A DNA stretch of 64,000 nt from an uncultured delta proteobacterium. GTDB lineage: Bacteria; Myxococcota_A; Polyangia; Polyangiales; Houyiibacteriaceae. Made by a program: the position numbers and the translations under genes. The stretch is taken from positions 65,067 to 129,066 of the forward strand of contig CAWBAV010000013.1 in the NCBI GenBank assembly GCA_963786865.1. The letters are read 5' to 3'. How positions within the stretch are numbered: the stretch's first letter is position 1; each line of letters starts with the position of its first letter. Shown here piece by piece: positions 1 to 64,000 of the stretch. A model generated the notes under the pieces. That model was not told where the DNA came from. It worked only from the letters and a program-made list of their open reading frames with translations, and did not search any database.

Positions 1-2241
1 CGATATCGCAAGGACCGAGATTCGGTCTCGGCCACGCGTCTCGAGGCGCAGCTTCACGAGCGCGCGGAGCGCTACGACCGCGCCATCGAGATCCTCCAAA
101 CGGCGCACGTCGCCTATCCGTCCGAGACCAAGGTGACGCTCGACCTGCTCGATGCCTACTACGACGCGGGACGCTACCAGGACGTCGTGGACGAGGCGGC
201 CGGGCTCACCGCCAAGTCCGCTGCACCGGGGCCAATCTACCTTCGGAGCGGGCAAGCGCAGCTCGCGCTCGGCCAGATGAAAGAAGCGAAGGTCGCGTTC
301 GCGGCAGCGCTCGAGGCCGATCCCAAAGACGGCGACGCGCGCGACTATCTCGACTACGTTTCGGGGCTCCTCGGCCAGGGAGATCACGAGCTCGCGCGGC
401 GTCCCGTCGAGCCCGTCTCTCTTCCCGCGAGTCTCGGCGGGCCTCCCGAGCCCGGAGAGGCCTTCGCGGAGGCGAGCCGCGACTACGGCGCCTTCTATCT
501 CGACCGCTCGACGGCGATCGCTTTCCGCCCGGGCGAGGACTATCGGCGGACCGATCGCTACGTCGTCCGCCTCACCGACCAAAAGGCCATCGATACGTTC
601 AGCTCCTTCGCGTTCGAGCTCGACCCTCTCACCGAGCGCCTCTTCGTGAACGAGCTGCGAGTCACGGACGGGGAGGGCCGAACCGTCGCCGAAGGCGAGC
701 TCTCGAGCTACTACGTCACTGATGACGCGTCGGACGGCATGGCGACGTCCGACAAGCTCTTGAACGTTCCCGTGCCCGGCCTCTCCGTGGGAACGACGCT
801 CACGCTCACGGTGACGCTCGAGCGGCTGAAGGCTCCGAGCGAGATGCCTTTCGTCCGCCACACCTTTTCTTCGGGGTTTCCGGCGCTTCGCTCGAGCCTC
901 TACCTGTCGGGAGATCTCGGCGCGGTGCGCTACGAGGCCGTGGGCGCGGAGGCGGATACTCGGGCCGAAGGCGGAGCGCTCTGGACGGTCGAGTCCCCTC
1001 CCCTCTATCGCACCGAGGACTACTCCGAGTTCGTCGAGCGTTTTCTTCCCTTCGTCTGGGTGGGCTCGAGCGGCGAGAACTGGGAGGCCATCGGTCGCGA
1101 CTACCTCGCGGACATCGAGGAGCGTCTCGTCGTCGACGAAAAGACGCGCGAGCTCGCGCGCGAGCTCGTCCGGAACCAGACGACGCGAGAGGCGAAGATC
1201 GAAGCCCTCGCCGACTACGTGCAGGCGAGCCTGACCTACAAGGCCATCGAGTTCGGCCGGCGTGCCTGGCTCCCGAGCCCTCCGAGCCAGATCGTCGAGA
1301 ACCGCTACGGCGACTGCAAAGACCACGCGGCTCTTTTCTACCTCCTGCTGAGAGCGCTCGACGAGCCCGCCGAGCTCGTCCTCGTGAGCACGACCACGGA
1401 GATCCAGCCCGAAGTGCCCTCCATGGATCAGTTCAACCACATGATCGTCTTCGCGCCGAGCTACGGAGGAGGGCACTTCTTCGACCTCACCGACAAGAAC
1501 CACGATCTCGCCACCCTGCCTCCGCTCGGGCTCGGGGGGAAGAGCGCGCTCTTGTTGGACCCGCAGCGCCCGCGGCTCGTCCAGATTCCCGACTATCCCG
1601 ACGACAGCAGCCGGGCGCGGGCCACGCGGACCCTGACGGTCGATGGCGAGGACCTCCTCGTGAGCGAGGAGATCTCCTTCGAGGGCTACTACGGCGCCTG
1701 GATGCGCTCGGGCTTCAAGAGCAGCGACGCCGCGGCGCGCCGCGAGCGCGTGCTCCGCTATCTCGACACCGGCCGCCGGGTGACGGTCGACGAGCTCGAG
1801 ATCGACAACCTCGCCGACCCGAAAAAGGCGCTCGTCTTCCGCCTGCGGTACCGCCTCCACGGAGTGCTGCACGAAGCGGACGACAAGCTCATCGGCAGGA
1901 TTCCCGCCGCCTGGGAGAAGACCCTCCTGGAGGTGCCCTGGGAGCCGGATCGCAGGACGCCTTATCGGCTCGCCTACCCGCTCTCGGTCCAAAGCGAGGT
2001 GCACGTCACGCTCCCCGAGGGCTATGTGCTCGCTTCCGAGCCCAGGTCTGACGAGGCGACCGATCCCGACCTCGTACGCTGGCGGGTCTCGACCGAAAGC
2101 TCGCGAGACGAGCTCGTCGTGCGCCTCGAGAGCTTGAGACCTCAGGCGCGAGGCTCGGCGAGCGACTATCGAAAGCTCGCGACGACCGTCTCGAGCTTTC
2201 TCGACGCCGCCGAGCCGAGCCTCGTGCTCGCGCGAAGGTGA
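1..2241 (+). CDS. TPR + DUF3857 + transglutaminase-like protein (5' partial)
   Basis: Frame is open from base 1 (RYRKDRDSVS...). TPR-like helices come first, then a DUF3857-like region, then a transglutaminase core with YGDCKDHA (Cys), FNHMI (His) and FDLTD (Asp). Confidence 0.8.
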   Translation, partial: RYRKDRDSVSATRLEAQLHERAERYDRAIEILQTAHVAYPSETKVTLDLLDAYYDAGRYQDVVDEAAGLTAKSAAPGPIYLRSGQAQLALGQMKEAKVAFAAALEADPKDGDARDYLDYVSGLLGQGDHELARRPVEPVSLPASLGGPPEPGEAFAEASRDYGAFYLDRSTAIAFRPGEDYRRTDRYVVRLTDQKAIDTFSSFAFELDPLTERLFVNELRVTDGEGRTVAEGELSSYYVTDDASDGMATSDKLLNVPVPGLSVGTTLTLTVTLERLKAPSEMPFVRHTFSSGFPALRSSLYLSGDLGAVRYEAVGAEADTRAEGGALWTVESPPLYRTEDYSEFVERFLPFVWVGSSGENWEAIGRDYLADIEERLVVDEKTRELARELVRNQTTREAKIEALADYVQASLTYKAIEFGRRAWLPSPPSQIVENRYGDCKDHAALFYLLLRALDEPAELVLVSTTTEIQPEVPSMDQFNHMIVFAPSYGGGHFFDLTDKNHDLATLPPLGLGGKSALLLDPQRPRLVQIPDYPDDSSRARATRTLTVDGEDLLVSEEISFEGYYGAWMRSGFKSSDAAARRERVLRYLDTGRRVTVDELEIDNLADPKKALVFRLRYRLHGVLHEADDKLIGRIPAAWEKTLLEVPWEPDRRTPYRLAYPLSVQSEVHVTLPEGYVLASEPRSDEATDPDLVRWRVSTESSRDELVVRLESLRPQARGSASDYRKLATTVSSFLDAAEPSLVLARR

Positions 2242-2244
2242 CCG

Positions 2245-2442
2245 CTAGCCCCGATCCGACTTTCTCGAGGGTATGGTCGATGCGAGATCGCTTGAAAAAC
2301 CCAGGTCGGAAGAAGCGAAAAGGCTCGGTCCGCCAGAGTCACATACGGTGAGCTTGTTAGCGTGCCGCCGAACCGGGAATCGAAGCCCACAGGCCGACTT
2401 TTCGGTGATCCCCACCGTCCATTTTCTTCGGATCGGGGCTAG
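2245..2442. mobile_element. MITE-like non-autonomous element, 11-bp terminal inverted repeats, flanked by CTAG
   Basis: ccgctagccccgatccga (2242-2259) is the exact reverse complement of tcggatcggggctagcgg (2428-2445). This parses as CTAG + ccccgatccga ... tcggatcgggg + CTAG. The interior is more AT-rich than the flanks and has no credible ORF. Confidence 0.6.
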
Positions 2443-2933
2443 CGGAGCCAGCCGGGAGGCACGCCCGCGCGCCTTCCTTCTTCGATGACCGCCTGCTTCT
2501 GACTGCGCGCCTGCTCGAGCCGCTGCTCGAGCGCCTGCCGCGCCGTCCCGCCCGACATGTTCTCGTTGTACTCGGGACGCTGGAGCTGGGCCTCGAGGTC
2601 GCGGATCCTCGCGTCCAGAGGGTCGAGGCGGCCCCGCCAGTAGGCCTCGGTACGCGTCGGATCTTCTCCCGCCGTAGCGCTCTCTTCGGTTTCGGCCGCC
2701 GTCGCTTCCGTTTCGGACCCTTCTTCGGTCGAGCTCGCGGCGGTGCTCGCGCCCGTCACCTGGGTCATCGGGCCTTCCGCGTACCGGAGGTCGGCCTCCG
2801 TGTAGTTGTGGCTTCCGGAAGCCTCGACTTTCTTGCGGCGCTCTTTCTCCTTCCGCGCGACCTCGGCGAGGGACTGCGCCCAGACGGAGCTCGCGAGGAG
2901 GAGAAACGCCGCCGTCCACATCAGGCGTCTCAT
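2439..2933 (-). CDS. Exported hypothetical protein, charged coiled-coil (164 aa)
   Basis: SD aaaggagg 7 nt before the ATG at 2933; signal peptide MRRLMWTAAFLLLASSVWA; SLAEVARKEKERRKK N-terminus and helical C-terminus. Confidence 0.75.
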   Translation of the reverse strand: MRRLMWTAAFLLLASSVWAQSLAEVARKEKERRKKVEASGSHNYTEADLRYAEGPMTQVTGASTAASSTEEGSETEATAAETEESATAGEDPTRTEAYWRGRLDPLDARIRDLEAQLQRPEYNENMSGGTARQALEQRLEQARSQKQAVIEEGRRAGVPPGWLR

Positions 2934-3109
2934 CGTGATGCCTCCTTTGTGTTGCAGGCCCCCATTGTTAGTGCAGGGCCGGGGGCGGTGCAAGCACGGC
3001 GGCGAGGCGGCCCCGGGGAATCCGTGGCAGCTCCGTGCATTGGAACGCCGCCGATCGGACACTCGCTGTCCGCGAGTGGATTCGGATCCGGCGGCGGTCC
3101 CGCTACCCT

Positions 3110-3241
3110 CTAAATACGGTCGCGGATGTCCAACAGCAACCGGGCAACGAGATAGACGGCGCCGGCGAAAAGCGCGATGCCGACCATGCTCTCGAGCGAG
3201 CTCGCCCATGTGCCGCAGTCGTCGCAGAGCGAGAAACTCAT
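3110..3241 (-). CDS. Small membrane protein, 43 aa, N-terminal CxxC (not in the ORF track)
   Basis: Hand translation: MSFSLCDDCGTWASSLESMVGIALFAGAVYLVARLLLDIRDRI*. Mostly G/C third positions; ATG lies 3 nt after the upstream ORF stop. Confidence 0.5.
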   Translation of the reverse strand: MSFSLCDDCGTWASSLESMVGIALFAGAVYLVARLLLDIRDRI

Positions 3242-3244
3242 GGA

Positions 3245-3397
3245 CTATCGCTCGGCGCCAATGGCCACGCCTGCGCCCATCCAATAACGAACCAGACCCA
3301 AGATCACTCCGATCACGTGGGCGACGATCCCGGAACGAACCCAATCCTCGATCGTGAGTCCGCATCCGTGGCAGATGTCGATGAGCGAGAACGACAT
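3245..3397 (-). CDS. Small membrane protein, 50 aa, N-terminal CxxC
   Basis: MSFSLIDICHGCGLTIEDWVRSGIVAHVIGVILGLVRYWMGAGVAIGAER*. Host-like codons; same MSFSL start as the downstream ORF. Confidence 0.5.
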   Translation of the reverse strand: MSFSLIDICHGCGLTIEDWVRSGIVAHVIGVILGLVRYWMGAGVAIGAER

Positions 3398-3636
3398 ACC
3401 CGTTCGACACCGGATGCATCGCGAAGGTTCCGCGAGGGCGGCTGGAGGCTCGCCTCCTTCCTTGTACTTTGCCAGTCTTCGGAGACCTCTTCGTCCGCAC
3501 CGGGGATGCACCTCGGCATGCCCGTCCGTACGGCCAGTGGCAACGGACCTTCCGGTTCGCGCCTCCGGCGGCTTGCTTTAGCGCGACGCCCCTACCCTGT
3601 TACACTGCCGCCAGCTCGAATCGAGAAGGAGACAGG

Positions 3637-5202
3637 ATGCGGCTACGTGCTACCGGACTCACGATGCTCGTCGGACTCATGGCCGTCGCGGCGCTTGCGC
3701 AGGATCAAGAGAAAGAATCGAGCGAGAAAGTATCCGCGGCGGACAAGCCGATTCTGGCCGAGGAGAAGCTCTCGACGACCGAGCATCGCGCGCGGGTGGG
3801 CGGCGTGGAGATTCCTTATACCGCCACCGCGGGCCAGCTCGTGCTTCGCGGCGAAAAGGGCAAGGCGCGCGCCAACATGTTCTTCGTCGCCTACACGAAA
3901 AGCGGCGTGACCGACGAGAGGTCGCGGCCCATCACCTTCGCGTACAACGGGGGGCCGGGCTCGGCCACGGTCTGGCTGCACATGGGTGTCCTCGGCCCCA
4001 AGCGGGTTCAGATGGCCCTGGAGGGATTCCAGCCCGCTCCGCCTTATCGTCTCGTCGACAACGAGCACACGATCCTCGACGTGACCGACGTCGTCGCCAT
4101 CGACGCGATCTCCACGGGATTCAGCCGCGCCGTCGACGGCGAGGACCCCAAACAGTTCCACGGCGTCGAGCAGGACCTCGATGCGTTCTCCGAGTTCATC
4201 CGTCTCTATCTCACGAAGTTCGATCGCTGGGCGTCGCCCAAGTACCTCTTCGGCGAGAGCTACGGGACGGTGCGCTCGGCGGGTCTGTCGGAGAAGCTCC
4301 AGTCCCGCTATGGCATCGAGCTCAACGGAATCGTCCTCGTCTCGTCGGTCATCGATTTTTCGACGCTCCGGGAGGCGCCGGGAAACGACCTGCACTATGT
4401 AGCCTTTCTTCCGACCTATACCGCCGCCGCCTGGTACCACAAGAAGCTGCCCCCGGAGCTCGCGGGCTCGCTCGAGAGCGCGCTCGAACAGTCGCGCGAG
4501 TTCGCTTTCGGCGACTATCTCCTCGCGCTCACGAAAGGTAATCGCCTGACGCCCCAGGAGACCTCGGAGATCGCGGCTCGGGTCGCGAAATTCACGGGGT
4601 TGTCGAAGGAGTACGTCGAGAGCGCCAACCTCCGCGTCAACCCGGCGCGGTTCCGGAAGGAGCTGCTGCGCGACGAGCGGCTCGTGATCGGGAGGCTCGA
4701 CGGCCGCTTCACCGCGATCGACGCCGACGCCGCGGGGGAGCGCCAGGAGTTCGATCCGTCGAACACGGCGCTCCAGGGCGCGTATACGGCGCTGTTTCTC
4801 GACTACGTACGAAACGAGCTCGGATGGGACACCGACCTGCCCTACGAGACGAGCGGCGACGTGCGCCCCTGGGACTACAACACCCAATATCGAGCGCACT
4901 ACCTGAACCTTCTCGATTCGCTCCGGACGGCGATGGCGCGCAATCCGTTCCTGAGAGTGCTCGTCGCGAACGGGTATTACGACTCCGCGACTCCCTTTGC
5001 CGCGACCGAATGGACGTTCGACCACCTCGGGTTCGAGCCCACCTATCGAGAGCGGGTGGAGATGACCTACTACGAAGCTGGCCACATGATGTACATCCAT
5101 CCCGACATGCTCGCGAAGCTCAAGAAAGACGTGGCCGCTTTTTACGCGGTCACCCTTTCGCCCTTGGCCGGGACGCGGACGAATCCCACGGAGCCTCAGT
5201 AG
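3637..5202 (+). CDS. Serine carboxypeptidase, peptidase S10 family, exported
   Basis: SD gaaggag; signal peptide; NGGPGS, GESYG (Ser), GYYDSATPF (Asp) and YEAGHMMY (His). Confidence 0.9.
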   Translation: MRLRATGLTMLVGLMAVAALAQDQEKESSEKVSAADKPILAEEKLSTTEHRARVGGVEIPYTATAGQLVLRGEKGKARANMFFVAYTKSGVTDERSRPITFAYNGGPGSATVWLHMGVLGPKRVQMALEGFQPAPPYRLVDNEHTILDVTDVVAIDAISTGFSRAVDGEDPKQFHGVEQDLDAFSEFIRLYLTKFDRWASPKYLFGESYGTVRSAGLSEKLQSRYGIELNGIVLVSSVIDFSTLREAPGNDLHYVAFLPTYTAAAWYHKKLPPELAGSLESALEQSREFAFGDYLLALTKGNRLTPQETSEIAARVAKFTGLSKEYVESANLRVNPARFRKELLRDERLVIGRLDGRFTAIDADAAGERQEFDPSNTALQGAYTALFLDYVRNELGWDTDLPYETSGDVRPWDYNTQYRAHYLNLLDSLRTAMARNPFLRVLVANGYYDSATPFAATEWTFDHLGFEPTYRERVEMTYYEAGHMMYIHPDMLAKLKKDVAAFYAVTLSPLAGTRTNPTEPQ

Positions 5203-5262
5203 CATCGACGAATCCGCGAGCGGCTCCGCGACGGCCAGGGTGAGGCTTTCAGCTCGGGGACG

Positions 5263-5931
5263 CTATCCCGACACGGCGACCGATTTGCCGACGTATTCCG
5301 GGCTCTCCGCGGCAGCGGTCAGAAAGCGGGCGACCTGCCCCCGGCTGACCTCCATCCGGCGCGTCTCGCCCTCGAGCGAAACGAAGGGAGGGTCGTCCGT
5401 GGGTCGGTCGGTGAGGTGGACGGGCTGGACGAGCACCCATTCGAGTCCGCTCACACGAACTTCGAGCTCCTGGGCTTCCGTGTCGCGGATCTGCGGGTGG
5501 AGGACCAGCCGGAAGAGCGCGCGATCGACGAAGCGGAGCCGGTCTCGCGTCTCGCCGACGCCGTAGCTGGTCTGGACGACGAGCCGCGTGACACCGCGCT
5601 TCTTCATCGCCGAGATGACGTTGCTCGTCCCTTTCGAACGGACGTCCATGGGCGTGCCCGCAGTTCCGAAAAGGCGCACTCTCAGCGGATTCTCGGTGAT
5701 GCCGAGCGTGACGACGACGGCGTCCTGGCCTTCGACGGCGGCGTCCACCGCCTCCTGGTCCTGGACGTCTCCCGAGACGGTCTTCAGGCTGTCGCGACCG
5801 TTCCGGAGCTCGTCGGCGTGTCGCGAGAAGGCGGTGACCTCATGACCGAGGGAGAGGAGCCTTTCCACCGTGGCGCGCCCGGAGCCTCCCGTCGCGCCAA
5901 CGACCAACATCCGCTTGGGTATCGAGTTCAT
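5263..5931 (-). CDS. NAD(P)H-binding oxidoreductase (atypical SDR / flavin reductase-like)
   Basis: SD aaggagg; VVGATGGSG Rossmann motif; family-like C-terminus VSRGQVARFL. Confidence 0.85.
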   Translation of the reverse strand: MNSIPKRMLVVGATGGSGRATVERLLSLGHEVTAFSRHADELRNGRDSLKTVSGDVQDQEAVDAAVEGQDAVVVTLGITENPLRVRLFGTAGTPMDVRSKGTSNVISAMKKRGVTRLVVQTSYGVGETRDRLRFVDRALFRLVLHPQIRDTEAQELEVRVSGLEWVLVQPVHLTDRPTDDPPFVSLEGETRRMEVSRGQVARFLTAAAESPEYVGKSVAVSG

Positions 5932-5958
5932 TTTGCCTCCTTCGGGGTTCTTGCCTGA

Positions 5959-6006
5959 CGTCCATCATCCATTCATCTGGACGGACGGACAATGGTTGTT
6001 CGTCCG
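5959..6006. promoter_or_regulatory. Putative operator repeats between the divergent oxidoreductase and AraC genes
   Basis: cgtcca-N13-tggacg (5959-5983) plus further ggac/cgtcc half-sites up to 6006. Confidence 0.3.
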
Positions 6007-6053
6007 AAGTTAATGCTCATTCGTCTTTGAATCTGGACATCCGGGTCGCAGGA

Positions 6054-7043
6054 ATGCATGATGGGACGATGGAGCGACAGGTCCCGGGGACGCCTTCCGA
6101 CCCGCTTGGTGAAGTCCTGCACCTGTTCCGGATGAGCGGGACGTTCTACTGTCGCTCCCACTTCACCGCGCCCTGGGGACTCGACCTGCCCCCGATGCCG
6201 GGCACGTTGATGTTCCACGTCGTGACCGCGGGTCAGTGCTGGCTCGAGGTTGGGAGTGGAGAGCCCCGACGGCTCGACCGCGGCGACCTCGCGCTCGTGC
6301 CGCACGGGGCGGGGCATCGCCTCTCGAGCGAGCCGAGCGCGCCCGCCGCCCCGTTGTTCGACCTGCCGCGCGAGGAGGTGAGCGAGCGTTACGAGATCCT
6401 CCGGCACGGCGGTGGCGGGACCGGGACGAGGATGATGTGCTGCGCGGTGCGGTTCGACCATCCCGCGGCCGAGCGGCTCGTCGAGCTTCTGCCGCCCGCG
6501 ATCCACCTCGAGGCGTGGAGCTCACCCGAGATGGACTGGGTCTCGAGCACGCTACGGCTCATCGAGCTGGAAGCGAACGAGCTCCGTCCCGGGGGCGAGA
6601 CGGTGTTGACGCGCCTCGCCGACATCCTCGTCGTCTACGCCCTCCGGTCCTGGGTGTCGCACGACCCTTCTGCGCGCCGGGGCTGGCTGGGCGCCCTGCG
6701 CGACCCGCGGATTGGAGCGGCCATCACGGCCGTCCACCGCGCGCCTGCGCGCGCCTGGTCGGTCGAATCGCTCGCGACCGAGGTCGCCATGTCGCGCTCG
6801 GCTTTCGCCGCCCGCTTCACCGAGCTCGTGGGCGAGCCCGCCATGCGCTACGTGACGCGCTGGCGGATGCTCGTCGCGACGCGTTGGCTCGAGCAGGACG
6901 ACGACAGCCTCGCCGAGATCGCAGAGCGACTGGGCTACGAGTCGGAAGCCGCGTTCAGCCGGGCGTTCAAGCGCGTGAGGGGCGTCTCGCCGGGAGCGGT
7001 GAGGCGACGGAAAGAGCTCGAAGGTCGAGGGCCGGCGCGGTAG
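6054..7043 (+). CDS. AraC-family regulator with cupin_6 domain
   Basis: N-terminal APWG...FHVV cupin; C-terminal WSVESLA..MSRSAFAARF and LGYESEAAFSRAFKR helix-turn-helix pair. Start codon is uncertain (6054 or 6069). Confidence 0.9.
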   Translation: MHDGTMERQVPGTPSDPLGEVLHLFRMSGTFYCRSHFTAPWGLDLPPMPGTLMFHVVTAGQCWLEVGSGEPRRLDRGDLALVPHGAGHRLSSEPSAPAAPLFDLPREEVSERYEILRHGGGGTGTRMMCCAVRFDHPAAERLVELLPPAIHLEAWSSPEMDWVSSTLRLIELEANELRPGGETVLTRLADILVVYALRSWVSHDPSARRGWLGALRDPRIGAAITAVHRAPARAWSVESLATEVAMSRSAFAARFTELVGEPAMRYVTRWRMLVATRWLEQDDDSLAEIAERLGYESEAAFSRAFKRVRGVSPGAVRRRKELEGRGPAR

Positions 7044-7171
7044 TTCGGCCTTCCCTCGCGCTTTGGTGTCCCTCACTCAGGCGCTACCCGGGCGATCCAC
7101 GTACGGCCTTGAAAGAATCACCGGGGGTATGACAAAACATCTTCGTTCGTCATTCAGGAAAGAGGGAGCGG

Positions 7172-8899
7172 ATGAACCAGCAGATGAAAGGCCTCTCCAT
7201 TCTCGTTCTGCTCGTGGCGTTGGTACCGGCATTGGCGTCGGTCAGTGTCGCGCAGCAAGCCGATAGGGTGTACGTCAACGGTAACGTCTATACCGTCGAT
7301 GAAGATTTCAGCAAAGCCTCCGCCTTTGCGGTGAAAGATGGTGCTTTCATCTATGTCGGCGACGACGCGGGCGCCCGGGCCCATGTGGGTCCTCTCACTT
7401 TCGTCGTCGATCTGGAGGGCAAAACCGTCATTCCAGGCTTGCATGATGCTCACATCCACATCCGGCTCGGAGAAAGGGAGCTGTACCCGCGAATTCCGGA
7501 CATCAGGCCGTCCATTGGTGAATGGGCTTCCGTAGAGCGAATGCAGGAAGTGATCAAGCGCTCCCTGGCTACCGGAGATGGAATGCGGCCCGGGCCCGAG
7601 CCGCGGTGGCTCGTCTTGATCGGCTGGATGTCGGATGTTTGGGACCCGCCGGTGTTCCGCAAGGAGCTGATCGACGCCGTGGCCCCGGACAATCCCGTCT
7701 ACATCATCCGGTACACGCATGGCAGCGCCGCGAATAGCAAAGCCTTGGAGCTCGCGGGCATCACCCGCGACACTCCCGACCCCGAGGGCGGGCACATCAA
7801 GAAGGACGAGAACGGGGAGCCCACCGGTGAGTTCGTCGAGAGAGCACCGCGGCAACTACTCGACCTCATTCCACCCCTGTCCCCCATGACCGACTACGAG
7901 CTGAGCCGAAACCTCGTCGAAGGGACTCAATTGGCCCTCGCCAGCGGACTCACCACGCTTCACGGCGCCAGCAGCGGCACGAATTACGATGACGTCCAAA
8001 GGGAGCTGAAGCTCTACGAAGTGGGTCTGCTCAGGATACGGATCAACCAAATGGTCAACGAGGAAACGGCGAAGAAGCTGGGCAAGCCGATGAACTACGA
8101 GAATAGATTCTTCGTGCAATCGGTCAAGACGCTTCTGGACGGAGCGCTGGGGTCGAGGGGCGCCCACTTCCTCGAGGAGTACGCCGACTACCCGGATTTC
8201 TACGGGGAACCTCGAGCCTCAGAGGACGAAACCGCTCGAGCGGCGATCGATCTGCTCGATATTGGCTTCAACATGAGGATCCACACCATTGGTGACGCCG
8301 CCAACCGGACCGCACTCAATGCGTTCGAAAGGGCTCTGAAGGCAACCGGGAAAGACGGCAAAGACGTCCGGTTCGCTCTCGAGCACTGCCAGGTGCTCAG
8401 TCGCAAAGACATCCCCAGACTCGCCGAGCTAGGGGTGATCGCTTCGATGCAGCCGCTGCATGCCACCGAGGACATGCACTTTGCCGAAGCCCGGTTGGGA
8501 CCCGAGCGCCTGAAGGGTGCTTACATCTGGAAAACACTGCTGAAGCTCGGCGTCGTGGTCGCGACCGGGACGGATTATTCCGTCTCGCCTTACAACCCGT
8601 TCTACACGCTGCATGCGGCGGTCACCCGACAGGACAGGAACAACAATCCTCCAGGCGGCTGGTTCCCCGAGGAAGCGATGAGCCGAGAAGAGGCTTTGCG
8701 GGCGGCCACCATGGCCGGTGCCTACGCCATGCACGCGGAGGACATCCTCGGATCCATCGAGGTGGGAAAGCTCGCCGATTTCGTGGTCATCCCCGTGGAT
8801 TACATGACCATACCGGCCGAGGATATCTGGAAGATCGCGCCAGACATGACGGTTATCGGGGGCGAGGTGGCCTACACGAGGCCCGTCGAGGTCCAATAG
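7172..8899 (+). CDS. Amidohydrolase family 3 (YtcJ-like), exported
   Basis: PGLHDAHIH, DGALGSRGA, HTIGD, EHCQ and GTD metal-binding motifs; signal peptide; lower GC than neighbours. Confidence 0.9.
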   Translation: MNQQMKGLSILVLLVALVPALASVSVAQQADRVYVNGNVYTVDEDFSKASAFAVKDGAFIYVGDDAGARAHVGPLTFVVDLEGKTVIPGLHDAHIHIRLGERELYPRIPDIRPSIGEWASVERMQEVIKRSLATGDGMRPGPEPRWLVLIGWMSDVWDPPVFRKELIDAVAPDNPVYIIRYTHGSAANSKALELAGITRDTPDPEGGHIKKDENGEPTGEFVERAPRQLLDLIPPLSPMTDYELSRNLVEGTQLALASGLTTLHGASSGTNYDDVQRELKLYEVGLLRIRINQMVNEETAKKLGKPMNYENRFFVQSVKTLLDGALGSRGAHFLEEYADYPDFYGEPRASEDETARAAIDLLDIGFNMRIHTIGDAANRTALNAFERALKATGKDGKDVRFALEHCQVLSRKDIPRLAELGVIASMQPLHATEDMHFAEARLGPERLKGAYIWKTLLKLGVVVATGTDYSVSPYNPFYTLHAAVTRQDRNNNPPGGWFPEEAMSREEALRAATMAGAYAMHAEDILGSIEVGKLADFVVIPVDYMTIPAEDIWKIAPDMTVIGGEVAYTRPVEVQ

Positions 8900-9101
8900 C
8901 GAGCACGGATCCGAAGTGGAGATGCTCCCGTTGAGAGATCGCCAATGACGTGAACCTTCACTGGTCGTTATCGAGGCGTCAGCCAGATCCTTCTCCAGGA
9001 GCGAGGCCCACGCATCGGGTCTATCCCCGTAAATGCAATCAATTGTAAGGATTCCGTTAGGCCCGCTCCGACCCGCCTCGTCGCGCCGATAATGAAACGG
9101 G

Positions 9102-11554
9102 ATGTGGCGCTTCGACTTGATCTTGGCGATGTCGCTCATTCTGTTTTCCAGCACCGCCGTCGCCGAGGTCGTGGCGCTCAGGGACGGGACTCGGCTCGAC
9201 GTTCAGGGGTACGAGCTGAGAGACGAGGTCGTCGTGTTGACGCTGCTCGATGGCGAACGTCAGTCGGTTCCACGGGTCGACTTCGATCTCGAGACGACGG
9301 AGCGTCTCAACCCCGGGACTCGGGAGTCGAACGCCGAGCTTCCGCCGTTCTCCCCGCCCGCGCCCCTGGCGCCGGACGTCGTCTCACGGGACTCCGAGGG
9401 ACGCATCACGGCGAGGGCGACCCGCCTCGCGGAGCCCATCGTCGTCGACGGCAGACTGGACGACCCGGTCTACTCCGGCGTCAAACCGATCAACGGTTTC
9501 ATCCAGCAGGAACCGCTACGAAGGCGAGCCGGCCACCGAGAGGACAGCGAGGCGTGGGTCTTCTTCGACGAGCGCAACCTTTACGTCTCCGCCCGCTGCT
9601 GGGACAGCCATCCGGAGCGGATGGTGGCGAACGAGATGCGTCGCGACCACCGCAACATCCGCCAGAACGAGAACTTTCGCGTGGTGTTCGACACCGACTA
9701 CGACCGGCGGAACGGATTCTACTTCGCGACCAATCCCCTGGGCGCCATCCGGGACCAGTCGATCGGCGACGAAGGTCAGAACCAACAACCTCGACTGGAA
9801 CACGGTCTGGGACGTCAAGGCGTCCATGGACGAGCAGGGCTGGACGTTCGAGATGGCCATTCCCTTCAAGTCACTGCGGTTCAAGCACACCGGCCCCCAG
9901 GTCTGGAGCTTCAACCTGCGCCGCAACGTGAAGTGGAAGAACGAGACCTCCTCGCTCGCGCCGATTCCCGCCGCCCAGGGCGGTCGGGCCTTGTTCGTCT
10001 TCTCCGAGGCGGCCACCCTGGTCGGCGTCGAGGTTCCGGGCTCGAACCGGAACCTCGAGCTCAAGCCCTACGGCCTGTCCTCGCTGACGACGGACCAAAC
10101 GCCGATGTGCCGTGTCTCGAACGACCCCGACGCGGACTTCGGCTTCGACGCCAAGTACGGTCTGACCAGCGGGCTCATCGCGGACTTCACCTACAACACC
10201 GATTTCGCCCAGGTGGAGGAGGATCAGCAAGAGGTCAACCTGACCCGCTTCAATCTGCTTGTTTCCCGGAGAAGCGCGAGTTCTTTCTCGAAGGCCAGTC
10301 GATCTTCGCCTTCGGCGGACGGGTCGGCGACCGGGGCAGGCGGAGATCTCACGCCCATCATGTTCTTCAGCCGCCGCATCGGACTGACCGACGAGGGCGA
10401 GGATCCGATCCGCGCCGGCGGCCGGGTCACGGGCCGCGCCGGCCGATTCCAGATCGGCGCTATGAACATCCAGACCCGCGGCGTCGAGGACAATCCCCTC
10501 GATCCCCGCGACGAATTTCTCGGTGCTTGCGGGTGAAGCGCGACGTACTTCGGCGCAGCGACATCGGGCGTGATCGCCACCTATCGGAACACCTCTCCCA
10601 CCGAAGGCGCCGGCTCGCAACGGCGTCTTCGGCTTCGACGGGAACTTCGCCTTCTTTCAGAATCTGCGGCTGAACGCCTACTACGCCGCTGAGCCGGACC
10701 CGTCTTCGATCAGGGGGGAACGACGCCGGCGACGACGACGCAGAGCTACACGGGCAAGCTGGACTACGGAGGCGATCGCTACGGAGTCGTCCTCGAGCAC
10801 CTGTACGTCGGCGAGAACTTCCAGCCCGAGCTGGGATTTCTTGCGACGGGAAGCCTTTCGGCGAAACTACCTCCAGGGCCGCTTCAGTCCCCGTCCCCGA
10901 TCGATCGCGCGATCCGCGCTCGATGTGGCAGGCGGATCTCGATCGCATCACCGACCCCGGCGGCCAGCTCGAGACCCGGACCGCTCCAGGGGCAATTCCG
11001 CGTCGAGTTCGAGAACTCGGACCAGGCGCAGATCGAGTACACCAACAACGTCGAGGTCCTCTCCGAAGAGTTCGAGATCTCGGATGGCGTGATTCTCCCC
11101 GTGGGCGAATATCGCTTCCAGGACATCAAGGTCCAGTACAGCTTCGGCGCCCAGCGGCTCGTGCCGTCGACGATTCGAGTACCGAACGGGGAGCTTCTGG
11201 AGCGGCGACCGCGACACTCTCAACTTCAACGGTCGCGTCGAGGTCTCGCCCAAGTTCTCCCTCGAGCCGCGGCTGTCGCTCAACTGGGTGCGTTTGCCGG
11301 AGGGGGACTTCGAGACCCGCCTCGTCAGCACGCGAGTGAACTACACGTTCAGCCCGCGGATGGTCGTCAGCAGCTTCATTCAGTACAATTCACGGTCCGA
11401 CTCCCTGAGCACCAGCGTTCGCTTCCGATGGGAGTACGAGCCGGGAAGCGATCTCTTCGTCGTCTACAGCGAAGGACGTGAGGGTCTTTCGTTGACGCCT
11501 TTCCTCGCCAATCGGACCTTCGTGGTCAAATTGACGAAGCTCTTTCGCTTCTAG
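9102..11554 (+). pseudogene. DUF5916 / CBM9-like outer-membrane protein, broken by several frameshifts (probably assembly errors)
   Basis: Pieces in three frames: VDGRLDDPVY, WTFEMAIPFKSLRF, ELKPY, YNTDFAQVE..QVNLTRF, FPEKREFFLEG; barrel-type C-terminus KLFRF. Confidence 0.8.
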
Positions 11555-12811
11555 CGGTCTGCCGCCAGTGTTTCGGCTCGGGCGAGCTCGATCGCTCGAG
11601 CCCGGTGTCGGCGCGGTAGATCAACTTCCCCCCGCGCAACGTGTACCTCACGCTCTTGAGCGCGCCCAGGTCTTTGGCCGGGTCACCTTCCAGCACGACG
11701 ACATCGGCGGCTCGACCGGGCGCGATCCGTCCGAGCGTCTTCGCTGCTCCAAAGAGCTCGGCAGGAGCCGTCGTGAGCGAAGCGAGAATCTCTCGATAGC
11801 CCATGCCGGCCTCGGCCATCAGACGATACTCGTCGCTCGGATCGTAGCCGACGGCGCCAAGGTCGGTTCCGAACAAAACGATGCCGCCCGCGGCCCGAAA
11901 GGCACGCAGCTGGTCGAGGGCCGTTGCGACCATCGCTTCCTGCGCCGAGAGGCGGTCGTGCCTCAGGAAGAACTTCCAGAGGGCGAGGGTGGGGGTGAGC
12001 GCGACGCGGCGTTCCCCGATGTTCGTGAGGATCTCGTCGTCCCAGGGGCCGGACTGAGGCGTCGTATGGCCGACGACATCGACTCCAGCGCGAAGCGGCG
12101 GCGAGCACGTCCGCTCCGGTATTCGGGTGCGCGAAGACCGGTCGCTCGGAGCGATGGGCTTCGACGACGGCGGCCGCCATGGCGCTCTCGGGAAAGGGAG
12201 AGTGTGGCGACGGAGGCGCCTGCAGGTGGAGCTTGATGCCGTCGACGCCGGCGTCGAGGAGCTTTCTCGTGGCGGCCGCGGCTCCCGCGGCGTCGGCGAT
12301 CTCGGGGGCGGAAAGCTGGCATCAGCCCCATGAGCCTCAGAACGACGTCGGGCGGGGCCGCGCCCTGGGCGATGAGGGCTTCTCCCGTCGAGCGAATCCG
12401 CGGACCGGGTATCTCTCCCGACTCGACGCGATCCCGGAGCGCGCGCGTGTTGTCCCACGTCGACCCGGTGTCGAAGACGCTCGTGAAACCGTAGCGGGTG
12501 AGCATGTCCTCGAGCTGCCGGCTGAGCTCGGGCGCCGGGAGCGTCGCCGCGTTGGCCCACTTCCGCTCGAAGAAGTGCACGTGGCTGTTCCAGAACCCGG
12601 CCGTCAGGGTGCACCCCGTGCAGTCGAGCCGCTGGAAGTCTGAGGGGAGCTCGACCGAGCTTCGAGGACCCGTCGCGGCGATCTTTCCTCCTTCGATGAG
12701 AACGACGCCGTCCGGGATGGGCTCCTCGGCCGGAGCGGCGTGAATCGTGGCTCCCACGAGCGCGAGGTGATCTCGGGACGATGCCGACGTCGGGGGGCGA
12801 GTGGCGCCCAA
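11526..12811 (-). CDS. Amidohydrolase family protein (frameshifted near 12,100-12,330)
   Basis: AGFWNSHVH, FGTDLG and GRIAPGRAADVVVL motifs are split over two listed ORFs; start is approximate. Confidence 0.75.
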
Positions 12812-12812
12812 G

Positions 12813-13262
12813 CTACAGGTCCTTCCGGAAACAACGCACGACCCCGGCGTCCTCGAAACCGAGTACAAGGTGGGCCGCCGCGCTCGCTTCGTTGTCGGGC
12901 GCGGTATCCGACGCGAGCTCGGTGCAGCCCCGTGATCGCGCCCAGCCCTCGGAGGCCGACACGAGTGCCGCGCCCGCCCCACGCCGCCGAGCTTCAGGCG
13001 TGACGTACCAGCCTCCGAGGTAGGCGACGCGCTGGGAGCGGCATTCTTCCGCGGAGGGCCGGATGGAGGGCTCGGCGAGACCGAGCGCCCGCCCTTCACC
13101 GCCGACCGCACTCAGGAAGGTGAGCGGCTCCCGAGCTTCGCCCGCGAAGTAGCGCGCGATCTCGCCGGCGTGCTCTTCCTCCGACCCCTCGGGCCAGAGC
13201 GCTCGCCGCATCTGGAGCCAGACCGAAGCGTCCGCGGGCTCCGCGTGCCGGACCTCGGTCAT
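12813..13262 (-). CDS. GNAT acetyltransferase, AAC(6')-I-like
   Basis: W..MR.ALWP, AEPSIR, GWYV.PEARRRG, GCTELASD...N.AS..AH..LGF and FRKDL match the aminoglycoside 6'-N-acetyltransferase type I pattern. Confidence 0.75.
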   Translation of the reverse strand: MTEVRHAEPADASVWLQMRRALWPEGSEEEHAGEIARYFAGEAREPLTFLSAVGGEGRALGLAEPSIRPSAEECRSQRVAYLGGWYVTPEARRRGAGAALVSASEGWARSRGCTELASDTAPDNEASAAAHLVLGFEDAGVVRCFRKDL

Positions 13263-13433
13263 GGCGACAGTATACCGACCGGAGCTCGACGGAGCGGCAC
13301 ACGTGTGCCGCTGCCCCGGCTCTGGGCGAGGGAGCGCCGACGGAGCGGTCGACGTCCCTGAGAACCCGTCGTTCGTTGGGTTCGAGAGCAAGAGAAAACG
13401 ATACCGGCTTCGTAGACGCACCCCTCCGTCGGC

Positions 13434-14042
13434 TCAGTGAAAGGCGACTCCGACGCGGAACAGCGTCACGGCCTCCTCGGTGCCGAGCGCGGCGAAGCGC
13501 AGGTCGGTGTGGAGCCCAATCCGCTCGCCGAACCAGTAGTTGAATCCGCCGCCCAGGCCGAACGAGGCTCCCGAGCCATTCTCGCCAGCCGTGTAAAAAC
13601 CCGGCGACACGCTGAAGTACGGATCGGCGCGCGCCGTCTCGCTCCGGTCACCGAGATGAAGCGCGACGTTGGCCGAGAAGAGGCCGAAACTGACGTCGTC
13701 GACGAACTGGTAGTACCCCAGATCGCCACCAATGCCCAGCCGGCCAATTGGAAACGCTTCGCCGCCTCCGCCGCCGCCGAAGATCGAGTACCCATGGTTG
13801 CAGCGGCCGGCGGCGACGTTCCCGTAAGCATAGGGCCGGGTTGGCGACCGTCGAGCTTCCGGCTCCTCGTCGAGTTCGGGTGCCGTCGCGGCAGGCGCCT
13901 CGATTCGAAGGGTGCTACTCACGGGGAACTCGACGAGAGAGATCCGGCGCGATGACGAGCGAAGGTCGTCACCGGGCCAGGCGTTCCACGAGAAAGCCGA
14001 GCTCATCGCAACGGGGAGAAGGAAACGCGCCATCTGTTTCAC
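13434..14042 (-). CDS. Small outer-membrane beta-barrel protein
   Basis: SD ggagg before GTG; alternating Gly/aromatic strands (FGLGGGFNYWF); C-terminal RVGVAFH. Confidence 0.75.
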   Translation of the reverse strand: MKQMARFLLPVAMSSAFSWNAWPGDDLRSSSRRISLVEFPVSSTLRIEAPAATAPELDEEPEARRSPTRPYAYGNVAAGRCNHGYSIFGGGGGGEAFPIGRLGIGGDLGYYQFVDDVSFGLFSANVALHLGDRSETARADPYFSVSPGFYTAGENGSGASFGLGGGFNYWFGERIGLHTDLRFAALGTEEAVTLFRVGVAFH

Positions 14043-14130
14043 GGCTGTCCTCCTTTCGGCAACCGCTCGCCCCCGAAGGCCCGTCTCAACGTACGATGGC
14101 TCGATCGTCTCGAGCCTTCCACTTTCAACA

Positions 14131-14146
14131 AGCAAAGGGCGTGCCA
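14131..14146 (-). promoter_or_regulatory. Sigma-54 -24/-12 promoter for the beta-barrel gene
   Basis: Minus strand reads TGGCACGccctTTGCT, matching TGGCACG-N4-TTGC, about 90 nt upstream of the start. Confidence 0.75.
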
Positions 14147-14389
14147 CGGACCGCGGCGCGAGCCCTATTCAGATGTCTGGTTCCATGCCGCGGGATGAAG
14201 GGTGCCTGGGGGCGTGGCGAGGGTTGTTGCGAGGCACGACGCAACTTCAAACCCGGGCCGCGGGGGCCGTGCGCCATTCAGCTCACAACAGGAGTCCGTT
14301 GCCCCAACAGGAGGCGCGCCTCGGGGAGCTCGCCCCGCACGCTGGCGGTCGCTGTCCAGGATGCGTCCAGGCGTGCGTGCGAGGCGGCC

Positions 14390-14914
14390 TCAGCGAGAGC
14401 GAACCGCGTACTCGCTCTGGACGAGGCCGCTGTCGTACTGCCGCGTCGCCACGTGCTCGAGCAGGATGTCTTGGTCCAGCTCGCCGAAGAGCGGGATTCC
14501 GGCGCCGATGAGCACGGGAACGCGCGTGATGACGAGGCGTTGAATGAGCCCGGCCCGGAGAAAACGCTGGATCGTGATCCCGCCGTCGACGTAAGCATGG
14601 CGTATGCCGCGAGCGTCGAGCGCTGCGACGATCTTCGCCGGTTCTCCCGAGAGATGCTCGACGATGACCCCGTCCGGGACGGGAGGGAGGGTGCGGGTGC
14701 TGAGCGCGAAGACGGGCTTGTCTGCGTAAGGCCACGCGCCGAAGGCCAGGACGGTCTCCAGTGTATTCCGACCGATCACGAGCGCGTCGACGCTGGCCAT
14801 GAACTCCTCGAAGCCATGAGGCTCGCCCCCGTCCGCCGGCAGGAAATCCAGCTCACCGTGGACGCGAGCAATGAAGCCGTCGACGCTCGTCCCAACGAAG
14901 ACCGATGCTTTCAC
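14390..14914 (-). CDS. RibD C-terminal / dihydrofolate reductase-family protein
   Basis: SVDGFIAR, DALVIGRNT, YVDGG.TIQ.FL..GLI and PVLIGAGIPLF. Confidence 0.9.
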   Translation of the reverse strand: MKASVFVGTSVDGFIARVHGELDFLPADGGEPHGFEEFMASVDALVIGRNTLETVLAFGAWPYADKPVFALSTRTLPPVPDGVIVEHLSGEPAKIVAALDARGIRHAYVDGGITIQRFLRAGLIQRLVITRVPVLIGAGIPLFGELDQDILLEHVATRQYDSGLVQSEYAVRSR

Positions 14915-15018
14915 CGCAGTGCCCTCCGTCTCGTGATGTCGTTCCTCCAGCGCTGTGACAACGCCGATTCTACTCCGACGAGTACGGCCGAGTCTCCATG
15001 CCCTTCGCCGCGAGGGCG

Positions 15019-15072
15019 AAAAAAGGCGCGACCCGGCACCGACCGCCAGAGATCCGGTCGGTGCCAGGCACA
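15019..15072 (-). terminator. Probable intrinsic terminator after the 138-aa gene
   Basis: Perfect 10-bp stem ggcaccgacc/ggtcggtgcc (15035-15065), extendable with G-U pairs, followed on the minus strand by tttttt. Confidence 0.5.
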
Positions 15073-15093
15073 CGAGCCTATCGCCCCGCTGCC

Positions 15094-15510
15094 CTACACG
15101 CGTTGGGCCGTCAGAGTCACCTTGACCTCGCCGAGCGTCTTTTTCATGTTCGGCCGCTTGAGCTCGATCTTGGCGGACTTGGTGACGGGCGCCATCGTCG
15201 ATGTCAGGTCGAAGGTGACCCAGCCCACGCCTTCGTCGTCCTGGCCGAGCGTGCCTTTGTCGATCTCTCTCGCGGTGATGGTGAACTTCTTGCTCAACGT
15301 CCCGCTGGCAACGGTATAGGTGGCAATCCGTTTGCCAATCGATTGGACGCCGCCGCCCTGGTCGACCTTGCTCGAGGCCGGGTACGGATCGGGCCAGTGG
15401 ACGACGTTGCCGCCCTCTTGTGCCTTGATGTTCAGCTCGAAGTTGCCTTCACCGATGCCTTGCCCCTCGAGCACTTTGACGCTGTCCAGATCAACGTGAA
15501 CGTTTGCCAT
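15094..15510 (-). CDS. Hypothetical all-beta protein, C2-domain-like (138 aa)
   Basis: SD gaggagg; beta-strand pattern with REIDKGTLGQDDEG and terminal GEVKVTL; no signal peptide. Confidence 0.7.
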   Translation of the reverse strand: MANVHVDLDSVKVLEGQGIGEGNFELNIKAQEGGNVVHWPDPYPASSKVDQGGGVQSIGKRIATYTVASGTLSKKFTITAREIDKGTLGQDDEGVGWVTFDLTSTMAPVTKSAKIELKRPNMKKTLGEVKVTLTAQRV

Positions 15511-15688
15511 GAGAGTCCTCCTCGTTTGTTGTGGTCTCTTTGATGAGAACGCAGGACTGCGGCAAAGCCGGACAGGCTGTTCGCCGAGGAGGAGCACGGA
15601 CGGTTCTGCCGCGAGGCCGACCAGGGGCGCCCGCCCTCCGGGGCGTGCCCGGATCGTGTCGTCCTCGAGCCGCGTCGTGGGCCTGACG

Positions 15689-16864
15689 TTATCTCACGGC
15701 TTCGAGGACGCGGTGGAGCGCGAGCTTCGGGTTGAGCGCGGGCTGGTCGTAGATGTTCCATCCCGTGAAGACGGCGATGAGATCGCGCTCGGGCACGACG
15801 AGGAGATACTGGCCTCCGTAGCCGCGCGCGGCGGCGACGTAGGGCGCCTTCCCGCCATCGTTCGGGAGGAGCCACCATTGATACCCGTATTGATAGGCGC
15901 TCTCTTCGCCGGCAGTGACGGCGGGCTTCGTGGAAGCGGCAACCCAGCCTTCGGGTAAGCCGCGTTTTCCCTCCCAGATACCGTCGTGCTGATACAGATA
16001 GCCGATCTTGGCGAGGTCGCGCGTGGTGAGGTAGAGCCCGCCCTCGCAGTCGAGAAGTCCCGTCGGGGTCTTCTTCCAGTAGTAGCTGTCGATACCGAGC
16101 GGGCCGAACAGGTGCTTCTCGGCGTAAACGTCAGCCTGGTCGCCCGTGGCCTCGAGAAGGATCTGGGCAAGGAGCATGGTGACGCCGCTGTTGTAGACGA
16201 ACCGCTCGCCCGGGGTCGCCGCCATGGGCTCTCCCACGACGAACTGGATCCAGTCGTCGCTCGCTTCCATGCGGGCGCAGCTGTTCTTCGGATCGGTATA
16301 GGTGACGGTGCTCTCGTCCCACTCGATACCCGACGTCATGGTGAGGAGGTCCCCTAGGGTCATCGCGGCCCAGCCGGGGTCCTCCCGGGTTTGGAACCGT
16401 GCGAAGTAGGGGAGGACCTTCACTTCGACGCCGGGGATCTTGCCCTGGCCGATGGCGATGCCGATGAGCGCCGACGTGACGCTCTTCGAGACGGACTGCA
16501 TCGTATGGAGCGGCCCTTTCTCGTAGTAAGGATGCCAGTCGGGGTCGTAGTAGTTGTAGGGCCCGCGCGCGCCGCCTTCTTTTTCGAAGAGGGCGTCGTA
16601 GTCGTGCGTGTAGGACGCCTCGTAGACGACGAAGCCATTCTTGACGACGAGCATCCCGTCGACGTAGCCGTGCGCTCCCGAGCCGAGCTCGGCGTCGAAC
16701 GCCTTCAGGACGGCGGGGTCGAGTCCCTGGACCTCCGGGGTCGACGTCTTCCAGCCCTTCGTGGGCCAACCCGCGGCGCTCTGCGCCGAGAGCACGGAAG
16801 GCGCGGCCACTGCGAGCGCGAGGGCGAAAGCGAAAGCCAGAGCGAGAGACCTTCGATGGGTCAT
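15689..16864 (-). CDS. Serine hydrolase, beta-lactamase/penicillin-binding family, exported
   Basis: SVSK (SxxK), LLTMTSG, FVYNS and GYGGQ motifs; signal peptide. Confidence 0.9.
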   Translation of the reverse strand: MTHRRSLALAFAFALALAVAAPSVLSAQSAAGWPTKGWKTSTPEVQGLDPAVLKAFDAELGSGAHGYVDGMLVVKNGFVVYEASYTHDYDALFEKEGGARGPYNYYDPDWHPYYEKGPLHTMQSVSKSVTSALIGIAIGQGKIPGVEVKVLPYFARFQTREDPGWAAMTLGDLLTMTSGIEWDESTVTYTDPKNSCARMEASDDWIQFVVGEPMAATPGERFVYNSGVTMLLAQILLEATGDQADVYAEKHLFGPLGIDSYYWKKTPTGLLDCEGGLYLTTRDLAKIGYLYQHDGIWEGKRGLPEGWVAASTKPAVTAGEESAYQYGYQWWLLPNDGGKAPYVAAARGYGGQYLLVVPERDLIAVFTGWNIYDQPALNPKLALHRVLEAVR

Positions 16865-19800
16865 GGATTTTCGGACTCCTCTTCATCTGCGGGCTTGGGC
16901 GGGCGCGGCCGATCGAGGCTCATGCTCACGCCCCCCGAAAAAGCTCGAGCCTTGCGCTCGACGCGGTGGTCGCCGTCGACGAGGTACTGCAGGATCGCCC
17001 GGTCCCAGCTCGAGCCCGGCGGTGGCGACGAGCTTCATCCAGTCGCCGTGGGCGGTCTCGTCCGGCGCCTCGGTCGTGCCGCTCCAGACGGTGATCTTGG
17101 GATTGTAGCCGCCCGGTCGAGCCGGGCGAGGGCGCGCGGTCTCCCTTGATCGCGGTGTGGATCATGACGTCGTTCACCATGGGAAGCTTGAACACCTCGT
17201 CGTCGTCGAAGGCGCGCGCCGTAGCGACGGTAGCGATCGTAGTTCCGCTGGTTCATGGCGTAGACGTCCGGGGCTCGCGTTGATCGCCTCGGTGATGTAG
17301 TCGCGGATCTCGAACGCGGCGTCCTTGTGGCGGGGAAAGCGCGGGTCGTCCGTATAGCCGAAGCCGGGCATGAACCAGCCCTTGTTCATGCTCCAGTTGC
17401 GCTCGGTGATGCGGCCGCGGCGAACGAGGCCGGTGTACTCGGAGAAGAGCTGCACGAGCTGGTGGGACGGATAGCCGTGAGGGTTGAGGAAGATGTCCGG
17501 GAGCCACGTGTTCCAGAGGCGTCGGCCGCACGCGTGGACTCGGGGTAGATGGGCATCGGCTCGGAGCCGTCCGAGGTCACGTCGCATGCCGAGCGAGCGC
17601 GTAGTAGCCCGCGTGCAGGATGTAGCTCCGGCGTATCTCGGTAGAGGTCGTAGGCGAGCTGCGCGCCGTCGGGGTTCGTGATCGGATGGATGACGACGTT
17701 GACCTTGTCGAGCTTGCTTCCGCTCGCTCGGGGTCGGTGAGCAGGAGCTCGCGCGAGCTTGAGCACGTGGGAGGTCGAGGAGACCTCGTTGGCGTGCTGG
17801 CGCGCCGAGTAGACCACCGTCGGCTTGAGCGTCGTCGCCTTGTGCCTGCGACAAGTGCGAGGCCTCGATCGGCGCCATCAGGTCCATGGCCCAGATCGTC
17901 CTGGCCGAGGTAGCTCTCACCGACGCTGTAGACGGTGGCTTCGTCGAAGCTCGCCATCTCCGCGAGCACCCCGTAGGCCTCGGGCGGCGGCATGGGCGTG
18001 TCCCACTGCACGATCGCCGTCGCCGGCGGGACGGCGCCGGGAAAGCGGGCGATGTCCGGCAGCGGCGCGGGCTCAGCCGTTCGCGGGAGCGTCGCGACAC
18101 GCTCCGTCTCCGTCGCTTCGGTGCTCCCAGGCCCTGAGCGTCACGTCGAGCTCGCCGAGCGTCCGGGATAGCAAGCTCGTCCGCGTAGAGCACGCGCGCG
18201 TCAGCTCGCTCGAGGTTCGCGGAGCATCGCGACCGCCTGACCGGCGGAGAGGATGCGCTCGTCGACGTTCTCCGAGCGCGCGCGATCTTGAGCTCGTCGC
18301 GCTCGTCGTTCTCGGTGTCGACCTTCTGACGCGCAGCTCGAGACGCGCGAGGCCGGGCTCGCCGTCGCGCACCCAGGCGGCCAGCGCACTCGGGACGGTC
18401 CACGGCGACCTTGGGAATGTCGAGCCGAAGCTCGCCTGCGTGCCGTCGCGCTCGCTCGTAGTCGACGCACCACGGCGGGTCGGCTCGTCGCGAACCCGGT
18501 GAAGCGAATGCGCGCCGTCCCGGCGCCGCCGTCCGCTCTTCGGCACGGACGCGCGGGAGCACTCCGACCCGGGTAGGTGAGCTCTTCTCCGCGGGCGTTT
18601 CGGCCGAGCAGACGGAAGAATGTGAGCGTCGTGAAGTAGATGTCCTCGTGAAGCGCGTCCATCGACGAGACGATCTCTCTGTCGACGTCGATCTGGTAGT
18701 CGGGCTCGCACAGCTCGAGCTCGACCGCGAGCTCTCCGAAGTACGGCGCGTCCTTGCCGTCGCCGCGCGGGTTGCCCTCGTGGCGCTCCATCACGTAGTC
18801 GTAGACGCGCGGGAGCGTTTGGCTCTGAAAGTGATCCCAGAAGCGCTCCGGGTCGGTCACGATGCGCTGGTCGAGCACGCGTCTCGTCGCCGACGTGCGC
18901 CGTTACCCAGCCCGTGGTGACGCTCACCATCTCGTAGTCGCGGAAGCGGTCGAAGTAGGGGCGCAGCACGAGCTTCGGCTCGAAGCTCTCGCGCAACATC
19001 TCGCTGCCGTCCGTCGCGGTGGCGATGACCTCGTAGGCCGGGGCCTCGTGAGGCGCCATCTCGAAGCGGATCGCTCGAGGTCGAACGCCGAGCTCGCGCG
19101 CGAGGATCTCGTCGATGGGGAAGGCCTCCTGCAGCCAGCGCATCGGCGTGCTGCATCGCCTGCTGGGGCCACTCGTCGGGGGTGCGTACTCGCGCGAATC
19201 GAATCGTGAGCTCGGAGACGCCCCGTGCCTTCGAGGCGGGCACGACCGTCGTAGAGCCAGCTGTAGCCCTGCTTGTAGGCGGAGAGGACGCGCACGTCTG
19301 GGTCGCGTGCCGCCTTTGTCTCGCAAGGACGCCTCGAGCCGGCTTCTGGCGCGACGCACGTCGGGCGGCTCCGAGAGGCGGAGCCTCGACGACGACGGGA
19401 CGGCCGCGCCGCACCCGGGCAGCAGCCGGACGCGGACGAGACGCCAGCAGCTCGTCGACTTCCGAGGGAATGGCGAAGCGTTTCGTCGAAGATCGACGCT
19501 CGCGTTCTGCACGTCGCGGTCGTCGATCACGACTTCGACCGTTCCGGCCACCGAGCTTCGCGACGCGCTCGCGGACGAGCTCCGCGAAGCCGGGGTCGGC
19601 TCTTCTCGACGAGACCAGGGCGCGGACGGAGGCGAGCTCGCGCCCTTCGAGACGCTCGACGAGCGGTCGAGCTTGTAGAGCGCCGTCGCCGCCTGGCCGG
19701 CGGGGGAGCGCCCGGAGAAGAACTTCCACAGCTCGATCTCGACGTCGTCGACGGTCGGGCGGTCCTTGCCGCGCTCCCCGAGTTGGGGAAGTGGACCGCG

Positions 19801-20920
19801 AGCTGCTCGAGCGCGCGGTCGACGCCCGCCTCGTCGCCGCCGTCGACGACGAGCGCGGAGCTCGGGTCCGAACGCGTCGGGGACGACGCGAATACGCCCC
19901 TCGCCCGGCGTCGAGCGTCTGGCGGTCTTCGACGAGGGGATGGTCGCCGATCAGCGGAGCGTGGGCTCGCGCGCCGGCGTCCGCGATCTCTTCGGGGAGC
20001 TACGATCGGGATGGATATGCCCGCGGCCTCGAGGCCGAGGCGGGCGGCAAGGTCGACGGTGCCGCGGAAGCTCCCCGCCGGGCTCAGCACCGCGTCGACG
20101 CGGTCGGCGATGAGGTTCTGCGTCAGCTGTCGCCGAGCAGACCGTCGGGGGTGTACAGATTCGAGAGGTCGAGGCTCCGCTTCGCGCCGGCGCCCGGTCG
20201 AGCGGGTAGGGGACCCGCCTCCGGAGGCTCGGGCGCACGGGTCACGCGGAACGACTGGGACGTTCCGCCCGCGACGAGCGTGACGGCGATCTCGCGCACA
20301 CCGGGGTAGGTGAGCGCCCGTTCGAGAGCGGCGCGCGCGTCTCGCGTCGCCGGAGCAGCGAGCTCGATCTCGAGGGCGAGCCTCTCGACGCCGTCTGCCC
20401 GCACGCGCAACCTGCCGATGCGCGTGCCGACCGTTTCGACGCCGAGCGCCGCGGCCGCGTCGGCGATGAGGGTCTCGAAGGTCGGACCCTCGACGTCCCA
20501 GAGATGCGGGAGCCGGCCCGCCACCATCTTCGCCGCGGCGCGGAGCCCCGCCCCGTCCGCGCCCGACAGCACGAGGCCGCCGGCGCCGAGCTCGATCCGT
20601 CCCTCTCCCGGCGCGGAGATCGGACGCGTCGACTCGGAAGCGGATGGCAACGCCCTCGGAGCGCTCGGTGAGCGGAAGGTCCATCGCCATCGTCTCGAAG
20701 CCGAGACGAGCGGCCACGTCGGCAGCCGCGGCAAGGACGTCCGGCGAAGGCTCTTCTCCGAGGAATCGAGTGAGGCGTTCACGAAGTCGACGAATCCGTC
20801 ACCGTTCCGGTCCTCGAGGACCCCTCCGGGCGCGAAGAGGTCCTCGAGCCCGGGTGGGTCCTGCGCGTGAACGACGGTGGCGGCGAGGAACGTCACGGCG
20901 GCGAGAGCGGTACCTTTCAT
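16861..20920 (-). pseudogene. Large exported M14 zinc carboxypeptidase, heavily frameshifted (probably assembly errors)
   Basis: Signal peptide MKGTALAAVTFLAATVVHA; ARQHANE, PITNPDG and FLNPHGYPSH motifs in different frames. The reconstructed end ...EEESENP* overlaps the next ATG (ATGA). Confidence 0.75.
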
Positions 20921-20980
20921 GGCGGCGCGATTATGCTGCGAACGAGCCACTCCGTACAAAGTGCTATAGTCGCGAGCTCG

Positions 20981-22060
20981 ATGAGAGGAGGGGTCTTCGG
21001 TACCGGTCTCGCCGCGCTGGCGCTCGCCTTCTGCGCGAGTCACTCTCCCGACGAGCCCGCGGGGGCGCGTGCGGCCAAAGGCGAGCTCCACGAGCTCGTC
21101 CGGGCGCGGGTGGAAGCGGGAATGCTCCACCGCACCGACGGCTACGTGTACGCCATCGATGTCGCGCTCCTCATGATCTTCTCCGCCGGCGAGGGAGACG
21201 CCGCGATGTACCGTTCCCTCAGCGACTTCGCTCTCGAGCACCTCGTCCTCGACGATCCGGAGGATCCCTACACGCGCGGTTTCGTCGCCTGGCGCTATCG
21301 GGACGGCTTCGACGCGGACGCGTCAGGAACGACGGAGGCGCTTCGTGTCGCGGAGGGGCTCTGGCGAGGCGCCAAGGCCTTCGGCCGGGACGAGGATCGC
21401 GTCTGGGCGCTCGCCATTCTCGCGGGCTACGCCAAACATGCTGCCGAGGAGCAAGGCGTGTGGCTCATCCGCAACTACTTCAACCTCGGCACCCGGAGCT
21501 TCGCGACGAACTCCTATCTCGTCGACTACGCGCCCGACTTCGTCGCGGAGGTCGCCGAAGAGACCGGCGACCCGGTCCTCGCCGAGATTGCCGAGAAGTC
21601 GTACGCGCTCATCGAGCGGGCGCAATCGCCCTCGGGACTCCTCTACGCCGTGATCCAGCCGGAGGTGACGACGCTCCTCGATGACGACCGCTTGGTCGTC
21701 TTCTCGCCGAACGACGCCATCCAGGTCTCGAACTCGGCGACGATCGCTGCGGGCGCGGTGCGGGGCCGGCCCGAGATCGGACGGCGCATCGTGGAGTTCT
21801 GCTTCGAGCGCATGCCGGGCCTTCGTGGCACGTACTATGGCCGGACGTCCGAGGTGGCGCGCGACAAGCGGCCCGGCATCGAGGCCTGGGCCTCGCTCGT
21901 GCGTCTCTCGATCGCGCTCGACCGGAGGGACGCGCTCGGGCCGTTCTACGACTTCCTCGTCTCGAACGCGGGCCGGACGTGGCGCATTCCGAAAGATGCG
22001 TGGCTCTACGTGACGGCGGAGCTCCTCCTCGGTCTGCAGGCCGTCGCGCCTTCCGGATGA
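20981..22060 (+). CDS. Exported hypothetical protein, possible GH8-like (alpha/alpha)6 fold
   Basis: N-terminal hydrophobic signal; FVAWRY...DASGTTEALRVAEGLW resembles the GH8 segment around the catalytic acid. Function is uncertain. Confidence 0.55.
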   Translation: MRGGVFGTGLAALALAFCASHSPDEPAGARAAKGELHELVRARVEAGMLHRTDGYVYAIDVALLMIFSAGEGDAAMYRSLSDFALEHLVLDDPEDPYTRGFVAWRYRDGFDADASGTTEALRVAEGLWRGAKAFGRDEDRVWALAILAGYAKHAAEEQGVWLIRNYFNLGTRSFATNSYLVDYAPDFVAEVAEETGDPVLAEIAEKSYALIERAQSPSGLLYAVIQPEVTTLLDDDRLVVFSPNDAIQVSNSATIAAGAVRGRPEIGRRIVEFCFERMPGLRGTYYGRTSEVARDKRPGIEAWASLVRLSIALDRRDALGPFYDFLVSNAGRTWRIPKDAWLYVTAELLLGLQAVAPSG

Positions 22061-22878
22061 GCGACAAGCCTTCCTCGGTCTCGCAGTACTACGACCGGAA
22101 CACGCTGCGGTTTCTCGCGCGCGGCGAGGGGGGCTCCGAAGGGGTCATCCACCGCGCCGTCTGGGCCGAGGGCGTTCGCACCCGCGCCGAGGCGATGCAC
22201 TACGTGCACTCGCTGCTCCTCGAGGAGCTGGAGTCGACCGAGGCGCTGCGGCCTCGGATCCTCGACCTCGGGTGCGGGGTGGGCGCGAGCCTCCTCTACT
22301 TGCTCTCGATGCGCGAGGGGGAGGGGTACGGCGTCACCATCAGCGCCGTCCAGGCGGCGCTCGCGCGCGAGCGCGCCTCCGGTCGGGCCTCCTTTCTCGA
22401 GGGGGACTTCGAGACGACGTCTCTTCCGGACGGGATCGATCTCGGCTTCGGCATCGAGTCCTTCGTGCACGCTCGGGACGCCGGCGCCTTCTTCCGCAAC
22501 GCGGCGGGCTCGCTCCGCCCGGGAGGCCGCCTCGCCCTCTGCGACGATTTTCTGACGGCGGGACACGGCGAGGAGACCTGGGTGCGGGAGTTCCGTCTCG
22601 GCTGGCACGCGAGCTCGCTACTCGTTCCCGCGGAGGCGGACGCCCTCGCCGAGCCGCACGGGCTCGAGCTCCTCGCCGACCGCGACCTCACGCGATTTCT
22701 GGATGTCGACCGCCCTCGCGACCGCGCCATCCGCGTCGCCGTTGCGCTCGGGCGCCCTGTCGGGCTCTCGAGCCCGGGATTCCTCGCACTTCTCGGCGGC
22801 AACGCGCTCCGCCAGTGCTTGAAGCGAGGCTTCGTCACGTACCGGTTCCGGGTCTGGCGAAAGCGCGAGGTTTCGTGA
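22057..22878 (+). CDS. Class I SAM-dependent methyltransferase (tocopherol/sterol C-methyltransferase-like)
   Basis: YYD, ILDLGCGVG, GVTISAVQ and IESFVHA; ATGA overlap with the upstream gene. Confidence 0.85.
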   Translation: MSDKPSSVSQYYDRNTLRFLARGEGGSEGVIHRAVWAEGVRTRAEAMHYVHSLLLEELESTEALRPRILDLGCGVGASLLYLLSMREGEGYGVTISAVQAALARERASGRASFLEGDFETTSLPDGIDLGFGIESFVHARDAGAFFRNAAGSLRPGGRLALCDDFLTAGHGEETWVREFRLGWHASSLLVPAEADALAEPHGLELLADRDLTRFLDVDRPRDRAIRVAVALGRPVGLSSPGFLALLGGNALRQCLKRGFVTYRFRVWRKREVS

Positions 22879-22888
22879 CGAGCGCTCC

Positions 22889-23251
22889 CTACATTCCGAT
22901 GGGAACGCCGATGGCGCGGAGGACTCCAACTTCCACCTGCTCGAGCACGCGTTTCGGAAGCGGCCCCCCTAGAGCCGACGGAAGAAGGTAGTCCTTCGGA
23001 AGCGTCGTGATTTGCTCGCACTTCAGCATGGACGCCTTCTCGATCCCCCCGTCACGCTTGCGAAGACGGACGTGAGTGGGCGCCGGGCGATCGGTCGTCG
23101 AGCACGGGATGACGAGAACATTGCTCGCGAAGCGGTTGCGCGCGTCGATCGAGATCACGAGCGCGGGACGGCGCTTGCGCCCAGGCTCGCCCGGAATCGT
23201 CACCCAGTACAGGCAGCCGCGCCGCGGATACTCGTCACTTCCAGGTCTCAT
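22889..23251 (-). CDS. mazF: MazF/PemK-family toxin
   Basis: RRG.LYWV....PG.KRRPALVIS...N, VIPCST and CEQITT. Confidence 0.9.
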   Translation of the reverse strand: MRPGSDEYPRRGCLYWVTIPGEPGRKRRPALVISIDARNRFASNVLVIPCSTTDRPAPTHVRLRKRDGGIEKASMLKCEQITTLPKDYLLPSALGGPLPKRVLEQVEVGVLRAIGVPIGM

Positions 23252-23483
23252 GCACCGCGCCCGCCGAGTGAGCCGCCCACTCGGCATCCTCTTTCTCGTC
23301 CTCGTTGGTGAGCTCTCGGTAGTACGCCTCGGTGGCGTGCTCCAACGATTCGGCCTTCCTGTCTCGGAGCCAGCGCGCTAGCGCGATCTCGACGATCTCG
23401 CTTCGAGACGCATCGACCGCGAGCTCGTCGATCCGTCGCACGAGCCCGGAGTCTACCGTCACGGAGATCTTCGTTTTCGCCAT
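23235..23483 (-). CDS. Ribbon-helix-helix antitoxin
   Basis: TKISVTVD strand and SRSEIVEIAL helix; acidic C-terminus; overlaps the toxin start. Confidence 0.85.
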   Translation of the reverse strand: MAKTKISVTVDSGLVRRIDELAVDASRSEIVEIALARWLRDRKAESLEHATEAYYRELTNEDEKEDAEWAAHSAGAVHETWK

Positions 23484-23545
23484 AGTAGGACATTGTATCC
23501 GACAGATCGGAAGATGAAAAACGGACTCCCGAACGCGGCAGGAGC

Positions 23546-24529
23546 TCAGGCCGATCTTCTCGTCTCCGCGACGCCTCGGGCCCGAAAGCGCTGCACGAGA
23601 TCGTTCGCGGCGAGGCGCCACTCCGGGAATTGGAGCTCGAAGCCGCTGTCCAGGAGGCGTCCCGGCACGACGCGGCGACTCTTGAGGACGAGCTCCGAGT
23701 CGGTGCGAAGGAAGAAAGCTCCGACCTCGAGCATCCACTTCGTCGCTGGCAGGGCGAGCCTCCGGCCCCACGCCTCGCGGAGGGCCGCCATGAACGCCTC
23801 CTGAGTGACGGGAGAGGGCGCCGCGAGGTTCACCGGGCCCTCGAGCTCGGTGCGTTCGACGAGAAAACGAAGGGCGCCCACGAAGTCCTCGTCGTGAATC
23901 CAGGACATGTACTGTCGCCCGTCGCCGATTCTGCCGCCGAGGCCGAAACGCGTGAGCCGCAGCAGGACGTCGAAGGGTCCTCCGGGCTCGGGGCTCATCA
24001 CCATGGCGGTTCGCAGCGCCATCTTGCGCGTCCGCGGCGTCCGGGCTTCGCCGAGGGTGCGCTCCCACGCGCGCGCGATGTCGATGCTGTAGCGCCAGTA
24101 CGCGGGGGCGCCGGGCTCGTCGCCGCCCAGGATGCCGGAGGCTTCGTCGTTGTCCGCGTCGAAACGGTGGGCGTAGATCGTCGCGGTGCTCATCTGGAGC
24201 CAGGTGTGGGGCGGCGTTCGAGCGGAGGCGATCGCTTCGCCGACGGCGCGTGTGGACTCGACCCGAGAATCCATCATCTCCCGGAGGTTGGCGACCGTAT
24301 AGCGGCAGTCGACGCTCCGGCCCGCGAGGTTGATAACGACGTCGGCCCCGTCGATCTCCTCCGCCCAGGGCCCGAGCGTCCTGCCGTCCCAAGAAACGCT
24401 GCGTGGAGTGGCGCCCGGCGGGGTCCCCCGGCCCCGACTCAAGATCACGACTTCGTCTCCGCGCGCCCCGAAGGCCCGGGAGACGAGTCGACCGAGATGT
24501 CCGCTGCCGCCTGGAATGACGATCTTCAT
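23546..24529 (-). CDS. TIGR01777-family NAD-dependent epimerase with DUF1731
   Basis: GGSGHLG, INLAG, GDGRQYMSWIH and SRRVVP.RL...GF...F. Confidence 0.9.
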   Translation of the reverse strand: MKIVIPGGSGHLGRLVSRAFGARGDEVVILSRGRGTPPGATPRSVSWDGRTLGPWAEEIDGADVVINLAGRSVDCRYTVANLREMMDSRVESTRAVGEAIASARTPPHTWLQMSTATIYAHRFDADNDEASGILGGDEPGAPAYWRYSIDIARAWERTLGEARTPRTRKMALRTAMVMSPEPGGPFDVLLRLTRFGLGGRIGDGRQYMSWIHDEDFVGALRFLVERTELEGPVNLAAPSPVTQEAFMAALREAWGRRLALPATKWMLEVGAFFLRTDSELVLKSRRVVPGRLLDSGFELQFPEWRLAANDLVQRFRARGVAETRRSA

Positions 24530-24574
24530 CGTTGGCTCCTCACTTGCTTTGGCCAGGGCGAGTCTGTAATTATA

Positions 24575-24588
24575 GTAAACACGTTTAC
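24575..24588. promoter_or_regulatory. Putative TetR operator
   Basis: GTAAAC-ac-GTTTAC palindrome in the AT-rich gap between the divergent epimerase and TetR genes. Confidence 0.6.
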
Positions 24589-24603
24589 CACAAATAGCAA
24601 GGA

Positions 24604-25293
24604 GTGGCCAGGACCTTGAGAGGGAGACCGAAAGGGCGCACTGAAAAGGGGTTACAGGCCCGGGCCGAGCTCTATCGAACGGCGATCCGGCTCTTCGAGG
24701 AGCGGGGCTACGAGCGGACGACGCTCCGGCAGATCGCGACGGCGGCGGGAGTGAGCCCCGGCCTCCTCTACAAGTATTTCCCGAGCAAGAGCGCCGTCGT
24801 GCTCGCGCTCTACGACGAGCTTTCTGCGGAGCTCCGGAGCCGGACTCGAGCGATGAAACCGGGCCCCTGGCGCGACCGAGCGTTCTTCGTCCTCGAGACG
24901 AGCCTCGGCGTCTTGGCGCCCCACCGATCGACGCTCGCCGCGCTCACGCCCGTTCTCGTGGGCGATCCCGAGCAAGGCCTGTTCTCCGAGCGCACGGCGT
25001 TCTCGCGCTCGCGGGTCCAGGGTGCCTTCGTCGAGGCGGTCCGCGGATCACGGGAGAAGCTCGCCCCGCGAGACGCCGCCGCGCTCGGGCGGCTCCTGTA
25101 CGTCGCTCATCTGGCCATCGTTCTTTGGTGGCTTCTGGACAAGAGTCCGGGGCAATATGCGACCAAAGCCCTCATCGCCGCCGTTCGCCAGCTCGCCCCC
25201 GCGGCCGGGCTCGCGATGCGGCTGCCGGCGACGCGCGCCACCGTCCGGCGGCTGGACGAGCTCGTGCGGCAGGGCCTCTTCGGTGAGCCCTGA
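24604..25293 (+). CDS. TetR/AcrR-family regulator
   Basis: LFEERGYERTTLRQIA..AGVS.G.LYKYFPSK. Confidence 0.9.
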   Translation: MARTLRGRPKGRTEKGLQARAELYRTAIRLFEERGYERTTLRQIATAAGVSPGLLYKYFPSKSAVVLALYDELSAELRSRTRAMKPGPWRDRAFFVLETSLGVLAPHRSTLAALTPVLVGDPEQGLFSERTAFSRSRVQGAFVEAVRGSREKLAPRDAAALGRLLYVAHLAIVLWWLLDKSPGQYATKALIAAVRQLAPAAGLAMRLPATRATVRRLDELVRQGLFGEP

Positions 25294-25355
25294 AACCGGG
25301 CGGCATCGCCACGGGTTCTCGGGCTTTCGAAAGAGCGAGGTATCATGACGCGGTC

Positions 25356-25946
25356 ATGCCGAATCGGCTTCGCATCGTTTCCGTCGCCGTCGCTCTGGGG
25401 CTCGGGCTCGCCTCGTCGAGCCTCGCCGAGACCCGTCGCTACGTCATCGACCCCCAGCACTTGACCATGGGTTTTCTCGTGGAGCACCTCGGCTTCGCCA
25501 AGGTGTTCGGCCGCTTTACCGAGGTCGAAGGGAGCTTCGATTTCGACGAGGACGCCGCCCGGATCGAGAACGTGCGCGTTACGGTGAAGACGGCGAGCGT
25601 CGACACGTCGGTCGCGCCTCGCGATCGACACCTGCGCAGTGCGGATTTTCTCGACGTGGAGAACCACCCCGAGATGGTCTTCACGTCGCCGGGAACGACG
25701 CTCGTCGAGCGGAAGGGAAGCCTCACGGGCGTGCTCACGATCCGCGGCTCGCCGCGAACGCTCACGCTCGACGTGACGTGGAACAAGAGCGGGGTCTCGC
25801 CCCTGCCCGGAGAGCCCTACGTCGCCGGCATGTCCGCCCGTGGGAGCGTGCGGCGCAGCGAGTTCGGCATCACCTACGGGGTGGCCGACGGGCTCGTGGG
25901 AGACGAGGTCGAGCTCCTCCTCGAGCTCGAAGCCCACCGGCAATGA
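25356..25946 (+). CDS. yceI: YceI-family lipid/isoprenoid-binding periplasmic protein
   Basis: YVIDPQH, SVDT....RDRHLRSADFLDV..HP and RSEFGI; signal peptide. Confidence 0.9.
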   Translation: MPNRLRIVSVAVALGLGLASSSLAETRRYVIDPQHLTMGFLVEHLGFAKVFGRFTEVEGSFDFDEDAARIENVRVTVKTASVDTSVAPRDRHLRSADFLDVENHPEMVFTSPGTTLVERKGSLTGVLTIRGSPRTLTLDVTWNKSGVSPLPGEPYVAGMSARGSVRRSEFGITYGVADGLVGDEVELLLELEAHRQ

Positions 25947-27520
25947 GAACCTCTCTTCTCCCCATCGCGGCGCTCGTCTACCTGAACGCTCTCTTCACCT
26001 TCGAGAACGTCCCCTCGACGCCGGCTCTCACCCTCGCGCCGAGGCTTTCGTTCGAGCTGCTGCTCATCATCATGGGGCTCGCGCTCGCGAAGGCCCTCGG
26101 CTTCCGGCTCTCCCGCCTGGCGGTCGGGTCGCTATCGGTCCTGCTGCTCCTCGCGACCCTCGTCCGCTACGTCGACGTGACGGCGAAAGGGGTCCTCGGG
26201 CGCGAGTTCGACCTCTACGGGGACTTCCCGCACCTGCACCGCGTCTTCGCCATGTTCTGGGACGCCTTGCCCTGGACGACGATGGTCCCCGTCGTCGCCG
26301 TCGTGGCGCTCGTCGCCCTCGTCGCCCTCGCGCTCGACTGGGGCGCGATCCGCGCCCTGGAGCGGGCTTTCGAGGCTTCCCTGCCGAGGCGTCTCGCCCT
26401 CGTCGCCGCTCCGGTGGCCGCGGCCGCTTTTTGCCTGGGAGGAGGCGGCGGCTTCTCGACGACGGTGGGCGGCATCGTCTTTCGTCAGGTCGGAAACCTC
26501 AGAGGGGGCGAGACCGCCCGGCTCGCTGTCGACGCCGTGGAGCTCCCCCCGGAGGCTCGCGCGTCGAACCTCGCCCGCCTGCACGGCGCGAACGTCTTCG
26601 TCATCTTTCTCGAGTCCTACGGCGTGACTCTGATCGAGGACTCGCAGCACTACGAGGCCATCGCACCGCGGTACCGGGAGCTGGAGGAAAGACTGCGCGG
26701 CGCGGGCTACGTGTTCGCCTCGAGCCAGATCCAGTCGCCTACCTTCGGCGGCGGCTCCTGGCGCGCGCACGCGAGCCTGCTCTCCGGGGTGCAGGTCGAC
26801 TCCCAGCACGTCTACGACGCGCTTCTCGCGTCGGGCCGGACGACCCTCGTTTCGGTGATGAGGGAGCACGGCTACCGCACGGTCGCCGCCGAGCCCGGCA
26901 TCAAGTGGTTCTGGCCCGACGGGCTCTTCTACGGTTTCGACAAGATCTACGATTTCGACGCGCTCGACTATCGGGGCCCTTCGATGGGCTGGTGGAAGAT
27001 CCCCGACCAGTTCACGCTCTATCGCATCTACAAGGACGAGGTCCGCGGCGCGAAACGCCCCCTTTTCGCGAAATTCTCGCTGATCATGACCCACATCCCT
27101 TACTACCCGGTGCCCGCCTACGTTGCCGACTGGTCGCGCTTCGATGACGGCACCGCTTTCGAGACGGGGCTTCACTCCGTGGCGCATGACGCCTACAAGG
27201 ACCTGCGCGAGCTCTCGAGCTGGTACGTCGACGCTTTTCGCTACGAGCTCGACAACCTCCAGGGTTTTCTCCTCGACTACGTCCCCGAGAACTCGCTCGT
27301 CATCGTTCTGGGAGACCACCAGCCTCCGAAGCTCGCGATGCACGACAGCGGAAGCTGGGCGGTCCCCATCCACGTCTTCAGCAAGCGTGCGGATCTCGTC
27401 CGTGCCTTCGACGCGCTCGGCTTCGAGCCCGGGCTCGTGCCCCGGTCTCCCAACCGTCTCCGGATGGCGGACTTCATGGCTTGTTTCCTCGAGATCTTCG
27501 ACGCTCGGGAGGCGAATTGA
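25943..27520 (+). CDS. Membrane-anchored alkaline-phosphatase-superfamily (sulfatase/phosphoglycerol-transferase-like) protein
   Basis: About 5 N-terminal TM segments; FLESYG, SPTFGGGSW, THIPY and VLGDHQP; ATGA overlap with yceI. Confidence 0.8.
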   Translation: MRTSLLPIAALVYLNALFTFENVPSTPALTLAPRLSFELLLIIMGLALAKALGFRLSRLAVGSLSVLLLLATLVRYVDVTAKGVLGREFDLYGDFPHLHRVFAMFWDALPWTTMVPVVAVVALVALVALALDWGAIRALERAFEASLPRRLALVAAPVAAAAFCLGGGGGFSTTVGGIVFRQVGNLRGGETARLAVDAVELPPEARASNLARLHGANVFVIFLESYGVTLIEDSQHYEAIAPRYRELEERLRGAGYVFASSQIQSPTFGGGSWRAHASLLSGVQVDSQHVYDALLASGRTTLVSVMREHGYRTVAAEPGIKWFWPDGLFYGFDKIYDFDALDYRGPSMGWWKIPDQFTLYRIYKDEVRGAKRPLFAKFSLIMTHIPYYPVPAYVADWSRFDDGTAFETGLHSVAHDAYKDLRELSSWYVDAFRYELDNLQGFLLDYVPENSLVIVLGDHQPPKLAMHDSGSWAVPIHVFSKRADLVRAFDALGFEPGLVPRSPNRLRMADFMACFLEIFDAREAN

Positions 27521-28255
27521 ACGTGCCCGCGGTCCCTTGTTCCGCGGAAGTGGCGGTGGCCTCTCTCAGGCGCCAGTGGGCGCTCGTCGCTCTCGGGGGC
27601 TTCGTCGTTCTCGGCGGCGCGGGCGTGACCCGCCCGCTCTCGCTCGTCCTCTCTATTCCCGTCTGGGCGATCTGCCTCTCTGATCCTCTTCCGCGGGCTC
27701 GAGGAGAACCGCGGGCGAGCGACAGACGTGCTCGCGCTCACGCTCGGCTGGCCCACCGCGGTGACGCTGGCCCGGGGTCTGCTGATCGCGCTTCTCGCGG
27801 GCTCGGCAGTGCTCTCGCCTCTCCTGGGAGCCGCCGCCTATTCCGTCGCCGCGGTCCTCGACCACGTGGACGGCCGTCTCGCGCGGCGCCTCGGTCGCAC
27901 GACGCGCCTCGGAGCGAGGCTCGACATGGAGATCGACGCCCTCGGCATCCTCGTCGCGACCGCGGTCGCGATCCACTTCGGCAAGCTCGGCGTCGGTTAT
28001 CTCGCCGTCGGTCTCGCGCGCTACGTCTTCGTCGCGGGGCTGCGGCTGCGGGATCGACTCGGTCTTGGGGTGCGAGCGCTCGACTCGAGCGATCTGCGCC
28101 GCGTGCTCGCGGGCTGCCAGATGGGCTTTCTCGCCGTCGCCCTCTGGCCCGTCGTGCCCCTCGAGCTCACCCGGGCGGCCTCGGTCCTCTTCGGGGGCGC
28201 CACGCTCGGGATGTTCTGGCGCGACTTCCGCTTCGCTTCGCGCGATCCGGTCTAG
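27517..28255 (+). CDS. CDP-alcohol phosphatidyltransferase (one frameshift near 27,700)
   Basis: TTG start with SD ggagg; DHVDGRLARRLGRTT.LGARLDMEID is the DxxDGxxAR...GxxxD motif. Confidence 0.85.
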
Positions 28256-28260
28256 CCACC

Positions 28261-29235
28261 ATGCGGCGACGGCTCGTCCGGGCCGCTCTCTGGGTCACGG
28301 GCATCGCTCTCGTCGTCTGGGCGCTCCGCCGAGTCGAGCTCCTCGAGGCGTTTCGCGCCGTGCTGCGGCTCGACGCGGGGGGCATCGCCGCTCTCGCCGC
28401 TGTCAACCTCTTTGCGCTCTTGCTCTTCACCGTGAGGTGGTGGGTGATCCTTCGCGGGCTCGGCTATCGCGTCGGGATTCTCCGCGCGAGCCTCTATCGG
28501 CTCGGGGCCTTCGGCTTCAGCTATTTCACCCCCGGGCCCCAGATGGGGGGCGAGCCCGTTCAGGTGCTGCTCTTGGAGCGCCGGCACTCCGTTCCGCTCG
28601 ACCGCGCCGTGGCTTCCGTCGCTTTGGACCGGCTCGTCGACGCTGCCGTCAACCTCGCCTTCCTGCTCGCGGCGGGACTCTACTTGCTTCGCGACAGGGC
28701 CACGCTCTTTCTCGGGGCGCTCGCGGTGCTGCCCGTGCTGTACCTCGCCCTGCTTTTCGGAGGCGAGCGGCCGGTGACCCGTCTACTCGAAGCGCTCGGG
28801 GGCGCGGCGCGCTTCGAAAGAGTGGTCCGCCTCGTCGCGGGAAGCGAGGCCGAGGCGGGCCGTTTCTGCCGCGCCCATCCGGGGCATCTCGCGCTCGCCC
28901 TCCTCGCGACGCTCGCGGGCTTCAGTCTCATGCTCTTCGAGTACGGTCTTCTCGCCTCGCTTCTCGGGATGCCGCTCGGGCTCGAGGAGCTCGTGCTCGG
29001 CTTGAGCGCAGCGCGCGTCGCCTACCTTCTCGTCTTTCCCGCCGCGCTCGGCGTCTTCGAGGCGGGGCAGATCGCGGCGGTGACGGCGATGGGCTTTCCG
29101 CCGCACCTGGGCGTGAGCCTGAGCCTCGTCATCCGCTTCCGAGACGTGCTCCTGGGGACGGTCGGTCTCGTTTGGGGGCTGCGGGCGCTCGCGTCGGGGG
29201 CGAGCCGGTCGAGCTCTTACTCGTCGTCGCGGTAG
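28261..29235 (+). CDS. UPF0104 / lysylphosphatidylglycerol-synthase TM-region (flippase-like) protein
   Basis: RWWVIL, SYFTPGPQMGGEP, LDRLVD and PAALGVFE; multiple TM helices. Confidence 0.85.
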   Translation: MRRRLVRAALWVTGIALVVWALRRVELLEAFRAVLRLDAGGIAALAAVNLFALLLFTVRWWVILRGLGYRVGILRASLYRLGAFGFSYFTPGPQMGGEPVQVLLLERRHSVPLDRAVASVALDRLVDAAVNLAFLLAAGLYLLRDRATLFLGALAVLPVLYLALLFGGERPVTRLLEALGGAARFERVVRLVAGSEAEAGRFCRAHPGHLALALLATLAGFSLMLFEYGLLASLLGMPLGLEELVLGLSAARVAYLLVFPAALGVFEAGQIAAVTAMGFPPHLGVSLSLVIRFRDVLLGTVGLVWGLRALASGASRSSSYSSSR

Positions 29236-30425
29236 GGTGCGAGCAGGTAGCGCTCGGCGCTCGCGTGGGAGCCGTCGTACTCGTCGAGCCGCTGCACCGC
29301 GCGGTAGTGGGTGAGCGCCTCGTCGCGCCGGCCGAGGAGATCGAGGATCTGTCCCGCCTTCAGGTGAGCTAGAACGAGATCGCGCCCCGAAGCGCCGGGA
29401 TCGCCGACGGTGTCCTGAAACTGGGCGAGAGCGACGTCGCGGTGGCCGAGGTCGAAGAACCGCGTCCCGAGCGCGTAGCGGAGCTGCGAAAGCGGGATCT
29501 TCTGATAGTTTTTCGTCCCGCTCTGGGCTCGCGCGACGACGTCGGCGAGCATCGCCGCGGATTCTTCTCGGTGTCCCATACGCTCGAGGATCTGGGCTCG
29601 ATTGAGGTGGAGCACGAAGTTCTCGGGGTAGCGTCGATGGAGCTGGGTTGCCACGTCGAGCGCGTAGTCGTACTGCTCTTCGCGCACGTAGAGCACCATG
29701 AGCAGGAGCCGGGCGTCCGTCGAGCTCAGCTCGCCGCGCTCCGCCGATCTCACCAGGTACTCGAAACCGCGACGCTCGCTGCCGCGGTAGCCCGCGATCG
29801 TCGCGAGCCACTTGATGTACCACGGGAGGTTCCCGACGATGTACTCGTAGGTGCCTACCGTCAGGTACGAGTCGTTGAAGTCGGGATGCTCGTCGAGGAT
29901 GCCGCGCTGGATCTCGTAGGCCTTCTTTCCGTGCCCGAGCGCCGCGCGGTAGTCGCGATCGATGGTGAACGCGAAGGCGCCGAGCGCGCCTTCCCGCGCC
30001 CCGAGGTAGTAGCGCGCTTCGGGCGAGCCCGGGTGTGTTTTCAGGTAGCCGTCCGCGAGTCGTTGGCTCCGGTCGAGTCCCTCGAAGAAGGCGCGGCGGT
30101 CCTCCTCGCGCATCGCTCGCTCCGCGGGACGGTTGAAATAACCCGGCGAGATGAAGCGCTCGAGGTCGAGCTCTTCGCGGTCGAAGAGCTCTCGGAGCCA
30201 GATGGAGACGGCGCGCGAGAGCGGGGGACCGGGATGCGAGGGAAACTCTTCCTCGAGCCGCTCGAAGTAGCGGATTGCCGCGTCGTGCTCCAGGCGGTAC
30301 AGATAGTCGGCGCCCGCGAAGCTGGCCTCGCGGTAGTCGTCGCTGCGGAGATTCTCCGCCTCCGAGAGCTGACCGAGCGACAGCGTTCCCAGAGCGGCAA
30401 GCGCGGCCATACCCCAGGGTTTCAT
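29217..30425 (-). CDS. Exported TPR-repeat protein
   Basis: Signal peptide followed by successive TPR-like helical repeats. Confidence 0.75.
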   Translation of the reverse strand: MKPWGMAALAALGTLSLGQLSEAENLRSDDYREASFAGADYLYRLEHDAAIRYFERLEEEFPSHPGPPLSRAVSIWLRELFDREELDLERFISPGYFNRPAERAMREEDRRAFFEGLDRSQRLADGYLKTHPGSPEARYYLGAREGALGAFAFTIDRDYRAALGHGKKAYEIQRGILDEHPDFNDSYLTVGTYEYIVGNLPWYIKWLATIAGYRGSERRGFEYLVRSAERGELSSTDARLLLMVLYVREEQYDYALDVATQLHRRYPENFVLHLNRAQILERMGHREESAAMLADVVARAQSGTKNYQKIPLSQLRYALGTRFFDLGHRDVALAQFQDTVGDPGASGRDLVLAHLKAGQILDLLGRRDEALTHYRAVQRLDEYDGSHASAERYLLAPYRDDE

Positions 30426-30468
30426 TACGGTGACTGGAGCGTAGCACGGATCGCGTGCCCGCCGCGTG

Positions 30469-31560
30469 CTATTTGCGTGAAAGTTTCGTGACTTCGTCGA
30501 GGAAGCGCTCGATGTCCGACATCGACCGGGCCCAGCTCGGGCGCGCCCGGAAAGACTCGAGAGCGGTGACGCTCATACGCGCGAGGAGAGCCCGGTCCGA
30601 GGCGAGCCTCTCGAGCTGATAGGCGACCGAGCGCGCGTCGCCGGGTTGGACGAGAAAGCCGGTGGACTCGTGGCCGACGACTTCGTCGGTCGCGCCCGCG
30701 TTGCTCGCGACGACAGGCAGGCCAAAGCCCATCGCCTCGAGGTAGACGATACCGAATCCCTCGTAGGTCGAAGGCACCGCCAGCACCTGGCTCTTCCGGA
30801 AGCGCTCGGCAAGCGCTTCGCCGTCGAGGACGCCGTGGAGCGCGACTCGGTCCTCGAGGTCGAGCCGGTCGAGCTCGCGGCGGATGCGGGCGACATAGCC
30901 TCGGTCCCGGTCGAGGCTGCCCGCCACGTCGAGGTGGAAACCGTCGGGCGCGAGGCTCGCCAGCGCCTCGAGCAGGGTGGCGAGTCCCTTTCGCTCGATC
31001 ACGTTGCCGACGAAGAGCACCCGCAGCGGGCCCGGCTCTCTCGCGCGGGCCTCGATCTCTTCGGCAGAGAGCTTCGCCTCGAGACGGTCCCCACCGGGTG
31101 TCGCGACGACGTTGAGCGTCTTTCTCTGAAGGAGCTCCTCCACCGTCTCTCGCGTCGTGTGGCTGTTGAAGACGAAGGCATCGACGGAAGTCAGATACGC
31201 CTTCTCGACGCGGCGGTAGAGATCGTTCTGCCATTCCGCCCGGGCCTCGCTCGAGCGCAGGTGATGCACGATCGAGACGATCGGGGCCCGCGCCCCGCTC
31301 GCAATCGCGCGATTCAGGCGAAACAGAGAGGGGTGGAGGAGCTCGTCCTCCAGCAAAACGTCGAACGAGGCGTCCGAGAGTCGGCGCACCAGACCAGGGC
31401 GGAGGTTGTCGAATAGCGCGTAAACGTAGCTCCGGTGAGGGAGCGAGACGACGTCGACGGGATGGTCTCTCTCGCGGAGGTGCTCGACGAGATTTCGGTC
31501 GTAGAGATTGCCCCCGGAGACCTCGTCGAGGTTTCCGTAGACGACCAGTCCAATCTTCAA
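30469..31560 (-). CDS. Glycosyltransferase family 4
   Basis: SGGNLYD, VGNVIERKG and PSTYEGFGIVYLEAMGFGLP (EX7E motif). Confidence 0.9.
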   Translation of the reverse strand: MKIGLVVYGNLDEVSGGNLYDRNLVEHLRERDHPVDVVSLPHRSYVYALFDNLRPGLVRRLSDASFDVLLEDELLHPSLFRLNRAIASGARAPIVSIVHHLRSSEARAEWQNDLYRRVEKAYLTSVDAFVFNSHTTRETVEELLQRKTLNVVATPGGDRLEAKLSAEEIEARAREPGPLRVLFVGNVIERKGLATLLEALASLAPDGFHLDVAGSLDRDRGYVARIRRELDRLDLEDRVALHGVLDGEALAERFRKSQVLAVPSTYEGFGIVYLEAMGFGLPVVASNAGATDEVVGHESTGFLVQPGDARSVAYQLERLASDRALLARMSVTALESFRARPSWARSMSDIERFLDEVTKLSRK

Positions 31561-31574
31561 GAGAGGTTTCTACG

Positions 31575-32129
31575 TCAAGCGATCGCCTCGTGCACCTTTC
31601 TCGAAAGTCCCTTCAAGCGGAATCCGAGGACGAGTAGCACGATGCCGAAGGCGATCGCGTAGGCGCCGATGAGCCAGGTAACGGCGAGCGCTCCGATTCC
31701 CGGCCGGGCGGCGAGCGCGACCCCGAATCCGATCGAGAGGAGTCCCGAGAGTCCGAGCGCCCACTCTCCTTCGATCTCTTTCCGCAGTCGAACCGCGGCG
31801 ACGATCTCGGAGATACCGGTAAGGATCGCCCAGGCGGCGACGAACATGAGCAGCATCACCGCGGTGACGCCGGGCCAGAAGAACGTGAGGACGCCCGTGC
31901 CGATGCCCGCGAGGCCCTCGAGAAGATAGACCCACCGATGTCCTCCACCGCTTCCCCGAAGCGCATTCACGATCGCCAGCACCCCGTCCGCGAAGACGAA
32001 AGCGCCAAAGAGTATGACGAGCGAGGAGAGCGTCAGCGCGGGCCAGAAGAAGGCGGCGAGTCCGAAGGCAACGGCGAGCGCGCCGCGGAGCGTGAAGGTC
32101 CACCAGTATTTCGCGAGCACTTGCAGCAT
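31575..32129 (-). CDS. hdeD: HdeD/DUF308 membrane protein
   Basis: WW.F.LRG.LAV.FG, repeated DUF308-like TM hairpins and AVRLRKEIEGEW. Confidence 0.85.
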   Translation of the reverse strand: MLQVLAKYWWTFTLRGALAVAFGLAAFFWPALTLSSLVILFGAFVFADGVLAIVNALRGSGGGHRWVYLLEGLAGIGTGVLTFFWPGVTAVMLLMFVAAWAILTGISEIVAAVRLRKEIEGEWALGLSGLLSIGFGVALAARPGIGALAVTWLIGAYAIAFGIVLLVLGFRLKGLSRKVHEAIA

Positions 32130-32198
32130 GGAATTACCTCTTGGTTCGGATGATGTCGAAAAGACGAACGACTGGTCTATATCGCGCTTTCCCCGGGA

Positions 32199-33854
32199 TT
32201 ACAAAGGGGTGAGCCGCTCGCCCGCGGCGAGGGCCGCGACGACGCGCTCGAAGGTCTCCGCGTCGCGCTTCTTCTCGTCGCCGTCGCGCTTCGCGAGCGA
32301 TCGCAAGGGAAGGGCCATGCGGGGGTTTCCTTGGAGGACGCTCTTTTTGCGAGCGAGAAAAGCCCAGTAGAGCCGGGTGAGCGGACAGCTCGACCTCGGG
32401 TCGAAGGCACACTCGCCGCAGTAGTCGCTCATGCGGTGGATATAGGCGGCGCCCGAGACGTAGGGCTTCGTCGTCATGAGCTCGCCCGTCGCGAAGGTGC
32501 CCATGGCGAGGACGTTCGGTTCCACCACCCAGTCGTACGCGTCGATGTACGCGACCCAGAACCAGTCGGTGAGCTCGCGCGGATCGATGTCGAGGAGCGT
32601 CGCCACGTTCGAGAGCACCATGAGGCGGGTGATGTGATGACTCCAGCCCTCCGACCAGACGTCCGAGACGACCTCGTCCAGACAGCGGAGGCCCGACGTC
32701 TGGCCCCAGAACGCGGGAGGCAACGCCACCCGTGCGTCGAGGACGTTCGGCCGCGCGCCGCCCTCGGCCGGGGGCGCGGGTGGCGTCCAGTCCTTTGCCG
32801 CCCAGCGCGACCAGCCTCCATCGCCAGCGGAAGCCCTTGGCGGCTCCGCCTCGGCGAGGTCCCGAAAACCGTCCGTGGCCTCGTGAACGTGATGCACGAA
32901 CTCCCGCCAGCCGAGAACCTGGCGGACGAAGCCTTCCTTGGACGGAAGGGGGACGTCGAGCGCGAGGGCACCCTCGAGGATCTCGCTCGGGAGGAGCCGA
33001 TGGAGGTTGATGAGTGGTGCGATCCGCGTGTGGAAGAGCCCTTTCGAGGCGACGCTCATGGCGTCCTCGTACGGTCCAAAGTGAGGCAGGCAGGATCGTC
33101 TGGCCCACCGCCACCAGCGCTCGGCGTCGTCTCGCGTTGCGGGAAGGCTCTTTCGATCCACGGCCCCGGGGTGGTGCCCGAACCGCTGCTCGACGAGATC
33201 CGCGACCTCTCGGGTGATCGCGTCGGGCTCGAGCGTCGGCGGTGTCGGCGGCTCCGGCTCGCCGCGCCAGGGTTTGCGGTTCGACGCGTCGAAGCTCCAC
33301 TTGCCGCCGACGGGCTTGCCCCTGGACACGAGGACGCCTCGTTCGCGCCGAACCTGGCGGTAGAAAGCGTCCATGCGCCAGGGGGGTCCTTTCAGGCGGC
33401 GAAACTGCTCGCCCGTCGAGAGCCATCCCTCGTGGGGCTCTTCGGTGACGACGCCCTCCTCGACGAGGGGCTGGAGCTCGCGCCTCAGCTCGCGCTCGGC
33501 CGGACGCATCATGGACAGCGCGCCGAGCTCTTCCGCCGCCGCGCGGAGGGCATCGCCGTAGGGTCCCCTCGAGAAGAGGTAGCGGACGGCGACGCCGGCC
33601 CGGGCGAGCTCGAGCGCGAAGTGCCGCTGGTTCGAGAGCAAGAGCGCGAGCTTTTGCTGGTGATAGGGGCGTTGCTCCGCTTTCCACTGGCTCTCCACGA
33701 GCACGACCCCGAGCTCCTGCCGCGGGTCCCGAGACAGCGGGCCCATCTCCATCGAGAGCTGATCGTAGGGGACGTACCGCCACCGGCGGCCTTCAGGCGA
33801 CGGGTTCTCGGACGATAGAGTCCGCGCGAAGGCTGATGGGCTATTTGGAGACAC
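32199..33854 (-). CDS. FeS-type bacterial cryptochrome/(6-4) photolyase
   Basis: YDQL, HQQKL, WSHHITRLMV, YIDAYDWV and KPYVSGAAYIHRMSDYC; four Cys (LRCL, YCGEC, SCPL). Start is approximate. Confidence 0.9.
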   Translation of the reverse strand: MSPNSPSAFARTLSSENPSPEGRRWRYVPYDQLSMEMGPLSRDPRQELGVVLVESQWKAEQRPYHQQKLALLLSNQRHFALELARAGVAVRYLFSRGPYGDALRAAAEELGALSMMRPAERELRRELQPLVEEGVVTEEPHEGWLSTGEQFRRLKGPPWRMDAFYRQVRRERGVLVSRGKPVGGKWSFDASNRKPWRGEPEPPTPPTLEPDAITREVADLVEQRFGHHPGAVDRKSLPATRDDAERWWRWARRSCLPHFGPYEDAMSVASKGLFHTRIAPLINLHRLLPSEILEGALALDVPLPSKEGFVRQVLGWREFVHHVHEATDGFRDLAEAEPPRASAGDGGWSRWAAKDWTPPAPPAEGGARPNVLDARVALPPAFWGQTSGLRCLDEVVSDVWSEGWSHHITRLMVLSNVATLLDIDPRELTDWFWVAYIDAYDWVVEPNVLAMGTFATGELMTTKPYVSGAAYIHRMSDYCGECAFDPRSSCPLTRLYWAFLARKKSVLQGNPRMALPLRSLAKRDGDEKKRDAETFERVVAALAAGERLTPL

Positions 33855-33934
33855 CTACCAAATTTATAGACCGCCCTTCTGGCGGTGCGCTACATCCGGT
33901 GCCAATGATACTCGGGGAGCAAGATCTGCAGGAG

Positions 33935-34891
33935 ATGTTCTCAATGCTGACTGACGGATTGGAAAGAGTGGCGCGCGTCGGCATCTCTTCGCCATCTCTT
34001 ACGGGCGATTGGACCGGCGGAAGGGGCCTTGGTCTGTTCGACCGAGCGCGAGGCTCGATTGAAGCACGCCTCGAGTCCCTCGTGCCTCCCGAGACCGCTG
34101 AGCCCAAAGGTCTCCACCGAGCGATGCGCTTCAGCCTCTTCGCCCCCGGAAAACGACTTCGCCCGGTCCTGACGCTCGCCACCGCGTCGGCCTTCGGCGG
34201 CGCCGAGGAAGCGGCGCTCGACCCGGCCTGCGCCGTCGAGATGGTCCATACGGCGTCGCTCATCCTCGACGATCTTCCGTGCATGGATGACGCCACGCTG
34301 CGGCGCGGGCGTCCCGCCAACCACAGGCTTCACGGGGAGGCGACGGCGACTCTTGCTGCCGTCGCGCTCCTGAATCGCGCGTATGGCGTTCTCGCCGAAT
34401 CGAGCGAGCTGTCGCCCCGGGTTCGCACCGGGCTCGTCGCCCTCCTGTCGCGCGCCATCGGAAGCAACGGCGCCGTGGCGGGGCAGTGTCGCGATCTCGA
34501 CGGGAGCGAGGTGTGCGACGTCGAGACCCTCAGTCAGGTCGAAGGCCTCAAGACGTCCGCGCTCTTCATCGCGGCGGTGGAGAGCGGCGCCCTCGTCGCC
34601 GGACTCGCGGACGAAGAGCTCGAGCCGATTCGGCGCTTCGCCTGGGACCTGGGGCTCGCCTTCCAGCTTCGTGACGATTGGATCGACGCCGTCGGCCGGC
34701 GCGAGACCGCGGGAAAGGACGTGCGTCAGGATGCGGGCAAGATGACGCTCGTCTCGCTTCTCGGCGCGGAGCGCTCGAAAACCCTCTTCGAAGAGCTCCT
34801 CGACTCGGCGACGGCGGCGCTCGAGCCCCTCGGACCGAACGGTCGCGGTCTGGGCCGGGCCTGCCGCGAGCTCATGATGCACACCTCGTGA
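33935..34891 (+). CDS. crtE: Geranylgeranyl diphosphate synthase
   Basis: PGKRLRP, SLILDDLPCMDDATLRRG (first aspartate-rich motif), GQCRD, KTSAL and FQLRDD. Confidence 0.9.
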   Translation: MFSMLTDGLERVARVGISSPSLTGDWTGGRGLGLFDRARGSIEARLESLVPPETAEPKGLHRAMRFSLFAPGKRLRPVLTLATASAFGGAEEAALDPACAVEMVHTASLILDDLPCMDDATLRRGRPANHRLHGEATATLAAVALLNRAYGVLAESSELSPRVRTGLVALLSRAIGSNGAVAGQCRDLDGSEVCDVETLSQVEGLKTSALFIAAVESGALVAGLADEELEPIRRFAWDLGLAFQLRDDWIDAVGRRETAGKDVRQDAGKMTLVSLLGAERSKTLFEELLDSATAALEPLGPNGRGLGRACRELMMHTS

Positions 34892-34905
34892 TATCTACTC
34901 CCTCC

Positions 34906-35880
34906 ATGGAGAGGGGAAGCGGGCCGAGCGTCCCTGAATTCCTGGCGCCGCGAGAGATCCTTCAGGTCCGAGGGGCGTGCCGGCTCCTCGGCGCCCGCGC
35001 CGTGCTCGACGACGTGCACCTGAGCCTCCACGAGGGAGAAATCCTCGTTCTCCTCGGACCGAACGGCGCGGGCAAGACGAGCCTCGTCCGCGCGATCTCG
35101 GGGCGTCTCGCTCTCGAGGCCGGGAGCGTTCGGATCCTCGGGCGCGACCCGCGCGAACGCGAGGCCCGGAGGGCTTTCGGTCTCGTACCGCAGGAGATCG
35201 CCCTCTATCGCGAGCTCACGGCTCGCGAAAACCTGGAGGTCCTCGGCCGGCTCGCCGGCGTCCGCGGGGGGGAGCTTCGCGTTGCCGTCGAAGAGACGCT
35301 GGCCGTCATCGGGCTCGCCCCGCGCGCCCGAGACGTCGTCGGTACGCTCTCCGGTGGGATGCAGCGCCGGCTCAACATAGGCGCGGCGCTCCTCCACCGT
35401 CCGCGTCTGCTCCTTCTCGACGAGCCCACCGTGGGCGTCGACCCCGCTGCGCGCGAGGCCATCCACGCCATGCTCGTGGAGCTGCGCCGCCGAGGACTCG
35501 GCGTCCTGCTCGCGACCCACGATCTCGAGCAGGCGACCGAGCTCGCCGACCGCCTCGCCTTCCTCGTCGAGGGTCGGATACGTGCCGAGGGTACGCTCGA
35601 CGCGCTCGTCCGGGACGCGTTCTCCGGCGCCAAAGAGCTCAGAGTCGTCCTCGCGAGCGATCCGGAACGCTCGGGAGAAGCCTTTCTCGCGCGCGAGGGC
35701 CTCGCGCCGGTCTCGGGGAGTCGGGTCTTTACCGGCCCGCTCGAGGGAGACCTCGAAGACGTCTCGAAGCTCGCTCGCCGCGCCGAAGCCGCGGGGCTCG
35801 GGCTCGAAGAGGTTCGGGTTCGCGAGCCCGGCCTCCGAAGCGTTTTTTTTCAGCTCACCGGCATGGAGCTCCCGCGATGA
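34906..35880 (+). CDS. ABC exporter ATP-binding subunit
   Basis: GPNGAGKT, LSGGMQRR, LLLDEPTVGVDP and H-loop ATH. Confidence 0.9.
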   Translation: MERGSGPSVPEFLAPREILQVRGACRLLGARAVLDDVHLSLHEGEILVLLGPNGAGKTSLVRAISGRLALEAGSVRILGRDPREREARRAFGLVPQEIALYRELTARENLEVLGRLAGVRGGELRVAVEETLAVIGLAPRARDVVGTLSGGMQRRLNIGAALLHRPRLLLLDEPTVGVDPAAREAIHAMLVELRRRGLGVLLATHDLEQATELADRLAFLVEGRIRAEGTLDALVRDAFSGAKELRVVLASDPERSGEAFLAREGLAPVSGSRVFTGPLEGDLEDVSKLARRAEAAGLGLEEVRVREPGLRSVFFQLTGMELPR

Positions 35881-37121
35881 GCGGCGCCGTTTTCCGGGCG
35901 ATGCTGCTCGGTCTGCTGCGCGACCGCGCCGCGCTCCTCATGAGCTTCCTGCTTCCCGTCGTATTCTTTCTGATTTTCGCGTCGATCTTCTCCGGTGCCT
36001 CCGGCGAACAAATCCGCCTTGGGGTCGCCTTCGCCGACGAGGTGCATAGCGAGACCTCGGGCAGGCTCTTGCGGGCGCTACTGCGGGAGCCCGCGGTGCG
36101 GCCCGTGGCGGGAGCCGCGCTCACGGGAGACGAGGTACGCGCCCTCGTTCGGCGGGGCACGGCGGATGTGGGGCTCATCGTCCGCGCGGGCGGTGAGTCT
36201 CTCGAGTCCTTCGGCGGCTTCGGCCTCGCGCCCATCGTGATCGTGAGCGACCCGGCACGAGGGGTCGCCGTCCCGTTGCTTTCGGGGCTCGTCCAGAAGG
36301 CCTATTTCGGTGCGCTGCCGGATGTCGCCCTGAGGAGCGTGATGGATCTCATCGAGCAGGAGATGGTGACGCTCACCGAGGATCAGCGAGCCTCGCTGGA
36401 CGCGGGTCTCGCTGATCTCCGCGAGGAGTCCATCACCGCCGAGGGGACGGGAGTCGTCGTGGGGTGGAGCGCGCAGGACCTGTTCGAGCGCGAGAACGTG
36501 ACGGGCCAGTCGGCGGCGCTCAACCACGTCGCCTATTACGCCGGGGCCGTAGCGGTTTTGTTCTTGCTCTTCTCCTGCGTTCACGGAGCGCTCACGCTCC
36601 TCGAGGAAAAGGAGAGTGGGCTCATGGAGCGCGTTTTGAGCGGTCCCGCCGGAAGCTCGGTCCTCGTCGACGGGCGATTCCTGTTCCTGCTGGTGCAGGG
36701 CTTCGTTCAGATGAGCGTGCTCTTCGCCGTGGCCTGGGCGGTCTTCGGGGTCGACGTCCCGGGGCACCTTTTCCCCTGGGCTCTCGCCACGCTCGCGACC
36801 GCCGCGGCGGCCTCGGGACTGGCGCTCGCGATCGTGACGCCTTGCCGGACGAAACGCCAGGCGCAGACCTTCGCTAATATCGCGATCCTCGTGCTCTCGG
36901 CTCTCGGGGGCAGCATGGTGCCCCGTTTCTTCATGCCGCCCTTCCTGCAAAAGCTCGGCTGGGTAACGCCGAACACGTGGGCCCTCGAAGCTTATACCTC
37001 GATCTTCTGGCGCGATGAGCCGATCTCGTCGCTCGCCTGGCCTTGTCTCGCCCTCGTCGCCACCGCGGCCGTGGGGCTTTGGCTTTCGCGCCGCTGGGCA
37101 CGCCGCTGGGAATGTGTCTAA
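35877..37121 (+). CDS. ABC-2 type exporter permease
   Basis: One TM, a large extracytoplasmic loop, then 5 TMs; EEKESG, LGGSMVP.FFMP and TPNTWA; ATGA overlap with the ATPase. Confidence 0.9.
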   Translation: MSGAVFRAMLLGLLRDRAALLMSFLLPVVFFLIFASIFSGASGEQIRLGVAFADEVHSETSGRLLRALLREPAVRPVAGAALTGDEVRALVRRGTADVGLIVRAGGESLESFGGFGLAPIVIVSDPARGVAVPLLSGLVQKAYFGALPDVALRSVMDLIEQEMVTLTEDQRASLDAGLADLREESITAEGTGVVVGWSAQDLFERENVTGQSAALNHVAYYAGAVAVLFLLFSCVHGALTLLEEKESGLMERVLSGPAGSSVLVDGRFLFLLVQGFVQMSVLFAVAWAVFGVDVPGHLFPWALATLATAAAASGLALAIVTPCRTKRQAQTFANIAILVLSALGGSMVPRFFMPPFLQKLGWVTPNTWALEAYTSIFWRDEPISSLAWPCLALVATAAVGLWLSRRWARRWECV

Positions 37122-37130
37122 ACTGAAACG

Positions 37131-37622
37131 ATGCCGGGTTGGATGGTGAGCGCGCTCTGGTTCATCGGGGCGCTCGTCGCGATGGAAGGCGTGGCCTATG
37201 TCACGCACCGCTTTCTCATGCACGGGCCGCTGTGGTGCCTTCACGCGTCGCATCACCAGCCCCGAGAGAGCGCCTTCGAGAAGAACGACCTCTTCGGCCT
37301 GTTCTTCAGCGTTCCGTCGATCGTCCTGATCTACCTGGGGACGAACGGCTATCCGTCGCTCCTTTGGGTCGGGCTCGGCATGACGGCCTACGGCGCCGTC
37401 TACTTCGGCTTCCACGACGTCCTCGTCCACCGCCGCCTGCGCATTCCGTTTCGGGTCCGGGGTCGCTATCTGAAACGCATCGTTCAGGCCCACCTCATGC
37501 ACCACCGGACGACGACGCGCGAGGGTGCTGTCTCGTACGGATTCCTGTACGCCCCCCCGCTCGAGCGTCTCAAGTCCCGAGGTTCGGCTTGGTCCAGAGC
37601 CCCTCTCGAGGGCTCTCGGTAA
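37131..37622 (+). CDS. crtZ: Beta-carotene 3-hydroxylase
   Basis: ME..AY..HRFLMHG, HASHH, FEKNDLF, HD.LVHRR and QAHLMHH histidine boxes. Confidence 0.95.
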   Translation: MPGWMVSALWFIGALVAMEGVAYVTHRFLMHGPLWCLHASHHQPRESAFEKNDLFGLFFSVPSIVLIYLGTNGYPSLLWVGLGMTAYGAVYFGFHDVLVHRRLRIPFRVRGRYLKRIVQAHLMHHRTTTREGAVSYGFLYAPPLERLKSRGSAWSRAPLEGSR

Positions 37623-38509
37623 CCCGTCCGCGACTCGCGACTGCCCGTCCCGCGCCCACGAGCGTGAGCTGGATCTTGCGGCTTCGACTCACGATCGCGC
37701 GCGCGTCCCACGCTCGCGGTCCGCGTGCGCGGACGATCCGCCCGATGTCGCGATACACGGCGGCCGCGGTCGCGATGGCCCACGCGGAGCGAAGTGGCAG
37801 GTGCGTCACGCCGTCCTCTCCCGAACGGTAGTAGCGGTCGGCCTCGGTTAGGAGGCGGTCGACGACGGCGAACAGCGAAGAGCGAGCCCCGGGCTCGGCG
37901 AGGCTCTCTCTCGAGACCAGCTTCGGAGAGCCAGTCCCCGGGCAGGTAGACCCGTCCCATCTCGGCGTCCTCCACGACGTCGCGGGCAATGTTCGTGAGC
38001 TGAAGCGCGATGCCGAGGTCGGAGGCCCGGTTCAACGTTTCTCGGTCCCGGACGCCCATCACGTAAGCCATCATGACGCCGACGACCCCGGCGACGTGAT
38101 AGCAGTAGCGCAGCGTGTCCTCGAGAGTGGAGTACGTCACGCCCTCGACGTCCATGGCGAACCCCTCGAGGAGCTCGAGGGGGTGGCGCGGGGGGATCTC
38201 GTGCCGAGCGAGGACACGAGAAAGCGCGATGAAAATGGGCTCGTCGGTAGGCGAGCCCGCGATGGCGCTTCGCGTCTTCGTCTCGAGCTCGAAGAGGCGC
38301 TCCCGCTCCCCGATGTCGGAGGTGGTCTCGGCAGTGAAGCCGAGCTCCTGGCCGTCGATGACGTCGTCGCAGTAGCGGCACCAGGCGTAGAGAAGGTGGG
38401 CGCTCTCGCGCGTGTGCTCGTCAAACAGGAGCGACGCGAGCGCGAAGCTCTTCGAGCCCCGCTCGATGACGAGCCGACTCTCCCGGGCAATACGGTCGCG
38501 ATCAGGCAC
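37570..38509 (-). CDS. crtB: Phytoene synthase (one frameshift near 37,900)
   Basis: GSKSF, LYAWCRYCDDVID, YCYHVAGVVG and LQLTNIARDVVEDA..GRVYLP; the C-terminus continues in the 37570 frame. Confidence 0.9.
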
Positions 38510-40001
38510 GCGGGCTCAGGTCGAGGTCCTCGATCATCAGCCCCGCCGTCGCTTTGGCCGAGTTGACGACCCCGGGGACGCCCGCCCCCGGGTGGGTGCC
38601 CGCGCCGACGAAGTAGAGCCCCCCGATGCGATCATCGCGATTGTGCACTCGAAAGTAGGCACTCTGCGTGAGGACGGGCTCGAGCGAGAACGCCGAGCCA
38701 TGGTGGGCGCCGAGCTCCGTCTCGAAGTCCTCGGGCGTGAAGATGCGAGTCGTGACGAGGTCCTTCTTGAGGCCCGGGATGTAGCGTTGGTCGAGATAGT
38801 CGAGGATGCGGTCGCGGTAGCGAGGCCCTTCGCTCTGCCAATCGATGGGCGCCTTGCCGAGGTGGGGCACCGGAGCGAGAACGTAGAAAGCCTCGCAGCC
38901 CTCGGGGGCGAGCGAGGGGTCGGTCACGGTGGGCGCATGCAGATAGAGGGAGAAGTCGTCGGCGAGGACACCTCGCTCGAAGATGTCGTGAAGGAGCTCC
39001 CGATAGCGCGGCCCGAAGAGGACGCTGTGGTGCGCGATCTCGGGATGGCGCCGTTTCGTGCCGAAGTAGATGAGAAAGAGCGACATGCTGAAGCGCTTCT
39101 GCGCGAGCCGCCTCGCGGGTCCGAGAGCTTTGGGCTCGGCGCGCAGGAGCTTCTTGTAGGTGTGAACGACGTCGGCGTTGCTGGCGACGGCGTCGAAGTC
39201 GCCGCTCCAGCCGTTCGAAGCCTGAAGCCCGGTGACCATCCCGTCTCGCGTCCGGATCGCTTCGATGGACGTGTCGAGCTGCACCGCCCCCCCCAGCTCC
39301 TGGAACAGCTGGACGAAGGCCTCGACGAGCGCACCCGTGCCGCCGCGAGGAAAGAAGACGCCCCACTTTCTCTCCAGGGCGTGAATCAGAGCATAGATGG
39401 CCGAGGTCGAGTAGGGGTTGCCGCCGACGAGGAGCGAATGGAAGCTGAAGGCCTGCCGGAGCTGCTCGTCGTGGATGAAGCGCGAGACGACGTCGTAAAC
39501 GCTCCGGTAGGCCTGGAGGCGCACGAGCTCGGGACCCGCGCGCACCATGCTCCACCAGTCGAGAAACGGAACGTGAGCGAGCTTTTCGTAGCCTTCCGCG
39601 AAGACTTCTTCGGCGTAGGCGCGGAACCGGGCGTAGCCTTCGACGTCTCTCGGGCTCTTCCTCGCGATCTGCGCGTTGACCCGCTCGAGATCGTCCGTGT
39701 AGTCGAAGCGGTAGCCGTCCTCCCAGCAGAGCTGGTAGAAGGGCTGGACGGGAAGGAGCTCGACGTAGTCCTCGAGGGCCTTTCCCGCGGCCTGGAACAC
39801 TTCTTCGAGGCACGTGGGGGCGGTAATCACCGTCGGGCCCGCGTCGAACGTGAAGCCCTGGTCCTTGTACACATAGGCGCGGCCCCCCGGGCGATCCCGT
39901 CTTTCGACGAGCGTCGTCTGAGCGCCCGCCGCCTGGAGGCGCACCGCAAGGGCGAGGCCGCCAAAGCCGCTTCCGATCACCGCGACGCGCGGGCGGCTCA
40001 C
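38502..40001 (-). CDS. crtI: Phytoene desaturase
   Basis: GTG start; VIGSGFGGL, FDAGPTVIT, SLLVGGNP and GAGTHPGAGVPGV. Confidence 0.95.
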   Translation of the reverse strand: MSRPRVAVIGSGFGGLALAVRLQAAGAQTTLVERRDRPGGRAYVYKDQGFTFDAGPTVITAPTCLEEVFQAAGKALEDYVELLPVQPFYQLCWEDGYRFDYTDDLERVNAQIARKSPRDVEGYARFRAYAEEVFAEGYEKLAHVPFLDWWSMVRAGPELVRLQAYRSVYDVVSRFIHDEQLRQAFSFHSLLVGGNPYSTSAIYALIHALERKWGVFFPRGGTGALVEAFVQLFQELGGAVQLDTSIEAIRTRDGMVTGLQASNGWSGDFDAVASNADVVHTYKKLLRAEPKALGPARRLAQKRFSMSLFLIYFGTKRRHPEIAHHSVLFGPRYRELLHDIFERGVLADDFSLYLHAPTVTDPSLAPEGCEAFYVLAPVPHLGKAPIDWQSEGPRYRDRILDYLDQRYIPGLKKDLVTTRIFTPEDFETELGAHHGSAFSLEPVLTQSAYFRVHNRDDRIGGLYFVGAGTHPGAGVPGVVNSAKATAGLMIEDLDLSPRA

Positions 40002-41171
40002 GGCGGGCTCCCGGCCATGGAAGAGCGCGGCGGACGGCTCGGCAGGAGGCACCCGAGAGCGCGTCCTACGGGGACGGGCGGGCGCCCCGCTAGCAAGCGC
40101 ACCTTGTCGGCGAGCTTCGGGCGGTTCGCGTAGAACCGCTCGATGAGAGGCTCGGACAGCGTGTAGAAACGGCGCAGCACCCGGTACCGCTCCTCGGGCA
40201 GGGCGGCTCTGAACAGCATGCGGTTCAAAAAGCGGAGAAAGCCGCTTCGGCGCCAGAGCGCCGTCGACCGGCCGCGGGTCAGCTCGAGGAGGCTCCTCGC
40301 CTCGAGATCGGCTCCCGTGACGGCGAGAGCGAGGCCCGTCGCCTCGGCGAGCGAGTAGCCCGTCGTGGGATGGAAGAGAGCGGCTCTCAGTCCCGAGCGG
40401 GCCACGGCGCCGCCCGCCTCCCAGAAAGCGTCGATGTCTCCGCCGAGCACGACGGGCAGCACGCCCTCTTCTTCGCTCGCGACCCGGGCCACTTGGAGAC
40501 CTAGAGTTTCGGCGTAGAGACCGATTCTCGGAGCGCATCGCTTCGCGGGGAAGCTCGAAGCTGTCACTGTAGCGCGTGTCCTCGATGAGAAGAGAGCTCT
40601 CGGAAAAGGGGAGCACGTAGAAGAAACGGAATCCGCCCCGCTGCTCGACCGTGGCGTCCATGAGGATGGGCCGCTCGAGACCGTGGGGACGCTCGAGATC
40701 CAAAAACCGTCCCAGGAACTTCTGGTAGCCGAGCTCGAGGTGGGGCGAGTCGACGAAGCCACGGCCGTCCAGAACGCTCCGCGACTCGATTCGCGCGCCG
40801 TCCGCGAGGCGTACGGCGGTCGGGCCGACCTCGGCGACGTCGGCCTCGAGGTGGATACACTCGCCGCACTGCTCGACGAGCACGTCGTGCAGGCGCTCGG
40901 AGTCGACGGCGTGGTACGACCCGCTCAATCGGCGCTCGAGCCCGGGGAAGCGCACGTCGTGGGCGGGCCAGGAGCGAACGACGAGAGGCTCGACGAGCGC
41001 GCGCGCAGAAGCGTCGAGGTCCGTCTCGTGGAAGGACCACGTGTGCCGGCCGCCGAGAGCGGCGCCCCGCTCGAGCAGCACGAACCGGGCGTCGGGTCGG
41101 CGTCGCGCGAGGGCGAGCGCGACGAGCCCGTTGGCGAGGCCGCCGCCGACGAGAACGACGTCCGTCTTCAT
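39998..41171 (-). CDS. crtY: Lycopene beta-cyclase (one frameshift near 40,530)
   Basis: GGGLANGL, HTWSFH, GYQKFLG, LMDATV.Q, EDTRYS, EEGVLPV, LFHPTTGYSL and RFYTLSEPLIERFYA. Confidence 0.95.
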
Positions 41172-41665
41172 GACGCTTCCAGGAGGCTCTCGAGGCGCTG
41201 GGCGACGAGCTCCGCGAGAACGGGGTCGCGGCGGCCCCGATATTGGGCGACGAGTCTCCCCCGGGCGTCGACGATGAGCAGATTCGGTAGGTCGGTCGCG
41301 AGCCCGAGCTCCGCCGACCAGCGCCGGTCCAGGTCGATCTGGATGGAAACGGCCTCGGGGACCCGCTCTCTGAGCTTTTCGGCGACGCGCTCGCGGGTCG
41401 TCGCCCCGTCTGTTGCGACGTCCGCGATTCGGAGGTAATCGACCCGTTCACCGAAGCGCTCCCGGAGCGTCTCCTCCCAGGGTCGGAGGCCGCGCAGCCT
41501 CTCCGCCGAGACGACGAAGACGACGACGGGCCGGCCCTCGTGCGCCCGGAGACAGTCTTCCGCCCCGTACTGGTCGGGAAGCGAGACGTCCCGGAGCGAG
41601 GCGAGCGAGAGCTCCGTCTGCTGCGCGAGCGCGACGCCGAGAAGCGCTGGTAGCAGAGATAGCAT
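41168..41665 (-). CDS. Exported thioredoxin-like-fold protein without CxxC
   Basis: Signal peptide; LPDQYG, cis-Pro-type DLPNLLIVD; stop overlaps the crtY ATG. Confidence 0.65.
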   Translation of the reverse strand: MLSLLPALLGVALAQQTELSLASLRDVSLPDQYGAEDCLRAHEGRPVVVFVVSAERLRGLRPWEETLRERFGERVDYLRIADVATDGATTRERVAEKLRERVPEAVSIQIDLDRRWSAELGLATDLPNLLIVDARGRLVAQYRGRRDPVLAELVAQRLESLLEAS

Positions 41666-41738
41666 GACCCCGCATTATTGGCGCGCCACCGCCCAGGCTG
41701 CCAATTCTTCCTGGGGCCGAAGCGATCGAGGTCTCTCG

Positions 41739-42483
41739 CTACGGCCAGCGGCCGGGGGTGGACTTCAGGCGCACGAGGACGATCTCGAATCTCGCCTCCA
41801 GGCCGGTCGAACAGACCCTTCAGCACCAAACCGCTCGCGTCCACCCAGAGCCGATGGGTCGCTTCGGACTGGTCGAGCTCGTAGACCGTCGCATCCACCG
41901 TCCCGGCGAACTCCGTCTCGAGAGGCTCGGAGTCGACCCGGCGGTAAGTCTGCTGGACGCGCTCCCCCGAGATATCGGGGAGCTGAAGCGTCACGGCTTC
42001 CACCCGGCGCTCTTCTCCCGCGCCGAGCTTCAGCTGCTGGAGAGCGAGCGCGTTGAACAGAGGCGAGTCGAAGTCGACGACCGTGCCCGCGCGGCGGCCG
42101 AGCTCGTGCTTCTTCTTCTTGCGGCCCTGGCCGTCAACCTCGACTCTCCAGTTCTGGCCCTTGGACTCGAGCTCGAGCTCGGTGACGACGCCGCCCCGGG
42201 TCGCGATGAGCTCGAGCTTCCGGGGCTCGAGCGAGCGCTCCATCTCATACCGGAGCTCCTGGCGGCTCGGCTCGGGCCAGTACATCGTCCGCGTCGCCTC
42301 CAGGACGACGCGCTTGTCCTTGAACACGCGGAACTGCTCCTGGCCGATGCGCTCACCGTCGAGGCGAATCTGATACTCACCGCTCGAGGTGGGCAGCTTC
42401 TCGTCGGAAGCCCGTGCGACGTTGAGGGGAGCGAGGCTCGCTCCGGCGACGAAGAGACAGGCGAGACGGCACCTCGTCTTCAT
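41739..42483 (-). CDS. Exported beta-rich hypothetical protein (DUF6134/DUF3108-like; frameshift near 41,790)
   Basis: Signal peptide ending ARA; GEYQIRLDGERIGQEQF and RLWVDASGLVL. Correcting one base gives the end FEIVLVRLKSTPGRWP*. Confidence 0.6.
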
Positions 42484-42564
42484 GGATTCCTCCAGCTTTT
42501 CGGTTTTTTCGTGGAACCCAATCATTATACAATGCGCGCCTTTCTTCGAATGGTCTCTGCCCGC

Positions 42565-43880
42565 ATGAAGCTCGTTCTCACGGTGGCCGGCCTCCTCGCT
42601 TCGGCCCTTGTCTGCTCCGCGCAAACGGGACCGGTCGTCCTGTTGTCGATTGATGGCCTGAAGCCCGACTACGTGCTCGAGGCCAATCGGTACGGGCTGC
42701 GCATCCCCAATCTGCGTCGTCTCCTCGCCGAAGGAGTCCACGCGACCGCCGTTTCGGGCGTGCTCCCGACGGTCACGTATCCGAGCCATGCGACACTTCT
42801 GACGGGAGTCTCCCCGGCGAAGCACGGTATTACCGGCAACCGTCCGTTCGACCCGTTCGGCACCAATCTCGGCGGCTGGTTCTGGTACGCCGCCGACATC
42901 CACGCCGAGACGCTCTGGGACGCGGCTCGCACCGCGGGCCTTTCAACGGCGAGCGTCGATTGGCCCGTCAGCGTCGGAGCTCCCGTGACTCACGAGATCG
43001 CGCAGTACTGGCGCGCCGGCAACTCCGAGGACGTCAAGCTCATTCGGGCGCTCTCGACGCCCGGCCTCCTGGAAGAGGCGGAGCGCGCTCTCGGACCCTA
43101 TCCCGACGGCGACGACTACGGCCTTTCGGCCGACCGGCGTCGATCCGCTTCACGCTCCGGATCCTCGAGGAAAAAAAGCCGCGCTTCATGACGGCCTACT
43201 TCGCCGGCCTCGACACCGAGGAGCACGCGAGCGGACCCTACAGTCCGGGCACGTTCGAGACGCTCGAAGGACTGGACGAGCTCGTCGGGCGCCTCCGGAC
43301 CGCTGCGGAGGTTTTCTGCCTCGTCTCGGACCACGGGTTCGCGCGCACGGACGAGGAGGTCCACTTGAACGCTGCGCTCGGTGACGCGGGTCTTCTGGAG
43401 CTCGATCCGGACGGGGGCTTGCGGGACTGGCAGGCCTTTGCGTGGAATCACGGCGGCCTCGCCGTCGTGCACCTCGCCCGACGCGACGATGGGCTGCGCG
43501 ACCGGGTGCGAGATGTCCTCTCCCGCCTCGCGTCCGTGCCCGCGAACGGCATCCGCCGCTTTTTCGAGCGAGTGGAAGACAACGACTTCGTCGTCGGCCT
43601 CGAGCCTGGCTACCGCACCGGCGGCGAGCTCACCGGGCCTGTCGTTCGCTCGGGGCCCGTCGAGGGAACGCACGGCTACCTTCCCGAGACGACGGAGATG
43701 GACTCGGCGTTCTTTCTCGCCGGCCGAGGCATCCCGCCCGGGCTCGACCTCGGACGCATCGACATCCGCGACATCGCGCCGACGCTCGCCGGACTCCTCG
43801 GCATCCCGCTTCCGGGCGCCGAGGGCCGCGACCTCTTGGAGACTCATGAAGAGCCAGATCCCGCAGTTCATCGGCGCTAG
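42565..43880 (+). CDS. Nucleotide pyrophosphatase/phosphodiesterase (alkaline phosphatase family; frameshift near 43,140)
   Basis: LSIDGL, PTVTYPSHATLLTG, D...H, VSDHGF, GTHGY and DIAPT. Confidence 0.9.
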
Positions 43881-46169
43881 CGTCAGGCGTCGCGAAGACC
43901 CCGCGCTCGTCACGGGCCGCGGTCTCTATACCGCTGACGTTTCCCTCGAAGGTGCCGCGACCCTCGCTTTCGTGCGAAGCCCCTACGCTCACGCGAAGGT
44001 GCTCTCCGTGAAGACCAATCGTGCTCTCTCGATTCGAGGGGTGTTGAGCGTCTTCACGGCCGCGGACCTGCGCTCGCAGCTGCGCCAGCCTTTCAGTGTC
44101 GCCACCGAGTCCGACCAGGGAAGGTTCGACGAGCTGCACCTGCCAGAACGGCCACCGCTCGCGCTCGATCGCGTGCGGTACGTGGGCGAGCCCGTCGCCG
44201 TCGTCGTCGCCGAAGACGCCTACGTGGCGGCGGACGCCGTCGAGGCGGTCGAGGTGGACTACGAGCCGCTCGACACCGTCGTCGACCCGGAGGCCGCGCT
44301 CGAAAAGGGGGCTCCGCTCGTCCATCCCGATTTCGGTACCAATCGCGCGTTCTCTTGGAGCGTGTCGGGAGGCGACGTGGAGGGGGCCTTCGCCTCGGCG
44401 ACGAAAGTCGTCGAGCTTCAAGCGAAGATTCAAAGGCTCGTCCCGAACGCCATGGAGCCCCGCGCCTCCACCTGCTCCTTCGACCGAGACGAAGGGTGCA
44501 CGCTCTGGTCCACGACGCAGATACCCCACTCGCTCCGAGACGAGCTCGTCGAGATGCTCGGCCTCGACCGCGACGAGCTGCGCGTCGTCGCACCCGAAGT
44601 GGGAGGCGGCTTCGGCGCCAAGGTCAACGTCTACGGCGAGGACGTGATCGCCGTGCTCCTCGCCCGCCACTTGAAGCGCTCGGTCCGCTGGGCGGCGACG
44701 CGCTCCGAGGACTACCTCGCCACCAGCCATGGGCGCGATCAGCGCGCGGTGCTGCGCCTCGCTTCCGACGCCTCTGGCAGGCTCCTCGGCATCGACCTCG
44801 AGCTCGTCATGGATTGCGGGGCCTACTACAGCCGGGTGACGCCCATCATCCCCGCGCTCACCGGGGTGATGATCCCCGGCGTCTACGACGTCGCGAACGT
44901 GCGCGCGCGGGCGAGGGGGGTCTTCACGAACAAGAGCATGAGCGAGCCCTACCGGGGGGCGGGCCGGCCGGAGGCCGCGTATCTCATCGAGCGGGGCATG
45001 GATCTCCTGGCGCGCGAGCTCGCGATCGATCCCGCCGAGCTCCGCCGCAGGAACTTCATTTCGCCCGCGAGCTTCCCTTACGCGACCGCGACCGGACTCA
45101 CCTATGACAGCGGCGAATATGCCCGTTCGCTCGAAGACGCGCTCGAGCGCGTCGACTACCCGAAGCTCCGCGCGAGACAGCGAGAACAACGGGAGAGAGG
45201 CGGGAGGCTCCTCGGTATCGGGATCGCCACCTACGTCGAGATCTGCGGCTTCGGTCCCTGGGAGCTGGGCTCCGTGCGCGTCGGACCGGACGGCAAGGTC
45301 CGCGTGCTGACGGGGACGTCTCCCCACGGTCAGGGGCACGAGACGAGCTGGGCCCAGAATCGTCGCCGAGACGCTCCAGGTCGACCTCGACGACATCGAG
45401 GTGCTCCACGGGGACACGAAGATCGTGCCCAAGGGAATTGGCACCTTCGGGAGCCGCAGCGCCCCCGTGGGCGGGAGCGCCGTTCTCGAGGGCGCCGAGA
45501 AGGTGCGCGAGGGCGCGAAGGAGGTAGCGGCGCATCTGCTCGAGGCCGCGGCGGCCGACATGTCGCTCGAGTCGGGACGCTTCCAGGTCGTGGGAGTCCC
45601 CGGGAGCGGGCGTGAGCTGGCGCGAGGTGGCCGCCGAGGCCTATGCGGAGTCGCTCCCCGAGGAGCTTCGCGGGAAGCTCGAAGGCGAGAGCGAGTTCGC
45701 TCCTCCCGGGGAGACCTATCCTTTCGGAACTCATGTCTCTGTTGTCGAGATCGATCCCGAGACGGGCGAGATCTCAATCGAGCGCTTCCTCACCGTCGAC
45801 GACTGCGGCCGCGTCATCAACCCTCTCCTCGTCCAGGGGCAGGTTCACGGCGGGATCGCCCAGGGCATTGCCCAGGCGCTATGGGAGAACGCCCTGTACG
45901 ACGAGTCGGGGACGCTCGTCACCGGGAACCTCATGGAGTACGCGGTGCCGCGGGCGGACATGCTGCCGTCGTACGAGACCCACCGCACCGAGACCCCGAC
46001 GCCCCACAACGCCCTCGGGGTCAAGGGCATCGGCGAGGCGGCGACGATCGGCTCGACCCCCGCGGTGGTGAACGCCGTCGTGGACGCCTTGTCGCACCTC
46101 GGCATCGACCACGTCGACACCCCGCTGACGCCGGAGACGATCTGGTCGCTCTTGCAGTCGCGGCGTTGA
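43846..46169 (+). CDS. Xanthine dehydrogenase-family molybdopterin subunit, CoxL form-II-like (frameshifts near 45,360 and 45,610)
   Basis: RREDPALVTG, VGGGFGAK, PYRGAGRPEA, GQGHET, QGQVHGG.AQG and KGIGEA. Confidence 0.9.
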
Positions 46170-46214
46170 CCAACGGGCCGGCGTCCGTCTCCGTCGCCGC
46201 TGCTATCATGAAGC

Positions 46215-46493
46215 ATGGACTACGCGGCGCTCCCGGGCGGTGACCTCGTCGAGAAAGGCCTTCGCGATCTCGCCGAGGGCCTGGCGACCCCGGAAGCTTT
46301 TCTCGTCTCGATGGGAGCGCGGCGCTTGAGAGACGCGGGTGTTCCCGTGCCCGAGCGGACGTGGCCAGACCCCGAGCGCCAACTCTACGACCTGCTCGCC
46401 GCGGAGAACGAGGACTCCGCTCACTCCAGGTACAACGCCCTGGTGCGTCGGCTCGTCAGCTTCGAGGATGCCGCCGAGTGCGTCGGCCATTAG
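46215..46493 (+). CDS. Small helical hypothetical protein, putative antitoxin partner
   Basis: 92 aa, host codon usage, extended -10 box 5 nt upstream; overlaps the downstream NTase. Confidence 0.7.
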   Translation: MDYAALPGGDLVEKGLRDLAEGLATPEAFLVSMGARRLRDAGVPVPERTWPDPERQLYDLLAAENEDSAHSRYNALVRRLVSFEDAAECVGH

Positions 46494-47011
46494 ACTCGGA
46501 GCGCCTCCGCGCTTTCATGCGGGCGCTCGCCGCCGAAGCGCGCGAGCAGACGAGGATCTACTTCACCGGCGGCGCGACGGCCGTTCTGCTCGGATGGCGG
46601 ACGGCGACCATCGACGTCGACCTCTGCATGTTTCCGGACCGAGACGCGCTGTTCCGCGCGATTCCCGAGCTCAAGGAGAAGCTCGAGCTCAACGTCGAGA
46701 TCGCATCGCCGCCCGACTTCATCCCTGAGCTGCCCGGCTGGCGAGAGCGAAGCAAGCTCATCGCGCGGGAAGGTCGCGTCACGTACTACCACTTCGACTT
46801 CTACTCTCAGGCGTTGTCGAAGCTGCAGCGCGCCCACGCCAAGGACCTCGACGACGTCGAAAGAATGCACGAGGACGGCTGGGTCGAGACCCATCGGCTC
46901 GTCGAGCTCTTCGAGGCCATCGAAGAACAGCTCTATCGATTTCCGGCAATCGACCCCGCGGCGTTTCGACGTCGTGTGGAGGACTTCGCACGAGCCCACC
47001 GAGCGAGCTGA
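46478..47011 (+). CDS. DUF6036-like minimal nucleotidyltransferase
   Basis: GTG start; YFTGGATAVL...TIDVDL (GG plus DxD Pol-beta motif); SKLQR...KD..D. Confidence 0.75.
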   Translation: MRRPLDSERLRAFMRALAAEAREQTRIYFTGGATAVLLGWRTATIDVDLCMFPDRDALFRAIPELKEKLELNVEIASPPDFIPELPGWRERSKLIAREGRVTYYHFDFYSQALSKLQRAHAKDLDDVERMHEDGWVETHRLVELFEAIEEQLYRFPAIDPAAFRRRVEDFARAHRAS

Positions 47012-47019
47012 GCGCTCTC

Positions 47020-50011
47020 TCAGCTCCGCGCTTCGACCTCACCTCGCAGCTCCACCGATCGCCTCTCGACGGCGTCGGGACTGACTTCGACGCAATTTCG
47101 ACCTCGCTGCTTCGCTCGATAGAGCGCACGGTCCGCAGCCGCGACGAGGTCCGAGGGCTTCAAATCGCCGGCGCCCGCCTCGGCGCAGGCGACCCCGACG
47201 CTCACCGTCACGAAGGGGACGGGGTCCGCCTGCGGGTTCGAGAGCTGCAGATCGAGGACGCGGTGCCGGAGGTTCTCTGCCGTCGCGCCCACACCCTGTC
47301 GTGTCGCCCCGGGGAGGATCACGGCGAACTCCTCTCCGCCGTAGCGAGCGACGAGCTCTCCCGCTCGCTTGTGGGCGCCAGCGACGGCCTGCGCCACCGC
47401 GCGCAGACCCACGTCGCCCGCCTGGTGCCCGAAGCGATCGTTGTACGCCTTGAACGAGTCGATGTCGAGGAGCACGAGCGCGAGAGGCGTCTGCGCGCGG
47501 CTGGCGCGACGGCATTCCTCGTCGAGAGCGTCATCGAAGGCGCGGCGGTTCAAGACCCCGGTCAAGCCGTCCTCTCGAGCCAGCTGGGCGAGGCGCGCGT
47601 TCGCGGCTTCCACCTCGGCGGTTCTCTCGGCGACGAGCCGTTCGAGCTCCGCTTTCTGGCGAGTGAGGCGGCGATCCGAAAGCGGTGGAAGAGCGGGCCC
47701 GCTGAAAGGAAGAAGAGCACCGCGAATCCACGGAACCAGAGAGTCTCGTAATAACGGGGCGCGCCGCGACCGACAGCGTGGCGCCCTGCTCGTTCCACAA
47801 GCCGTCGTCGTTCGCGGCGATGACGCGGAAGCGGTAGCGGCCCGGGGGAAGCTTCGTGTAGTACGCAGCTCGGCGGCTACCCGCCTCCACCCATGCGTCT
47901 TCGTATCCCTCGAGACGATACCGAAACCGTATCGCCTCCGGAGCGGTGAGACTCAAGGCGGTGTAGTGGATCTCGAGCGAACGGGTGCCCGAAGGCGAGC
48001 TGCCGGAGCTCGGCGGGCTCGACGAGACGATCGTCGACGAGCACCTCTTCGATCGCGACGGGCGGCTCGACTCGATTGGTCGGGAGGTGCTCCGGGTCGA
48101 TCCGAACGACCCCCTCGATCGTCGGGAACCAGATCTTTCCGTCCCGGGTCCTCACGCCCGGCGCTCGCCCCGCCATTGCACTCGGCGTTTTTCATCCCGT
48201 CGGGGTCCCGTAGGCGACGGGCTCGACCCGCTCGCGGGTCCCGTCGGCGACCTCGTCGAGACTCCTTCTTGGACGACGCGAGAGATGCCGCTGTTCGAGC
48301 TCATCCACACGTTGCCCAGGCCGTCCTCGATGAGCCGATGGATGACGTTGTCGTAGAGGCCCTCCTTTTCGGTAATGGCGGTGAAACGGCCGTCCTTCAG
48401 CCGGTTCAATCCTCCGCCATACGTGCCGATCCAGAGGCTTCCCTCGTCGTCTTCGTAGAGCGCGAAGACGAGGTCATCGGACAGACCGTCCTTCGTCGTG
48501 AACACCGTGATCTCTCCGTCCCGGAGGCGGTTGAGCCCGCCGCCCCGGGTCCCGATCCAGAGGTCGCCCCGGCGATCCTCGAGGATGACGTTGACGGTGT
48601 CGCTCGAAAGGCCTTCCTTCGTGGTGAAGGCGGTCAAGCGCCCGTTCTCGAGGCGGTTGAGCCCGCCCGCGTAGGTGCCAATCCAGAGGCTTCCGTCGCG
48701 GTCCTCGTAGAGCGCGAGGACGCTGTCGTTCGTCAAGCCCATGTTGGCAGTCATGACGTCGAAGCGACCATCGCGGAGCCGCGTGAGCCCGCTGTCCGTG
48801 CCGATCCAGAGGCTCCCCTGTCGATCCTCGAGGATCGAGAAGATGACGTCGTTCGAGAGTCCGTCGTCCGTGGTAAACGCGGTGAAGTGGCCCTCTCTCA
48901 TGCGGTTGATGCCGCCACCCTCGGTTCCGATCCAGAGCGTGCCCTCGCGGTCCTCGTAAACGGAGCGGACGAAATCATTGGAGAGACCCTCAGCGGTGGT
49001 GAAGGGAGTGAAGCGTCCGTCCCTCAGCCGGTTGAGCCCTCCCAGGTTCGTGCCGATCCAGAGGCTCCCCTCGCGGTCTTCGTAGAGAGCGTAGACGCTG
49101 TCGTTCGACAGTCCTTGCCCGCTCCGGAACGACGTGAAGCGTCCGTCCCGGCGTCGATTCAGCCCGCCGCCGTCGGTGCCGATCCACAGGCTCCCGTCGT
49201 GGTCTTCGTAGAGGGACCAGATGACGTCGTGCGAGAGCCCGTCGTCCCGGGTGAAGACGGTGAACCGGCCGTTCTCCCATCGGTTGAGCCCGAGATCGGT
49301 CCCGACCCAGAGGACGCCTTGCCGGTCGACGAGCAGGGCGCGGACGCTCAGACGCGACAGTCCCTCTTCCGGAGTGAACGAGCTCAACGTGCCGTCGTCG
49401 CGAAGCCGGGCGAGCCCCGCTTCTGTGCCGATCCAGAGGCCCTCCGAGTCCTCGGCGAGCGCGCGGATACGAGTGCCGAGGGCGCCCCGCGACGGCTCTT
49501 GCACGAACCGATCCCCCTCGAGTCGGGCGAGGCCCCCGCCATCGGTTCCCACCCAGAGCCGTCCGCGGCGGTCTTCGTAGAGTGTGGACACCTGGTCGCT
49601 CGGCAGTCCCTCCGCCGTCGAGAAACGGGTGAACCGACCGTCCTCGTAGCGCGCGAGCCCCCCGCCGGCCGTTCCCACCCAGAGACGCCCGTCCTCGTCC
49701 GCGAGGAGGCAGCTCACGAAGTCGTGCCCGATCTCGGGCACATGGTCCGTGTCGAACACGGTGAAGCGCAGGCCGTCGAAGCGAACGAGCCCGTCCCGAG
49801 TGCCCAACCAGAGATAGCCGTCGCGCGTCTGGGCGATGGCTTGCACCGTATTCTGAGGGAGACCGTCACCCGTCTGCCAGACGTCGTGCAGGTACTGCGT
49901 GATCGCCTTTTCCGGGTCGAGGGCGGTCGCGAGCGAGGGGACTCCGAGAAGAAGAAGACCGATGGCGCCGGCACAGATTCGAGAGGGCGAGATCGAGAGC
50001 GTCGCTGGCAT
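47020..50011 (-). CDS. Beta-propeller (Reg_prop) + Y_Y_Y + GGDEF diguanylate cyclase (frameshifts ~47,600-48,250)
   Basis: 14 W-containing propeller blades (12 W[ILV]GT, plus WMSS and WFPT); YTKLPPGRYRFRV; DGLTG..NRR, FKAYND.FGH..GD and RYGGEEF. Confidence 0.9.
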
Positions 50012-50141
50012 CGGTCGGGACTCGTGGATCCGGCAGAGCCCCAGACGCCCCGCCGGTCGGATCGAACGCTTGGATGGAGCTTTGACAACCATTATAGGAA
50101 TCCGGCGGCCGGATTTGAAACCCCGACCGTCGGCCGGTGCT

Positions 50142-50700
50142 CTAGCGCGCGAGGACGTGCCGGGCGAGGGCCTCGAGCGCCATGGCCGTGGTGAACGAAG
50201 GAGAGTAGAACTCGAAGACCTGGCCGTGATCGGTACGGGCGATGAAGAACGTCGCCGGCGCGTAGCCCCCGAACGGCCGCTGCTCGGCGACGAGAAAAGC
50301 GGCGGCGCCCGCGAGCAGGGGGGTCTCACGTCCGGCGTTTTGTAGCGTGAGGAGGGCGAACGCCGTGTTGAGCTGTGGCGCTCCCCGGTCCCAGTACGCG
50401 CTGCCGTCGAGCCGCACGATAACGGAGGCCTCGAGCTCGTCCGCTAGGATCTCGACTGCGGGGGCGAGGCCCGTCACGCCTCCCTCGTGATAGGCGCGCG
50501 AGACGGCGTACTGGAACACGAGGTTGTCGGGGTAATACTCGGAGATCTCCTCGAAATGGTCGCGATGGAGGCCGAGCGCCACGGCTTCGTTGATGAGCGC
50601 GACGGCGTCGGCGACCCCCGGCGTGCCGAGCCGACTGTAACGGCCGAGCGCGTAGAGCACGTTCGCGTTGACCACGAGATCGATGTCGTTCGGATACACG
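50142..50700 (-). CDS. C-terminal fragment of a helical hypothetical protein (prenyltransferase/squalene-cyclase-like barrel), cut at the junction
   Basis: NDIDLVVNANVLYALG ... FYSPSFTTAMALEAL*; segment-1 codon style stops at about 50,700 and no 5' part follows. Confidence 0.6.
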
Positions 50701-50705
50701 GGCGG

Positions 50706-50729
50706 ACGCTCGAACGTCTGGGTTTGTAG
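50706..50729 (+). CDS. aorB: Probable last codons of the tungsten aldehyde oxidoreductase catalytic subunit (TLERLGL*)
   Basis: acg ctc gaa cgt ctg ggt ttg tag resembles typical AOR C-termini and directly precedes aorC/D/E-like genes. Only 7 codons are visible. Confidence 0.4.
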   Translation, partial: TLERLGL

Positions 50730-50746
50730 GCCCGGCGTAAGCAATG

Positions 50747-50780
50747 GCGGGGTTGCGCGTGGCGCTGCCCCGCTTTTCTT
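50747..50780 (+). terminator. Intrinsic terminator-like hairpin
   Basis: gcgggg-tt-gcgc-gtg-gcgc-tg-ccccgc followed by ttttctttc. Confidence 0.6.
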
Positions 50781-50801
50781 TCCCTTCCGGAGAGGAAAAC
50801 G

Positions 50802-52061
50802 ATGAAACACATCATTCTCGGCAATGGACCGGCGGGCGTCGTCGCCGCCGAAACCCTGCGCCATGCAGCGCCCGACGACGACATCCTGCTCATCGGCAAC
50901 GAGGCTTCGCCACCCTATTCGCGGATGGCGATTCCCTACCTGCTGGAAGGCAATATCGATGAGCGCGGCACTTATCTGCGCAAGGCAGAGGACCATTTCG
51001 CCAAACTCCGCATCGACCAGCGGCGCGGGCGGGCTGTTGCGGTCAACAGCGAAAAACGAAGGATTTTGTTTGACGATGGCCATTTCGAGCCTTTTGACCG
51101 GCTGCTGGTCGCCACCGGCTCGCATCCGGTAAGGCCGCCGATTCCCGGCATCGACCTGCCGCAGGTGCAAACCTGCTGGACGCTCGACGATGCGCGGGCG
51201 ATCGCCGCCCACGCCAAGCCCGGTGCGCGCGTGCTGCAACTGGGGGCGGGCTTCATCGGTTGCATCATCATGGAATCGCTGGTCAAGCGCGGCGTGCAAC
51301 TGACCGTCGTCGAAATGGGCGACCGCATGGTGCCGCGCATGATGACGCCGGAAGCCGGCAGCATGATCAAGCGCTGGGTGGAGAATCAAGGGGTGCGGGT
51401 GGTGACGAAGGCCGGCGTCGAGCGCATCGAAATCGGCGAAAAATCACCGTTGACCGTGACATTGTCCACTGGCGAAAAACTCGACTGCGATCTGCTGATC
51501 GTCGCCGCTGGCGTGGCGCCAAATGTTGCATTTCTTGAGGGAACGCCGGTGCATGTCGCCAAGGGCATCCTGGTCGACGACACGATGCAGACCTCGGTGC
51601 CGGGCATCTATGCCGCTGGCGACGTGGCGGAAGCGCCAGACCTGTTTTCCGGACGCCATCTGGTTGCCGCCATCCAGCCCAATGCCGCCGACCAGGCGCG
51701 CATCGCGGCGGTCAACATGGCCGGTGGGGTTGGCAACAGCGCGGCCCGCATGAACGGCGTTCTGGCGATCAACGTGCTCGATTCGATGGGCATGATTTCG
51801 TCGTCCTTCGGCGAATGGCAGGGGGTCGCCGGTGGTGATGGGGTCGAGCGGGCCGACGAGGCGAGCGGCCGCTACATCAGCCTGCAGTTCGATGGCGATG
51901 TTCTGGTCGGCGCGACGGCGATCGGCCTCACCGAACACGTCGGCGCACTGCGTGGCCTGATCCAGGCGAAGACAAGACTTGGCGCATGGAAACAGAAACT
52001 GCTGGAAACGCCGACGCGCTTCGTAGAAGCCTTCATCGCCTGTCAGCGCCCCAATAGCTGA
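50802..52061 (+). CDS. aorC: FAD/NAD pyridine nucleotide-disulfide oxidoreductase, AorC-like
   Basis: GNGPAG, PYSRMAIPY, ATGSHP, GAGFIG and GIYAAGDVAE; context with MoaD-like and small downstream genes. Confidence 0.75.
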   Translation: MKHIILGNGPAGVVAAETLRHAAPDDDILLIGNEASPPYSRMAIPYLLEGNIDERGTYLRKAEDHFAKLRIDQRRGRAVAVNSEKRRILFDDGHFEPFDRLLVATGSHPVRPPIPGIDLPQVQTCWTLDDARAIAAHAKPGARVLQLGAGFIGCIIMESLVKRGVQLTVVEMGDRMVPRMMTPEAGSMIKRWVENQGVRVVTKAGVERIEIGEKSPLTVTLSTGEKLDCDLLIVAAGVAPNVAFLEGTPVHVAKGILVDDTMQTSVPGIYAAGDVAEAPDLFSGRHLVAAIQPNAADQARIAAVNMAGGVGNSAARMNGVLAINVLDSMGMISSSFGEWQGVAGGDGVERADEASGRYISLQFDGDVLVGATAIGLTEHVGALRGLIQAKTRLGAWKQKLLETPTRFVEAFIACQRPNS

Positions 52062-52065
52062 TTCG

Positions 52066-52317
52066 ATGAAGGTCACGGTCAAGCTTTACGCCACACTCGG
52101 CGACTACCTGCCGGCCGGCAGCAAGAACAACCGGGCGGTGGTCGAGGTGCCGGAAGCGGCTGTGGTGAGTGCGGTTCTGGTGCCGTTCGCGCTGCCGGAG
52201 CGACTGACCCATCTGGTGCTGGTCAATGGCGTCTTCGTGCCGCCCGAAGCGCGCGCGACAACCCCGCTCAAGGAAGATGACATGCTGGCGGTCTGGCCAC
52301 CGATTGCCGGTGGCTGA
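52066..52317 (+). CDS. MoaD/ThiS sulfur carrier, AorD-like
   Basis: VKLYATL, LVLVNG and C-terminal PPIAGG. Confidence 0.9.
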   Translation: MKVTVKLYATLGDYLPAGSKNNRAVVEVPEAAVVSAVLVPFALPERLTHLVLVNGVFVPPEARATTPLKEDDMLAVWPPIAGG

Positions 52318-52351
52318 CGGGCCGTTTCCCTGGAGTGGAAATCGCGTCCGG

Positions 52352-52618
52352 ATGATGAGCAACTGCTCGCCGGCAGAGTTCCGGCGCACCATGCGCTATG
52401 CGTTCGGCGATGCGGTGCGCGAGGACGCTACGGGATTGCGGGTTGACGCTGACGGGGCAAGCCTTCATTTCGCCTTGAGCAGCGAGGAGCCACGACGTAT
52501 TGGTGCGCTGCAGCTTTCCGTCCTGCGCGTCGAAATCACGGTTCGCCAGGGCGGCGAAAAGGCTGCTTCCGAACTGCTGACCCGGATCGACCGGGCAACA
52601 CAGCGTGGTGGTGGCTAG
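52352..52618 (+). CDS. Small hypothetical protein, AorE-like position
   Basis: 88 aa ending QRGGG; follows the MoaD-like gene; start is uncertain. Confidence 0.6.
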   Translation: MMSNCSPAEFRRTMRYAFGDAVREDATGLRVDADGASLHFALSSEEPRRIGALQLSVLRVEITVRQGGEKAASELLTRIDRATQRGGG

Positions 52619-52797
52619 TTCTCGATCCGGCAGATTTCGACGGCTGTGGCCGGGACCTGATAATCGGTTGCCAGCTGGGTTCTTACCGTATTCTCGATGT
52701 CCTGGTCTTCCGCTGCCACAAAGTGCCTGGCACCGGTGTAATTCATCGGGATACCGGCGCGGTCCTGGGTGATTCGATAATGGATTTTGACGTTCAT
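52615..52797 (-). CDS. Small hypothetical protein (60 aa)
   Basis: MNVKIHYRITQDRAGIPMNYTGARHFVAAEDQDIENTVRTQLATDYQVPATAVEICRIEN*; its stop shares the CTAG with the convergent gene. Confidence 0.55.
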   Translation of the reverse strand: MNVKIHYRITQDRAGIPMNYTGARHFVAAEDQDIENTVRTQLATDYQVPATAVEICRIEN

Positions 52798-52958
52798 TGC
52801 TGTTCTCGTTTTTTGATTTCTGGTTGATCCTGCAAGCTGAGTATAGCCAGTAGTGGTGCACTGCACCATGAAATATTTCACGCTTGGCTTCGAACCGGCA
52901 TTTGCGAAGTGTGGATAATTGCGGCACTTCAATTTCGACGGACAAGTGGTACATCTTG

Positions 52959-53474
52959 ATGAAATTCATCGGCTTTGCCGGTTGGTCGGGTAGCGGCAAG
53001 ACAACCCTCATCGAACAGGTAATCACTGTCCTCGAAGCGTGCGGACTGGTCGTTTCACTGATCAAGCACGCCCATCACGAATTCGAGATCGACTATCCGG
53101 GCAAGGATTCGCACCGCCATCGCCACGCTGGTTGCCGCGAGGTATTGGTCACCTCGGCCAAGCGCTGGGCAATGATGCATGAGTTGCGTGGACGCTCCGA
53201 ACTGACGCTGAGTGAGGCGTTGAGCCAGCTTGCGCCGTGCGATGTTGTGCTGGTCGAGGGCTTCAAGCACGAGCCGATACCAAAGATCGAAATCTATCGC
53301 CCGGAAATCGGCAAGCCTGCGCTCTACCCCGACGACCCTTGCGTAATTGCAGTCGCCAGCAATGTGCCGTTGGCCACTGCCCTGCCCCAGCTCGACATCA
53401 ACGACCCGGCCGCGGTCGCCGCGTTCGTGCTGCAAACGCTCGCACTCGATCAGCCAACTGGCTTGTCGAGATAG
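52959..53474 (+). CDS. mobB: Molybdopterin-guanine dinucleotide biosynthesis protein B
   Basis: GWSGSGKTT, IKHAHH, PGKDS.RHR.AG and LVEGFKHEP.PKIE. Confidence 0.95.
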   Translation: MKFIGFAGWSGSGKTTLIEQVITVLEACGLVVSLIKHAHHEFEIDYPGKDSHRHRHAGCREVLVTSAKRWAMMHELRGRSELTLSEALSQLAPCDVVLVEGFKHEPIPKIEIYRPEIGKPALYPDDPCVIAVASNVPLATALPQLDINDPAAVAAFVLQTLALDQPTGLSR

Positions 53475-56374
53475 GCGCCGATGTTGACGCTGTCGATCTG
53501 CTCGGGTTTCATGAAGCGCTCGGCATAGTCGCGATAGACGCCGGAGCGCAGAAAGAGGTCGAACAGGTCGGGATCGATGTGCTGGTCCTTTTTCATGAAC
53601 GACATGATCCGGATCGCTTCCGAGAGCGTCTTGCCCTTCTTGTACGGGCGGTCGACGGCGGTCAGCGCCTCGAAGATGTCGGCGATCGCCATCATGCGCG
53701 CGACCGGACTCATCTCGTCGCGGGTCAGGCGGCGCGGGTAGCCGGTGCCGTCCATCTTCTCGTGGTGGCCGGCGGCAATTTCCGGGACGTTGCGCAGGTG
53801 CTTGGGGAAAGGCAGCTCGCTGAGCATGATCAGGGTCTGCACGATGTGCTCGTTGATCTTGTAGCGCTCTTCTTCCGACAGCGTGCCGCGGGCGACGCTC
53901 AGGTTGTAGAGTTCGCCCTTGTTGTAGAGCGCCTCGCGGAACCACCATGCGGAAGCCCCACTTGTTGTCGGCCGGCATGCCGGTCGCGCGCGCCGCGTTC
54001 GAAAACGTGCTCCGGACGGTCGGCCAGCAGTGGCTTCGCGCACCGGCAGCGCGGGTGCCGGGGTGCGTGCCTTGCGCGCCTTCTCTTCGTGGGAAATGCC
54101 GATCCGGTCGTCCAGGGTGCGCGTCCATGTCCGGGCGGCGATGGCCTGCAAGCGGGCGAGTTTTTCGGGGGCCATGAACTCGCCGCCTTCGTTGCATTCG
54201 GCAATGAAGGCGAAGTCGTCATCCAGTTGGGCCAAAGTTTCCGCCAGGCGCGCGCGTGCTGCCGCTTCGGATTCGCCCCCGGCGACGGCTTTCAGGCAGG
54301 CAATTTCGGCATCGCGCTTGAGTACCTCGAAGCGCATGCGGACTTCGTGGATGCGGTCATACAGCGTCTCGAGCTTGGTTGCCTTGTCGACCACGTATTC
54401 CGGTGTCGTCACCTTGCCGCAATCATGCAGCCAGGCAGCGACGTGCACCGCTTCCCACTCGTCATCGCCGAGCTGGAAATCCTTGAACGCGCCGCTGGTT
54501 TCGGCGCAGGCAGCGCGCGCCAGCATCTTGGTCAGTTCCGGAACCCGGGCGCAGTGGCCGCCGGTGTACGGGCTCTTGGCGTCGATGGCGCCGGCGATCA
54601 ACTGGATGAAGGCTTCGAACAGCATTTTCTGGGCCTTGATCAGTTCCTTGCTTTCGAGCGAGACGGCGACCGATCCCGAGAGTGCCGCGATGAAGCTGAG
54701 GCGCGCCGGATCGGTTTCGTCATGGCGCAACAGCAACATGGCGCCGACCAGGTTGTGCTGGCGGTTGAGCAGCGGAACGGCGATCGCGTCGCTCGCTTCA
54801 CTGCTTTCGATGATTCTCGCCAGGCCGAGCGCACGCACGTCGGCATCAGTCAATTCAGCGGCATGTGCCGTGCCGGCACTCAGCGCTGCGGCGAGCAGCG
54901 GGCCGGCGGCTGGCGCGGAGACCGCCAACGCATCGGCCGGCAAAGATGTTCCGTCGGCGTTCAGGGCGGCGGCCGGCACCAGTTTGTCACCGTCAACCAG
55001 ATAGAGGATGCCGGCATCGGCATCGGCGGCGGAAAGCGTTTCGGTTAACAGCCGCGGCAGGAGTTTGTCGAAATCATTTTCCGCAGCGACTGCCATGCTG
55101 ATGTCAAGAAAGCGGCGGATCGTCCGCTTCATGCTTTCCATGGTGACCGACAGGTCATTGACCTCAAGGACAAGCGAGTTAACCTTGATCGGCTGCGAGA
55201 ATTCGAAACGGCGAATGGCGTCGGCCTCGCCCGATAGTTGGCGCAGCGGCCCGGAAATGTTGCGCGCCAGAACCCAGGTGATCGGTATGGCCAGCAGGAT
55301 CACGATGATCGTCGCGATCAGCGAATGGCGCATCAGGTGGTGCGCGGCTGCCATCAACTCGTCATCGGGAATCGCGGTGATCAGGAACAGTGGCGCCGAG
55401 CCTTCCAGCTTGAGCGGGTGAATCGACGCATGCCAGTCATTGCCGGCGACGTTCAGCGACAGATCCTGGGCGGTCGCCGGGGCTGCCGCTTGCAACCTGC
55501 CGACCAGTTGCGCCAGCGCCGGGCTGCCGAGCTCGGCGACATGGGCGAGGACGGGCTTACCGTCGGGGCCATCCGGAAATTTGATGGCACGCGAAAAATC
55601 CTCGAAAGCGATCGTCTGGCCGCGCTCGTTCGTCAGCGCGATTTCGCTGCCAGGCGTGACTTTCTGCCTGGCCAACGAGTGGCTCAGGGTTTCGAGCAGG
55701 ATGTCGGCGCCGACCACGGCATCCGCCCGATGTGCCCGGTTGGCGATCGTCGTGCCGACCTTGCGGCTGCTGTAGAAGAGGTAGGGCGCGGTCTTGATCT
55801 GCCCGTTCGCCTGCATCGCAGCCGTGTACCAGCTACGGGTACGCGGATCGAAGGAGCGTGCATAGTCGGGCAGGTCGTCGCTACGCAGCGTGGCGAGCTG
55901 GGCATCGAGAAAAATGTGGCGGCCGCTCAATTCGCCACCTTGGCGGTCGATACTCTGCACCATGAAGGCGGCCTGTGGCGGGGCGTTGAACGACTTGCCG
56001 TCGTCTTCGTTCCTGATCCGGCGCACCATGAAAAAATCGCCGTTGGCGTAGCCGACATAGAGCGAGGTCAGCGCTTGCGAATTGTCGAGCGCTTCGCGCA
56101 TGAAGCCGATATTCCGTAGCCGTTCTTCCAGCGACTTCGCTTCGGTGATGCCGCCGTAACTCAGAAGCCGTGTCGCCATTTCGGCCGGGCCGATGAGGTT
56201 CGAGAACTCGCTGACGGTTTCGCGACCGATGCGCGTATTTATCTCGCTTGCCGTGCTTTCGAGGATGTCGCGGCTGACCTTGTAGCCAAGTCCGCCGATG
56301 ACGCCGCCGACCAGCAGGATCAGGGCGATGAACAGCGTCGAAATGTGAACATGGAGCGGGAAGCGGCGGGTCAT
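53450..56374 (-). CDS. Cache-HAMP-GAF-HD-GYP c-di-GMP phosphodiesterase (local frame disturbance ~53,940-54,030)
   Basis: Two TM segments around a periplasmic domain; HAMP; SPYTGGHC, LHDCGK, HHEKMDGTGYP and IADIFEALTA.DRPYK. Confidence 0.9.
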   Translation of the reverse strand: MTRRFPLHVHISTLFIALILLVGGVIGGLGYKVSRDILESTASEINTRIGRETVSEFSNLIGPAEMATRLLSYGGITEAKSLEERLRNIGFMREALDNSQALTSLYVGYANGDFFMVRRIRNEDDGKSFNAPPQAAFMVQSIDRQGGELSGRHIFLDAQLATLRSDDLPDYARSFDPRTRSWYTAAMQANGQIKTAPYLFYSSRKVGTTIANRAHRADAVVGADILLETLSHSLARQKVTPGSEIALTNERGQTIAFEDFSRAIKFPDGPDGKPVLAHVAELGSPALAQLVGRLQAAAPATAQDLSLNVAGNDWHASIHPLKLEGSAPLFLITAIPDDELMAAAHHLMRHSLIATIIVILLAIPITWVLARNISGPLRQLSGEADAIRRFEFSQPIKVNSLVLEVNDLSVTMESMKRTIRRFLDISMAVAAENDFDKLLPRLLTETLSAADADAGILYLVDGDKLVPAAALNADGTSLPADALAVSAPAAGPLLAAALSAGTAHAAELTDADVRALGLARIIESSEASDAIAVPLLNRQHNLVGAMLLLRHDETDPARLSFIAALSGSVAVSLESKELIKAQKMLFEAFIQLIAGAIDAKSPYTGGHCARVPELTKMLARAACAETSGAFKDFQLGDDEWEAVHVAAWLHDCGKVTTPEYVVDKATKLETLYDRIHEVRMRFEVLKRDAEIACLKAVAGGESEAAARARLAETLAQLDDDFAFIAECNEGGEFMAPEKLARLQAIAARTWTRTLDDRIGISHEEKARKARTPAPALPVREATAGRPSGARFRTRRARPACRPTTSGASAWWFREALYNKGELYNLSVARGTLSEEERYKINEHIVQTLIMLSELPFPKHLRNVPEIAAGHHEKMDGTGYPRRLTRDEMSPVARMMAIADIFEALTAVDRPYKKGKTLSEAIRIMSFMKKDQHIDPDLFDLFLRSGVYRDYAERFMKPEQIDSVNIGAYLDKPVG

Positions 56375-56522
56375 GGCGATGCCTCGGACGGACCGGAAGC
56401 TGCATGTTACGCCTTGCCCGGCAAGGTATAAACTGGGGATTCGATTCCAGAAAAAATGTTGACAGCATGCAACGGAAGATCAGCGCCATTCAGACCGCCT
56501 ACCTGCCAGCGAACAGGACGCC

Positions 56523-58157
56523 ATGACCAGCGTCGCCTTCAATCTGCTGGTCGGTGGCGTCGGGCTGTTTTTGCTCGGCATGTTCCTGATGACGGATGGC
56601 TTGAAGATGGCCGCCGGGCCTGCCCTCGGGAAGGTGCTGACGAGTTCGACGCAAACGCGCATGCGCGGCTTGTTTTCGGGGCTGCTGGTTACCGCGCTGG
56701 TCCAGTCTTCGAGCGCCGTTACCGTCGCCGCCATCGGTTTCGTCAATGCCGGGCTGCTGACCTTCAATCAGTCCCTGTGGGTTCTTTTCGGCGCCAACGT
56801 CGGTACGACCATGACCGCCTGGCTGGTCGCGTTGCTTGGTTTCACGGTCAAGATCGAGGCCGCGGCGCTGCCGATGATCGGTATCGGCATGGCGCTGCGA
56901 CTTTCCGGTCCGGAACTGCGGCGTGGCGCGGCCGGCAGCGCACTGGCCGGATTCGGCGTCCTTTTTCTCGGTATCGGTTTCCTGCAGCAGGCCTTCCCCG
57001 GAGCGGGCAGCGGCTTCGACCTCACGCTGCTCGCCGGCCACGGTGCCTTGTCGGTCGTCGCCTTCGTGCTTGCCGGGCTGCTGTTGACCGTGCTCATGCA
57101 GTCTTCGAGTGTATCGCTGGCGATCGTACTGACCCTTGCCGAGGCTGGTGCCATTCCGCTGATGGCGGCTGCGGCGGCGGTGATCGGCGCCAATGTCGGG
57201 ACCACCGTGACGGCCCTGCTGGCAGTCATCGGCGCCACGCCGAATGCCAAGCGGGCGGCGGCCGCCCACGTCCTGTTCAATGTGCTGACGGCGCTGGTCG
57301 CGCTGCTCGTTCTGCCCTTGCTGCTCACCATCGTCAATGCGTTGCGCGACGGCATCGGCCTCGCTTCGTCGCCGGCGGTCAGTCTGGCCTTGTTTCATAC
57401 CGCCTTCAATGTGCTCGGCGTGGCGCTGATGTGGCCGGTTGCCGGTCGCCTGGCACGCTTTCTGGAGAGCCGTTTCCATACCCGCGACGAGGAAATCGGC
57501 AAGCCGCTGTATGTTGACCGCAACGTTGCCTCGGTGCCGTCGCTGGCGGTCGATGCGCTGCGCCGCGAAATCGATCGGGTCGGCGGCATGGCCATCGGCG
57601 GGGTCTGGGCGCGGGTCGGCAGCTTGATCGGCGAGGGCGGCCGTAGCGACGAGTCGGCCGGCTTGCCGTCGCTCAATCGGGCGATCGCCGCGTTTGTGAC
57701 CCAGGTCAGCCGCGGCGCGATGGCGGCTGCGACGGCGCAGGCACTCGCCAAGCTCTTGCGCGTTCAGCACTACTACGAAAATTGCGGCGAACTGGCCGCC
57801 GAGGTGGTCGCCGTGCGCGATACCGTCGCCGATCTCGGCTCGACGCCGCTGCATGCCGCGATTCTGTCATTGGCGCGCGTTGCCGATACGCTGCTGGTCC
57901 AGCTCAACCCGGACAACGAGCCGTTCTCACCGCTCGGCGCGGCCCAGGCCGAAGATTTCGAGGACAACTATCAGGAGGTCAAGGCCGCTTTGCTCGCTGC
58001 CGGCGCATGCGGGGAAATTTCCATCGACGCCATGGAACAACTGTTGCGCAGCTTCAGCACGCTGCGCCGGATCATGGACCAGGCGGCCAAGGCGGCACGC
58101 CTGTTGGCGCAAATGCGCAACGAACTCGCGGAAGCACCGGCCGAGGCGGCAGACTAA
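56523..58157 (+). CDS. Na+/Pi cotransporter-family protein
   Basis: Two QSSS / GANVGTT repeats and a C-terminal PhoU-like helical region. Confidence 0.9.
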   Translation: MTSVAFNLLVGGVGLFLLGMFLMTDGLKMAAGPALGKVLTSSTQTRMRGLFSGLLVTALVQSSSAVTVAAIGFVNAGLLTFNQSLWVLFGANVGTTMTAWLVALLGFTVKIEAAALPMIGIGMALRLSGPELRRGAAGSALAGFGVLFLGIGFLQQAFPGAGSGFDLTLLAGHGALSVVAFVLAGLLLTVLMQSSSVSLAIVLTLAEAGAIPLMAAAAAVIGANVGTTVTALLAVIGATPNAKRAAAAHVLFNVLTALVALLVLPLLLTIVNALRDGIGLASSPAVSLALFHTAFNVLGVALMWPVAGRLARFLESRFHTRDEEIGKPLYVDRNVASVPSLAVDALRREIDRVGGMAIGGVWARVGSLIGEGGRSDESAGLPSLNRAIAAFVTQVSRGAMAAATAQALAKLLRVQHYYENCGELAAEVVAVRDTVADLGSTPLHAAILSLARVADTLLVQLNPDNEPFSPLGAAQAEDFEDNYQEVKAALLAAGACGEISIDAMEQLLRSFSTLRRIMDQAAKAARLLAQMRNELAEAPAEAAD

Positions 58158-58768
58158 GGCTTGCCGGCGTCGCTCGAAGGTTTCTCCGGCGCCGCCTCGA
58201 AGCGACCGAGTTCCTCGCGGGTGTTGATATTCTCGAAGGCGTCGGCCTCGTCATCGAAAGCTACTTCGACGATGTTCAGCGTCGAGTACCAGCGGTCGAT
58301 CTTGCGCCCGCCGCTTTCGAGAAACTCGCTCAGATGCGGCAGCACCCCGCGCTTGCACAAACAGAAAACCGGGTGTGCCTGGTCGAAAGTGCGGGCGACG
58401 GCGAGATCGGCATGCGCTGCGGTCAACGCCGAAAACAGGCGAAAAACCAGATCGTCCGGCAGGAATGGGGAGTCGCAGGGCGCGGTGGCGACCAGCGGGT
58501 GACTCGCCGCCGACAGCGCAGCGTGCAGACCGGCCAGCGGGCCGGCGAAACCGGGGATCTGGTCAGGTACGACGCGATGCCCGAAAGCAGCGTAACGCGC
58601 GCTGTTCTGGTTGGCGTTGATCAGCAGTTCGTCGACCTGCGGGGCCAGGCGCTCGACTACCCAATGCACCATCGGTTGGCCGCGCAGTTCCTGCAACCCC
58701 TTGTCAATGCCGCCCATGCGGCGACCGAGGCCGCCGGCCAGAATGACGCCCGTGATCTTTTCGCTCAT
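58154..58768 (-). CDS. mobA: Molybdenum cofactor guanylyltransferase
   Basis: ILAGG.GRRMGG.DKG, GPLAGL, PCDSPF and NINT. Confidence 0.95.
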   Translation of the reverse strand: MSEKITGVILAGGLGRRMGGIDKGLQELRGQPMVHWVVERLAPQVDELLINANQNSARYAAFGHRVVPDQIPGFAGPLAGLHAALSAASHPLVATAPCDSPFLPDDLVFRLFSALTAAHADLAVARTFDQAHPVFCLCKRGVLPHLSEFLESGGRKIDRWYSTLNIVEVAFDDEADAFENINTREELGRFEAAPEKPSSDAGKP

Positions 58769-59569
58769 CGCGTGAACCGCTCCTCGCCGGTGAATAACAG
58801 GTAATGCTTGCCCTGGGCGCGGCCGATCATCGTCATCCCGAGTTTCCGGGCGATTTCCCAGCCCATCTGGGTCAGGCCGGAACGCGAGACGAGAAAGGGA
58901 ATGCCCATCTGCGCCGTCTTGATGACCATTTCCGAGGTCAATCGGCCGGTCGTGTAGAAAATCTTGTCGCCGCCGTCCAGTTCGTCCAGCCACATCCTGC
59001 CGGCGATCGCGTCCACCGCATTGTGGCGTCCGACATCCTCGACGAACATCAGGATTTCACTGCCCTGCGCCAAGGCGCAGCCATGCAACCGCGCCGGCCT
59101 GCTTGTAGATCGATTCATGGTGGCGCACCGCGTCGAGCAGTCCGTAGAGCGTTGCCTGCGAGATGCTGGCCTCCACCGGCAGGCGGATGTTGCCGACATC
59201 GTCCATCAGGTCGCCGAACACCGTCCCCTGGCCACAGCCGGTGGTGACGGTGCGCTTGGCCATTCGGCTGTCGTCGATCGAGCGGCCGTGCCGCGTCGTC
59301 ACGGCGACCGCGTTGACATCCCAATCCACCTGTACCGAGGCGATTTCGGCAAGGCTGCCGATCAGGCGCTGGTTGCGCAGGTAGCCGATGGCCAGCGCCT
59401 CGGGCGCGCCGCCGAGCGTCATCAGCGTGACGATCTCGCGCTTGTCGACGTAGAGGGTCAGCGGGTGTTCTCCGGCAACGGCTGTCGGAACCAGTTCGCC
59501 AAGCTCGTTGATGGCCTCGATGGCGAAGGTCAGGGGGCGCGAAGCCGCGGTCAGCAGTGGGCGATTCAT
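58765..59569 (-). CDS. fdhD: Formate dehydrogenase sulfurtransferase FdhD (frameshift near 59,090)
   Basis: EHPLTLYV, TTGCGQG, GAV(H)GCAL, EDVGRHNAVD and TGRLTSEMV.K. Confidence 0.9.
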
Positions 59570-59635
59570 CGGCGGGATTCTACACTTGGGTGAAGTTGGG
59601 CTATGCTGAAACGATTCCAGTTCCCAAATGCCACC

Positions 59636-60106
59636 ATGAAACATTTTCCGGTCGCCGTGATCATCGAAAAGACCAAGCTCGACAATCGCTGGGTCAGCGA
59701 AAGATGGGAGGCGATCGGGGTCATTCCGGCTTTCGCCGCCGATCCGGCCGACTGCGCGCCGCGCCGGATTGTCGCCGAGGTCGATCGCGAGCAGTTCCTG
59801 ACCGGTCATTTCAGGCTCGAGCTGTTTCGCGACGAAGTCGACAACTACCATCTGAACCTGACTTCGCCGGAGCCGCGCGTCTTCGTGATGTGGCGGATGG
59901 AGGAAGATTTTCCCCGCCCGGTCAGCGTCTCGCTGAGTTACGGCGAAGCGGCGCGCTGGCTCGACTCGGGCGAGCAATGCGACGGGGTTGCGATGCCACC
60001 GGAAATTGCGGACTGGCTGGGCGATTTCGTCAATACGCATTACAAGCCGGCGGTGCGCCACAAGGTCAAGCGCAACGACCCGTTCGCCGGAAAGCGTCAG
60101 CCGTGA
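59636..60106 (+). CDS. DUF3305-family protein
   Basis: NRW...RW, L.LFRDEVDNY.LNLTS..P and SYGEAARWLD.GE; typical fdh-cluster position. Confidence 0.8.
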   Translation: MKHFPVAVIIEKTKLDNRWVSERWEAIGVIPAFAADPADCAPRRIVAEVDREQFLTGHFRLELFRDEVDNYHLNLTSPEPRVFVMWRMEEDFPRPVSVSLSYGEAARWLDSGEQCDGVAMPPEIADWLGDFVNTHYKPAVRHKVKRNDPFAGKRQP

Positions 60107-60531
60107 GTGGCGGCCGCTTTCTCGAACGCTGGTCGCGACTGAAAAAAGCCGCCGAAAAGGCGTTGACCGCAGAAATCACCGATGCCGAAAGCCTGCTTGC
60201 CAATCTGACGCCGGACAGCGACTTCGGGCAGTTCCTGCGTCAGGAAGTTAGCGAAGAGATTCGTCGCAAGGCGCTGAAAACGCTGTTCGCCGATCCGCAA
60301 TTCAATGTGATGGATGGCCTCGACATCTACATCGACGATTACTCGATCAGCGAACCGATCCCCCCCGAAATGCTGGCTGCGCTGAATCAGGCCAAGATCC
60401 TGTTCGAGACGCCCGATGTCGAAGATGCGCCGGAGCAAACAGCAAGCGAATTCCGCGAGGCTTCGCCGGACGGCGTGCAAGAGATTGTGGCCGCAACGCC
60501 AGCCGACTTGCCATCAGAAAATAATCAATGA
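60103..60531 (+). CDS. DUF3306-family protein
   Basis: FLERWSRLK, DSDF..FL, RRKALKTLF.DP.FNVMDGLD.YIDDY; GTGA overlap. Confidence 0.85.
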   Translation: MSGGRFLERWSRLKKAAEKALTAEITDAESLLANLTPDSDFGQFLRQEVSEEIRRKALKTLFADPQFNVMDGLDIYIDDYSISEPIPPEMLAALNQAKILFETPDVEDAPEQTASEFREASPDGVQEIVAATPADLPSENNQ

Positions 60532-60633
60532 GTTGGCGTCACCGGCCGAGCCGGATATCCGTCCGCAAGGATGCAAAACGTTGCACAAAATTGCTGCGCA
60601 ATCCCCCTGTTTTTGAACGTCCGGATAGCTAAA

Positions 60634-60646
60634 TAAGTCATTGATT
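60634..60646 (-). promoter_or_regulatory. IHF-binding site consensus
   Basis: Minus strand reads AATCAAtgacTTA, matching WATCAA-N4-TTR, in an AT-rich intergenic region. Confidence 0.6.
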
Positions 60647-60758
60647 ATAAGTAGTAAATGTTTCTATTTCGGGAACTCTTTCGGCTAGAATCAGTCATTG
60701 TTCGAAGCACTGTCGTTGAAAAGTTGTTCTCTTGAACCCAGTTGTTCCGGCCTCTCTC

Positions 60759-62381
60759 ATGGTTTTCGAAAATACGCCATTGGCAGCCGCTATGGCTGCA
60801 TTGCAGGATATTCCTTCACCGGAGCCGGTGCCGGCGCTGAGCATGGTTGCTGCGGGGCGTCTGGCCATCGTCGGGGAGACCGAGGCTGCCCTCGGCTGGG
60901 CCGAACGTCTCTCGACTCAGCGCGACGTCACCGTGCTGGCGCTGGGAAGGCTGCCGACAGGTTTCGATCGCGCGGAATTGAATGGCTTTTCCGTCGAGCC
61001 TGCTACAAGCATTTCCCTGGCCGGGCATCTCGGTGCCTACAGCCTCGACTGGAAATCGGCTGATGGCAGCAAACAGGCAGATTTCGACGTCGTTCTCGAT
61101 CTCTCGCCGCAACCCCTGCTCAACCGTGTCGAATTGCCGGAGGGCTATGCCGCGCCCGGTCGCGATCCGCTCGATCAGGCACTGGCCGTGATCGACCTGC
61201 TCGGCTTTTCCGGCGAGTTTGAAAAACCGCGTTACGTTGCGCTCAAGGAACGACTGTGCGCCCACAGCCGTTCGCAGAAGCACGGTTGCAGCAACTGTGT
61301 CGATGTCTGCTCCACCGGCGCGATTAGCAGCGGCGGCGATTCGATCAGGCTCGACCCCTATCTCTGTCAGGGTTGCGGCACCTGCACGACGGTCTGCCCG
61401 TCCGGGGCGCTGGCGTACCAGTATCCTCGCGTTGCCGATGTCGGCGTGGCGATCAAGGCGCAACTCAAGGCGTATGCCGCTGCAGGCGGGGTCAATCCCT
61501 GCCTGCTTTTTCATTCGGCTACAGCGGGTCGCAGGCAGTTGCTTGAACTGAAGCGCGCCGGTCACGGTTTGCCGCCGAACGTGATCCCGGTCGAAACCTG
61601 GAGCGTCGATGCGGTCGGGCTGGATTTGATGCTTGGCGCGGTAGTTCTTGGCGCCACCCAAGTCGCTGTACTCGCTGCCGGGTCGCACGATCTGGCGCCG
61701 TTGCGGACGCAGGCAAATCTCGGCCAGAGCATTCTGGAAGGCATGGGCTATGCTGGCGAATATCTGCGGGTTGTTGATGGCGAGCCCGGCAACTGGCTGG
61801 CCGAATTTTCTTCGTGGCCGGCGGCGCCGGCATTGCCGGCCAGCGAATTCCGCTTGCTGGCCGACAAGCGGACGACGCTTGAATTTGTCATCGATCATCT
61901 GCAAAAGCATGCGCCAGCCCATCCTGATTTCATCGAACTGAAGGTTGGCGCGCCGTTTGGCACGGTGGATGTCAGCGCCGCCTGTACTCTGTGCATGTCG
62001 TGCACCAGCGCCTGTCCGGCCAGCGCCCTGAAGGCAGCGGCTGATGCGCCGCGCCTTTCATTCCTCGAACGCAATTGCCTGCAGTGCGGCCTCTGCGCCA
62101 ACACCTGCCCGGAACAGGCAATCACCCTGACGCCGCGCCTGCTCCTGAAAGATCGGCGCCACGAGCGTGTGCTCAGGGAGGCCGAAATTTTCTGCTGTAC
62201 TGCCTGCGGCAAGCCGATGGGCGCCGCGCCGACCGTTCTGAACATGATTTCCCGGCTCGCCGGGCACAGCATGTTCGCGACGCCCGAAGCCCGGGCACGC
62301 CTGAGCATGTGCGGGGATTGCCGTGTGATCGACCTGATTCAGCACGAGAACAGCACCAAGGCCTGGGAGATGACGGAATGA
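60759..62381 (+). CDS. Multi-[4Fe-4S] ferredoxin-type protein of fdh clusters
   Basis: CAH...GCSNCVDVC, CQGCGTCTTVCP, CTLCMSCTSACP, CLQCGLCANTCP, CTACG and MCGDC. Confidence 0.9.
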   Translation: MVFENTPLAAAMAALQDIPSPEPVPALSMVAAGRLAIVGETEAALGWAERLSTQRDVTVLALGRLPTGFDRAELNGFSVEPATSISLAGHLGAYSLDWKSADGSKQADFDVVLDLSPQPLLNRVELPEGYAAPGRDPLDQALAVIDLLGFSGEFEKPRYVALKERLCAHSRSQKHGCSNCVDVCSTGAISSGGDSIRLDPYLCQGCGTCTTVCPSGALAYQYPRVADVGVAIKAQLKAYAAAGGVNPCLLFHSATAGRRQLLELKRAGHGLPPNVIPVETWSVDAVGLDLMLGAVVLGATQVAVLAAGSHDLAPLRTQANLGQSILEGMGYAGEYLRVVDGEPGNWLAEFSSWPAAPALPASEFRLLADKRTTLEFVIDHLQKHAPAHPDFIELKVGAPFGTVDVSAACTLCMSCTSACPASALKAAADAPRLSFLERNCLQCGLCANTCPEQAITLTPRLLLKDRRHERVLREAEIFCCTACGKPMGAAPTVLNMISRLAGHSMFATPEARARLSMCGDCRVIDLIQHENSTKAWEMTE

Positions 62382-63001
62382 ACGCTGTACTCGAACCCGT
62401 TGCGTCTGCGCCGGTCCTGACTGATGAGGACCGTGCCCGCGCCGAGCATTACGCCGTCTTGTCGCGCCTCTTTTCGAGCGCGCCGGATGCCGAATTCCTG
62501 AACAAGCTGCCGACCCTCGGTGACCACTGGGGTAATCCGGAAAGCCCGCTTGGGCAGGCCTGGCTGACGCTCGGCGACGTTGCCCGGAATGCCGACCCCG
62601 AGGCGGTCGAAGAGGAGTACACGCGCCTGTTCCTGACCATCGGCCGCCCGGAGGTGATGCTCTACGGCTCCTTCTACCTCGCCGGTTTCCTGATGGAAAA
62701 ACCGCTGGTCGAACTGCGCCATGACCTGGCTGAACTGGGGCTTGGCCGTCGTCTCGGCGTGACCGAATCCGAAGATCACATCGCCGCCCTGTGCGATGTC
62801 ATGCGCCACCTGATTGTCACCGGCCCCGATGCGGCCGGTCTGGCGCGTCAGCAGTTTTTTTTCACCCGGCACATCGCGCCCTGGTTCGAAGCCATGTGCG
62901 ACGCTCTGGAAGGGGCGCCGGAAGCCCATTTTTACCCGCATGCCGCCCAACTGGTGCGTGCCTATTTCGAGATCGAACGCCTGGCGTTCGACATGCTTTA
63001 G
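62378..63001 (+). CDS. TorD/DmsD-family redox enzyme maturation chaperone
   Basis: EYTRLF, YGSFYL.G, ESEDHIA.L and FF..HI.PW. Confidence 0.9.
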   Translation: MNAVLEPVASAPVLTDEDRARAEHYAVLSRLFSSAPDAEFLNKLPTLGDHWGNPESPLGQAWLTLGDVARNADPEAVEEEYTRLFLTIGRPEVMLYGSFYLAGFLMEKPLVELRHDLAELGLGRRLGVTESEDHIAALCDVMRHLIVTGPDAAGLARQQFFFTRHIAPWFEAMCDALEGAPEAHFYPHAAQLVRAYFEIERLAFDML

Positions 63002-63021
63002 TTTTGTCGAGGAGAGAACGA

Positions 63022-63228
63022 ATGAACGATAAGAAACCGGAAAACCTCAAGCGGCGCGGCTTTCTGCTGGCCGCCGGCGTTGGCAGCGCGGGTGCGGTCG
63101 CCGTTGTTGCCAGCGGCATCGGCAAGGAGGCCGCGAAGCCCTTGGCCGTCGTTTCGGCCGACGACAAGGCAGGCAGCTACCGGGAATCACCGCACATCAG
63201 CAACTACTACCGCACGGCGCGGGTTTGA
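63022..63228 (+). CDS. Formate dehydrogenase region TAT-target small protein
   Basis: KRRGFLL twin-arginine motif; C-terminal YRESPHISNYYRTARV; SD ggag. Confidence 0.85.
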   Translation: MNDKKPENLKRRGFLLAAGVGSAGAVAVVASGIGKEAAKPLAVVSADDKAGSYRESPHISNYYRTARV

Positions 63229-63241
63229 ACGGAGCTCAATC

Positions 63242-64000
63242 ATGCTGACCAGAAAAGCTACGGCCCATCAAGGCACGCTACCGGAAGCGGGCGTAATTTT
63301 GGCGACAAATCCGGCGTTGACCGCAACGGGCAATATCCTGGCGAAAACCATGGATCGCCGCACCTTCCTCAAGCGTTCCGGCTTGGTGGCCGGCGGTGGC
63401 GCGCTGGCCACCCAGCTGCCGTACAACATGATCGGCAGCGCCGAGGCTGCGGATGTGGCCAAGGACAAGACCGGCGTCGAGACGAAGCGCACCGTGTGTA
63501 CGCACTGCTCGGTCGGCTGCGCTGTCGATGCGGTCGTCGAAAACGGTGTCTGGATCGCGCCAGGAACCGGTGTTCGATTCGCCGCTCAATCTCGGCGCCC
63601 ACTGCGCCAAGGGGGCATCGGTGCGCGAGCATGGCCATGGCGAACATCGTTTGAAGTACCCGATGAAACTGGTCAACGGCAAGTACCAGAAGATCAGCTG
63701 GGAGCAGGCGCTCAACGAAGTCAGCGAAAAATTGCTGGCGATCCGCAAGGAAAGCGGCCCGGATGCGACCTACTGGGTCGGCTCCTCGAAGCAGAGCAAC
63801 GAACAGGCCTACCTGTTCCGCAAGTTCGTCTCCTTCTTCGGCACGAACAACATGGACCACCAGGCGCGCATCTGCCACTCGACCACGGTCGCCGGCGTCG
63901 CCAACACCTGGGGTTACGGGGCGATGACCAACTCCTACAACGACATGCAGTTTTCCAAGGCAGCGTTGTACATCGGCTCGAATGCCGCCGAGGCGCATCC
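63242..64000 (+). CDS. fdhA: Formate dehydrogenase alpha subunit, Tat-exported, Cys-ligated (3' partial; frameshift near 63,560)
   Basis: DRRTFLK; CTHCSVGC...HCAKG; RLKYPMK; [11 protein letters not shown]. Confidence 0.9.

Follow-up and report, generated by a model that had tools for sequence, protein, structure and literature searches.

A putatively movable pair of genes for predicted single-helix membrane microproteins in a few soil Acidobacteria

Gene finders routinely overlook small membrane proteins, and of the two described here, which we call A and B, A is an example. By analogy, MgrB may serve as a useful functional counterpart of both. This 47-residue protein inhibits PhoQ and requires its periplasmic cysteines. 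As a small membrane protein it links the sensor kinase PhoQ to the status of periplasmic DsbA and to the redox state of the envelope (PMC11825808). The likeness lies in a single-helix microprotein carrying periplasmic cysteines, a location that in A and B is predicted. Unlike in MgrB, where the cysteines are C-terminal, those of A and B are N-terminal and differently spaced; the predicted orientation is the opposite, there is no homology, and MgrB is a single gene within a defined regulon, whereas A and B form what appears to be a portable pair.

Three other classes of proteins offer partial parallels. The Pf3 coat protein has no signal sequence and is inserted in a YidC-dependent manner with its N-terminus outside and its C-terminus inside. 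Coat proteins of this type are, like A and B, about 40-50 residues long and free of a signal peptide, and their single hydrophobic helix is likewise preceded by some 15-20 mostly acidic residues and followed by a basic tail; they differ in that they show no sequence similarity to A or B and lack a CxxCG head, and the topology of A and B is a predicted one. The type I toxins (Hok, Ldr, TisB, Fst and Ibs) are comparable in size, single helix and charged tail, as well as in their occurrence as tandem paralogues, patchily and in accessory DNA. In contrast to these toxins, conservation in A and B falls on the cysteine head and not on the helix, neither an antisense RNA nor a long folded leader is evident, and no toxin family is matched. 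Finally, the CxxC-Gly of A and B recalls the knuckle of rubredoxins and zinc ribbons and the zinc hook of Rad50. A and B have no second knuckle in cis, and to offer a metal four ligands two chains would have to combine, as they do in the zinc hook. Their head is anchored in the membrane and predicted to lie outside the cytoplasm, a location in which such sites are uncommon.

The window, that is, the whole stretch of 64,000 nucleotides that was analysed, belongs to a genome of 4.3 Mb with 62.7% G+C. Both ORFs lie in a gap of 706 nt between the start of an S10 peptidase gene and a gene for a 163-aa protein with a signal peptide. The features of this region are as follows.

2930-2442, minus strand: gene for the 163-aa signal-peptide (exported) protein, with a strong Shine-Dalgarno sequence of its own.
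3042..3101, minus strand: strong GC-rich hairpin 9 nt past the stop codon of B, where the transcript may end in this one genome.
3110..3241, minus strand: ORF B, with the head MSFSLCDDCG, a short acidic linker, one predicted transmembrane helix and a basic tail.
3245..3397, minus strand: ORF A, with the acidic head DICxxCG, T..DW, one predicted transmembrane helix with a GxxxG-like motif, and R-x-W.
3398..3511, minus strand: in-frame 5' extension of A, from a GTG at 3511 and containing CIRC; non-coding.
3406..3410, minus strand: GTGTC, usually extended as GTGTC-[GTA]-AA, a candidate -10 element 8 nt 5' of the ATG of A.
3427..3431, minus strand: GGAAC, invariant at 7 loci and placed like the -34..-30 element of the sigmaH scheme (PMC6411747); candidate -35 element for a promoter of the ECF-sigma type.
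3637-5202, plus strand: S10 peptidase gene, divergent from the pair (PF00450, E 1.9e-13 in Pfam).

ORF A (3397..3245, 50 aa and a TAG) reads MSFSLIDICHGCGLTIEDWVRSGIVAHVIGVILGLVRYWMGAGVAIGAER, and ORF B (3241..3110, 43 aa and a TAG) reads MSFSLCDDCGTWASSLESMVGIALFAGAVYLVARLLLDIRDRI. At their junction the TAG of A is followed by 3 nt (TCC) and the ATG of B, so that the two share one frame in the window. Each ORF holds one CxxC (C9/C12 in A, C6/C9 in B), followed by a glycine and then by a single hydrophobic segment. The shared start MSFSL is encoded by ATG TCG TTC TCG CTC in A and by ATG AGT TTC TCG CTC in B. The original prediction had described this tandem arrangement, the common pentapeptide with differing codons for Ser2 (tcg in A, agt in B) and the divergent S10 peptidase, and the coordinates, sequences and Pfam assignment bore it out on each of these points. 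In a public collection of about 15 billion proteins B is called as the exact 43-aa protein, in a cluster of one, and A is missing in both its 50-aa and its 88-aa form, the reverse of the original prediction, in which B was the one absent from the ORF track. A MITE-like inverted repeat also lies near the pair in the window.

Chance is no explanation for the shared MSFSL start. Among the 67,200 ATG starts of the 4.3-Mb genome followed by at least 30 open codons, 17 neighbouring pairs match in their first five residues, most of them repeats within long ORFs, and the MSFSL start was seen again in homologues from other genomes. Because long spurious ORFs overlap the region, at 62.7% G+C, we derived a codon log-odds score from a training set of 1,806 long ORFs. 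A and B scored 0.338 and 0.369 per codon, next to a median of 0.345 for real genes cut in 45-codon pieces, and none of the five alternative frames of either ORF exceeded 0.09. Of 2,360 ORFs of 40-60 aa in intergenic DNA, just 1.1% attained the score of A and 0.8% that of B.

The comparison with the related locus L028 points in the same direction. Differences between the two loci at the first, second and third codon positions number 5/3/14 in A and 9/3/15 in B, and the in-frame dN/dS is 0.148 (A) and 0.285 (B). It is at least 0.5 in four of the five other frames, the exception being the antisense frame with the same third positions, where it is 0.22 (A) and 0.52 (B). Further comparisons (window, L028 and L043 with one another, and L048 with L051) yielded values of 0.10-0.30, five pairwise values among them lying between 0.25 and 0.30; over all comparisons the range is 0.10-0.29 for A and 0.25-0.30 for B. 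Likeness at the DNA level to L028 starts about 45 nt 5' of A and stops at the stop codon of B, and a near-identical strain variant (L026) differs from the window solely outside A and B. Both ORFs are thus under purifying selection, by the dN/dS check that the original prediction had proposed, and we take A and B to be protein-coding genes.

The start of A deserves attention, since an in-frame GTG at 3511 would give a longer protein with a second CxxC (CIRC) and thereby a zinc ribbon. This form was rejected because the upstream stretch is not conserved: with L028 it can be aligned over about 45 nt only, with a 1-nt indel and the reading NFRDAAGVLTG instead of EPSRCIRCRTG, and L026 carries one substitution and a 15-nt indel there, whereas both ORFs are identical. 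We therefore place the start of A at the ATG at 3397. A 95-aa fusion with two repeats, made by read-through of the TAG of A, was likewise discarded, as the common frame occurs in the window only. Elsewhere A and B are separated by 2 nt (L028), 11 nt (L031) or 19 nt (L051), or overlap in TTGA (L043) or ATGA (L030), and with so much variation in frame and distance, the in-frame TAG of the window is incidental and read-through is not conserved. An RNA stem hiding the start of B was predicted in the window and in L043, where it was no better than in shuffled sequences, and it is not conserved. The hairpin downstream of B (a 91-nt stretch at -45.4 kcal/mol, z = -3.35) has no T-tract and no counterpart 3' of B at the other loci, which places it outside the conserved cassette. 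The region has no match in Rfam.

An exhaustive HMMER search of 1.84 billion representatives with the A-TAG-B read-through translation as query recovered two homologues of B, and profile searches and pattern scans added further loci. In all, seven further loci, drawn from metagenomes and MAGs, carry a B homologue, with an A-type ORF ahead of B in most of them, as listed here.

L028/L029, Logan assemblies: A-type ORF 84% identical to A, B-type ORF 70% identical to B.
L043, Logan assembly: A-type ORF MSFSLIDICNGCG...; B starts with TTG, and its start overlaps the stop codon of A.
L030, ENA, 4.1-Mb contig: A-type variant of 78 aa; B present, ATGA overlap.
L031, GTDB MAG labelled Vicinamibacteria: A-type ORF MESLLDICSDCGW..., B-type ORF MSFSLCDDCGW....
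L051, JGI metagenome: A-type ORF MEFKLFDICNDCGM..., B-type ORF MTFSLCDDCGSG....
L048, genome G740: B intact, A-type ORF broken by two frameshifts; a locus of the L051 type.
L049, genome G745: A absent; B present, with a GTG start and CDDCS.

Identity across the loci ranges over 36-86% for B and 43-84% for A, with open frames and motifs retained. Intact homologues of A are those of L028, L043, L031 and L051, and the one in L030 is a variant in which the first Cys of the A-like ORF is missing. B is the constant member and A the more variable one, of which one locus has a broken copy and another has none. The call in the original prediction for homologues with a preserved frame and CxxC was answered by the seven loci, at which B keeps its frame and its CxxC.

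The unit is rare. A word-indexed protein search with A alone returned no match, no A homologue was present in 60 close relatives, and among about 400 genomes sampled at each of the levels of order, class and phylum the pair occurred only in its own genome; 3 of 101 relatives of the genome G441 are carriers. Genomes of the same genus also lack both neighbours of the pair, the S10 peptidase and the exported protein of 163 aa. Scans for the pattern MSFSLCDD returned mostly false matches, namely an ORF of Verrucomicrobia antisense to pseudopilin-like genes, and no match in viral contigs; a further candidate (L047, in genome G660) was a false positive inside a real gene of the opposite strand.

A comparison of A with B by BLASTP was marginal (E 0.002). 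Aligned as profiles with hhalign, five A-type and eight B-type sequences match in the head with a probability of 91.6% (E 8.3e-7), and in L031 the resemblance between the heads is plain to the eye (A-type protein, CSDCGWTTTDW; B-type, CDDCGWSVWGTTEY). A and B are paralogues, the view already expressed in the original prediction. The first ten residues of B, M[ST]FSLCDDC[GS], are fixed at the eight loci while six of the ten codons vary synonymously, and behind them come a linker that varies, the hydrophobic helix and the basic tail. Since synonymous changes run throughout this invariant head, the earlier argument from the serine codons, that conservation acts at the protein level and does not reflect a recent duplication of DNA, holds on a wider basis. 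The A-type proteins follow the consensus M-x-x-x-L-x-D-I-C-x-x-C-G-x-T-x-x-D-W, then a helix with G/A at helix-packing spacing, and R-x-W; small-xxx-small motifs are present in the helices. An N-terminal decapeptide invariant from Met1, a paralogous partner and what looks like an ECF-type, apparently leaderless promoter of its own are the unusual traits of this family.

The genes that flank the pair vary between loci, L048 and L051 being versions of one locus type. An amidohydrolase gene and a DUF222-type HNH gene each occur near the pair at two loci, an integrase/AlpA/AAA_25 island is among its neighbours, and a Ser/Thr kinase, a HAD-like hydrolase and a small protein with a SEC-C motif were found at one locus or more. 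As the flanking genes differ, the conserved unit comprises the promoter region, A and B, about 330 bp, and it is in this form that the pair would pass between genomes. No terminal repeats bound the cassette, and none of the eight loci has a conserved neighbour that might be a partner gene. This distribution suggests that A-B is a self-contained, horizontally portable two-gene operon, rare and often located in mobile or accessory DNA, and that it is, to judge from the loci collected, a movable unit conserved in a few soil Acidobacteria. A functional tie to the S10 peptidase is not supported, as the peptidase adjoins the pair in this genome only.

Upstream of A, GGAAC-N15/16-GTGTC followed after 8-11 nt by the ATG of A is found at all seven loci bearing an A-type ORF, and the remaining upstream DNA of these loci cannot be aligned. 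In the open complex of M. tuberculosis sigmaH the -35 element GGAACA lies at -34..-29 and the -10 element GTT at -11..-9 (PMC6411747), and promoters of S. meliloti RpoE1 read GGAAT...CGTGTCTTA (PMC6180224). The candidate promoter resembles such ECF promoters (GGAAC-N18-GTT for sigmaH/sigmaR, GGAAT..CGTGTCT for RpoE1) in its GGAAC, in the rigid distance of 17-18 nt to GT[C] and in the distance to the start, and departs from them in that its -10 element reads GTC and not GTT, and in that no cognate sigma or regulon was found in the genome. If the GTC is set at -11..-9, following the geometry of sigmaH (PMC6411747), the A of the ATG in the window becomes +1 and the transcript would be leaderless; at the other loci the same geometry leaves a leader of 1-3 nt. 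The start of A is ATG in 7/7 loci and has no consistent Shine-Dalgarno sequence, which makes a leaderless mRNA probable. B starts with ATG, TTG or GTG and either overlaps A or has a purine-rich sequence ahead of it. On this evidence the pair is probably transcribed from a putative ECF-sigma-type promoter into an mRNA that would be leaderless or nearly so.

Genes for ECF sigma factors are usually autoregulated from the motif that their product recognizes. A similar motif was found upstream of 0/16 sigma70_r2 genes of the genome, and when the genome was scanned for the motif, under strict as well as loose criteria, the number of matches stayed at chance level. A scan of four carrier genomes gave 8 matches against 2 in the control, with no sigma gene among them, and a sigma-70 scan of the region detected a promoter on neither strand.

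The proteins themselves share one layout. In 13/13 sequences an acidic N-terminal side, with a net charge of -2 to -4 and 0-1 K/R, is followed by one hydrophobic helix and a basic C-terminal side with a net charge of +1 to +5. AF2 models of the monomers contain a confident helix at residues 9-42 of B, with a pLDDT of 93-94 in the membrane part, and helices at 5-11 and 16-48 of A, the heads being of low confidence in both. Because the positive-inside rule applied to this charge layout puts the N-terminus outside, A and B are predicted to be single-helix membrane microproteins with periplasmic cysteine heads; the charges and the modelled helices agree with the membrane microproteins of the original prediction.

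Nothing significant was retrieved for the pair from Pfam, NCBIfam, PADLOC, PHROG, the PDB sequences or Rfam. The best non-significant matches, to rubredoxin 2 (PDB, E 0.55) and to a treble-clef DUF (Pfam, E 0.46), reflect the CxxCG motif only, and in the literature neither the motif nor a matching family was found. A and B are therefore an undescribed small-protein family inside a known general class. Several assignments were considered and set aside. A zinc ribbon or rubredoxin-like domain has two CxxC/CxxH knuckles, and here there is a single CxxC per protein, CIRC is non-coding and the Pfam match is not significant. Zinc-binding anti-sigma factors (ZAS, zf-HC2) carry H-x3-C-x2-C in an anti-sigma domain of about 90 aa and are encoded beside their ECF sigma gene; A and B have no H-x3-C-x2-C, heads of 10-17 aa, no Pfam match and no adjacent sigma gene. 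A lipoprotein would show the lipobox [LVI][ASTVI][GAS]C, and in B the Cys at residue 6 follows F-S-L, with Leu at -1, and neither a positively charged n-region nor an h-region precedes it. An inovirus major coat protein of the Pf3 type would fit in charge and hydrophobicity, but is encoded among the genes of a filamentous phage (replication initiator, ssDNA-binding protein, Zot-like ATPase, minor coat proteins); here nearby phage genes, PHROG matches and matches in viral contigs are all absent.

The reading that we tentatively prefer, as one quite possible account and by no means a firm one, is that the heads of A and B handle metals or thiols. The A-B operon would be read from the ECF-sigma-type promoter GGAAC-N15/16-GTGTC as a nearly leaderless mRNA, and B would be translated by coupling to A, the two ORFs overlapping by 4 nt (ATGA, TTGA) at one extreme and lying 19 nt apart at the other. 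Both peptides would insert in the manner of Pf3, with the acidic N-terminal head outside and the basic tail inside, so that the CxxCG heads would come to lie on the periplasmic face, beside the membrane. Their helices, rich in small residues, might pair as B-B or A-B, whereby two heads would bring together four thiols able to bind a thiophilic metal, or to form or exchange disulfides. In this way the peptides may report or buffer thiol or metal stress in the envelope, probably through a larger membrane partner encoded elsewhere.

Selection acts on the N-terminal cysteine head at the membrane, which we thus take to be the functional determinant, and the conserved CxxCG motif by itself makes metal or redox sensing plausible. 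Since two loci retain B in the absence of an intact A, B would be the core component and A an accessory paralogue, and for the same reason an obligate A-B heterodimer is unlikely. The most specific form of this account, a 'split knuckle' in which B-B or B-A pairs, each chain a half-site on a single helix, build a four-cysteine metal or disulfide centre at the outer face of the inner membrane, switched on by an ECF sigma factor through a leaderless mRNA and passing the thiol or metal status of the envelope back to a membrane signalling protein, we consider improbable as a whole. If true, it would constitute a new class of portable two-peptide envelope sensor; more generally, should the cysteine heads cooperate at the periplasmic face, A and B would be a minimal system in which single helices sense redox or metal stress of the envelope. 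Against a role of the heads in metal or thiol chemistry counts that tetrathiolate metal sites are unusual in the oxidising periplasm. The first Cys is gone in the A-like ORF of L030, and the patchy, island-like spread would be explained no less well by a cassette of a selfish or competitive kind.

Such a cassette, in which a membrane-active toxin and a protective paralogue serve addiction, abortive infection or competition, is the alternative that survives best, even though we judge it unlikely. It would account for the very patchy spread (the own genome only in the samples of about 400 at each level, and three of the 101 relatives of G441), for a compact unit that carries its own candidate promoter in unrelated contexts, and for neighbours of a mobile or accessory kind, such as the integrase/AlpA/AAA_25 island, the DUF222-type HNH genes at two loci, the small pair at L048 and the MITE-like repeat; size, single hydrophobic helix and basic tail recall the type I toxins. 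On the other hand, PADLOC, PHROGs and toxin families gave zero matches, both partners bear the identical type of head, and the strongest selection is on the cysteine head and not on the helix, whereas in a peptide that simply forms pores or depolarises the reverse would be expected. A pair with B as toxin and A as antidote is ruled out by the persistence of B where A is broken or absent, and the converse assignment, A as toxin and B as antidote, could still hold. To our knowledge Acidobacteria have almost no characterised mobile-element biology, and a toxin/immunity pair would represent a new small addiction or competition module in this group.

A and B might instead serve some larger membrane protein (a transporter, a sensor kinase or an anti-sigma factor) as its accessory subunits or regulators, in the way of AcrZ, MgtS, CydX or MgrB, with the cysteine head as an element of contact or stability and not as a sensor. 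We regard this possibility as rather doubtful. Accessory subunit or regulator is the commonest established role of bacterial single-helix proteins of fewer than 50 aa, which speaks for it, and helices with small-xxx-small motifs suit packing against a partner; but a conserved partner-gene neighbour is present at none of the eight loci. As the cassette moves without a partner, such a protein could only come from among the widely conserved housekeeping proteins.

The original prediction had offered peptide precursors as a second role for the pair, and precursors of a RiPP or of a two-peptide bacteriocin would indeed recall RiPP and class IIb systems in their tandem paralogous small ORFs with a conserved N-terminus, a variable C-terminus and cysteines; a weak, sub-threshold match to a daptide-type RiPP (E 0.74) was also noted. 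This role nevertheless appears very unlikely, because no modifying enzyme, leader peptidase, ABC exporter or other transporter, or immunity gene is encoded near any of the eight loci, whose neighbours differ, no leader-cleavage motif such as a double-glycine leader is present, the conserved part comprises just 10-13 residues from Met1, and what varies is an ordinary transmembrane helix that ends in a basic tail, the daptide match not being significant.

Hardly credible, finally, is that the ORFs are untranslated accidents of GC-rich DNA whose conservation stems from a non-coding RNA or DNA element, for although GC-rich genomes yield many long spurious ORFs, several of which overlap the region, and A is uncalled by public gene finders, the bias to third positions, a dN/dS that is low only in the proposed frame or in the antisense frame sharing third positions, a codon usage like that of real genes without any match in Rfam, frames and motifs kept at 36-86% (B) and 43-84% (A) identity, and the retention of both frames despite the varying A-B spacing all stand against it.

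As a minor observation, the small gene pair that lies upstream at L048 looks DUF4160-like when judged by eye.

The pair of paralogous CxxC-headed microproteins, ORF A (3397..3245, minus strand) and ORF B (3241..3110, minus strand), is flanked in the window by a small exported-type protein and a peptidase, and the following features surround it:

2242-2259 and 2428-2445: perfect 18-bp inverted repeat, CCGCTAGCCCCGATCCGA / TCGGATCGGGGCTAGCGG
2442-2930, minus strand: 163-aa signal-peptide coiled-coil protein, flanking the pair
3444-3457: small GC hairpin, GGAGGC-TC-GCCTCC in plus-strand reading, just upstream of the promoter motif
3637-5202, plus strand: S10 peptidase, flanking the pair

No same-genus counterparts of the 163-aa protein and the S10 peptidase were detected among the 24 genomes searched, and the peptidase had homologues in two same-order genomes only, at 45% and 35% identity. 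The entire 3-kb block around the pair looks accessory. The arms of the inverted repeat enclose 168 nt immediately beyond the end of the 163-aa gene, an arrangement that fits a variable region. When the window was compared with its near-identical strain variant (L026), three differences were found in all, every one of them outside ORFs A and B; in the variant they included a 15-nt insertion that breaks the GC hairpin and an adjoining G-to-A change.

At another locus carrying both ORFs (L030, 1-12129) the pair lies within an apparent integrative element comprising a tyrosine integrase, AlpA, AAA_25, HTH_17 and a DDE transposase. The A-type ORF of this locus encodes 78 aa, with an extra hydrophobic segment inserted and the first Cys lost, and a 133-aa TonB-C-like gene begins 1 nt after B. 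In genome G745 (L049, 1440-1620, minus strand) B occurs without A, with a GTG start and the motif CDDCS, directly 3' of a gene for a DUF222-type HNH endonuclease. A sequence resembling a tRNA 3' end (GTTCAAATCC...CGCCCCGACCA) lies on the opposite strand about 35 nt past the stop codon of B and may be the remnant of an island attachment site; ARAGORN identified no whole tRNA there.

Matching the A-type gene of genome G740 (L048, 771-890, minus strand) to its intact counterpart at 577-702 of L051, a metagenome contig that is otherwise syntenic, takes two frameshifts. Either the G740 copy is decaying into a pseudogene or the 2-kb contig carries an assembly error; B is intact there, and so is the promoter motif.

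RNA pairing enclosing the start of B was also considered. In the window (3212-3266, minus strand) the final codons of A, GAGCGA, are able to base-pair with UCGCUC, the fourth and fifth codons of B, and L043 (418-472) has a compensating pair, GGGAGAG/CUCUCUU. This candidate was rejected, as the folds were not better than those of shuffled sequences; the pairing was absent from L031 and L051.

An ORF beginning MSFSLCDDCICKG..., repeated in three Verrucomicrobia contigs (L032, L033 and L034), was not accepted as a family member: it lacks a hydrophobic helix, lies between, and antisense to, two pseudopilin-like genes, and represents a chance motif match that cautions against searching by motif alone.

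In the MAG labelled Vicinamibacteria (G441), one further small Cys-motif membrane protein was observed immediately upstream of the pair:

L031, 3530-3784: 84-aa protein, SEC-C metal-binding motif (CPCGSGKKYKQCC), then a transmembrane helix

The promoter-like motif occurs a second time in this genome, as GGAACC...CGGTGTCTAA (L058, G441:C103, 1501-2448), with a tonB-exbB-like operon approximately 100 nt downstream of it; this copy may be an additional target of the putative sigma factor of the pair, or may have arisen by chance.
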